A DNA stretch of 64,000 nucleotides, taken from NCBI GenBank assembly GCA_012295275.1, contig CM022673.1, positions 18,538,001 to 18,602,000 of the forward strand, written 5' to 3'. Each line of letters opens with the position of its first letter. Position 1 is the stretch's first letter. This DNA is from Chrysomallon squamiferum (Eukaryota > Animalia > Mollusca). The position numbers and the translations under genes are program-made. The notes under the pieces were generated by a model. The model was not told the origin of the DNA. It saw nothing but the letters and a program-made list of their open reading frames with translations, and made no database searches. This document shows, one piece after another, positions 1 through 64,000 of the stretch.

Positions 1-173
1 CATAAAATAAAGAACATTTATTATTTAAGGATTATATAACAGTTTCTAAAACTAAAGACAGAGTTATTAGTTCGTAGTTATATCTCATATTTACTGTAAC
101 ATCGCCACAGATAAATTATGCAATCATTACAGATCCAATGGTTGGTATTATATAAGTATATATGTGCGTGTAT

Positions 174-235
<62 letters not shown>

Positions 236-900
236 GTGTCTACACTTGAGATAGATATGTAACAGTTGATCAAACTTGATAGGTGGGTATATTTAACAAC
301 ATGCAGATGCGCCTACACCTTTATGTCACCTTTCAACTGATGTTGTTCATCACTTAGACGGATGTGCATACGGATGTGCGCCTTGGTTGATGATGAAGTA
401 ATAACTGTCATTTCTAATGAAACCTATACAATTATTTCCATGATTTAACTTATGATTCATATCAACAATGGACAAAAATATTAACATGGGCAGGATGCTA
501 AGCTTCTTACTTTTTTGTAAAATGAGTGTATATGAAACTCATTACTGTGTTGATTGACATTCCCTAATGAATTTACTGACTATAAGGTCGTTGAGCAAAA
601 CTGTAAGCCGTACTGCAAATGCTTATTTTCATGTTACTTTCTTAAGTGTTAATAATCCTTCAGTTTCTCCATTACGTCATCACAGGCAAATATATTTTAC
701 AATATTTTCTACTGCAATCAGATATATTTCAGAAAAGATAAATATAATCAGTTTTCTTTTAGTATGTAAAAATTGGGTGGTGCTGACTTTTGATACATGT
801 TTCAAATTCTAGGATTATTATCAGCTGTCTTTTTTCTTCATTAAAAATTCAAATTAAAAATAAAAACAGAATGTCAGAGGTAATCAATGAAAAAATTATA

Positions 901-906
901 TTTATT
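901..906 (-). promoter_or_regulatory. Polyadenylation signal (AATAAA) of galaxin-like gene A
   Basis: TTTATT on + lies ~65 nt past the TAG stop. The same signal is at the homologous position in copies C (21764-21769) and E (37885-37890). Confidence 0.6.
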
Positions 907-969
907 AATTATGTTAGTATTCTTGTTACAGAACTATGCTGCAACTTTTGCATTCGTATTTGTTTTCTT

Positions 970-1525
970 CTAGCAAATACGGCCATTGCAGCACTTGTTG
1001 AATGCTGCATCATAACTTCGTCGTCCACAACATGCAGGACGTATTCCACTTCTGGGGACAACGTTTCCCCCACAGCACATGTTGAATGTTGCATCATAAC
1101 CTCGTGTTCCACAACATGCAGGACGTAGTCCACTTTTGGAGACAATGTTTCCCCTGCAGCACATGCTGTATGTTGGACTGTAGCTTCTGTGGCCGCATAC
1201 AGCTGTATTTCAAAAATTAATATAATGACTTTTATATATTTTCATTACTATTATCTGCCTGACTCTCTATCAGTCTTATCTCTATATCAATATATATTAA
1301 ATATAGATCTATGCATTTACCTGATGCCTGTGTACGCGCACCTGTATATAAATCGCTAATATTAAAACAATTACCTGGAAGTGTTCAAAAGGCTGTGTGT
1401 TTGTGTAATCAAAGCTTTGTAAGAAAATTACCTTTTGAAAAAACCCAGGCTGATGCTCCCCTTGGCTGAATGCATGTGATTATTAATACAGCGACACAAA
1501 AAGCCAAAAGAGAAATATTCTGCAT
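970..1525 (-). CDS. Galaxin-like secreted Cys-rich peptide, copy A (2 repeats, 108 aa); coding exons 1432-1525 and 970-1202
   Basis: Exon 1525-1432 encodes MQNISLLAFCVAVLIITCIQPRGASAWVFSK (hydrophobic core, ASA cleavage motif) and ends in G|GTAATT. A phase-1 intron 1431-1203 ends in TTTTTGAAATACAG. Exon 1202-970 encodes (A)VCGHRSYSPTYSMCCRGNIVSKSGLRPACCGTRGYDATFNMCCGGNVVPRSGIRPACCGRRSYDAAFNKCCNGRIC*. Splice sites are conserved in the paralogues. Confidence 0.85.
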
Positions 1526-2312
1526 TTTCTTTTTTCTTTACTTTTTTTAAATGTCTGGAGAGAGAGAGAGAAAAAAAAAATGGCATTATTTCTGATATTA
1601 ATAAAACAATATACAATGTATATATAAATTAATATCTAAAATTATATAAATGCAGAAGCCCATAAAATTAAATAAATGCAGAAGCCCATCAAATTATATA
1701 AATGCAAAAGCCCATACATTATTTGCGATTGTAATATTATAATACTGTAATATTAATTTTAATAATAAAATATAACGAAAGATTAAATCAGAAACATCGA
1801 AGTCGGAAATAATAAAAACTGAAGAAACACCATTGTTGGCTATACACTTAAGTTTTAATTTATAATACTTTCCAAAGCCTATAATCTCTCTCTAATGGAT
1901 AATCCTACGTACTACTACTGCTACTAATAATAATACTAATACCACTACTACTACTAATAATAATGTAAAACACATTCATGCCATGTGACAGTTTGAGTTA
2001 ACGATGTAAGAAAATTGATAATATAATCGATTTATAAATGTTCTGTTGCTGAACTACACAAATTGGACAGTATTACTTATTACTAAACTGAATACCCTGT
2101 ATCTGTTATTACAGAGGTGGAGAATTCGATTGAACAGTTTATTGCTGTTAAAACAAAACCAATACAGTATTAACCAATCTAAAATAAAGAAAACTAACCA
2201 TCAAATAAATCTAAAATTTTAAATTTTGATATAATAAATCGATTAACAATTCTAAATAAAAACTTAGGTAATTTCTTTCAAAAGCAGTCGCAAATTATGC
2301 TAGCTTATGTCC

Positions 2313-2403
2313 TTTATATATTGTTCTGGGTTCCAAAATTTAACACATCTTAGTACAGTAACACTAATGGCCAATCGAAATTGTTTACCACTCCAATAGG
2401 CGG
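2313..2403 (-). promoter_or_regulatory. Putative core promoter of copy A (TATATAAA plus two CCAAT boxes)
   Basis: TATATAAA on minus at 2313-2320, CCAAT at 2371-2375 and CCAATAGGCGG at 2393-2403. The same arrangement occurs upstream of C, F and G. Confidence 0.6.
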
Positions 2404-4234
2404 AAAGATGTTGCACATCCATCTAAGGGATGAACAACATGAGCTGAAATGTCACTTAAGTGTATAGGCGCACCTATATGTTATTAAATATATCCAGCTA
2501 TATAGTTTTAATTGATATCGAATCACAAGTGTATATATTTTGTTTATATATTTTGTTAGTTTCGAGTATAATCCAAATGTATGTGTATTCAAAAATATAT
2601 TGTTTTATGTCTTCACACACACACACACACACACACACATCATATTCTGGTTACATTATCTCCCTCTAATTAAATCTGAAAGGTTTCTGACATAGTGGAA
2701 AGATAAATATTCACGATATATACATCTATGTTGTGTTTACTTGCCTAATAAAGAATATAAGATAACAAAGTTTATATATATTTTTTTTTTCTTCTTCTTC
2801 TTTTGAAAATTATTACTGTAATACAGGGGTTAATTTGCCATCTGAGGATTTTTCTGCATAATGTTCATAAAACTCAGACGTGAAATTATCTAAGTGGTTG
2901 GATAACAATAACAGATGCTGAACATATTCTGAATGCACAGCGTCCACTTGTAAAACTGTAAACAGTTTATATTATGTTTAACTGCAGGTTTTCTTACTGC
3001 CTGTAGAAAAATGTAAAATGTTTCAGTGATACATTCTTATCTAAAAATAACTGTATGCAAGTTAAAAGATATCCTCATAAATCACTCCAGATTTGCAAAC
3101 ATGGCTGACAAAGTCAAGGTGGTGGTCATTGAAGGCACATGTGTTTGTGTGTATATATATATATGTGTATGTATATATGAGTGTGTATGGTGTATGTATG
3201 TATTATGTACTGATGTATGTTTATTCTACATATGTAAGTACAAAAACAGATAGGTAGATACGTAGGTATTTATGTGTCTGTGGAAGGTGCATAATTTCAT
3301 CAAAAGAGAGTAAGACAGTTTGCTGGATTATTATTTTTTTAAATTAGACTGTTTTATTTTTAGAACCTGTTGTCCAGGTCTCTGTTCTGTTTTGAGCTAT
3401 ATTTGTCAGGTGGGTTCTTTCCCACAGACTTCCAGCTCATCCCTCCATCCTCCCGCTGTTGTTTTTCTAACTACATCATTTCACTTTGCATGTTTTCCAA
3501 GTGTTTATGTGTTGTTATAAATATAGAGTTTCAGTCGACCTGAGACTCATTGGATTAAATTAAATATTTGTTCATTCTTTTAATCATGAGTAAAGCACAA
3601 ACATGAACACTGTAACACTCGTGAACGTAAAGTATATTCCATTTGCTGACAGGTCTTTTTAAGTTTGAAAATAAATTGTGTGAAGATGAAGATGATGATA
3701 ATGATGAAGAATTATTTGTCAGTGTAAGTAATTGACACATCCTAGGATTATAACTGTAAACCTCAGACTATGCTTTAACAGAAAACCATCAGATGTTGCT
3801 GAAATTATAATAATAATAATAATCATAATAATAATAATAATAATAATAATATATAGATTAGTTATAAAACACTAAAAGACTTTTAGCTGGCATTGTTAAT
3901 ATTGTATTAGTTATTAATTTAACATTTCCAGGGCAATACCAAAGCAATGTTACTTATTGCATGCTCCTATTAATAATTTAAATACAGATAATCTCAAAAG
4001 TCAATAAAAATGTCAGTTTTAAAGACTCTATACTGTGTATTATAATAACAAATGAGAAACTGACATCTCTGATAAAACAATTTGGAGCTTAGGTAATTTA
4101 AAAACATACCAGCTACAGCCGCTCCGATTGTTTTACAGGACTCGAACAAGTAATGTCTGGACTGTCTCATAGCTGTGTGAAGTTCTGAGGAAATCCCTTC
4201 ACAGAAAGATGCTACAACACTCATACAAATTATT

Positions 4235-4897
4235 TATCACATGCAAATAAAGCTCTAGAATAATTTATGTCTTCTGACTGCAATAGGGTAATAGTTATTA
4301 AATATTTAAAGTTCCTAATAGTCTCTGGCCTGAGATTTTTCAGAACTTTTAACCTTCTCTACCAGAATGTAGTCAGGTTTTACCTTTAATCTGAAATAAA
4401 AAATATATATACTAGAAATAAACAATATCAGCATAAATCATAGAAATTTAAATTGTATATCAAAAGAGAGTATCACGATTCATATACTAATTGCTATATA
4501 AGTGTTAACTAGATACAGGACACAACTAGTACAACTCTGCCAATAGAAATCTTTCTGAAAGGTGAAAATATGTACTTGGTAATAAAGTACAAGTAAACTC
4601 ACTAATCTCTCCAGCAGACTGAACATGTGTAAAAATGATTTAGCTCAAATGTCATCAATGTCTCTTTTTTTACCAACTCAAGTGAATGGCTGATATGAAG
4701 GACTCACGAGAATCACATCAAGTTTTCACTTGTTCATTTGTTCAGTCGGTAACTTCTAAAGAAAATGTAAAAACAAGTCAGTTTAATATTTTATATATAA
4801 CTAATATGTTGACTTTCAGATGGTACTTCCAGTATGAACATCTGCCATCCTGTTAGAATACACACACACTCAGATACTGACTACTCGCAAGTAATCA

Positions 4898-4952
<55 letters not shown>

Positions 4953-4977
4953 GATAGATAGATAGATAGATAGATAC

Positions 4978-5008
<31 letters not shown>

Positions 5009-5563
5009 TATTGGTATGTCATATTGTTTACCTCAATACCTTAACTAATCAGCGTTGTGTGAGGGAACTAGCTATGTAGATAAGGCTGACAATTGTGTTG
5101 ACGTCAACGGTCGCTACAACTGTATAACTAATACTAGTAATAACTTTCTACAATAACAAAACAACTAAATAAAATTTAAAAAAATTAAAATTATTATTAT
5201 TATTATTATTATTATTATTTAAAGTAATGCTCAAATACGATCTCTATAAATGTCTAGACAGCTATTATATATTATTTAATTCATTTATTTTATTTATATC
5301 TCGAAATAAGCGATACGGTTACGATATAAAGTTAATAACGAAAACAAATCACAGTGCATTAGTAGATCTAGTTGTAGATATCAGAAACACCAATAGCTAA
5401 ATCAAATCTTTTAAACTTGACAATAATTCCGCACAATACCTCAAATAAATATTAAACAAACCTTTTAGAGCACATTGCATTCCATCTATATCACTGTATA
5501 ATCAAGAACGCGATAAACCCTGCACACTGCCATTACAACCTCTTTATTTGTACTGTCTTCCAT
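4235..5563 (-). pseudogene. TRDMT1: TRDMT1/Dnmt2 (tRNA cytosine-C5 methyltransferase) unprocessed pseudogene, exons 1-4, 3'-truncated
   Basis: Exon 5563-5462 reads MEDSTNKEVVMAVCRVYRVL/LYSDIDGMQCALK (motif I, frameshifted). Exon 5147-5032 reads ..TVVATVDVNT..FPHTTLIS*GIE. Exon 4755-4607 reads KLPTEQMNK*KLDVILVSPSYQPFT*VGKKRDIDDI*AKSFLHMFSLLER. Exon from 4390 reads LKVKPDYILVEKVKSSEKSQARDY. These match Dnmt2 motifs (RVLELYSG, MSPPCQPFTR, PxYILxENVKGFE), with stops, frameshifts and a mutated donor. Confidence 0.85.
4899..5008. repeat. Compound (CT)n-(TA)n-(GATA)n microsatellite
   Basis: Directly visible, within a TRDMT1 pseudogene intron. Confidence 0.95.
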
Positions 5564-6109
5564 TGAGGCAGAGCACCAACAGTTTGTAATTCAAAAAAAA
5601 AAATAAAATTAAATAAATAAAAATAGAAGAAAAGAACCAATGCATAGAAGCACAAAAAGCACAAAATGATTATAGATTTAACTTAGGAAACGAAATGATT
5701 CTGCTACCGAACAGCATAATAATATTTTATATGTAATATGTTTTTTTTATGTAAATTATGCAACATTTGACCTTATTTATTTAACCTTACTTAATTATGC
5801 TTAAACAGGAATGACAACAGTAAATCTACAAACTATAGATGGTGATTTTGGTTTAAATTTAAATTTTCTGTTTTACTCAGATAACTTTTTAAATGTATTT
5901 TCTGTAGATTAATTATTGTATTATATTGTATAATATAGTATTTATTTATTCACTTACTTACTTATTAATTTATTTTATTTTATTTTATATATTTACTTAT
6001 TTGCATACATACTTATAATTATTATTCCTGTTATTATTACCGGATTTGATGTCAAGGTACTTAATGGAAGGATTAGGTCAAGCTATTTGCCTAAATGAAA
6101 ATATATAAA

Positions 6110-6368
6110 TATATATTTCTGTTCATTCTAAAGTTACGTGCTTTCAAAAACACTTACGAAATATGCGTCTTTCTGCAGATTGAAGCGATTTATTAAAGCG
6201 AAAGTGACTCTTCGAAGTTTTTTCTGTTTATCTCTTCATCTGTAATCACGTTCTTCATTTATTAATAGTTTCTCTCGCTTTTAGCGATTTGTGTCTCTTT
6301 CGTCCTTTTCAGTCTCTGCTTCTCATTTTCCAATTTTTTTCTTTCTTTTATGTCTTCACCATTGATAA

Positions 6369-6439
<71 letters not shown>

Positions 6440-7768
6440 CTTTCTCTGGTGTAATGACAATCGAATCTCATGTATTATAAAAATTAAATCATTTTCCAAT
6501 ATGATCGTATATCCTGCCGTTTTTGTAACGCGATTAATCTTCGCGGCAGAATTTCCGGTCGGTGATATTGCCCTGTCATCTCTGCGGACTGGCCGTGAAG
6601 CGGAAAGGCCATTCTTTTCTTTTAGCACGTGTCTGGCGCTGATTGTATTGAATAACGACAGAAGAGCTGTGTATGTGGAAGATGTTTTCTAATAGTATAA
6701 TCCTGATGTTATCTGACCACAGATGGCTTTTCTCTTTATCTTTCTAGCGTCTTCATATTGTTATATCTGTAAGGCAAAAACATTAGCCTAATTAATCGAT
6801 CTGGACTTTGTACTAGCAGTATGTAAAGAATATATGAATAAATTATCGAAGTACGTTTTCAAATGAAAAACCAAAATATTAGTGACATCCACATCCTAAT
6901 TAATGAAAGCAAATGAAAAATAGAAAAATAGCTTAAATTTGTGTCGTTTCAAAGCGTAAACGAAATCTGACAGATAACACACAACAGTAATCTCTTTAAA
7001 AAAAAATCCAAGGAAGAGACTCTTTTTAAAAAAAAAAAAAAAACCCAGAAAAACTTGAGTACATATTTCATTGAAAATAAATATGAGGTCATCAAATTAA
7101 TCACAGTATAAAAACAAGGAAAAGCCTGTTTTTAAAAAACGAGTACATATTCCACTGAAAACATATATGAGGTCATAGAATTCATCATAGCATAAAAACA
7201 AATGGAACATATTTTCAACGCCTTGATGACAAACAGGAAACAGATTTCTATTAACAATACCTTATTTATAGTGTTTTTATTCTTAAGCGCTATTTTAAAA
7301 TCCATATCTATCATATCAGAGGTAAATTTTTCCAAAAGGTAATCCCAGGAACATAGAATCATTGGTGTTGCCAGAATGTTTCTGCTGTTGGAGTTTGAGA
7401 TAAGTTAGAAATTAAAATTGTATATATTAAATTTACAGTAAATATTTCTACATTAATGAATTCTGGGTTATTTAGTAACAGACTCAGCCTATGTAATGCT
7501 TTAACTTCTGTTTTAATTGCGGTGATCCATTCTTGAGGAAGAGAAGTTAATATTAATTTATAAGCATATGAAATCTGTGAAAAAAAGTAAGTCATCAAAT
7601 GTCTTTTGAACGATTTCAACTATTGCTGATATGTTAAGGAACCCTATAATAAATCCATATCTAATATCAGTGACAGTTATTTTACAATCAAAGAAAAAAT
7701 CAAAATAACATTTTATTGTCATGATTCATAAAAGGATTATGAAATAACGGTTGTGTTACTATTTGAAT
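6110..7768 (-). mobile_element. Decayed L1/Tx1-clade LINE ORF2, 3' part
   Basis: Peptide fragments such as YKLILTSLPQEWITAIK and IWK-R-type C-terminal motifs. Homologous to LINE debris at 19.0-19.5 kb and 36.7-37.5 kb. Many stops. Confidence 0.65.
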
Positions 7769-9311
7769 CGTTGGGGCGTTTGTATGATAAGCAAACTCTC
7801 AATTAATCATCAACAGACTGAAGATTTTTTTTTTTTTTTTTCGCACTTGGTGTTGGTGAGTGTGAAAAATCCTAATTCGCATAAATATGATATTGAAAAT
7901 TGCAGTAAAATGGCTAAAGCTTTTTCGGATATTGACTGGTATTCTTCTCTGATTGAAATCCAAAACTTTTCTAGACTATATTCCTTATATTTAATCTTCA
8001 GTCTACCATCGGTGCATACAGCTCTAGTTCTTCTTCTTCGGTTAATGTTAAACTAGCATCATCTGAAATTTCTATGAGTGGATTTCGAACCCAAGCGTAT
8101 TGTTCAGTGATGGAAAATAATAATTACTGGTCTTGTTTTTATATAATTTACAAACTCAGCAGCTTGATTCAACACTTCTCTTAATTGTTTTGCGATTAGT
8201 GCTTTTCTATGAAGAAAGCAGCGAGTTATGACGAAATTTTCATTTTTTTTTTTTACAAAGAATGTAAGGCCCTTAATGCAGCCTACCATTGATGGAGCTC
8301 CATCTGTGCAAATGCCGACACACAACTTCCATGCTATTTGCCATTTGTACAGATAATTATTCAAAATATTGAAAACATCTTCGCCCTTAATTCTTTGCAA
8401 AAAAGAAACTGATTTACAGTTTGAACGTCATCAATAAAATGAATAAATGCTGAGAGCTGCGCTTTGTTGGCATTGTCTGTTGACTCATCAATTTGTATTG
8501 CAAAATCTGAATACTGAAGTTTATTACAACAAACATTTTTCTCGATATTAGATGCCATATCTAGAATACGTCTGTGGACAGTATCGTTGGAAAGAGCGAT
8601 CTTGTTTATTTCATTTGCTGCTTCATCTCCTAGCATTGATTTCACAGTCTTCTTATGCGCAGGTAGAATGAGTGACTCGCCTAAAGTATGATCTTTCATA
8701 TTTTGTGCTATCAGCTACGAAACCTCGTAAGAAGCGATTTGAGCTTTTTCAGAAATCGTCATTATACTTTTGAAAGAGTTTCCTGCTATCGTCTGCTGTT
8801 CTATCAATCTTTTGAAATAACTTACAGATTTACCTTGTAAATGAGAGTGCTTGGTTTTAAAATACTTGCTCAGTTTACTAGGAACCAATGATCCGTTTCA
8901 CATTTTACATCCACATATTAAACATAGCGGCAAAGGATCATGTATGTTTCCAGTCCTATGAAAACCAAATCCTAAATAACTTTCATCGCATTTGAGGTAG
9001 ACCGCGCTTTGGCTCTCTTACTGGAACATGTTCCGTTGTGTTCATGTCCGGAATAACATTCGAGTTTGTATTTTAGAAATGTTTTCATTTAAACGAGTTT
9101 ACAACGTGTATAAAATCTTCTTCCGGGCAACCGGCTATTTCTTGCTTGATATCTTTCCGCTCTTAACATAATAATAACGATATGCCATAAAAAAACCATT
9201 TTAATGCTGAAGTGTGGATATAATGTACTATAAATCAATTTTTTATCATCACAAATATCTACCTAGATCCTAGAATTTCGTGGGGCACACTGCACCCTTT
9301 GAGAATCACTC
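7769..9311 (-). mobile_element. hAT DNA transposon (Buster/Charlie, ZBED8/SCAND3/FAM200-like transposase), internally deleted and frameshifted, nested in a LINE
   Basis: Transposase motifs HTLGESLILPA..LSNDTVHRRI, FAIQIDESTD, CVGICTDGAPSM, CFLHRKALIAK, and C-terminal FWISIREEY..SYLCELGF. The 5' end GAGTGATTCTCAAA resembles a Charlie terminal inverted repeat (TIR). An 8-bp target site duplication (TSD) ATTTGAAT (7761-7768) / ATTTGAGT (9312-9319) flanks it, and the empty site is in the LINE copy at ~37455. Confidence 0.9.
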
Positions 9312-10400
9312 ATTTGAGTAATGCTTTCAGGAAAAAAAACCTTTCTCGACTGGAAACTATATTCCATGCGGATAATAATTCTGAATAAAAAGGATTAATT
9401 ATTTTTAATGCAGATTTATCATATAAAACTGAAAATACTGAATATGATAAATTCATATGTATGGGTTTTTTACGGAATTTTGTCACTGTAAATCTCCACA
9501 CTGATTTAAATTCTTTATCAAAATAATTTCATAATAATTTAATTCGGAAAGCAATCTTTCTTAAATCGAATATCTTGAATATTTAAACCTGATTTTTTCT
9601 TTCCATTCATACTAGAATATTTAATTAAAGCTGGTTTCTTTTCGAACATAATCTTATTAAAACATTTCTGACTTACTTTCTTGACCCACTTGGTATATTG
9701 ATCGCATTTATCATATACCACAGTTCCATACTTACAGAAATATTCAGAACTGTTGCTTTTCCATTTAACGTCCATTTTCTTTGTTTCCATAGATTAATTA
9801 AATTGTTAATGTTTTCTATTTTTCCTTTCCACTTAAGATTTTCATACATATATTTGACCCTAAATAAATACTTAACATTTAAACTCATTCCTTTTTAAAC
9901 CTAAGTAGATTATCTTGGACGGGCTGAAAGACATTTATTACAGATTGAATGTCGATTCTATCATTGTAGTATTGTCAGCATTCTGATATATTAATGAAGT
10001 ACCGTTTTCCGATACTTTGATACACTGATGTTATCTTTACCTCTAATTAAAAGATTTAAAGGTTCAGCACTATTTCTTTTTCTTGATCTATTTTGATTAA
10101 GTAACCATCTTCATTTCTTAATTAAGTTAAATCTATTATATCTCTTATTGACATTAAATTATCTATTGTACGTATGACTTACAGGTCTGTACTTTTTTAG
10201 GTACTATTGTTTTCGTTTTTCTTGTCGAGTGGACTACTAATTCCTGTTTTCATACTATGTGATAACTGATTTTACTTTTTTATGCATTTTTATGAAATAT
10301 TTGTTTTAGGACATCCCAGAATTTTGGAAAAAATTCAACTGCTAAACTATCAAGACCAGAAGATTTATTTTTATTCATGCTTTTCAGCATTTCTGTAATC
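9312..10400 (-). mobile_element. Decayed L1/Tx1-clade LINE ORF2 (RT and post-RT region), continuation of 6110-7768
   Basis: Fragments NLINLWKQRKWTLNGKATVLN, SGLNIQDIR, FYSELLSAW, and a KSSGLDS-like RT N-terminal motif. Confidence 0.75.
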
Positions 10401-10509
10401 TATCAATCTCTATACACGCACACACACACACACATGTATACACAGACAGACAGACAGACACACACACAAACACACACATACACACACACACACACACACA
10501 TCTTAGACT

Positions 10510-10760
10510 AGTAACCGTGGACACCAGTATTTTCTCTGTATAAGATTCAAATATGTCTTGAATTCGACTGTATTTTTAAAAAGATTATAATTTGAAGTTT
10601 TGGACGAACTATCAACATTTTAAATACTGAGCTATGAGCCTTGTCTTAATGCATGGTTTTAACACAGAAGCACTAGTGATACCATTACACGGTAATAACC
10701 ACACATATGTTCTGTCAACAGCATCGAGAATAGTTTTAACATGTACTATCTAACTTGACA
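10510..10760 (-). mobile_element. L2/CR1-group LINE C-terminal fragment
   Basis: Translates as HVKTILDAVDRTYVWL..CIKTRLIAQYLKC, typical of L2/Daphne-type ORF2 tails. A paralogue is at 20590-20900. Confidence 0.5.
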
Positions 10761-11864
10761 ATTAACTGAAATGTTGTTATTTTCTGCGTGAACCAATATC
10801 TTGCTCCCTAAGTACATTCCCCAGAACTAACTCAAAAGTAACATTAGAAAAGAAAAAACAGAGAAAACTAGGTTTTTTCCCTCTTATATTATGCTAACCA
10901 AAACAAATGACGTTTATTTAGGCAAAATGACATTATAATAGCATTTGTTTATGCGTGCGTGCGTGCGTGATCGTTTAGGACATTATTTATTTATTTTTTA
11001 GAGAAAAATTTTCAAAACTTAAATAAAGATTTGGCAAATCACCCTCATAAAAAAAAGGAAAGAAACATTAAATGTTGCAATTTATTTTATTTGAAATCAC
11101 ATTTTAGTTATTTTGTTATTAGATTTACGGATTAAAATATGAGATAACTAACTTCTTGTTTACGGTATCTAATCTGTTATTTCTGATATCGGATCTCAGG
11201 ATGGGAATTTTGAAGGTCCGGTCCTACAACCCGTCAAATGCACGTATTTTTCATGAAGCTATTCATGACCCAGAGTTGCAGACAGACTGGACAGTTAACC
11301 GATTAGTAAATTACAACAGAGAAGGAAAATTAGTTTCTGTAAATCTGGCTTCACTCTAAACTAAAAATTCATTCTTAGTTTCATTCATTGTAAATCGTCA
11401 CAAATAACTGACCCGATTTGTACAAATTCAACTGTTAGTATTTTATGTATAACAACTTATTTAGTGATGAAATAATAAAGGTGTACATATTTAACAAAAT
11501 CAATGTAAATATTTCCATAATTTACCTTGCATAAGTTAAGTATAATCCACATCGAGCAGAGTGCTACGCTTCTTACTCTCGTGTAAAATAAGTGTAGAGC
11601 AAACTCACTGTTGTGTTGTTTGTGATTTGCTGATCACTTCACTGACTATATGATTTAAATTCTATGATATTTCCACCAATTTCGGAATAGAGTCATTTTA
11701 TTTTATTATTAGCTGTCTTATTTCTTCCTTGAAAATTGGTCGATTCAAATTAAAAATAAAAACAGCATATCATAGGTAACAATGAAAAAATTATATTGAT
11801 TAATTATGTTAGTATTCTTGCTGCAGAACTCTGCTGCAAGTTTTGAATTCGTATTTGTTTTCTT

Positions 11865-11990
11865 CTAGCAAATACGGCCATTGCAGGTTCAAATCCACTT
11901 CTGGGGACAACGTTTATCCAGGGTATTCAGGGTGGAGAATTTGATTGAATGCTTTAATGCTGTTAAAGCAAAACAAATACAGTATTAATG
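11865..11990 (-). pseudogene. Galaxin-like copy B, deletion remnant
   Basis: Retains the 3' UTR, CNGRIC* and a NVVPRSG fragment joined almost directly to leader exon 2 sequence. The signal exon, most repeats and the TATA region are missing. Confidence 0.85.
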
Positions 11991-14900
11991 TATACATGCA
12001 TCTGTATGTTATGAAATACATCCAGCTTCAAACGCATACATGATTTATTCAGTTTGATTAATTGATATAGACCTATCCTGTCTCAGTAATAACATCGAGT
12101 ATAAACAAACATCTATCCTTTTTTATGTGTAGTCAAATATCTATTCAGTTTTATGTTTTGACATATATATGTATACACACACTAATCAAACGTATATTTT
12201 GTTATAAAAGTTGACTTTTATTATTAATACATATATACACAGAGATATAGCTGTAAATATACCTACATTCATAGATTCAAAATCCTAAATACATATATGT
12301 ATATGAATGTACGTATGTATGTATGTATGTATGTATGTATGTATGTATGTATATAACAAGTTCAGTTTTGTTCAGTCTTTAAACTGTCTTTAATTCGTTT
12401 CATATATGATTGAGTTCCAGACGGAAAAGTTTTAAACCAGAATTTTAATGCTTCAAATAATTATCGGTACGCTATAAAATATGACAAGAATGAGTAAATT
12501 CAAACTGTGGCAGTAATTTATTATCGTGATTGTATGATACGTTTAATAGATAAATAACATATCAACAAAGAGTTCAGCTTGGGTTATTTAATAATATACA
12601 AACACATTCTGTAATCAAACAGACGAAAATAAAAACAACTAAATGAATTGCAATTACAACAGAATCGGTCAGTTGAAACATAAAAGTGTAAGCGCATCTA
12701 TCTGTTGTTAAATATACCCACCTATTTAGCATGATTAACTGCTACATATATATGACAAGTGTAGACACAGACACACACACACACAGGGGAATATATTTAT
12801 TACATTATATAAAGTTTTCGGAGATCTATTAAAAGAGTAATCGTTCACAGGAGAATGAAAATAATTATGTTAATATACGTTTTAAGCTATGTTATGTATT
12901 AAACAGTGTGCCGTTGATGACAGAGATTACAATGGAAACTTACCGCACCAAAGTAAGGGAGTAAGTATTTTACCAAATCCCGCTGCCAAACTTTTACCAC
13001 AGCGTGGCAAAAATTTAAAGATTATCCTCCGTGACCTCAGTGTACATGAAAGGGAAGCGTCGGATATCTAAGCTCCAACTTGTCTCGTCGCTTGGGTTTC
13101 CTCTGTGCACGCGAACAATTATTACATTCCCGCGGATGTCAATGAAAATTGCAGAAACAAAGAGTCGACCGAGCATATCTTTTTTAGTATCATCTTTGCT
13201 TAATATTTTCCAAGTTTTATTAATAGAGACTAGACAAAAAAACAAATAAACAATGCGTGTGTAGGGTAGCGAGCATGTAACATTATTTTCATTTTATAAT
13301 ATGGGAGATCTATTTATTTATTTTACTCTTCTTTTTACTGTTTTTCTTTTCATTTATGAAAGATAAGTCATTAATAAATACTTTTTTCACATAAAATAAA
13401 GAAAAAGAAAGGAAAAAAGAACAATAAATATAAATTCTTAGTAATAAATACAATGTGAAAAATAATTAAAAACCATTTTTAGTAAATAAATTTCTATCGA
13501 TAAGATATTATGTTACAGCTGAAACATAAACTGATCCATTTATTCTGCGACGTCCCGATACAAATCTAGTACATATAATAATCTCTACACTATCGTTGAT
13601 GTGCACGTTAAAAAGTGTTACTGTTACAGCTGTTACTGTCATCTTATATTTCATGGAATACGGCCTAAGTGTAAATAAACTTCAGGTCAGCAGCTGTTGT
13701 TATGAATATAGCGGTAACTAGTCTTAGTACATTTTTTATATTACAGATAATTTTAAAACAAAACACATCTATACAGATTAAAATTATATTTACAATAGTT
13801 TTTGAGCTTGTTTTAGTTTTCTACTATATCTTGCTGCTTCTGATAAGATCCATTAGTATTCTCAAAAGTTTGAATTGATTTAATATCTCAATTGTAGTTC
13901 GTAAGCTCGGTCAGGTAGGGTTTGTGCGTTAATCATCCGAAGTTCTGAAACTAGCTTGATTTAAATTCGAGTTTCAAGATCCATTAGTATATTCAAAAGT
14001 TTCAAGTAATGGCATATCTACCAGTTTCATATCTACCGTTAAAGCCAAATATTAAGAAGGGGTTTTTTTTATGGTTTTTTTTTTTTTTTTTTTTTTTTTC
14101 CAGTTTTTATTTGTATTTATTTGTATTTATTTATTTATTTTTTGATCAAGACAAGTTGAACAACAAATTTAATAGAAATATATTGAACTATTATAGAAAC
14201 GTGTAATCTCAGGATTTCTCGGTATTTACTTTTACTAGCAAGTTTTAGTGACTACTTCTAATTACCTAGACATGATATTTCGTTTTATTATTCAGTGTTA
14301 ATTTCACCTGTCCAAATAAAATAAAAGGCACCTTTTAACGACGTGAAATATGTGAGTTATTTGTCTTTCAGTTAAATTCTGTAAACTGTATACGTCACTC
14401 TGACATCTGGCATGAAACGTTATCATTCATATTAATAATTAAAGCATCTCTATACCACAGTATCAGTCTTTCATAGTTAAGTCCAAATTTTATAAACAGA
14501 ATACTTTGCATTCGTGATTTATGTTCCGTGAACATTTAAAACGTTAGTCTCTAGTCAGAAGTGTATCCACGATTTAAAGTTAAGGGGAACGAAAACATTA
14601 AAGGAGGCGCCATGACACGTACTAATTTATTTTAAACTCATTATACATTAGAATTGAAACTCAATTTGAAAAGATAGAAGACGAAAAAGAACTTAACCAA
14701 AAATATCGGTGTTTTTTAATTACTTTAATTTTAAACATAAAATGAAAACAAAACGAAGTAATGTGTAAAATATATGATGCAACTATAAGAGCGTCTTTAG
14801 TCTAAACTTCATTCCAGCATTATATATTACTTTACTGGATAGCAAAGATAAGCGAGTTTACATTTGTTTTAATAATAATTAAAAATAAAATATATAAGAA

Positions 14901-15280
14901 AAAAGATTCCAGTTTTATCGTATAAATGAAACTGAGCTTCATTACTGTTGAAAAGGCGTCCATGTTTGAGAATGTGTTCACTGGGAGCGATCGCTGACTT
15001 CCTCTCCCTCTAACTGCCGTCTCTAATGCATTACCTATAAGTGATTTATTTAGTATCACCCACTCCTGCACTGTTTTCATAACCGTAAGAAAAATCTTGA
15101 CAGCGATACAACTACATACTTTAAAAAGGTCAAGTTTACAAATTATTTATTTTAATTTTCTCTTCCTTTCTTTTTCAAAATTTATTGTAGCTCATAATAT
15201 CCTGCAGTAATGATAAACAGTGGCAAGATGTGATGAGAGCCATTGTTCTATTCCACGCTTGGCATTATGTTTAATCCATT

Positions 15281-15311
<31 letters not shown>

Positions 15312-15879
15312 TTAATTTTTTATTATTGTTATTATTATTATTATTACTGCCGTTTTTGAGGGTTTTGGGGGGTTTTTTTTATTACTTTTCAATTTTAGAC
15401 AATATCAGACAAAGAAATTGATAAGATATAATAATAATTTATATGTATTTGGAACACTACACAATTCTAACCGCTTGCTGTTTGAGTAAAATAAGTCATA
15501 AAATCATAGATAATATTTTTAAAATCGATTTAGAACATTACAGAATTCAAGCGGCTCACTGAGTAAACTAAGTATGACAGTTCACTCAATGCTCGATTTA
15601 ACGGTGTGAAAGGTATGAAATATTAACAATGGGGAATAATGTACAGAGTTAAATTTATTTTAAATCACAATGTCGAATAATGTACAGAATTATATTTACT
15701 TTTAATCGTACAGTGACGCCACTGACAATGCAGAAAAAGTAAAAACACATTGCACAAATACATCATGATCATCCACGTGGCCACTATTAATTCGAGAGTG
15801 ATCAAAAAGTGCAAATGTACTAATACATAACTTAACGTCTGGGCGTGCATATGAGTTTGCTAGTTTTCAAGACCGACCT

Positions 15880-17320
15880 TTGCATCTTCCAAAGTTATCT
15901 AGTGGTTAGTATTTGCAAAGCCTATGTAGCCGGTGAAATAATAGAAGAAAAAAAAATTGAAAATAGAAATTTTAAACCTATTTATAGACAATTTTATAAA
16001 GGAACCAAACTGCTGTTGGAACAAGATATGTCAGTTAAATTTCCATCAGAAGTAAAACGTTTACCATACTCCATGAAGTTTAGAACAGTTGAAGGGACAG
16101 AATATTTTTGTCTTTTAACTCAAAGTGTGATATAATTGTACGGCTGACAGTGATATACTCAAGGATGGCCCAAATATAACATGTCATTATTGAAAGAAAA
16201 AGGACATTTTGCAAGACATACCCTTAAACTTTTCTTTGTGAAAAGTGTGGGGAAAAGAAGATGAAAGTAAATGTTACGACAGCGATGACCAGAAAAACAG
16301 CGACAGTGATAGTGACATTACGGATTGTTAACGAGAAGACAAAGAAGAGAAAAGAAAGTGGAGCAAAAAGCATCCACCAGATAAATACAACGGAAGTGAA
16401 AAAACAAGGAAAAACAAAAATCGCTAACTGGAGAGAAAACAGAAGAAAAAATGAAAACACAAGTGAGAAAAATATTGTGAAGGACGCCCAAAACGATCGA
16501 AACAGAAAATAGTCAGCAGACAAATGTACGTCCATCTAGATTAATCAAGCGAGGACAATAAGAGAAAACAGATAACACAAGAAGAGACTAGCAGCGCGCG
16601 TGAAAAGTGTCAGAGAAAATATTAATAAAGCTATGCATGTGTATGATGAGATTATCAATATGCTATAGCATGTTTAAGAATTGAAAATATTTTTATAACT
16701 TTTCTAATTGTAATTATGATTTTCACTTTAAATAAAAAATGGATTATGGGATAAATTAAATTCAGTTTTTGCGACTTTTAAAAATAAGCATGCTAACATT
16801 ATTTTTCATCAGAAACATTTTGGAATAATGTCTTTATTGAGAGATATAAGCATTAATGGAAGGGAAATATATCTTATAACAAATGTCCAAATAAAAAAAA
16901 AGGTTATGGGAATACTGATATCAAAAGAACGTCCTTATAAGTTTAATTTTATTAGTTGCAACACTGAAGATAGGATTTTAAAAAATAATATTAATACAGA
17001 TGGCGATGAATATTAATTTCTAAATGTATATGCGCCAAATAATATTGAAGAAAGAATTATTGTTTAAAGAACTTTATAATTTTCAAGATTTTAGAAATAC
17101 AATAATGGCAGAAAATTATAATGAAATTTTATATCCTACTTCAGATTTAGTTATTAATAATAAAACTTTGAGAATGAAATGTAGTAATGTTTTACAATGA
17201 GTTATTTGTAAATTATAATTTAGTTGATATTTGGCGATACAGAAATCTACATATCAGACAGTTTACTACATCTTAAGGATTGATTTACTTTTAATTTCTA
17301 GAAATTTAAATTATTTGTAA
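15880..17320 (+). mobile_element. L1/Tx1-clade LINE 5' part: ORF1 (CCHC knuckles) and start of ORF2 endonuclease, decayed
   Basis: FYKGTK..VKFPSEVKRLPYSMKFRTVEG and CxxC..H..C knuckles, followed by APE-like IIFHQ(E)TFW and NVYAPN motifs. Confidence 0.75.
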
Positions 17321-17379
17321 GTAATGTGTGTGTGTGTGTGTCCTGTATTTCTACTAGTGATTTAAGTTGAATTTGAAGT

Positions 17380-20300
17380 ATTTCTGTTAAAGTATTTTTA
17401 CTACAAAATATCATTTTTGTTATCTTATTTTTATTATCTTGTTTGAAATATACTGACTATTACTATCATTCTTCAAGAGGATATTTATATTTTAAATCAT
17501 TATCTTTAAAGTGATAAAAATATTGTTTTCTACATATTTGTTAAAAAATGTTCCCAGTTCGTTTGGATAGAGTTTCAAAGTATTTTCGCGTAAATAATTT
17601 AAAAGAATTAATTATCTTGATTTTTTAATCGTTTCAGTTCTCCTATTACTCTCATCTTGAAGTCTGTCACTCTTTATGTAGAAAGTATTATGTTTAAGAA
17701 TATTCTAGAGCTATTTTCAATCTTGAAATGACAGCCGAAAAGAACCAATCTCTTTAAAAAAAATCCAAGATAAAGCTTGTTTTAAAACATTTGAGTATAT
17801 TTAAACAAATGAAAACAAAAGAAGCATATCTTCTACATCCTCGTAACAAAGAGCACGCAGATTTGTGTTGCCGGTATGTTCCCAAAACTTGCAGTCTCCA
17901 GATTAGGTAAGCTGTGAGGTGTTCTAATCCGCTTCCAGAAATGGGAAAATTGGCGTCAGCAATTAAGGCCGATTTAGTGTATAGAGTCTTTAAAACTGAC
18001 ATTTTTGTTAACTTTTGAGTTTATCTGTATTTGAATTATTAAAAGGAGCATACGGTAGGTAATACTGCTTTCGTTGTTATTACACTGGAAATGTTATAAA
18101 TAATATAATATAAACAATGCCAGCTAAAAGTCACTTAATGTTTTATAATTATAATTCTGTTTATAATTATTGTTAGAATTTCTGTTTATTATTATTATTA
18201 TTATTATTTTAATTTCTGCAACATCTGATGGTTTTCTGTTAAAGCATAGTCTGAGGTTTACAGTTATAATCCTAGGATGTGTCAATTACTTACAGTGACA
18301 AATAATTCTTCATCATTATCATCATCTTCATCTTCACACAATTTATTTTCAAACTTAAAAAGACCTGTCAGCAAATAAAATATACTTTACGTTCACAAGT
18401 GTTACACTGTTCATATTTCTGCTGGTTTGTTCCCAAAACTGGCAGCTTCCAGATTATGTAAGCGGTGATGTGTTCTAATCTGCTTCCAGAAATGGGAAAA
18501 CTGGCGTGAGCAGTTAAGGCCAATTTAGACGCATGGGGATAACGAGATGTGTGAAGAACAGAGGGGGCGATTAACGAGATTAACCTTAATGAGCAGTGAA
18601 GAACAGAGGTGAGCTGGAACAGAGACTGCAAGAAAATTAATGTTCCCGGCTTCCTACTTGTCGGCTTGCGGTGGAGTGTTTTCTGGGACATTTCGTGTGT
18701 AAAGTGTGACTGAATGTGCCTTCAAACTGTGGACAAAATACTGTTTAACAAAATTACATCAGTTAAGGTGATGGCCATGAATTAAGGTGACGGAACACCA
18801 GTTAGTAACGGTGAGCAATAAATGGAACAACTGGCGTGTCCAATTAAGATGTGTTATAATCTCACTGCCGGATTCGGGAGTGCCAGAATCGGGAATAAAC
18901 TGTATTGACAATACCATATTTATACAGCTTTTCATGTGTGTGTGTGTGTGTGTGTGTGTGTCTGATGTTTTATCCATGTAAAGTAATGTTTTCTAAAAGG
19001 AAATCCAGGGAATATAGAATCCTTGGTCTTGCCAGAATACTTCTCCAGAATACTTTGAGATAACTTGGAAATTAAATTTGTATAGTTTAGATAAAATTAA
19101 TTTACAGTAAAATGCGACTAATGAATTCTGAGTTATTCTTTAGTAACAGATTCGGCTTTTGTAATACTTTAACTTCTGTTTTAATTGCCGTCATCCATTC
19201 TTGAGGAAGATAATTTAATATTAATTTATAAAGATATGAAATCTGTGAAAAAAGGTAAGTCAAGAAATGTCTTTTGAACTATTTCAGCTATTGCTGATAT
19301 TTTAAGAAATCCTGTAATAAATCCATATGTAATGTCAATAATAGTTATTACTCCACAAACAATGAAAAATTTCATAGATAACATTTTACTTTCAGGCCTG
19401 ATAAAATGATTGTCAAATAAGAGTTGTGTTACTATTTCGTAAAGATTTTAGAGAAGATCTTTTCTCGACTGGAAACTATATCCCATGCGGATAATAATTG
19501 TGTATAAAAAAGATTAGTTCTTTGTAAAGCAGATTTATCATACAACATTGAAAATAATGTACTTTTTGAGAAATTCTATCATTATAAATTTCCTCACTAT
19601 CAGAATACATTTTTTAGTAAATTTAATTTGAAAGCAATCTTTCTAATACGAATACCTTAAATGTTTAAACCTCCTGATTGTTTCTTTCTAGTCATAGTAA
19701 AATATTTAATTAAAGCATATTTGTTTTCCCATATACATTTTTTCTAACTTTCTTTTTATGAATTTCACTTACTCTAATTGTAGTATCGTGAGTATGCTGA
19801 TATATTAACGAAGTACAGTTTTCCGATATTTGTTACCATTAATATTATCTTTACTTTTAATTAAACGATTTAAAGTTTCAGCAACTATTATATATAGCAT
19901 CACAGAAAGTGGACAAGCTTGTCTTACACCTCAGGTGATAGAAAAAAACTACGGAGTTAAATTTTAATAAATAGTGATTATTCAAGAAATAAAATTTTAT
20001 CCAGACTTTTTTTTCCAAACATTTTACAATAAAACTTTTTGTTACACTATCAATTTTTCTTGATCTATTTTCATTAAGTAACCTTCTTCATGTCTCAGTT
20101 CTGTTAAATCTATTATATCTTATTGACATTAGATTTTATTTATTATATCTCTCCCTGAACTCAACATATTTGATCGGGGGAGATAAGGTTTGACATCACA
20201 TTCTTCAAATGATTCACTGGTACTTTTCGACATTTAGAAGTCTTATTGATTTATAAATTTTGAGGTACTTTTGTTTCCTTTCTTCTTGTAGAATAGACTA

Positions 20301-20470
20301 ATAATTCCTGTTTTTATACTACGTGATAACTGTTCTTCGTTTGTTATACATATAACAATTTTATAGAATATTTGTTTTAGGACATCCCAGAATTTTTGAT
20401 AAAACTCTCCCGTTAAACCATCTACACCAGAAATTTATTTTTATTCATGTTTTTCAGCATTTCTGTAATT
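17380..20470 (-). mobile_element. Decayed L1/Tx1 LINE ORF2 and 3' end, interrupted by the insertion at 17871-18900
   Basis: RT motifs GVRQACPLSVMLYIIVAETL and (Q)HTHDTT (decayed YADD). Homologous to 7.3-10.4 kb. Confidence 0.7.
17871..18900. other. Composite insertion: ~107-bp direct repeats flanking an inverted copy of 3600-4035
   Basis: 17871-17977 resembles 18422-18528, and 17978-18415 is the reverse complement of ~3600-4035. The block is flanked by TGTGTTG/TGTATTG. The homologous LINE site at ~43065 is empty. Confidence 0.6.
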
Positions 20471-20542
20471 CATCTACAGAGATACATACATACATACATA
20501 CATACATACATACATACATACATACATACATACACACACACA

Positions 20543-20576
<34 letters not shown>

Positions 20577-20589
20577 CATACACACATCT

Positions 20590-20900
20590 TACAATAGGAA
20601 GATTATGATTTCAAAGCCTAAACCGTAGCAGTAGCCACCAGTGTTTTCTACCTATAAGGTTGATATATGCTCGAATTTGACAGTATTTTTGAATAGTTTA
20701 TACGAACAATCAACGACAGATACCAACATTTTAAATACTGAGCTATAAGCCTTGTGTTAATGCATGATTTTAGGATAAAGGCACTAGTGATACCATTACA
20801 CGGTGATAACCACAAATATGTGAAGCCAACACCATCGAGAATAGTTTTAACATGTAATATCCACTTGTGACAATTGTACTATCCAACTTCACAATTAACT
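20590..20900 (-). mobile_element. L2/CR1-group LINE C-terminal fragment (paralogue of 10510-10760)
   Basis: WILHVKTILDGVGFTYLWL..IKTRLIAQYLKCW..YKLFKNTVKFE..LLRFRL*NHNLPI. Confidence 0.55.
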
Positions 20901-21806
20901 GAAATGTTGTTATTCTGTATGGGAACCAATATCTTTCTCCCTAAGTACATTTCCCAGAATTGCCTCAAAAGTAACATTAGAAAAGAAAAAACCCCAGAGA
21001 ATGCGAGGTTTTCCCTTTTATATTATGATAAACCAAATAAATGACATTTATTTATGAAAAATTACTATATAATAGAAATATAATAGATATAGATATAGAC
21101 AGATATATAGATATAGATACAGATATATAAATATATAGACATACATTCGTTTAGAACAACATATTTGGTGATGAAATAATAACTGTCTACAAATCAATCA
21201 AAACCGATATAAATATTTTCGTAATTTACCTTGCATAAGTTAAGTTTGATTCACATCGTCGGTGAACAAAAATATTAACATGAGCAGAATGCTACGCTTC
21301 TTACTCTCTTGTAAAGTGAGTGTATAGCAAACTCACTGTTGTGTTGATTCACATTTTTTGATGACTTTACTGACTTTAAGGTCGTTTGTACCAGTCGTTG
21401 AGCAACAACTGTAAGCCGTATTGCAAATGCTTATTTTCATGTTACTTTCTCAAGTGATAATAATCCTTCAGTATCTCCATTGCATCATCGCAGGCAAATG
21501 TATTTTACAATCATTTATACTACAATCAGATATATTTCTGAAAAGTTCAATATTATCAGTTTTCTCTTAGTAAACATAGCACGTAAAAATTATGGGGTGC
21601 TTACATATGTTTCAAATTCTAGGATTATAGCCTCGAAAATTTAATTTTATTTTAATATTAGCAGACTTTTCTTTTTGATTCAAAATTCGATGGTTCCAAT
21701 AAAAAAAAATAAAAAAAATACAACAACAACAGAATGTCATAGGTAATCATTGAAAAATTTATTTTTATTAATTATGTTAGTATTCTTGTTAGAGAACTGT
21801 TTTCTT

Positions 21807-23024
<1,218 letters not shown>

Positions 23025-23280
23025 TTTTTTTTTCTGTGTAAAAAAGGAAAGAAAATTCACATTATTTATAACATTAATAAAGCAGCTCAATACTAGTAAT
23101 GGTTAATATTACATAACAAAAATAACAATAATAATAATAATAATGTAAAACGCATACATACAAACAACCTATTATGTGTGACAATTTGAGAATAATGATG
23201 TAAAAGAATTGCTAATATAAACATTTAAAAATGTTCTGTTGCTAAACTATGCAAATTAGGCAGTAGTACTTACTACTAAC

Positions 23281-23643
23281 CTGAAGATCCTGGATCTGTT
23301 ATTACAGAGGTGGAAAATTAGATCGAATGCTTTAATGCTGTTAAAAAAAGAAAGAAAAAAAAGAATATTCACCAATCGAAGGTGAAGACAACTAATTATT
23401 TGCAGTTTTTGATACATTATAAAATGAATCTAAAATGTTAAATTTTCATACAAAAAAACGATAAACACTTCTAAATAAATGCTCACCTAATTTCTTTCCT
23501 AATCACAATCGCGAAGTAAGATTAACTTATGTCCTTTATATACTGATCTGGGTTCCAAAATTTAACACTTTGATAACACATCTGAGTACTACGGCCAATG
23601 GAAATTTTTCTATTGCGACATTTGTCGTAACTCCAATAGGCGG
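23281..23643 (-). promoter_or_regulatory. Promoter and non-coding leader exons of copy C
   Basis: CCAATAGGCGG at 23633, CCAAT at 23595-23599, TATATAAA at 23542-23535. Exon 1 runs ~23512-23487 and ends in AG|GTGAGC. Exon 2 runs 23337-23281 (TTTTTTAACAG acceptor; CAG|GTTAGT donor, with a second GTAAGT 7 nt further). The signal exon starts at 23033. Confidence 0.65.
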
Positions 23644-23781
23644 AGAGATTCTGCACTTCCCTCTAAGTGACGAACAATATCAGATGAACGGTGACATAAA
23701 TGTGTAGGCGCATCTATGTGTTATTAAATATATCCATCTATCTAGTTTGACTAATTGATACATATCTATTGAGTCACAACG

Positions 23782-23830
<49 letters not shown>

Positions 23831-26249
23831 AACACACACACACACACACACAAACAAAAACACACATACAGGCTCAATATATTTATTATATAAGGTTTTC
23901 GGGGACCTATTTTAAGTTTTCGATCAGATGAAACTATTAACAGAGTTATCGTTCACAGGAAAATGAAAATAATTATGTTAATACATGTTTTAAGCTATGT
24001 TGTATTAAACAATATGCCGTTGGTGAGACAGATTACACTGGACACTTACGCACCAAAGCAAGTGAGTAAGTATTTTATCAAATCCAGCTGCTAAACTCTT
24101 ATCACAGCAATGGCAAAGTTTCAAGATTATCTGCCGTGACCTCTGTGTATATGAAAGGGAACCGCGTGGTATGCAAGCTCCAACTTGTCTCGTCGTTTGT
24201 TTCTCTTCAGACCTCGCTTTCCTCTGTGGCTCGCGAATAATTATTATATTCCTGCGGGTGTCAGTGAAAACCGCAGAATCAGAGTCAATCTAGCAAGAAC
24301 AACTTCACAATCTCTAAAATTTTATTTCTTTTTCACACAAAACTCACCAAAACTTGGCCGCTAATTAACTCAAAAATCTAATCTAATTATTCACAATTTA
24401 AAGGCAGTTTATTTACTTACCATTGTTATACATTTTTTTTTTCAACGACTGTCCTTGCTTTATATTTTCCCTTTTCTATTAATAGAGTCTAGACATAAAA
24501 ACAAATAAATTTGCACCACAGAGTGCGCGCGTAATATTATTTTATTTTTATAATTTGAGAGGTTTATTAATTAATTAATTTATTTATTTATTTATTTATC
24601 TTACTTTTCTTTTTATTGGTTATCTTTTCAGCGGATGCCAATGACCCTCACTTTCCTCTGTGGCCCGCGAATAATTATTGTATTCCCGCGGATACAAAGA
24701 GTTAATCTAGCAAGAGAAGTTGACAATTATTAAAACTGTGTTTCTTTCTCACACAAAACTCACCTAACTTAGCTGCTAATTAACTTGACTCACAAATTTT
24801 AAAACTGTCTTTAAGAGTTTGACTTTCAGTAAAAGGTTATTACGGATGAATCTAATTATTCACTTATTGTAGAATTTAAAGGCAGTTTATTTGCTTATCA
24901 TAATTTTTAATATATTTTTTTCAAGACCTGTCTTTATGTTTCCATGCTTTATTAACAGAGAGTAGACATAAAAATAAATAAACAAAGTGGTGTGAGAGAG
25001 AGCGCGCGCGTAATATTATTTTATTTTGTATAGTTTGGAAGGTTTATTTATTTATTTATGTTACTTTTCTATTTATTGGTTATATTTTCAGCTATGAAAG
25101 ATAAGTCATTAATAATTACTTTTTTTCACTTAAAATGAAGAAACAGAAACGAAAAAAGAACATTATATATAATTTCTGTGGAACAAGCTCCATGTGAAAA
25201 AAATAATTAAAAAAAAACATTTTTAGAAAATAAATTTATATTGAGAAGATAGATTGTTACGGTTCAAATATGATACTGTCCCGTTTGTTCTGTGAACGAA
25301 ATGTATAATAATATTTACACTATCGTTGATATTAGTTAGCATGTGCATGCTAAAAAGTGTTACTGCTACATCTGTTATTGTTGTCATCATCATATTTCAT
25401 GGAATACGGCCTAAGTGTAAATAAACTTCAGGGCAGGCAGCTGTTGTTATGAATATAGCGGTAACTAGTCTTAGTACATTTTTAATATTACAGATAATTT
25501 TAAAACAAAACACATCTATACAGATTAAAATTATATTTACAATAGTTTTTGAGCTTGTTTTAGTTTTCTACTATATCTTGCTGCTTCTGATAAGATCCAT
25601 TAGTATTCTCAAAAGTTTGAATTGATTTAATATCTCATGTGCAGTTCCTAAGCTAGGAGAGATATATTTAAAGGTGTCGTTTAACAACGTGGAATATGTC
25701 AGTTACTTTTTCTTTAAGTTTAAATTCTATAAACTATATACTTTCACTTTGACATCTAGAATGAAGCATTATCATTCATATTAATTATCATATATCGACA
25801 AATGCATTAATAAATAAAGAATCCGTATATTAACAGTATCAGTTTTTCATAGTCAAGTGCAATTTTATAAACTGAACACTTTTCATTCGTGATTGAACGC
25901 GATGTTCACTGTACATTTAAAACGTTAGTCTGTAATCAGGAGGGTAGCTAGGATTTAAAGTTAAGGGAAGCGAAAACTTTAAAAAAGGCGCCATGACACG
26001 TAACTAATTTCTTTTAAATTCATTATTCATTACAATCAAAACTCATTTAAAAAGATAAAAGACGAAGATCGGTGTTTTTTAATTATTTTAATTTTAAACA
26101 AAATGAAAACAAAACAAAGCAATGTTTAAAATGTTTGACGCAACTACAAGAGTGTCTTTACTCTAGGCTTCATTTCAGCATTATCTATTAAGTAATTAAT
26201 TACTTAACTGGAGAGCAAAGGTTAGCCAGTCTACACTTCCGTAAGTTTT

Positions 26250-26710
26250 TGTCAGAGTGCGACAGCGATAATCAGAAAAAACAGCGATAATCATAGTGAC
26301 ATTACGGATTGTTAACGAGAAGACAAAGAAGAGAAAAGAAAGTGAAACAAAACGTATACACCAGAAAAATACAACAGAAATGAAAAAATAATAAGGAAAA
26401 ACAAAAATCGCTAACTGGAGAGAAAACAGAAGAAAAAAACGATGAAAACACAACAGAGAAGAATATTTTGAAGGACGCCAAAAACTATCGGAACAGAAAA
26501 CAGTCAGCAGACGAAAGAATGTCCATCTAGATTAATCAAGCGAGGACAATAAGAAGAGAAAATTTGAAGTTTGGTAGAAAACAGATAACACAAGAAGAGA
26601 CGAGCAGCGCGCGTGAAAAGTGTGTCAGAGAAAATATTAATAAAGCTATGAATGTGTATGATGAGATTATCAATATGCTATAGCATGTCTAAGAATTGAA
26701 AATATTTTAT
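26250..26710 (+). mobile_element. L1/Tx1 ORF1 C-terminal fragment (paralogue of 16270-16700 and 49860-50350)
   Basis: Clear nucleotide similarity to the longer ORF1 copies. Confidence 0.65.
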
Positions 26711-28071
26711 ATGCATTTTGTTTTTTTATAATATTGTTTATTTTCTGATTTTCGTATTTTTCAACGAATAATACTTAGTCAAGTCAGTCACTAAGATATT
26801 ACCACCAGTAAAGGATTTCATCTTCTCAGTACAGAACGGTTTTCATAAGTGCCTGAAATGAAACGGTGGAGTAAAACATACATCTTCCATGAAGGTTACA
26901 AAAATTACTGAAAGTTATAACTGCTATATGTTTCAATATGGATATTTCCACAAATATTTATATCTAATTTCCTTTTTCTTTCTTCTATTTTTCTTTTTCA
27001 AAATTTACTTTTGGTTTAAAAAATGATTTTAACAATTAAAGAAATAAACAGTTAGTTTTTGTTTTTAAAAAGTTTGTTGTAAATTTCGGTTTTCGGTACG
27101 AAATAATCAAAATAAAAAAAAATCCACACACTTCTGCATGCCAATTATTAGTTTTAAAAAGCAATGACATCGTTTCCTTAATAGTTCAGTACGTTTTTGT
27201 ACCGTTTTAAAGCTTTTATCTTGCAGATGCTAAATAATTTATAGTCAGAAAATGTGACATATTTTGTTAGTAAAGCTGAACACATAAGGGTTAAAATATG
27301 AGCATAATTAATTTTATATTTACGGTGTCTAATCTGTTGTTTCTGATATCGAACCTCAGGTTGGGATTGACTGGTTCAGTCCTACAGTCCGTCAAACGCA
27401 CGTGTTTTCCTTGATGCCATTCATGACCCACAGTTGTTTATGATGCAGACAGACTGTATAGTTAACCGATCAATAAATTATAACAGAGAAGGAAAAGTTT
27501 TAAAAATAAAGAATAAAAAACAGAACATATTCCTTTTTAATTTCTGTAAACCTGGCGTATTCTTATTTTCATTCATCGTGAAATCGCCAGAGATAAATAA
27601 CCCAATAATTTATAGATCCAACTGTGAGTATTATATAGATACATATAAACAACTTATTTGGTGATGAAATAATAACTGTTATTATTTCTATCGAAACATA
27701 TACAAATATTTTTGTGATTTACCTTGAATATGATTCACATCGACAGTGGACGAAAATATGAACATGGGCAGGGTGCTATGCTTTTTACTATCGTGTACAA
27801 TGAATATAAAGCAAACTCATTATTGTGTTGACACTTACTGATTGACTATATGTTTCAAATTCAAGGATATTTCCAAGAATTTCGGAATAGAGTGATTTTA
27901 TTTTATTATTAGCTGTCTTTTCTCTTGTCTTCCTTCAAAATTCGACGGATCAAATTAAAAATAAAAGCAGAATGTTATACGTAATCAATGAAAAAATTAT
28001 ATTTATTAATTATGTTAGTATTCTTGTTATAGACCTATGCTGTAAGATTTTTAATTCGTGTTTGGTTTCTT

Positions 28072-28548
28072 CTAGCAAATACGGCAATTGCAGCACGTGC
28101 TGAATGCTGCATCAAAACTTCGTGTTCCACAACATGCAGGACGTAGTCCACTTTTGGAGACAACGTTTCCCCCGCAGCACATGCTGAATGTTGTATCGTA
28201 GCTTCTGTGGCCGTATACAGCTGTATTTCAAAATTAATATAATGACTTTTACATATTTTAATTACTATTATCTGCTTGTCTCTCTTTTAGTCAGTCTTTT
28301 TCTATGTCAATCTATCTGTTACACATAAATATACATATATCTATCGATCTATGCATTTACAATTACAATCGCTAATATTAAACCAGTCACTTCAAAGTGT
28401 TCAAAATGTATTTATGGTGTGTATTTGTGTAATCGAAGTTATGTAAGAAAATTACCTTTTGAAAAAACCCACGCCGATGTTCCCCGTGGCTGAATGCATG
28501 TGATTATTAATACAGCGACACAAAAAACCAATGAGAAATATTCTGCAT
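28072..28548 (-). pseudogene. Galaxin-like copy D (1 repeat), frameshifted; exons 28456-28548 and 28072-28220
   Basis: The signal exon is 93 nt (1-nt deletion), giving MQNISHWFFVSLY*. The repeat exon is open: AVYGHRSYDTTFSMCCGGNVVSKSGLRPACCGTRSFDAAFSTCCNCRIC*. The TATA box has decayed to CATATGAAG (~29261-29269) and the exon-1 donor to GAAAGT. Confidence 0.8.
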
Positions 28549-29689
28549 TTTTTTTTTTTTTTTTAATTGTCTGGCGGTATTTATGATACTAAATAAACAA
28601 TATACATTACGTATATGTACATATTTATATAAAAATTTATATAACTGCAGTTATAATCGCAAATATTTTAAACTTGTAATAGTCTGGTATTATTACACTG
28701 TAATAATGTTGTTTTTTAATAATAAAATATAACATAAAAAGATTAAACTGGAAATATCCAAGTCCGAAAATTTGAAGAAAGAAACGCCATTTGTGAATTT
28801 ATAATACTTTCCAGAGCCTATAATCTCTTTCTAATGGTTAATCCTACTAATAATAATATTACTACTACTACAACTACTACTGATACTACTACTACTAATA
28901 ATAATAATGTAAAACACATACATGCCAAAAAAAAACAAACTATCACATCTCAGAATTTGTGAATAATGATGTAATAAAACTGATAATATAATCAATTTAT
29001 AAATGTTCTGTTGCCAAACTATGCAAATTAGGCAGTTTTACTTACTACTAACTTGAAGACCCTGGATCGGTTATTACAGAGGTAGAGAATTCGATCGAAT
29101 GCTTTAATGCTGTTAAAATAAAACCAATACAGTATTAACCAGTCGAACTAATTATTTGCATTTTTCGATAGATCTTCAAATAAATCTAATAAAATAATAC
29201 GATTAATATTCTAAACAAAAACTTTCCTAAAATATTTCGCGAAATAGGCTAGCTTATGACCTTCATATGTTGATCTGGGTTAAAACAATTTCAGACTTTA
29301 ATAACACATCTTAGATTAGTAATGGTGATAGCCAACGGAAATCTGTCAGCGCTCCAATAGGCGGAAAGATGTTGCACATCCGTCTAAGGAATGAACAACA
29401 TGAGCTGAAAGCTGACATAAATGTGTAGTGCATCTAAATATATCCAGCTATTTAATTTCATTAATTGATATAGATCTATCGAGTCACAAGTGTAGATATG
29501 TACCTTGTTTGTATCATGCATTAATTTCGAGTATAATCCACATGTATGTGTATTCAAAAATATGTATATATATTGTTTTGGTCGTACACATATTTGAGCA
29601 GTTATAAGTAATTTTATATGTATTTTATACACAAACACTAAATCACAATAACAACAGTAAGACGCTCAGAGGCGCGCGCGAGCGCACAC

Positions 29690-29807
29690 ACACAGTGTAA
29701 ACATAATATTATATTATTTGATATAGATCTGTTACACAGTGTAAATATAATATTATATTATTTGATATAGATCTGTTACACAGTGTAAATATAATATTAT
29801 ATTATTT
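29690..29807. repeat. 44-bp tandem repeat x 2.7
   Basis: ACACAGTGTAAA(C/T)ATAATATTATATTATTTGATATAGATCTGTT units at 29690, 29734 and 29778. Confidence 0.9.
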
Positions 29808-32531
29808 ACGGTTTTCGTGGACCTTTTTAAAAACAGAATCGGTCATTTGAAACCTACTGAAAAAGTAATCGTTCATAGCAGAATGAAAATAATTATGTTA
29901 ATATACGTTTTAAGCTATGTTATATTATTAAACAATTCGCCGTTAGTGACACAGATTACACTGGAAACTTACCCCACTAAAGCAAGTGAGTAAGTATTTT
30001 ACTAAATTCCGCTGCCAAACACTGATCACAGCAAGGCCAAAGTTTCAAGATAATCTCCAATGACCTCAGTGTACATGAAGAAGGTACTGTGAATTATGCA
30101 AGTTCCCGCTTTTCTCGGCGAAAGTAACTTTGACCCCTAAATTTGGACTTTGAGTATCAGATTAGTGAACAGACAATCTTATTTATATGTATTTTGTTGA
30201 ATACACTGTACTTTATTAGAGAAAAAATAAATAAGAAAATGCACTTTTTTTATACTATTTTGTTATATTTTGTGCTTGAATAAGATTAACATTAAAGTTC
30301 AATTAATAATATCAAAACATTGGTATTACAATGCATGTAGTAATTATTCTGATTACATTAACTCCCTCTACTTAAATCTCAAAGGTTTCTGACATAGACA
30401 AAAAATACATATTTACACGTATATGGTGTTCACATGCTAATATACAGTATAATATAACAAAGTTAAAATATATATTATAACTTTCATTGCAACTAACAGA
30501 GTTATAATGCATAAAATTAAAGATTCTTTTTTTCTTCTTTTGAAAATTATTACTGTAATACAGGGGTTAATTTGTAATCTTCGGATTTTTCTGCATAATG
30601 TTCATAAAACTAACTCAGACGTGAAATTATCTAAATGGTTGGATAACAATAACAGATGCAGAACCTATTATATTATGTTTAACAGTAGGTTTGTTACCGC
30701 CTGTAGAAAAATGCAAAAAATGTTTCAGTGATACATTCTTATCTAAAAATAACTATGCAAGTTACAAGATATCCTCATAAATCACTCCAAATAATTCAGA
30801 AAGAAAATTGACCTGAAGATGCTTCAATTTAAAATGATAGAAAACTTATGGAGGTATATCACGATAAAAAGACGAACATTTTCGCCTTTTCAGACAAATT
30901 TATTGATTTTACTAAATGTATTATAAATATAAATAACTATAAATCAGAATTTTATACAGAACAACATAATCAAAACTGCATGTACCTAGGTAAATATGGT
31001 CGAAATTTATAGCTATTTTACCGGTATCTACACTGCATCTGTTTATCAGTTTGATTCCGAAAATCAACATGGCTCTTGGACTAAAAGACATTTGCAAATA
31101 AACATGGCTGACAAAGCCAAGAAAGTCGTACAGGAACTGTAAGCATTAGTGATGGCTTTATGGATGACTTTTCTCATGCTTTGTTATGTCAGTCATATCA
31201 AGTGTTGGACCTGCTGTTAATAAAATGATAACAACATTCGTAAACAAATCGTAACGATCATAATCACTTTTTTTCAACAACATTTTAAACATATCGTTAT
31301 AGCTTCAGGAACATGGCCCCTGTTTCGTGTCACAGAGAAAAAGCTTGGAATTATTATGAGCGTACGAGATAAAGGTCATCATTCTGATCTGTTATCTGGT
31401 GGATGTAATAAGTGAAATAATTTTTGTGCTAAAGATGCCGACTGACAGATGTTACAGCTCTCACTCTTACCTTTGACTGATGTTAGTTTTTTTTCCTCTT
31501 TCAAATAGAAATCACTTAATTATGTTATACATGTTAATGTCAGAACCACAAAAACAAATTGTAAGTCAATAAGAATTTTCAGGGTTTTCTTCAAATTTTG
31601 TGAATAGATTTTGATCCTTTGTATAATGAAATCATGAAATTTAGTTCTTTTCCTCTTGTGTCTTGAGTCGTGGAATTGCCTGTATACACTGGTACATCTA
31701 AGTGGCCTCGGCGGCCGCCTCCGGACAGCAGCCAAGTGGATGCCACATGGCGAGTCTCGTCAGCGGCAACTCACATTTGTTATCATGATCGGATTTCATC
31801 CTCATCTATCTGCATACCTCCTCCAAAAACTAATCAGACGAACATAGGACAACAGAATATTCATTCCTAAATACATACATACCTATATATAAAAACACAT
31901 CAAATACATACATCCATCCACATAGATTATTAATGCGAATAGAATTATAAACAAATTTGCTCGTATTGAATCCAGAAAATATAATTTTTAAACCGCCGTT
32001 TGTTACTTTTGACATTTGAAGCTGTGTCTAAATGTAAGTAATATTTTAACAGAAATGACACATAGGATTGTTTTATCATCTGCCTATATAGCACACAAAA
32101 AAAAAAAAAAAAAAAAAAAATATATATAAAATATTAATTAAGAACAATAGTATCACCATCAGCATCATACACGCATACATACATACATACGTACACACAA
32201 TGGTGATGGATGTTTTTATACGACATTCACGATGCTCTTTTCTCAACACGTACAACTGTTTAACCCAGTTTCCTGAAGGAGATGACTGATTCATATTAGT
32301 TGTTTACTACTTGCATTTTCTGTCATGTGAAAGAATTAATGATATAAAACATGGAGCTTGAACAAGTAATGAGTAAGTAAACTAAACTTTTGCAGCGCTT
32401 TGCAGTTCATAGAAAGGTTTTATCTTCTGCATAAACAAAAAGTAAATATTTAAATAAACTCAGTTAATAGTAATAATTATTAATAAATATGTCTTTCCAC
32501 ATGGAAATATTAAACGATCCAGTGAACGCAT

Positions 32532-32574
<43 letters not shown>

Positions 32575-32814
32575 TATTAGCATAAAAAGTGAAATGTCTC
32601 AGTACTTTTCAACCAGAACTTTGTCTAAACAGGATATAGGTTTGAACTTAGTGTGATCAAACTGCGACATAAATGCAATAGGTAAACAGGCTCAACTTGA
32701 ACTGTTGTTGTTCTGAAATAAATAATCCAGTCATTAAACAGTTCAGCCTCATTTCAGTCAGATATAAATATTTATGTGCAGACGTTGAACTGTGTACTCA
32801 ACTAGAGATTAACT

Positions 32815-33105
32815 CATAGATTTTCAACCTGAGGGTCGCCAACCTTTCTTCTGGGGAACGCGAGATCGTTCTTGAGCAAGGACATATTTTAGTTTTTTTC
32901 AACTTGACTTGGAAGGAGTAATAAATAAAAATGTGTAGATAGGTTTGGCACCCGTCATAGTAAATATAGATTCCTTTTGTAATGTCTTTTGTTGATGAAA
33001 ATATGGTAATCCCAGATGTTATCGATTCAAAACGTTTAAAAGGGGTCAACGGTCATACTGAGTTGCTCATAAGGGGTCGCGCATGAAAAAGACTGAAAAC
33101 CAATG
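32815..33105. mobile_element. Non-autonomous hAT (Charlie/Buster-type) MITE, 291 bp
   Basis: Imperfect TIRs CATAGATTTTCAACCT / CATTGGTTTTCAGTCT and a perfect 8-bp TSD GATTAACT (32807-32814, 33106-33113) with central TA. The paralogous empty site GATTAGCT is at ~62855. Confidence 0.85.
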
Positions 33106-34234
33106 GATTAACTGTTTCAGTATTTGTGTACGTATGTGTATGAGAGTGTATGTATGTGTGTTACTTAGGCATCTTTGTTTATTCTATGTAGTATGAATGT
33201 AAGTACAAATGTATCTATGGGATACATAATTTCATCACAAAATTTGCTGGATTATTATTTTAAAAAAAAAAAAAAAAAAAAGTTAAATTGTTTTTCTTTT
33301 AGAACCTGTTGTCCAGGTTTGTGTTCTATCTCGAGCTATATCTGTCAGGTAGGTCCTTGACTGCAGATTCCCACAAACTGATTATCACACACTATGAAAA
33401 TATAACTTTAATAATCCAATACATGTTATTGTTTTAGTTGCTCTTACAGTCACATTTTATTAATAATAAACTTTAGAAATAAATTAACAAGCTTTACATT
33501 TGGGTTGAAGTAAAACTTTATTGTGACCTCATTTTATATGTCAAAATGAACAAAAGGATATAAATAAAGTTTAGACAGTTATTGTGGAGTTAAGATATCC
33601 TCAGACTGTTGTTAAAATAAACAAAATCTTATCTTCCATGCAGGTTCGTTATTTGTTTTTTCATGTTTTATTGTTATAAAAGACTGGTAATCAATAACAA
33701 ACAACAATCACTGGTAAGTATAATACAAAATTTCAGTGGGTTTTTTTTCAACCCCTGCAATCGATAAGAAAACCACAACACATTTTCTTTCATAATTGTT
33801 GTTTTTTGAGGGGTTTTAATTTTAAATACCAGTATTTGAAATGATATAGTTAATATTTATCTATTATACACCTTACATATTCACTTCCTTGAACATCACC
33901 ACAGTCAATGGATGAATAACCATGCATGAATTTTTATTATTGATAAAATTACTAGCTTATGACTTTTAGTCTGCTTTAAAAAAAGCACAGAAAAATGTCC
34001 ACGTTATAATAATTATCTCTTATTCATAACATTAGTGTTTATGATTATAACATAACTCTAAATTTTATCAGTAATTCTCTATGTTGTTGTTATTTTATTG
34101 TGTCCTTTTTGTCTGTATTTTTTTGTTGTTGAGTTTTCCCTCTCTCTGTTTCATAAATACAGAATAAATATTTTTAAAAGACAAACATTAAATGTGTTAG
34201 ATTAGGCATACTTTTCAGTAAAGTCTGAAGTTAA

Positions 34235-35366
34235 CAGAGTTGTGTGTAAAACACAAGATATTCACCAATTCTGTTCTTGTGAAATATCTCAGACATAAAT
34301 CATGAACTGTCTATAAGTTACTCTCCACAGACCCTTGATTTCAGTTCACTCACAGACTTTACTGATTAGTAAGTAATATAAATTTTATTTAAAGACCAAG
34401 AGGTCTTTGGTTTCACTTTACTGCACATACATAAAAATTAACAGAAAATTAAATATGTTCAATATATAAAATTTACTTATCTCTGAATTATATTTTTTTT
34501 TTTTTAGCTCTAAATGTTCTTTTTCTCAGATTAATTGCTATTGCTGTATGAGGGATAAACTCACTTGTGTGTCATTTCACATCTGTACAATAGATCCTGC
34601 ACCATCCATGTCATGTCCATATCTAAATTAATGCACAACTTAAACTGTACCTGTATGGAGTAAACAAGTATTAAAGTTCTCCATGTTAACATCCTAACTC
34701 ATCAGACTGAGTAGATACTACATTCATCTCTAATCCGAAATAAAACATGTTTATAAAATTATTAAATATATATAAAAACAAGAACCAATCAATACAAGAA
34801 TAATTCATAGAAAGTTAAACTGTTTATCAGCAGAGTATCATTGAACTGCATAAGTGTTTACTACATACAGAACACAAGTACAACTCTGTCAACAGAAATC
34901 TTTCACAGATGGTGAAAATGTGTCTGTTGTAAGTACAAATAAACACACTAACCTCTACAACAGACTGAGCATGTGTAAAATGATTTACCTCAAGTGAATG
35001 GCTGACATGGAGGACTCATGAGAATCATCTCATTTCCCACTTGTTCATTTGTTAACTTCTAAATAAAATGTGAAAACAATTCACTTTAATATTTTATCAA
35101 TAAAATACATAATATGACGAAAACTGTAGCATTCTGTTAGAATATACACACAGTCAGACAGTAACTGCTAGCAAGTTATATCTCTGTCTGAATGTCGGTA
35201 ATATAATAATGTTTAACCTCAATACTACAACTAATCAGTGTTGTGTGAGGGAAGCTTCTGTGATTACGGTTGAAAGTTGTACTGATGCCAACTGATGCTA
35301 AAACTGTATAACTAATACCACTTTCTACAATAACAAAAAAAAAATGATTAAAAAAAAATTAAAAAA

Positions 35367-35424
<58 letters not shown>

Positions 35425-35769
35425 AGTAATTCTCAAATACGATCTCTGAAAAATGTCTAGAAGGCTATTATATATTAGTTAATTCATTTTATTTTATTTA
35501 TATGTCCAAAGTACCTATTAGGCTACGATATAAAGTTCATAACGAAAACAAATCACAATGCATTAGTGTATAGATTTTATAGATATCAGAGACAAAAATA
35601 GATGAATAAAATATTTTAAATTTGACAGTAATACCGCACTATATCTGAAACAAATATTAAATAAACCGTTTAGAGCATAGTGCATCCCATCTATACCACA
35701 GCATGATTCGAGAACGCGATAAACACTGGGCGCTGCCATTACAACATCTTTATTTGTACTGCCTTCCAT
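34235..35769 (-). pseudogene. TRDMT1: TRDMT1/Dnmt2 unprocessed pseudogene, second copy with N- and C-terminal exons
   Basis: Exon 35769-35667 reads MEGSTNKDVVMAAPSVYRVLESCCGIDGMHYALN. Exon 35324-35218 reads SGISYTVLASVGISTT..FPHTTLISCSIE. Exon 35058-34953 reads ..MILMSPPCQPFT* (catalytic motif IV). Exon 34622-34565 reads (R)YGHDMDGAGSIVQM*, and ~34300-34235 reads DLCLRYFTRTELVNILCF (cf. Dnmt2 LRYFTPxEIANLLGF). The middle exons are deleted. Confidence 0.9.
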
Positions 35770-35839
35770 TGAGGTGGAGCATCAACAGATTGTAATTTAA
35801 AAACCAAAAAATGAAAAAATAAAATAAAACTATATATAT

Positions 35840-36167
35840 ATTCTATTCATTCTAAAGTGCTTTCAGAAACACTCAAGAAATGTGCCTCTAATACTTCAGC
35901 ACATCTCAATATGAACACAGTTCTAAAATTCTAACTTAATGTGAACTGCGTCTTTCTGCAGATTTATGATTTAATTTATTAAAGAGAACGTGACTCTTTG
36001 AAGTTACATCTTCTTTTCTGTCGAGAGTTCACTTCACATTATTATCTGTCATTCTGTACTTCATTTATTAACAGTTCCTCTTTTACTGATTTGCATCTCT
36101 TTCGTCCTTTTCAGTCTCTGTTCCTCATTTTCCATTTTTGTGTTTCTTTTATTTTTTCTACCCCCAC

Positions 36168-36244
<77 letters not shown>

Positions 36245-37875
36245 ACGGACACAGTTACACATGTATGAAAAACTGTATAAATATGTCAGTACAAATTTGC
36301 GTCCTGTTTGTCATCAAGATGTAGAAGATATGTTGCATTTGTTTTCATACTGTGATAAATTGTATTACCTTTTCTTTATTTTCAGTGAAATATATAATAA
36401 AAATAATATAGTTTAAAAGTTTTTATTTGTTATTATTATTATTTTCTAAAATTTCTCATGCTTTGGTATAATGGCAATCGAATGAGATGTATATAAATAT
36501 TAAATCAGAAAGACTAATTGATGCTTGTTGTAAGTCTTGACGATTCCACTAATAGATTTTTGAACAATGGTTATTGGAGTCAGCGCATCTCTCAACACTA
36601 ACTTTCGAAAACACCCCAAAAGTGAATATCAATTCCAGATTATAATAAATAAGTAGGCTGGTATAATCCTGATGTTATCCGACCATAGACGACCTTTCTT
36701 TTTATCTTTCTAGCATCTTCATACAGCTATATCTGTCTTTTGGGCGACGTAATAGAAAAATACTTAAATCTGTGTCGTTTAAAAGCGTAAATAAAATCTG
36801 ATTTATATTTTAATAACACACAACAGCTGTCTCCTTAAAAAAATATCCAGGGAAAAGCCTATTTTAAAAATAAACAAATCTTGATTACATTTTCATTGAT
36901 GATAAATATGTGGTTATACAATTAATCACAATATAAAACAAAGGAAAAGCCTGTTAATTAAAAAAAATACTTGAGTACATATTTCACTGAAAATAAATAT
37001 TAGGTCATACAATTAATTATATTATAAAAACAAATGGAACATATCGTTGATGTTGCCAGAATATTTCTGCAACTGGAGTTTGAATTAACTTGGAAATTAA
37101 AACCATATATATTAAATTTACAGTAATTGTTTTTACATCAATGAATTCTGTTCTAGTCTTTAGTAATAGATTTGGCCAGTGTAATACTTTAACTTCTATT
37201 TTAATTGCGGTTATCCATGCTTGAGGAAGAGAATTTAATATTAATTGATAAAGATATCAAAACTGTGAAAAAAAAATAAGTCGTGAAATGTCTCTTGAAC
37301 TATTTCAGCTATTGCTGATATATTAAAGAATCCTGTAATAAATCCATGTGTTATATCAGTGACAGTAGTTATTACATAGTCAATGAAAAATTTCATAAAT
37401 AACATTTTACTTTCAGGCCTGATAAAAGGATTGTGAAATAAGGGTTGTGTTACTATTTGAGTAAAGTTTTCAGGGAAAATCCTTTCTCGACTGGAAACTA
37501 TATCCCATCCGGAAAATAATTCTGAATAAAAAAGACTAATTCTTTGTAAAGCAGATTTATCATATAAAACTGAAAATACTGAATATGATAAATTCATATT
37601 TATGTATTTTTTAAGGAATTGTGTCATTGTAAATCTCCACACTGATTTAAATTCTTTATCAAAATATTTTTTAATAATTTAATTCGGAAAGCAATCTTTT
37701 TTAAGTCGAACATCTTGCATCTTTAAACCTCCTGATTTTTTTCTATGAAGTCAACAAAATGTTCGAAACTGTAGCTTTTCCATTTAATGTCCATTTTATT
37801 TGTTTCCATAAATTAATTAAATTGTTATTCTTTTCTATTTTTCTTTCCACATAAGATTTTCACACGTATATTTGT
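35840..37875 (-). mobile_element. Decayed L1/Tx1 LINE ORF2 (paralogue of 6.1-9.9 kb, without the hAT insertion)
   Basis: ORF 37241-37642 FYSELFSGWDIV..QPLFHNPFI. It abuts the 3' UTR of copy E. Confidence 0.7.
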
Positions 37876-37949
37876 TAAATTATATTTATTATGTTAGTAT
37901 TCTTCTTATTGAACTGGACTGCAAGTTTTCCATTCGTATTTGTTTTCTT

Positions 37950-38232
37950 CTAGCAAATATAGCCGTTGCAGCAGTTGTTGAATTTTGCGTCATAGCCTCG
38001 TGTTCCACAACATGCAGGACGTAGTCCACTTCTGGGGACAATGTTTCCCCCGCAGCACATGTTGAATGTTCCATCATATCCTCGTCTTCCACAACATGCA
38101 GGACGTAGTCCAATTTTGGGGACAACCTTTCCCTCACAGCACATCCTGAATGTTGGACTGTAGCTGCTGTGGCCGCATACAGCTGTATTTCAAAATAATG
38201 ACATTTACATATTTTCTTTACTATTATCTAGT

Positions 38233-38323
<91 letters not shown>

Positions 38324-38579
38324 TTATATATATATAATTAATGTATTAAAATATATATAATATATATTAAAATATATATATTATATATCGATCTATGTGT
38401 ACATGTAATAATATTAAAACAATAACCTGGAAGAGTTCAAAATGTATGTAGCCTGTATATTTCTGTAATCAAATAAGAAAATTACCTTTTGGAAATACCA
38501 ACGCTGATGCTCCCCATAGCTGAATGCACGTTATTATTAATAGAGCTACACAAAAAGCCAAAAGAGAAATATTCCTCAT
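37950..38579 (-). CDS. Galaxin-like secreted Cys-rich peptide, copy E (2 repeats, 108 aa); coding exons 38486-38579 and 37950-38182
   Basis: MRNISLLAFCVALLIITCIQLWGASALVFPK|AVCGHSSYSPTFRMCCEGKVVPKIGLRPACCGRRGYDGTFNMCCGGNIVPRSGLRPACCGTRGYDAKFNNCCNGYIC*. Canonical splice sites and all 12 mature Cys retained. Confidence 0.85.
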
Positions 38580-39145
38580 TTCGTTTTTTTTAATTATTAT
38601 TATTTTTTTTATCTGTAGAGAAAAAAAGAAGATATTATTTATAATATTAATAAAGTAATATACAATACTTTCTTATTTATATAACTGCAGAAGCCCATGA
38701 AATGGCAAATATTTTTAACTTCTAATGGTTTAATGTTATAACACTGTAATATTCTTAATTTTAATGATACAAAGATCAAATCGGAAACATCCAAGTTGGA
38801 AATAATAAAAATTAAACAAAGAAACATCCTTGTTGCCTAATAGAGGGTTCTAAATTAATAATACTTTCCAAAGCCTATAATCTCTCTCTAATGGATAATC
38901 CTACGTACTACTATTACTACTACTAATACTACTACTACTAATACTACTACTAATAATAATAATGTAAAACACATACATGGAAAAAACGATCATGCGACAT
39001 TTGAGACAACGATGTAAGAAAATCGATAATATAATAGATTTATAAATGTTCTGTTGCTAAACTATGCAAATTAGGCAGTATTACTTACTACTAACCTGAA
39101 GATCCTGGATCTGTTATTACAGAGGTGGATAATTCGATCGAAAGC

Positions 39146-39239
39146 TTTATAGCTGTTAAAACAAAATCAAAATTTAAAACTTTGATACGACATCTGAGAA
39201 CTGTGGCCAATGAACATTTGTCATAATTCCAATAGGCGG
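39146..39239 (-). promoter_or_regulatory. Rearranged promoter of copy E (new TATAAA plus conserved CCAAT boxes)
   Basis: TATAAA on minus at 39151-39146, CCAAT at 39207-39211, CCAATAGGCGG at 39229-39239. The ancestral TATA and exon 1 are deleted. Confidence 0.5.
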
Positions 39240-39384
39240 ACAGCTTCTGCACATCAGTCTAAGTGATAAACAATATGAGTTGAAAGGTGACATAAATGTC
39301 TCAGCGCATCTACATGTGGTTAAACATACCCATCTATTTCGTTTGATTAACTGCTACATGTCTATCACAAGTTTAGACACACAC

Positions 39385-39427
<43 letters not shown>

Positions 39428-41252
39428 CCACACATAGTGAATATATTTCTAATATTATATAATATATTTTCGGGGACAGATTAAAGGAGTAATCGTTCTC
39501 AGCAGAATGAAAATAATTATGTTAATATACGTTTTAAGCTATGTTTTGTATTAAACAATATGCTGTTAGTGACACAGAATATACTGGAAACTTAACCCAC
39601 CAAAGCAAGTGCGTACAAATTTTGCCAAAGAGCGCTGCCGAACTCTTATTACAGCAAGGCCAAAGTTTCAAGATTATCTTTCGTGACCTCAATGTATATG
39701 AAAAGGACCCGCTTGTCTTGTCGTTTGTTTTTCTTCAGAACCTCACTTTCCTCTGTGGGCCCGAGTACAATTATTGTATTCCCGCGGAATCGAAAAGTTA
39801 ATCCAGCAAGAGCAGCCTGATAGTTTTCGAAACTGCGTTTATCTTTCGTGTGAGAGAGAGCGCTTGCATAATATTATTTTATTTTTATAATTTGGGGTGT
39901 TTATTTATTTACTTATTTATTTTACTTTTCTATTTATCGGTTATCTTTTCATCTATGAAAGGTAAGTGATTAATAATTACTTTTTTCACTTAAAATAAAG
40001 AAAAATAAACGAAAAAAGAACAATATATAAAAATTGTGTGGAAAAAGCACAATGTAAAAATAATAATTAAAAAAATGTATTTTAGAAAATAAAAATGTAC
40101 TGATAGATGGTATGTTACGGCTGAAATATAATGCTGTTCCATTTGTTCTACGACATCGCATGAGACGTATAATAATCTTTACACTGTCGATGATATTAGC
40201 TAGTGGTGCACGTGAAAACGTATTACTGCTACAGCTGCTGTTCTCAGCACACTGATTACAATGACAAATTATAATAGTAACTTGTTTCAGTCCATTTTTA
40301 ATAGTACAGATAATTTTAAAACAAAACACATCTATACAGATTAAACTTATTTTTACATTTTCTGAGCTTCTTTTAATTTTCTACTACATGTTTCTGATCC
40401 CGAAAAAATTAATGTAACTTGTTATGTTCCTAAGCAATGTCTCAAGTAGTGTTTGTGCGTTAATTAACCGAAGTTCTAACTCAAGCTTGATTTAACTTTG
40501 GCACATCTTCCAGTTTCATATCTACCGACAGAATCAAATATTTAGGAGGTGTTGTTTTTGTTGTTGTTTCTTTTGTTTGTTTTTGTTTATTTTGTTTTTG
40601 ATCATTGTTGTTGTTGTTGTTGTTCTTTTTCTTTATTTTTTTTTTAATTTGGGGTGGGTTCAAAACCAGATGAACAACAAGTTTAATAGAAATATATTGT
40701 ATTTACTAAAGGAACGTATTAACTCATGATTTTCTCAGTATTTAGTTTTACTGCCATGTTTCAGTGACTGCCACTAATTACCTAGACATGATATTTTTTT
40801 ATTATTCAGTGTTGATTTCTTTTGTCCAATCATAATGTTTGTGCATGTGCCATTGTTGTTTATTTTTATTTCTCTCTATTTATTAACAATATTAACACCA
40901 CATAACATTGTTTGTTTTAAATTTTATGTGAACATAGCTTTGTAAAACAATATCAAATTGTGATTATTAATAATTTCCCAACAATAATAATTCATATAGT
41001 ACAATTATATACAAATTAATATCAGTTTTAAAAATATTAAGTATATAATGATAATCGACAGTTTTTGGTTTTCGACCCATAAAACATATAATCCACCTCC
41101 AAGCTTTTATTAATGCCCCGAAAACTGGAATCAACATGTAGGTCCACCTATCCAGTTTGTCAACCTGTGATCAAGTTAAAATGAAATAAAAATGTGTTTC
41201 TTTCTTAAAATGCTTTGATTGGTTGAAGTTCCGAAGTGACTGACACTTGTGG

Positions 41253-41314
<62 letters not shown>

Positions 41315-41399
41315 CTATATATATATATTTGAATACTTTTGAATATTTATTTTACTATATTAAAGAGAGAAACTGACTTCCATTTATGGTGGCTTCGTG

Positions 41400-42110
41400 T
41401 GTCAGCTTATCTTCTGGAAAGTTTTTGTTTTAACTTAATATTATATCTTTGGAGAAAAAACAACACAGAAAGCAGAAGAAAACATTGCAACTATGCATTT
41501 AAGAAACGAATAATGAAGATATGACGTAACTCTGGATGATATTATTAATGCCAGACAGATTTCGGAAAATGATGAAATGGAATTGAAAGGAATAAAAATG
41601 AAAGCTAGAGTTTTACATTCTGAAACAGTTGTATCATCTTTACATTTGCCTGCGTACAAAGACGATGAAATCATAAAGGTAAAACTAAAATTTTGATTTT
41701 AACACCTATTAATAGAGTTTATAAAGGAACCAAAATTGCTGATGGAACAAGATATGTAATTTCCATCAGAAGTAAAAAGTTTACCATACTCCATGAAGTT
41801 TAGGACAGTTGAAGCGACAGAATATTTTTTTGTTTTACACGATCATCAACTGAAAGTGTGTTATAATTGTACGGCTTACAGTCATGTACTCAAGGATTGC
41901 CCAAATATAACATGTCATTATTGTAAAGAAAAAGAACATTTTGCAAGAAATGCCCTAAAACCTTTCTTTGTGAAAAATGTGGGAAAAAGAAAATGAATGT
42001 GATATTAGACAGTTTACCAGACCCCAAACTGCTGAAAACATCTGAGGACTGAACAGTCAAGAATTGATTTATTTTTAGTTTCTAAAAATATATTACAATT
42101 TGTAAGTAAT
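41400..42110 (+). mobile_element. L1/Tx1 LINE ORF1 fragment with two CCHC knuckles
   Basis: VVSSLHLPAYKDDEII..YKGTKIADGTRYV..CYNCTAYSHVLKDCPNITCHYCKEKEHFARN. Confidence 0.8.
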
Positions 42111-42169
42111 GTATGTATATAATGTATGTATGTATGTATGTATGTGTGTGTGTGTGTGTACATACATAC

Positions 42170-42229
<60 letters not shown>

Positions 42230-42239
42230 TATATTTTTT

Positions 42240-43920
<1,681 letters not shown>

Positions 43921-45009
43921 TTAAGTTTCATTTCTTTTTGTGACAATCTTTCGCTTCACCAGTATAATTTCAGACTGGAAAGCATACACCTTGAAGTTTA
44001 TTATTAATTAACTCAAATAAACCATCCTCTTTCCTATTTCTATTCTCTTATGTAACGTACAAACGAATCTTTTTTCTTATTTGTAAAAACTAACATGAAT
44101 ACTTTTCATTTCTCACTTCTTTTTCACATTCGACCAGGATAAATCATAATTAATTGATGATACATGTAATATAAATTATGAAATGTTTCTAAATAGGTAT
44201 CTGATATATAACTATTTCATTTAAAAAGTATTCCCTTTTTTAAGCATAAATTTAAAGTTAAAAACTAAAAGATATTTATTATTTTTTTATTTACTAAAAT
44301 TTATTTATTAATTTGGAAAGGTAAAACCATTAAAATAAGTAATTTAAGAATTTAAGTATGTCTGTTTTAATTATCTTTGTCAGTACTTATAATTCCGTTA
44401 TTGGTTTCTAATTGAATTAAACTGAATTGTAGATGTTTTTCTCTGATGTACTTAAGATAATGTGTAGCATATTATTTACGATTTCCTGCCACGTACAAAA
44501 GCAAATGTTTTTACGGTCCGGTTAATATTTGAGAAACTCAAGCATTCTCTGAACTAAACATAGTTAATCAAAGAAGTACATTTTTAAATAGAACACCCTT
44601 CATCCATGACAGTATGAGGTTTTCACTGTGTATATTTAAAACATATTATCACTAAGTTATGCATTTTCGATACAGAGCACTTTTCATAACGGGAAACTGT
44701 TGCTTTAGTGCCTGAAATATTTAGTGGAGTAAAACATATATCTTCCATGATGGTTAGAAAAAGTATTGAAATATATAACTACTACATGTTTCAGTATGGA
44801 TATTTGCACAAATGTTTACTTCTAATTTACTTTTTCTTTCTTTCTCTCTTTTTTTTCAAAATTTATTTTTGACTTCTAAGATGATTTTAACATATAAAGA
44901 AAGTCAATGACTGTTAATTTTTGTTTTTTAAAACGTTTGTTGTAAATTTATGTTCTCGGAATAAAATAGTTAAAATGAAAATGCCTGACACTTTCGAGTT
45001 CCAACAATT

Positions 45010-45430
45010 TTAAAACAGCGTACCTGCACAACAATAACATTCAGGTCCTGCCCTCTAAATCTCCGGATTTGAAACCTATAGAGCATTTATGGGACGATTT
45101 GGATAGACAACTGAGGCAGCATCAACCACAGCCACAGAATCGTGCTCAGTTGACATTATTACTACAGACAGAATGGGTCACCATTCCACAAGGTGTAATA
45201 CATAATGTCATTACTGCCATGGGAAGGAGATGTCAGGCAGGTCTGGACTCCCATGGTGAGCACACAAGGTATTGATAGTATACTGTTATAACCTTGAACT
45301 TTAACCTTTTCAATGTAATACCATCAAAATTAATGAACTGCGAAAGTATGTGTAAAATGTGAACATTCTACTGCTTTCTGTTGATCCATTAGATAGATAT
45401 TCCCAATGTCAATAAAATCTACTTTTGTAT
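45010..45430 (+). mobile_element. Tc1-family transposase C-terminal fragment
   Basis: PSKSPDLKPIEHLWDDLDRQL...MGRRCQAGLDSHGEHTRY* matches the Tc1 SPDLNPIEHLW..GHTRY signature. Confidence 0.85.
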
Positions 45431-45536
45431 ATACACACACACAAATCATTAATATTAAAACAATCACCTGGAAGTATTCAAAATGTATATAGGCTGTTTA
45501 TTTGTATAACCAGAGCTATACTTTGTAAGAAAATGC

Positions 45537-45630
45537 CTTGTGATGAAAGCCACGCGATGCAGCCTATGGCTGAATGCATATAATCATTAATATAGCGACA
45601 ACAAAACAACAACACAGAAATATTCTTCAT

Positions 45631-45665
<35 letters not shown>

Positions 45666-46195
45666 GTTGGTAGAAATTATTACATTAATAAAGCAATTCA
45701 TGATTTTCAATTCATAATAATTTCTCTCTAATGGATAAGCCTACGTAATAATAATAATAATTATTATTATTATGATAATATAATTAATTTATAAATATTC
45801 TGTTGCCAAGTTAGGTAGATTAGACAGTATTACTTACTACTAACATCAATACCCTGAATCGGTTATTACAGAGGTGGAGAATTCAATCGGACGCTGTTAA
45901 AGCAAAACAAATAGAATATTAACCAATCGAAGATAAAGAAAACAAATTATTTGCAGTTTTTGATAGATCATCAAATAAATATAAAATTTTAAATTTTGAT
46001 ATAAAAGAACGATTAACCATTTTAAATAAAAACTTACCTAATTTTTTTGGCAAACCACAATCGTGAAGTACGATTAGCTTATGTCCTTTATATATTGATC
46101 TGGGTTCCAAAATTTAACACATTGATAACACCTCTGAGTACGATGGCCAATGGAAATTTTTCGTCTGCGACACTTGTCAGCATTCCAATAGGCGG
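45537..46195 (-). pseudogene. Galaxin-like copy F: promoter, leader exons and a decayed signal exon (45537-45630); repeat exon absent
   Basis: The signal exon has +1/-1 indels, a TAG in the ancestral frame and a GT->GC donor change. TATATAAA (46087-46094) and CCAAT (46147) are intact. A Tc1 fragment sits where the Cys-rich exon and 3' UTR should be. Confidence 0.8.
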
Positions 46196-46200
46196 GAAAA

Positions 46201-46236
<36 letters not shown>

Positions 46237-49200
46237 TGCACGTATATGCTGATTATATTTATTATATTATATAAGGTTTTGGGTCAGTTTAAACCTATTA
46301 AAAGAGTAATTGTTCATGTATGAAGCTAACTAATGGTCTAGCGTGTGTAATTTGTTTATTCACTTTTGTTACACTGTGCCTGCCACCATGCCGGGTCGGG
46401 CCGGTATCTACACTGCGCATGTCTGGCGTGAACCTGTCAGTACTGTAGTTCTTACAATTAATGCACTTCAGAGTTAACAGCAGAATGAAAATAATTATGT
46501 TAATCTACCATTTCAGCTAGTTTGTGTATTAAACAATGTGCTGTTAGTGACACAGATTACACTGGAAACTTACCGCACCAAAGCAAGTGAGTAAGTATTT
46601 TACCAAATTCCGCTGCCAAACTTTTACAGAAAATCCAAAATACACAGATCACCTCCCGTGACCTCAGTGAACATGAAAGGGAACCGCATGTTATGCAAGC
46701 TCCAACTTGTCTCGTCGTTTGTTTCTCTTCAGACCCTCGCTTTCCTCTGTGGCTCGCGAATAATTATTATATTCCTGCGGGTGTCAGTGAAAACCGCAGA
46801 ATCAGAGTCAATCTAGCAAGAACAACTTCACAACCTAATCTAATTATTCACTTACATCAGCATATAAATGCCGTTTATTTACTTGCATAATTATTAATGC
46901 ATGTCTGTTTTTAGCATGTGCCCTTGCTTTATATTTTCCCTATTTTATTAATAGAAACTAGACATAAAAACAAATAAATAATGTCTGCGTAATATTATTT
47001 TATTTTTATATCTGAGAGGTTTATTTATTTATTTATTTATTTTCTTTTTCTTTTCATTGATTTTCTTCTCATCTGCGAAAGATAAGTCATTAATAATTAC
47101 CCTTTTCGCTTAAAATAAAGAAAAAGAAACGAAGAAAGAACGATATATATAAATTCTGCGGAACAAGCACAATGTGGAAAAATAATTTAAAAAAAACATT
47201 TTTAGAAAATATATTTATATTTATAACATAATACGCTACGGTTCAAATATGCTGTTCCAGTAGTTCTGTGACACTGCGATATAAATCTTGTAACACGAAA
47301 TGAATAAAAATATTAAGACTATCGATGACGTTAACTAGTGTGTGCATACTAAAGTGTTACTGCTACAGCTGTTGTTGTCATCCTCGGCCTAAGTGTAAAT
47401 AAAGTTTAGGTCAGTCAGCTGTTGACTATAACGGTAACTTGTCTTAGTACATTTTAATATTTCAGATAATTTTAAAACAGAATAGATAAATAAAGATTAA
47501 AATTATTTTTACAATAGATTTCGAGCTTCTTTTAGTTTTCTGTTATATGCTGCAAGTCCTGATAAGATTCATCAGTATTTTCAAATAGGAATTAATTTAA
47601 CTTCTCCTGTGTAGTTCCTACATTCCATCAGTTAGTGCGTGGTGCGTTATAACTAAAGATTGATACTTAAGTTTCAAGTAATGGCACATTTTCCAGTTTC
47701 ATATCTCCCATAAGAGCTAAATATTTAGTAGGATTTTTTAAAGACCAGATCAACAACAAATTTAATAGAAATATATTGTATTTACTAAAGGAACGTATTA
47801 ACTCATGATTTTCTCAGTATTTAGTTTTCCTGCCATGTTTCAGTGACTGCCACTAATTACCTAGACATGATATTTTTTATTATTCAGTGTTGATTTCATT
47901 TGTCCAGATATAATTAAAGGTGCCTTTTAACGACATAGAATATGTAAGTTCTTTCATCGCTGCTTTTTCTTTCAGTTTTAATTCTGTAAACTATATACTT
48001 TAACTTTGACTTCTGATAGAAGATGAATAAAAATATAACAAAAAACACTGGTTTTTTAAATTATTTTAATTTTAAACGTAAAATGAAAACAAAACAAAGC
48101 AATGTGTAAAATGTATGATGCAACTACAAGAGTGTCTTTAGTCTAGGCTTCATTCAAACATTATCTATTACTTAACTGGACAGTAAAGATTAGCCAGTCT
48201 ACTCTTCCTTTTTAATAATAAATGAAAATAAAATATATAAGAAAAAAGATTCCAGTTGTATCGTATAAATGAACTAGAGTTTCATTGCTGTTGAAAAGGC
48301 GTCCATGTTTAAGAATGTGTTCACTGGGAACGATCGCTGACGTCCTCCCACTCTAACTGCTGTCTCTAATGCATTACCTATAAGTGATTTAATCTTACCC
48401 AGTATTAGACTGTTTTCATAACCGTATGAAAAATCTTGAAAGTGATACTACACACTTTAATAGGGTTAAATTTAGAAAAATGTTAATTTTAATTTCCTTT
48501 CTCCTTCTTTTTCAAAATGTATTGTAGCTTATAATATCCTATAATCCTGTAAATCTGATGTTGGCCCGGGTTAGATTCCCCGCTTGGCAAAATATTTCTT
48601 CCATTTTATTTTCTTCTTTTTTCATACTTTTGAACTCTTGTTTCAATATATTAAAGAAAAAAATTGATAAGTTGTAATAATAATTTATCTGTGTTTGAGA
48701 AATGTATATATTTTGTTCTAGCTGAAAAGAAAAGAACATTTATGTTTTTAATGTTACATACGTATATTTTTCACTATTAATAAATAAATAAAATTGAAAA
48801 ATGGTGCCAGCGCTCTAAAATTAATATCAATAAATTAATTTAGTAAAGTTTATTTTCAGTACAAAATATGTCATTCTATAAATGAATGACGTCATATTCC
48901 ATTAATGAGCGAGGAGGACCTCTCTGGAATGAAATTAAAACTGATTTAGAACATTACAGAATTCAATCGGCTCTCTGAGTAAGACCACTACGACAGTGCA
49001 CTCAGCGCTCGATTTAACGGTGTGAAACGTGTGAAATATTAACAGTTGAGAATGATGCACAGAGCTAAATTTATTTTGAAATCACAATGTCGAATAGCAT
49101 AGTGAATTACGTTTACTTTACTTACCCTGGTGGACAACGGATTCAGTTTGATTTGTAGTGATTGTACAGTGGTGCCAATGACAATGCAGAAAAAGTAAAA

Positions 49201-49429
49201 ATGTATTTATAGATATTTCTGTAATAAAATACAGTGTGCACACACACACACACCATGATCAGTCACGTGGCCAGTGTAAATTCCTCAGTCATAATATTTT
49301 TTAAACGTATTAATAAATAACGTAACGTGCGTATGAGTTTGCTAGTTTCCAGACCGACATTTTCATCCTCTCAAGTGATTTAGTGTTTAGTGCGTCGATT
49401 CGCGCCTCGAAAAAGTCTTTATATCAGCC

Positions 49430-50400
49430 GGCGACATAACTGATTATATAAGTGGTCATGTGGATGATATAATTAAAGCTTGTTTGCCACTTACATTTGC
49501 CAGCCAGTCATAAAAGAAAAACTAAAAATCGTTTAAAATAGAAATTTTAACACCAGTTTATTAAAGATTTTAAAAAGGAACCAAAATTGCTGATGGAACA
49601 AGATATGCCAACGTTAAATTTCCATCAGAAGTATAAAGTTTAACATACTCCATGAAGTTTAGGACAGTTGAAGGCGATAGAATATTTTTGTGTTTTACAC
49701 GATAATCAACTGAAAGTGTGTTATAATTGTACGGCTGACAGTTATATACTCAAGGATGGCCCAATATAACATGTCATTATTGTAAAGAAAAAGGACATTT
49801 TGCAAGACATGCCCTAAAACTTTCTTTGTGAAAAGTATAGGAAAAAGAAGATGAATGTGAAGGTTTGTCAGAGTACGACAGCGATGACCAGAAAAACAGC
49901 GACAATGATAGTGACATTACGAATTGTGATACGGATTAAACGAGAAGACAAAGAAGAGAAAAGAAAGTGAAACAAGACGTATCCACCAGATAAATACAAC
50001 AGAAATGAAACAAAATAATAAGGAAAAACAAAAATCGCAAACTGGAGAGAAAACAGAAGAAAAAAAACGATGAAAACACAATTGAAAAAAATATTTTGAA
50101 GGACGCCAAAAACCATCGAAACAGAAAACAGTCAGCAGACAAATGCACGTCCATGTAGATTAATCAAGCGAGGACAATAAGAATAGAAAATCTGAAGTTT
50201 GGTAGAAAACAGAAAACCAAAGAAGAGACATGCAGTGTGTATGAAAAGTGTGAGAGAAAGTATTAATAAAGCTATGAATGAGTATGATGATGAGATTATC
50301 AATATGCTATAGCATATCTAAGAATGGATAATATTTTTATAACTTTTCTCATTATAATTATGATTTTCACGAAAAATACAAATGGACAAGGGATAAAGTT
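49430..50400 (+). mobile_element. L1/Tx1 LINE ORF1 fragment
   Basis: KGTKIADGTRYANVKFPSEV..LHDNQLKVCYNC..CHYCKEKGHFARHA. Confidence 0.75.
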
Positions 50401-50451
50401 AATGCAAAATATCCTTATTATATGTTTAATGTCTTGTTTGAGATGCATTAA

Positions 50452-50567
<116 letters not shown>

Positions 50568-50589
50568 AATTTGATCAACCATTTTAAAA

Positions 50590-52680
50590 TCAATATACAT
50601 CATTAGAGTTTGAGATAATTTGGAAATTAAAACTGAATCGATTAAATGTACAGTACCATTTGTCACATTAATAAATTATTTTTTATTCTTTAGTAATAGA
50701 TTTCGCTTTTGTAATACTTTAACTTAATTGTGGTGATCCATTCTTGAGGAAATGAATTTAATATTAATTTATAAAGAAATGAAATCTATAATCGTGGTAT
50801 CGTGAGCATTCTGATATATTAATGAAGTCCAGTTTTCAGATACTTTGATACCATTAATATTATCTGTACTTTTAATTAAAAGCTTTAAAGGTTTCGGCAA
50901 CTATTATATATAGAATCATAGAACTTGGACAAGCTTGTCTTAAACCTCTAGAGCAGAAAAACATATTAACATGCTGCTGATATATTTATAAAGAATGTTT
51001 ATAAAAAAAAAATGGTTTTCTCCAAATTACTTTTTTCAAACTTTTAATATAAAACTTTGTGATACACAATCAAAGACTGTTTTCTATCTATTCTGATTAA
51101 ATAACTATCTTAATTTCTTACTTCTGTCAAATCTATTATATCTCACTGACATTACATTCATTATTTATTATAGCTGTCCTTGGACGACATTATTCATCAG
51201 GGGAGATAATTTTGACATCATTTTCTTGAAACGATTCGCAAATACTTCAGCAATAATTTTGCTTTTGATCTTAAAATTGCTGTTTTGCATTTCTGTTTTT
51301 TAAATTTCAGCTAAACCTTTTTCTGATAGATGAAGTCATGGTTAAGTCAGAGTCGTTATTTAAGGTTGGTTTTACAACTTCTCTTTTTTATATATATTAT
51401 AATAGTGTTTATTTTGTAATTTTCATTTTATCAATCAATAATACTAAGTAAAACTTTAATTTTGTATTTCAGATTGTCCCACCAAACCAATGCTTCAGAT
51501 AAAAATAGTGAACATTCTTTCGCTTCACCAGTAATTTCTTCTAAGCGTTACAGAAATATTCGTCATTTACTAACTGATTATTGAAAAGCCAAACACCTTG
51601 TGCTCTTTCTTCTTTAGAAAAATCTAATATTAATGGAATGAAATTATGATCACTCAGAGCTGTGTAACCAAAGTCCATATTTAGCAGAAATTTTAATAAT
51701 GATTTGGATATTAAAACGTAATCAATCCTCGAAGTAATTTTCCATATTTAGCAGAATTCTGTCACGCCAATTATCTAAGAGATTTAGTTCATTCTTTTAG
51801 AATATAATTTGACGTCATATTAAAATTCGTATTCTTAATTCCTAATTCTAAATAATGATCCATTTTTTTTTTTAAATCAGTATCTTTTATAGTCTTTTCA
51901 ACCTTGACAGATTGTGGCATCTTTTGAAAGATTAAACATTATCATCTATTTTTTACTTTTTATTTATTTTTTTTTTTTATATATTTTTTATTATTATTAT
52001 TTTGTTTAATTTTTAGCATTTTCCTTCTTCATCACAGCTATGAAAACTAAACTTTTATGGACAGTTATTCGATACTACAATTGCTATACGTCTTCTGTTT
52101 TTAGACTGATAATTATTGTAAATAAATGTTTGTATGCTTCTATAAAATCATTATCCAAAAAGGTTTATTCTAGAAAAGCTATATAGAAATATCTACTTTT
52201 AACAGATGCAAATAATGAATTCATTTTGTCAGTATCTCTCAAACCTTTAACATTTAAAGAGATTAACAACACTGTGAAAATTATAATGTGAAGAAAATAA
52301 TCCAATTATAATATTTTTAAGTGTATTATGCCTTTTCGAATAAATATCAGTTTTTTCTCTTATTTGTTTTATTTTTCTCCTTTTCATCATTTATGCATTT
52401 TTCATGTCCTTTACATTCATCTTTCTTTCTTTCGTTTGACATTATCCTTTCGCTCATTTCTTTCCTTTCTACCACAATACGCCATACGATATCTTCTTTT
52501 CTTTTTTTTATTTTCATTTGATTTGTTTTCATTTGTGTTGCTCTCTTCTTCCGTTTCTATTTCACTATCTTCTGTATCATCTTTTTGTGCATCACAATAT
52601 TTTTCGGAATGATTTTGTATTTTACAATTTCTTGTAGTGTGTCCCATTTCATCGTATTTAAATCATTTAACTAAAAATAC
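50590..52680 (-). mobile_element. Decayed L1/Tx1 LINE (ORF1 end, endonuclease, RT)
   Basis: Knuckle GHTTRNC, SLNVKGLRD, TSRIDY, SDH, GVWLFN, RT motif GLRQACPSS. Confidence 0.7.
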
Positions 52681-52699
52681 ATTCTAAAAAAGAAAGAGA

Positions 52700-53570
52700 G
52701 AAAGAAAGAAAAAACAAATTAAATGTAAACAATTCTAGAAATATCCATAGTGAAGCATGTAGTAGTTATAATCTTTCAATACGTTTTGTAACCTTAATGG
52801 AAGATATATGTCTTACTCCACCACTTCATTTCAAACACTAAGGCAACAGTGTCCGGTTATGAAAGCAGCTCTGTATTAAGAAGATGAAATGAATCTTAGT
52901 ATGTTAATATGTCAGTGACTCTGTTAATATGTCAGTGACTATGTTAATATGTCAGTGAATATGTTAATATGTCAGTGACTATGTTTTTACACAGAGAAAA
53001 TTTCAAACATTCATGGATGAACAATTCTATGTTTAAAAAAGTAACGCTTTCATTAGCTATGATTCTCAAATATAAGATAACTAACATAGATAAAAACATC
53101 TTCAGTTCAGTTTAATTCAGGTATAAGCCAATAACTGAATTATAAATACAGACAAAAATAGTTAGCTAAAACATACTTACTGAAATTCTTAAATTAATTA
53201 TTTGACTGGTTTTATCGTTTCCAAATAAATAAATAAATAAATCTCCTTTAGTTTCTTATTTTAAATTTATGCTTTAGAAAGTTAATACTTTTTGAATGAA
53301 ATAGTTATATTTCAGATACGTATTTACAAAGGTTTTATAAATTATAATTACATGTATTATCAATTAATCATGATTTGTCCTGGTCGAACGTGAAAAAGAA
53401 ACGAGAATTGAAAAGTGTTGGTGTCAGTTTTGACAAATAAGAAAAAAAGATTCGTTTGTACGTTACGTAAAAGAATAGAAATCGGAAAGAGGATGGTTAT
53501 TGGAGTTAATTAAAAATAAAGTTTAGCTTGTATGTTTTTCAAAGTGAAAGTAAACATTACATGCAGTACA
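52700..53570 (-). repeat. Inverted paralogue of the array's 3'-flank block (direct copies at ~43965-44870 and ~55550-56480)
   Basis: For example, 52741-52840 is the reverse complement of ~56330-56425, and ~53370-53520 is the reverse complement of ~55595-55750. Confidence 0.8.
52901..52985. repeat. 20-bp tandem repeat x 4.2 (ATGTTAATATGTCAGTGACT)
   Basis: Directly visible. Confidence 0.95.
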
Positions 53571-53599
53571 TATTATATAACAGGTGATCAGAATAAAAG

Positions 53600-54960
53600 C
53601 AAGGAGATGGCCTATCAGTAATCTAATATGTGAATCATTACTACTGTAACCAAATAATGTCCACATTCTTAATCCTTCGTGACTAAAAGCTTTCTTTTTA
53701 AAGAAACATGTTTACATGTTTAAATAAGGGAATCAGTCTAGGCCAATACAAAAACCAATATTTTCAGTTAAAAACCTATATATTGAGCTTAAACGTGATT
53801 TTCCAATTTTAAATTAAACAAATTTTGGCGACAGCACATTACATGCTAGTTTAAAATCAAGATCTATACCAACATTCGTTTTATAATCTTCTTTTTTCCC
53901 GTTCAACATTATATCCTAATTTTTTCAAAATGTTTTAAAATGTAGGTTTCTGAAATTTTTTGTCAACTAATATAGAATAACAAAATTAAGAAGCAAACAT
54001 TGTAGGTGATACTATATTATTTCTATAAAAAAAAAATAAAAGATTAGATTAATTTACTATTTAACCTTATTAAATCATTATTAAACAATGGTGGCAGAAG
54101 TATTTGTCTTCCATATTCACTTATATTGTTAAATGTTATTAACAATTCAGCATAAACTGGAGGCAGTGAACAAATCACGTTTGACATGTTTCATTTTTAA
54201 TACACTTTCTTTCTGTTGCATGTTACTATATCGTAAAAGAAAAAACCCATTGTAATCTAAGAGTTTGTTTTTGGGGGGATTTTCAATTCAGTATTTTCCA
54301 AATTAAGACCTCCTTTATTAGCTGTTTCAATTATTGTGTTATATTTTATTTGAACTATATATATTTTATTTTTTTCATCCCCAAAATTTTTTAAAATTAA
54401 CTTGTGTAATTTTATGTACTTAAACAATAGTACTATAAAGCACCTGTTGTTGTCTTTTATTATTTCTTAATATATATATATATATATATATATATTATTT
54501 TATAATTATTATTATTATTATTATTATTTTTTTTCTGTTTTTTCTCTTTTTTGTTTTTTCTTTTTTTCTGATGGACTGTTCTTATTTATTCATAATATTT
54601 AGTGACATAAAAAAATATATATATATAAATCTGGAAAATCACATTTATCTTTAATATGAAGGTTTTTAACAGAAAATACTGAACACTGGTTTTTAGACTG
54701 CCTATATTGATCCCCTTATTTAAACATGTATCTATGATATTAACATTTTTCTTTGCAATAAAAAGGCTCTGGTACTGAAGAAGTAAGAATATCGACATTA
54801 TTTAGTTTCAATAGTAATGATTTACATACTAGATTTCCTCCTTTATTTATTTTTCAGCTGTAAAAATGACCGCTTATAAGCATACAAATATTTGGTAGGT
54901 ATATTATTAGACTGTGTTATTTTGTTTGAAAGAAAATTTAATGACATGTTAAATATTCTT
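53600..54960 (-). mobile_element. Decayed L1/Tx1-like LINE ORF2 fragment
   Basis: IKYNTIIETANKGGLNL-type post-RT motif, heavily degraded. Confidence 0.45.
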
Positions 54961-57091
54961 TACATACAGACGTCTTCATAAAATAAAGAACTTTATAATT
55001 TATGGATTATGTAACAGTTTCTGAAACTAAAGTAATAGTTATTAGTTCGTAGTTAAACTTTTAACGTATATGTAAAGAGTTTTTCTATTTGTTTGCTTTT
55101 TATTTATCGTATTTAATATACTTTAATTCTTATAGTTTAATAATGAACGATATTAAATTTGATTTACTTGTAGTATTCAGTGTTGTATCAATATGGTTTT
55201 ATGAATAAAGATTTAAAAGTAAAAACATTTCACTCTCTCGCGGCGACCGCCGCGGCTCGGTGACCCGCTTGGGAAATATTTTTGAATTAGAAAAATGTTA
55301 TACATACATTAATTAGAAAATAAATAAAAAACATTTATTATACATTCTACAGAGCCCATCTACCGGAAATAGCTGCTGCTTGCAAGCACTGAAATTGCAC
55401 ATCAGACAACAACGTTTTTAATAACGTCACCACAGTAGAAATGCTGAAAAATGATCAATACACATTGTGTAACATACAGAGAAAGCGGATAAGAATTACT
55501 GACAGTCCATCTGATTGTTTTATTCTGATCGCCTTTTGTTTAATATGCACGGTATGTAATGTTTAATTTCAGACTGTAAAGCATACACGTTGAAATTTAT
55601 TATTAATTAACTCAAATAAACCATCCTCTTTCCTATTTCTATTCTCTTATGTAATGTTTAAACGAATCTTTTTTCTTATTTGTCAAAACTGACATGAACA
55701 CATTTGATTTCTCACTTCTTTTTCACAATCGACCAGGACAAATCATAATTAATTGATGATACATGTAATATAAATTATGAAATGTTTCTAAATAAGTATC
55801 TGATATATAACTAATTCATTTAAAAAGTATTAACTTTTTAAAACATAAATAAACTTAAAAACTAAAGGTTATTTATTTATGTATTTATTTATTAATTTAA
55901 CTGTTTGTTTTTATTTTTATTTTTTTTTTTTTTTAATTGGAAAGGGTAAAAACGATTAAAATAAATAATTTAAGAATTTAAGTATGTTTGAATTATTTTT
56001 GTTAGTGGTTTCTAATTGAATTAAACTGAATCGTCGATGTTTTTATCTGATGTACGTAAACTATTGTGTAGCACATTTTTAACGACGTCCTTCCATGTAA
56101 AAACAAATGTTGTTAGCGTCCAGTTAATATTTGAGAAACTCAAGCATTCTCTGAACTAAACATAGTTAATCAAAGACTTATTTTTTAAACAGAACACTAT
56201 TCATTCATGAATGTGTGAGACTTTCCCTGTGTATATTTAAAACGTTAGTCACTAACATATTATCACTAAGTTATGCATTTCATATTCTCAACAGAGAGCT
56301 GTTTTCATAGCGAGAGTCTGTAGACTTGGTGCCTGAAATGAAAGGGTGGAGTAAAATATACATCTTCCATGAAGGTTACAAAAGGTACTGGAAGTTATAA
56401 CTACCACATGTTTCGATATGGATATTTTTTTAAATATTCACTTTTAATGCCCTTTTTCTTTCCTTCTCTTTAAATAAAAAAATGTATTGAAGAAAGTCAA
56501 CGACAGCTAATTTTTGTTTTTTAAAAAGTTTGTGATAAATTTGTATTCTCGGTATCAAATAGTTAAAAAGACAACCCTGCACACTTTTCAGTGCCAACTT
56601 TCAATTTTAAAAAGCAAAGATTTCCTTTCCCTCGTAGTTCATTATATTTAGTGCCATTTGAAAGCTTCCATTTATCTGTTGCTAAATAACTTTTACTCAG
56701 GAAATGTCACTTTCATTTTCTTAGTGAAATTGTATCACACGGGTTAAAATATGAGTATAACTAGTTTTTATTTACAGTATCTAATCTGTTGTTTCTGAAA
56801 TCATATGATCATGATATCGGACCTCAGGATGGCATTGTCTCGTTCAGTCCTACAGTCCGTCAAATGCACGTATTTTCCCATGATGCCATTCATGACCCAT
56901 AGTTGTTTCTGATTCTGTATTGTTAACCGATTAATAAATTACAACAGAGAAGGAACATTTTTAAAAAAAAAAGGAAAAAATCGTGGAAAAAACATGTTGC
57001 CTTTTAATTTCTGTAAACCTGGCGTCAGCCATTCTTATTTTCATCGATAACAGATAACTTATGCAATCATTACAGATCGAACAGTTAGTAG

Positions 57092-57152
<61 letters not shown>

Positions 57153-58450
57153 CAACTTATTTGGTTGTGAAATAATAACAGTCATCATTTCTATCGAAAT
57201 CCATAGAGTTATTTTCGTAATTTACCTTGCATAAGTTATGTATGATTCACATCGTCGGTGAACAAACATGAGTAGGATCCTACGCTTCTTACTCTCTTGT
57301 AAAGTGAGTGTATAGCAAACTCACTGTTGTGTTGATTCACATTTTCTGATGACTTTACTGACTATAAGGTCGTTTGTACCTGTCGTTGAACAACAACTGT
57401 AAACCGTATTGCAAATGCTTATTTTCATGTTACTTTCTCAAGTGTTAATAATCCTTGAGTATCTCCACTACATCATCGCAGGCAAATATATTTTACAATA
57501 TTTTCTACTGCAATCAGATATATTTCAGAAAAGTTAAATATTAACAGCTTTCTTTTAGTACGTAAAAATTGAGTGGTACTGTACTTTTGCTTACATATGT
57601 TTCAAATTCTAAGATGATTATCAGCTGTCTTTTTTCTTCATTCAAAATTCGACGGTTCAAATTAAAAATATAAACAGAATGGCAGAGGTAATCAATGAAA
57701 AAATTGTACTTATTAATTATGAAATATTGTTACAGAACTGTGCTGCAAGTTTTGCATTCGTATTTGTTTTGTTTTTTCTATATGTGTGTATAATATATAT
57801 ATAGTATTCTTGTTACAGAACTATGCTGCTGTATATAAAAAGATTAAAAAATCTGGAAAACATTCAAAGTTCGGAAAAATGAAATGAAAAATACAGCGAC
57901 ACAAAAGAAAGATAAAATTCACCATTGTTTTTTTTTTCTTTTTCTTTTTTTTAACAGAGGCTTTATTTTTAAATTTAAAATACATAAATTTATATATAAA
58001 ATTTTTCGAAGTCTGTATTTCAATGTCTTTTAATACTTTAATATTATTAATTTTAATAATATTATTAATTTGGATAATAACCGGAAACATCATCGAAATA
58101 ATAAAAATTGAAGAAAAATATATTTTTAACAGAGGGTTTTAAATATTTAAAATACTTTTCAAAGTCAGACATAATTTCATCGAAAGATATATTTTAAATA
58201 TTTTTAACAGTTTTATTTTAGAAAAGTTAAATATTAAAGTTTGCTTTTGTTGCTGAATTTTTGCTGAAATATGTTTCAAATTCTAAGATTATTATCAGCT
58301 GTCTTTTTTCTTTATTAAAAATTCGAAACTTCAAATTAAAATAAGAACAGAATGTCAGAGTTAATCAAAGAAAAATTTGTATTTATTAATTATGTTAGTA
58401 TTCTTGTTACAGAACTGTGCTGCAAGTTTTGCATTCGTATTTGTTTTCTT

Positions 58451-59056
58451 CTAGCAAATGTGGCCATTGCAGCAGTTGTTGAATGCTGCGTCATAGCCTC
58501 GTGTTCCACAACATGCAGGACGTAGTCCACTTCTGGGGACAACGTTTCCCCCGCAGCACATGTTGAATTTTGCATCATAGCCTCGTGTTCCACAACATGC
58601 AGGACGTAGTCCACTTTTGGGGACAACGTTTCCCCGGCAGCACATGTTGAATGTTGCATCATAGCCTCGTGTTCCACAACATGCAGGACGTAGTCCACTT
58701 TTGGGGACAACGTTTCCCCCGCAGCACATGTTGAATGTTGGATCGTCCACTTTTGGAGACAACGTTTCCCCCGCAGCACATGTTGAATGTTGGATCGTAG
58801 CTTCTATGGCCGCATACAGCTGTATTTCAAAATTAAAATAATGACTTTTATATATTTTCATTACTATTATCTGCTTGACTCTCTATGAGCTGAACGGTGA
58901 CGTAAATGTGTAGCGCACCCATAACTTATTAAATATATCCAGCTATTTAGTTTCATTAATTGGTATCGAGTCAGAAGTGTAGATATTTTGTTTACATGTG
59001 CTAGTTTCGAGGATAATCCAAATGTATGTGTATTCAAAAACATATTCAGTTTTGTC

Positions 59057-59094
<38 letters not shown>

Positions 59095-59382
59095 GAAACA
59101 CATACAATACATACATACATACATACATATATACACACACACATATATATATATTAAATATAGATCTATGCATTTGCCTGATGCATGTGTACACTCACCT
59201 GTACATAAATCGCTAATATTAAAACAATTACCTGGAAGTGTTCAAAAGGCTGTGTATTTGTGTAATCAAAGCTTTGTAAGAAAATTACCTTTTGAAAAAA
59301 CCCACGCCGATGCTCCCCTTGGCAGAATGCATGTGATTATTAATACAGCGACACAAAAAGCCAAAAGAGAAATATTCTGCAT
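58451..59382 (-). pseudogene. Galaxin-like copy G (3 repeats plus a 52-bp partial duplication causing a frameshift); exons 59289-59382 and 58451-58819
   Basis: The signal exon MQNISLLAFCVAVLIITCILPRGASAWVFSK is intact. The repeat exon is 369 nt (317+52). The tandem 52-mers start at 58693 and 58745. Normal splicing gives ..VSKSGRSNIQHVLRGKRCPQKWTTSCMLWNTRL*. Confidence 0.7.
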
Positions 59383-59755
59383 TTTATTATTTTTTTTGTT
59401 TGTTTGTTGTTCTTTTTTTATTAATCTGGAAAGAGAAAAAAAATTGCGTTATTTATAATTTTAATAAAACAATGTACGATACTTACATACATCTATATAT
59501 AAATTTATATATAAAATTATATAAATGCAGAAGCCCATAAAATATTTGCCAATGTAAACTTTTAATACATTAATATTATAACACTGTAATATTATTGATT
59601 TTAATGATAAAATATAACGAAAAAAGATTAAATCGGAAACATCGAAGTCGGAAATAATAAAAAATTGAAGAATGAAACACCATTGTTGGCTAACAGAGGG
59701 TTTTAAATTTATAATCTTTTCAAAGTCTGTATTCTCTCTCTAATGGATAATCCTC

Positions 59756-59807
<52 letters not shown>

Positions 59808-60162
59808 TAATAAAAGAATTTGAGAATAATGATGTAAGAAGTTTGGTAATATGAACATTTATAAATATTCTGTTGCTAAGCTAGGTAGATTGGACAGTAT
59901 TACTTACTTCCGACATGCATATCCTGGATCTGTTATTACAGAGCGGAGAATTCGATTGAATACTTTACTGATGTTAAAGCAAAACCAATACAGTATTAAC
60001 GAATCGAAAACAAAGGAAACTAATTCTTTCCACTTTTTGATAGATCATCAAATAAATCTAAAATTTTACATTTTGATATAAAAAAAACGATTAAGAATTC
60101 TAAATAAAAACTTACGCAATTTCTTTCCAAAGCACAGTAGCGAATTAGGCTAGCTTATGTCC

Positions 60163-60248
60163 TTTATATATTCATGTGGGGTCCAAAACACCTCATAGTA
60201 TAGTAATGGTAATAGCCAATGGAAATCTGTCTGCACTCCAATAGGCGG
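60163..60248 (-). promoter_or_regulatory. Putative core promoter of copy G
   Basis: TATATAAA at 60170-60163, CCAAT at 60216-60220, CCAATAGGCGG at 60238-60248, exon-1 donor GTAAGT at ~60110-60115. Confidence 0.6.
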
Positions 60249-60465
60249 AAAGATATTGCACATCCGTCTAAGGAATGAACAACATGAGCTGAAAGGTGAA
60301 GCAAATCTGTAGCGCACCAATACATTATTAAATATATCCCGCTGTTTAGTTTCATTAATTGGTATCGAGTCAGAAGTATAGATATGTGTTGTCTTGTTTA
60401 CATGTGCTAGTTTCGAGGATAATCCAAATGTATGTGTATTCAAAAACATATTCAGTTTTGTCTTG

Positions 60466-60504
<39 letters not shown>

Positions 60505-60523
60505 CAAACACATACATACTACA

Positions 60524-60552
<29 letters not shown>

Positions 60553-60556
<4 letters not shown>

Positions 60557-60669
60557 CTTTACTTTTTATGCACGATAGAGTTGGTTGTAATGCAATTTAT
60601 AATATATATAAACTTTGTATATATTAAATAATTCTTTATTCAGGATATATATATATAGGTATGCACGAT

Positions 60670-60711
<42 letters not shown>

Positions 60712-60770
60712 TGAATAATATTATAAATTGCATTACAACCAACTCTATCGTGCATAAAAAGTAAAGATAT
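60553..60770. repeat. Perfect 53-bp inverted repeat around a (TA)n-rich spacer
   Basis: 60553-60605 is the exact reverse complement of 60718-60770. Confidence 0.9.
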
Positions 60771-62257
60771 TTTTTCTGCTTTTGAAAACTATTACTGTAA
60801 TACAGGAGTTAATTTGCCATCTCAGAATTTTTCTGCATAATGTTCATAAAACTAACTCAGAAATTATCTAAATGGTTGGATACTAATAACAGATGCTGAA
60901 CATATTTTGAATGCACAGCGTCCACTTGTAAAACTGTAAACAGTTTATATTATGTTTAACAGCAGGTTTTATTATCGCCCGAAGGAAAATGTAAAATGTT
61001 TCAGTGATACATTCTTATCTAAAAATAACTGTATGCAAGTTACAAGATATCCTCATAAATCACTCCAGATAATTCAGAAAGAAAATTGACCTGAAGATGC
61101 TTCAATTTAAAATGATAGAAAACTTATGGAGGTATATCACGTTAAAAGTCCCTTTTTTATTGCCCTTTTCAGACAAATTTATTGATTTTACTAAATGTAT
61201 TATACATAACTATAAATCAGAATTTTATGCAAAACATCATAATCAAAACTGCATGTTCCTAGATAAATGTGGTTGAAAGCTGTAGATATTTTACCGGCAT
61301 CTACACTGAATCTGTTCATCAATTTGATCCCCAAATTCGACCTGTCTCATGGACTAATAGTCATTTGCAAATAAATATGGCTGACAAAACCAAGAAGCTG
61401 GTCCAGGAACTGCAAGCATTAGTGGATGGTGCTAGGGATTGTCAGCATATGATTTTTTTTCATGCTTTGTTACGTCAATCACATCAAGGGTTTGGTGTGT
61501 TGTTAATAAAATCGATTCATAAACACACATTAACGCTCATAAACATTTTTTCAACGACATTTTAACGATATAGTTTTGGGAACGTGACCCCTGTTTAGTG
61601 TCACAGAGAAAAAGCTTGCGATTGCTATGAGCTTACGAGTTGAGGATTGAACAAAGAGGAAGTACTAATTATAAATAAATGTCATCATTCTGATCTGTTA
61701 TCTGGTGATAATAAGTGAAATAACTTTTATGCTAAAGATTCTGACTGATTGACAGATGTTACAGCTCTCTTTTACCTTTGACTCATGTTAGTTTTCTTTC
61801 CTTTCTCAAATACAAATCACTTAATGTCTAGCTGACATAACTATTTTTAAATTTTGCCTCAGGTGACTAATGACAAGAAAACTAGGAAGAACAATATTAT
61901 ATCCCTTCACATTTTCGTCTCACAAACACTTTTAAATATTTTGTATGGTGGATATTACATTAACTCAGGACTTACTGTCAATCAATTTTTGTCTATCTAC
62001 ATTCAAAGACTAATCATTCGAGCATAGGAGAACAGAATATTCATTCCTAAATACATCCAGTAAATAGCAAATAGATTATTAATAAGGAAAGGATTATAAA
62101 CAAATTTGCTCTTGTTAAATCCAGAAAATATAGTTTTTAAACCGTACTTTTGTTACTTTTGACATTTGAAGCAATACCCTAAATGTAAGTAATATTTTCA
62201 CAGAAATGTCACAAAGCATTGTGCTATCGCCTGGCTATATAGCAAAAATAAATAAAA

Positions 62258-62313
<56 letters not shown>

Positions 62314-62884
62314 ATGATGATGGATGTTTTTATTACGACATTCTCTGTACTATTTTCTCAACACGTACAACTGTTTAAAGCCGGTTTCCTGAAGGAGATG
62401 ACTGATTCATATTAATTGTTTACTACTTGCATTTTCTGTCATGTGATAGAATTAATGATATAAAACACGGAGCTTGACCAAGTACTGAGTAAGTTAGGTA
62501 AAGTTTTGCAGTGCTTGCGCAATTCACAGAAACGTTTTATCTTCTACAAAAAGAAAAATTAAATATTTAAATAAACTCAATTAAAACTAATATTTATTAA
62601 TAATTATCTTTCCACATGAAAATATTAAACCATCCTGTGAACGCAATAATAATAATAATAGTAATAATAAAATATTAGCACAAAAAGTGAAATTTCTGTG
62701 TACTTTTCGACCAAATCTTTGTGTAAACAGGATATAGGATTTGAACCTAGTGTGACGAAACATGACATAAACATGATAGATAAACAGGTTTAACTTGAAC
62801 TGTTGTTATTGTGAAATATTTATGTGCAGACGGTGAACTGTGTACTCAACTAGAGATTAGCTATTTCTGTGCATATGTACGTAC

Positions 62885-62933
<49 letters not shown>

Positions 62934-64000
62934 GGCGTGTGTGGTATGTATTATGTGCGGATGTATGTTTATTCTATATATGTATGAATTTAAGTACAAA
63001 TGAATTTGCTGGATTATTATTTAAAAATATATTAAATTGTTTTATTTTTAGAACCTGTTGTCCAGGTCTCTGTTCTGTTTTGAGCTATATTTGTCAGGTG
63101 GGTTCTTTCCCGCAGACTTCCAGCTCATCCCTCCATCCTCCCGCTGTTGCTTTTCTAACTAGATCATTTCACTTTGCATGTTTTCCAAGTGTTTATGTGT
63201 TGTTATAAATATAGAGTGTTTCAGTCGACCTGAGACTCATTGGATTAAATAAAATAGTAATGATAATAAACAGTAATTTTTACAATAATAAATAGATTAA
63301 TTATATTACACTAAAAGACTTTTAGCTGGCACTGTTTATATTATATTGATTATTAATTTAACATTTCCAGGGTAGTAAAAACAAAAGCAGTTTTACCTAC
63401 TTATTAATAATTTAATACAGATAATCTCAAATGATATCAAAAAAAATGTCAGTTTTAAAGACTCTGTACTGTGTATTATAATAACGAATGAGAAACTGAC
63501 ATCTCTGATAAAACAACTTGGCGCTTAGGTGATTTAAAAACATACCAGCTACAGCTGCTCCGATTGTTTTACAGGACTCGAACAAGTAATGTCTGGACTG
63601 TCTCATAGCTGTGTGAAGTTCTGAGGAAATCCCTTCACAGAAAGATGCTACAACACTCATACAGTAGTGCATTTTCCCCATAGAACTGAAACAGAATAAA
63701 CAATATCAAAATAATTAAACATGTATGTAGCTGTCAATTGTTTTTGGGTTTTTTTTTTTTTTTACTGGCTTTGATGCCTGTTCTTATATTTATCTTAAAA
63801 TGTTAGAATGTTCTTATATTTATCTTGGTCAGGTGTTATGTATCTTACTATATACTGCACTGAAATATATACTTTTCTTTGCTTTCACTTGACCTTTATG
63901 TTTACTGACCAATTGTTTTACAAATTATACTGTTTACATATAAATAACTTATTAATGTTGTTAGTGTTACTGCTTTGCTAATGCCACTATAATTCTATTA

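Follow-up and report, generated by a model that had tools for sequence, protein, structure and literature searches.

Can a duplicated gene that has lost its core promoter regain one from its own exon sequence? The question is raised by a cluster on the minus strand of a 64,000-nt stretch of Chrysomallon squamiferum DNA, hereafter the window. One copy of the cluster, copy E, carries a TATAAA word beside a deletion junction, and the first-pass annotation proposed that this word rescued the promoter.

Seven copies of a galaxin-repeat gene

The window is animal DNA of about 30% GC, rich in internal similarities. By tblastn and alignment, we found in it seven minus-strand copies (A to G) of one gene encoding a galaxin-repeat (PF24748) peptide. 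The frame is intact only in A, C and E (108, 136 and 108 codons, respectively), and B, D, F and G are broken (4/7). The six siblings of E are the following.

970..2397 (-), paralog A: ORF intact; carries TATATAAA at 2320; alterations in the two predicted 5' UTR donors
11880..11977 (-), paralog B: pseudogene (fused remnant); promoter replaced; exon-2 start fused to last-exon end
21807..23637 (-), paralog C: ORF intact and longer by one repeat; carries TATATAAA at 23542
28072..29358 (-), paralog D: signal exon frameshifted; alterations in proximal CCAAT, TATA and exon-1 donor
45555..46189 (-), paralog F: signal exon with a stop and a frameshift; promoter intact
58451..60321 (-), paralog G: last-exon frameshift from a partial repeat duplication; promoter intact

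In copy B (11880-11977), the start of exon 2 all but abuts the end of the last exon and the proximal promoter is swapped for unrelated sequence. The last exon of F was not found by tblastn. Its expected place, 44979-45275, holds a DDE_3 transposase fragment (PF13358, E=1.7e-06, just under the cut-off). The last intron of G contains, at 58885-59155, a duplicate of G's own upstream promoter flank (60284-60559, 89% identical). Immediately downstream of G, at 57161-58164, are remnants of a further copy, namely its 3' flank and a portion of intron 2. Elsewhere in the window, two overlapping open frames at 8104-8714 have no Pfam match at 0.01; we take them to resemble a broken hAT/ZBED-type transposase.

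The number of copies in the genome appears larger. One contig of run X1, of 174 nt and depth 456 (about 11x single-copy), retains intron 1 and differs at 14 positions from the exon-2 region that it matches. Total X1 depth over 39038-39171 is about 700-760, summed contig depth being a rough guide only. X1 depth suggests many more genomic copies than the seven of the window.

The coding part of copy E comprises the following features.

38486..38612 (-), signal-peptide exon: ATG at 38579; hydrophobic N-terminus judged by eye
37950..38182 (-), last coding exon: encodes galaxin-like repeats with 12 Cys; stop codon at 37952-37950; PF24748 E=8.5e-18
37885..37890 (-), AATAAA polyadenylation-like signal

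As had been claimed, the ORF of E is intact; it has 108 codons and 12 mature cysteines. PF24748 bit scores are 65 for E, 66 for A and 88.5 for C, all above the curated cut-off of 28. A search of 1.84 billion representatives gave 591 matches at E values up to 0.001. Names are carried by four of the ten clusters examined, including a Sinanodonta protein (59% identity) and, as the named relative of highest identity among these ten, an uncharacterized Gigantopelta aegis protein (67% over the repeats); these names make a mollusc the likely host. A word-based protein search returned no matches. The E peptide (37950-38579) is the most diverged of the cluster, with 23 private non-synonymous changes vs 14-15 in A and C. 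This divergence could reflect specialisation.

Predicted promoter and leader of the family

In copies A, C, F and G, a pair of ATTGG boxes and a TATATAAA box lie ahead of a predicted exon 1, which is short; an intron, a predicted exon 2 and the signal exon follow. In all four, the full TATATAAA box matches TATAWAWR at 8/8 positions. This conservation suggests that TATATAAA and the predicted start form the core promoter of the family. The proximal CCAAT, the TATA and the exon-1 donor are all lost or altered in pseudogene D; that D lost them together suggests that these words matter in the family.

The division of the leader into exon 1 and exon 2 is a prediction. Alterations affect the exon-1 donor in A and D and, in A, the two exon-2 donors as well. 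Because A has an intact frame while both predicted donors are absent, the exon model is weakened. An unspliced leader would contain 1-4 ATGs in A, C, F and G, which favours an intron. Two details of the siblings touch on the leader. Copy A (2040-2260) has a perfect TATA and CCAAT and an intact frame with both leader donors altered, and a 21-nt deletion in its intron 1 makes a new donor-like word. In copy G (59975-59968), the exon-2 acceptor AG is changed to AT and a CAG is found three bases further on. The acceptor of G thus looks shifted, which supports the acceptor site as real. A metagenome scan with an exon-2 motif gave 0 matches.

A deletion removed the predicted family promoter from copy E

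The seven-copy alignment confirms the loss of about 200 bp first noticed in E. The missing segment runs from the TATATAAA box through the predicted exon 1 and most of intron 1. Its size is 198 nt relative to G, 174 relative to A and 158 relative to D, A and D carrying small deletions themselves. The surroundings of the junction are as follows.

39229..39233 (-), distal CCAAT box, read as ATTGG in the direction of the gene: retained by E, with aligned counterparts in A, C, D, F and G
39207..39211 (-), proximal CCAAT box, likewise ATTGG in the direction of the gene: retained by E but not by pseudogene D
39168..39170 (-), deletion junction: TTG microhomology (CAA on plus); about 200 bp missing
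39153..39167 (-), remains (pyrimidine tract and AG) of the predicted acceptor of old exon 2: putative role, from conservation

The CAA microhomology that had been placed near 39168 is thus found at 39168-39170. Both ends of the deletion read TTGG in A and G, and the E junction reads TTGA. A short identical sequence is present at both breakpoints with one copy kept, 3-4 letters being a weak sign in AT-rich DNA. A branch-point-like word upstream of the relic acceptor is deleted in E.

An assembly artefact is an unlikely cause of this junction. A 356-nt X1 contig covers 39051-39370 and bridges it with 0 differences, at a depth of 39 vs 47-49 in neighbouring single-copy contigs. X1 is possibly the window's own source; the contig therefore argues against an assembly error, yet it is not an independent individual. 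Among the X1 contigs listed, those of paralogs at 80% likeness end at 39166-39171 and none crosses the junction; no second paralog bearing the deletion was seen among them. X1 depth over 39194-39224 is explained by the E contig and two paralog contigs beginning at 39214. We also considered an ancient tandem duplication of the promoter/exon-1 unit, which would have restored the spacing automatically. It was rejected, as 10/10 alignment tests were no better than shuffles (p 0.09-0.96).

A TATAAA word beside the junction

The feature that raised the idea of a rescue lies at the start of the old exon 2.

39146..39151 (-), new TATAAA: T at 39151 unique to E; A at 39150 common to copy A

The reported difference between B, C, D and E is real. 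CAGCATTAAAGC was found exactly three times (B 11962, C 23340 and D 29112) and CAGCTATAAAGC once (E 39155). At this site, B, C and D read ATTAAA and only E, one of the seven copies, reads TATAAA. A has AAT at the same place, one change from E, G has AGT, and F has an 8-nt deletion. Since A, G and F differ too (3/6 other copies), the site is labile and only the T at 39151 is unique to E.

The spacing was less well preserved than first proposed. The distances given for CCAAT to TATAAA, 56 nt in E vs 55 in C and F and 53 in A, were reproduced when counted to the inner TATAAA of the old box; G, at 48, had been omitted. Counted to the first T of the full TATATAAA box, the distances are 51 in A, 53 in C, 53 in F and 46 in G, vs 56 in E. 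With a range of 46-53 among the paralogs, the spacing is not tight and E falls outside it.

The new word also differs from the lost one. The E 8-mer misses TATAWAWR at 2/8 positions (7 and 8), the ancestral word also at 2/8 (1 and 4), and the lost box at 0/8. TATAWAWR occurs about once per 370 nt per strand in the window (345 matches). The E word fits the looser TATAWAD described in a passage of PMC4457894. Yeast TATAAAGT, the native HIS3 TR element, is a working TATA box, according to portions of PMC2396422 and PMC4457894. Like the E word, it is off consensus at positions 7 and 8, and its first seven letters match those of E. A yeast box with T at position 4, A at position 5 has <20% activity, as stated in part of PMC2396422. 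By analogy with yeast, the change to TATAAA would strengthen the site. Unlike in E, the eighth base of TATAAAGT is a different one, and the yeast result carries over to an animal promoter by inference.

Downstream of the TATAAA, a start site and a first exon can be predicted.

39118..39126 (-), predicted start region: 39120 is the best candidate, at 31 nt from the T that opens TATAAA
39089..39120 (-), predicted new first exon: ends at 39096 or 39089; 25-32 nt; no ATG
39083..39095 (-), two donor-like words: starting at 39095 and 39088; the second in C, D, F and G, absent in A

The start prediction for E rests on the usual TATA-to-start distance. A TG step (pyrimidine-purine) is found at 39121-39120, 31 nt downstream, and the old boxes have similar steps about 29-30 nt below. 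If transcription starts at 39120, the proximal CCAAT lies at -87 to -91. This position would be inside the range of -60/-100 from the start given for NF-Y CCAAT boxes in part of PMC4889920. The exon-2 donor is intact in E, as had been stated, and both donor words are kept. The view that old exon 2 became exon 1 has to be narrowed: transcription would take in no more of old exon 2 than its last 25-32 nt.

Chance and selection

How surprising is the new word? In non-coding sequence, E has private differences at 116/1047 sites. We modelled chance with E's own substitution rate and the pooled spectrum. For a TATAAA that begins 46-58 nt away from the proximal CCAAT, the neutral chance is 0.0022-0.0036 if the ancestor was ATT (D-like) and 0.016-0.017 if it was AAT (A-like). 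Adjacent AT/TA swaps were seen at 4/918 sites, two of them looking like alignment slips; they add about 0.2-0.4%, the lower value being obtained when two of the four events are dropped as slips. The overall chance of TATAAA here is then about 0.2-0.8% (ATT ancestor) or 1.6-1.8% (AAT ancestor), in a test made post hoc and to be discounted for that. Elsewhere, private TATAAA gains number 3 per about 7400 aligned bases. E is a mosaic of C-like and A-like tracts and is closest to A in parts of intron 2, so that the ancestral triplet is uncertain.

The coding sequence of E carries 33 private changes (23 non-synonymous and 10 synonymous) with no stop and 12/12 mature cysteines, an outcome with P of about 0.007 under random placement. 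E has 10 private indels in 1480 nt of non-coding sequence and none in coding sequence. A frame kept against a random expectation of 0.7%, together with the absence of coding indels, argues that E was selected for most of its history. The constraint appears modest, since pN/pS of E (0.69) resembles that of A (0.69) and C (0.74). The frame would survive a recent loss with P from 0.55 to 0.12 for 4 to 15 later changes. The intact frame therefore does not date the deletion. In addition, with 4/7 copies dead and many more copies suggested by X1 depth, selection on one copy may be weak. Three RNA runs (X2-X4) gave no contig matching 38410-39370 at 90% likeness or 38450-39370 at 80%, a result that speaks neither for nor against expression of E.

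Letters unique to E are unevenly placed around the predicted start: 0 in 39120-39040 vs 4/50 between the junction and 39121 (Fisher p=0.02). E 39130-39051 is identical to C 23320-23240 at 78/80 positions, vs 163/200 (about 82%) upstream (p=0.0002). This near-identity is likely a gene-conversion tract that ends short of the new TATAAA. Gene conversion would account for the conserved 80 nt without selection.

A proposed replacement promoter and its alternatives

The explanation that we prefer is a replacement of the lost TATA by the new one. Through a deletion produced by microhomology-mediated repair at TTG, a TATA-like word at the start of predicted exon 2 would have come to lie 55-56 nt from the CCAAT boxes. 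The inherited word, 2/8 off TATAWAWR, may have given weak residual starts. One or two changes would then have made TATAAA, an improvement favoured by selection. NF-Y on the CCAAT boxes and TBP at 39151 would now start transcription near 39120. The resulting first exon of 25-32 nt would end at 39096 or 39089 and be joined to 38612 by splicing, and the secreted galaxin-repeat peptide would be unchanged.

The probabilities that we attach to all readings are judgements made from the computed figures. With the low chance of TATAAA and a frame apparently under selection, we consider it slightly more probable than not that E has a working replacement TATA. That selection fixed TATAAA after the deletion, in replacement of the lost TATA, is a tentative proposal that we hold a little less likely to be right than wrong. 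The same caution applies to the larger picture of a natural, base-resolved rescue of a core promoter, in which a TATA was possibly built from the old exon-2 boundary near the old CCAAT distance and part of exon 2 became exon 1. The compensatory rescue of the first-pass annotation stands in part. The low chance, the selected frame and the retained CCAAT, start and donor words speak for it, and the looser spacing, the labile site and a box that matches less well than the lost one speak against it.

Several other histories could leave the same sequence. E may be a silent or dying copy, recently shut down by the deletion, and TATAAA would then be a neutral substitution at a place that mutates readily in an AT-rich setting. 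In favour of this reading, 4/7 copies are already broken, the site varies in A, F and G, and a frame would outlive a recent deletion with P 0.12-0.55. F and G retain perfect promoter words despite broken frames, indicating that decay lags behind loss of function. We nevertheless consider a silent E unlikely: the chance of the hexamer at this place is only about 0.2-1.8%, the junction itself has one changed letter, and X1 depth fits an E copy present on both chromosomes. The order of events could also have been the reverse. TATAAA would have arisen neutrally in an untranslated exon, or an A-like tract would have needed a single change to become it. The deletion, coming afterwards, would have been tolerated because it brought this ready-made box to a usable distance; the box would work, with nothing compensated. 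This order is free of a deleterious intermediate and agrees with the A at 39150 common to E and A, with the mosaic of C-like and A-like tracts in E, and with the fact that neither the window nor the X1 contigs listed show a copy in which the old word accompanies the deletion. It is quite unlikely in our judgement, as the rare neutral gain (0.2-1.8%) must precede the deletion and no copy in the window has TATAAA without the deletion.

The hexamer could also be irrelevant, E being expressed from elsewhere, either by dispersed CCAAT-driven starts or from a TATATAAA box at 38683 with an unspliced leader.

38676..38683 (-), perfect TATATAAA in the intron: 104 nt before the ATG; rival start site

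There are three perfect TATAWAWR words at 38683, 38681 and 38643, and the interval from the CCAAT to the donor holds seven 8-mers that deviate at no more than 2 positions. The intronic boxes, however, have no ATTGG 35-65 nt upstream, the family spacing, and no GTRAG donor able to feed the relic acceptor was found upstream in 39171-41200. A start elsewhere is distinctly improbable on these grounds. Last, the changes on the side of the junction, TATAAA included, could be a by-product of the error-prone repair that made the deletion. The deleted box, which has 7 letters in common with the new one, possibly served as template. Junction repair is linked to nearby point changes; our literature search returned no paper on such a link. 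Within 40 nt of the junction there are four unique letters and one common to A, and none in the next 80 nt. This density nevertheless equals E's ordinary rate (27/208 upstream), and the ends of the deletion are not old repeats of each other (shuffle p 0.09-0.96), leaving a common repair origin very improbable.

If the replacement of the lost TATA by the new one is correct, the galaxin-like paralog most diverged in sequence would have been kept on purpose in a cluster where 4/7 copies are dead. The starting state is preserved by six sibling copies in the same cluster. Because the lost box, the breakpoints, the starting word and the changed letters can be read in the siblings, a small series of reporters could measure the expression cost of the deletion and its recovery.

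Comparison with known systems

The case of E would bring no new mechanism; it would be an instance of a known process, promoter turnover in duplicates. Such turnover in gene families is known mostly from genome-wide counts. Our search of open-access text with a few phrasings, weak evidence of absence, found no publication describing a paralog that gained a TATA at the junction of a deletion.

Birth and death of promoters, with compensatory cases, is described as common in mouse and human, and as raised 1.1-fold in frequency in genes that have paralogs and 1.2-fold in large families, in portions of PMC4579340. E would resemble these cases in the loss and gain of a promoter at one gene. The mouse and human events were counted on whole promoters defined by CAGE, according to the same portions, whereas that of E would be a gain of one or two letters at a deletion junction, seen from sequence alone.

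The encoded peptides recall squid EsGal1-10, as presented in part of PMC12773714, in their tandem repeats with paired cysteines, their expanded paralog family and their net positive charge (11-12 K+R vs 2-3 D+E here). The squid galaxins form an expanded family with high expression in symbiotic organs, and bacteria are inhibited by partial peptides of the family; elsewhere, galaxins have been hypothesised to function in shell and skeleton (both from sections of PMC12773714). Unlike EsGal1-10, the peptides of the window are short, with 108-136 aa, and an antimicrobial or shell-matrix role would be hypothetical for them.

A further likeness concerns the promoter of Drosophila Sdic, whose elements came from pieces of exon and intron after fusion and deletion (excerpts of PMC3395120). 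As in E, a tandemly duplicated gene would have drawn new promoter elements from former exon and intron sequence after small deletions. Two genes were fused in Sdic, which acquired a testis-specific pattern that is new and has a promoter tested in vivo and in vitro, as reported in the same excerpts. E, unlike Sdic, is a single gene; the CCAAT boxes upstream of it are retained, and the replacement would concern the TATA and the start alone, as far as can be read from its DNA.
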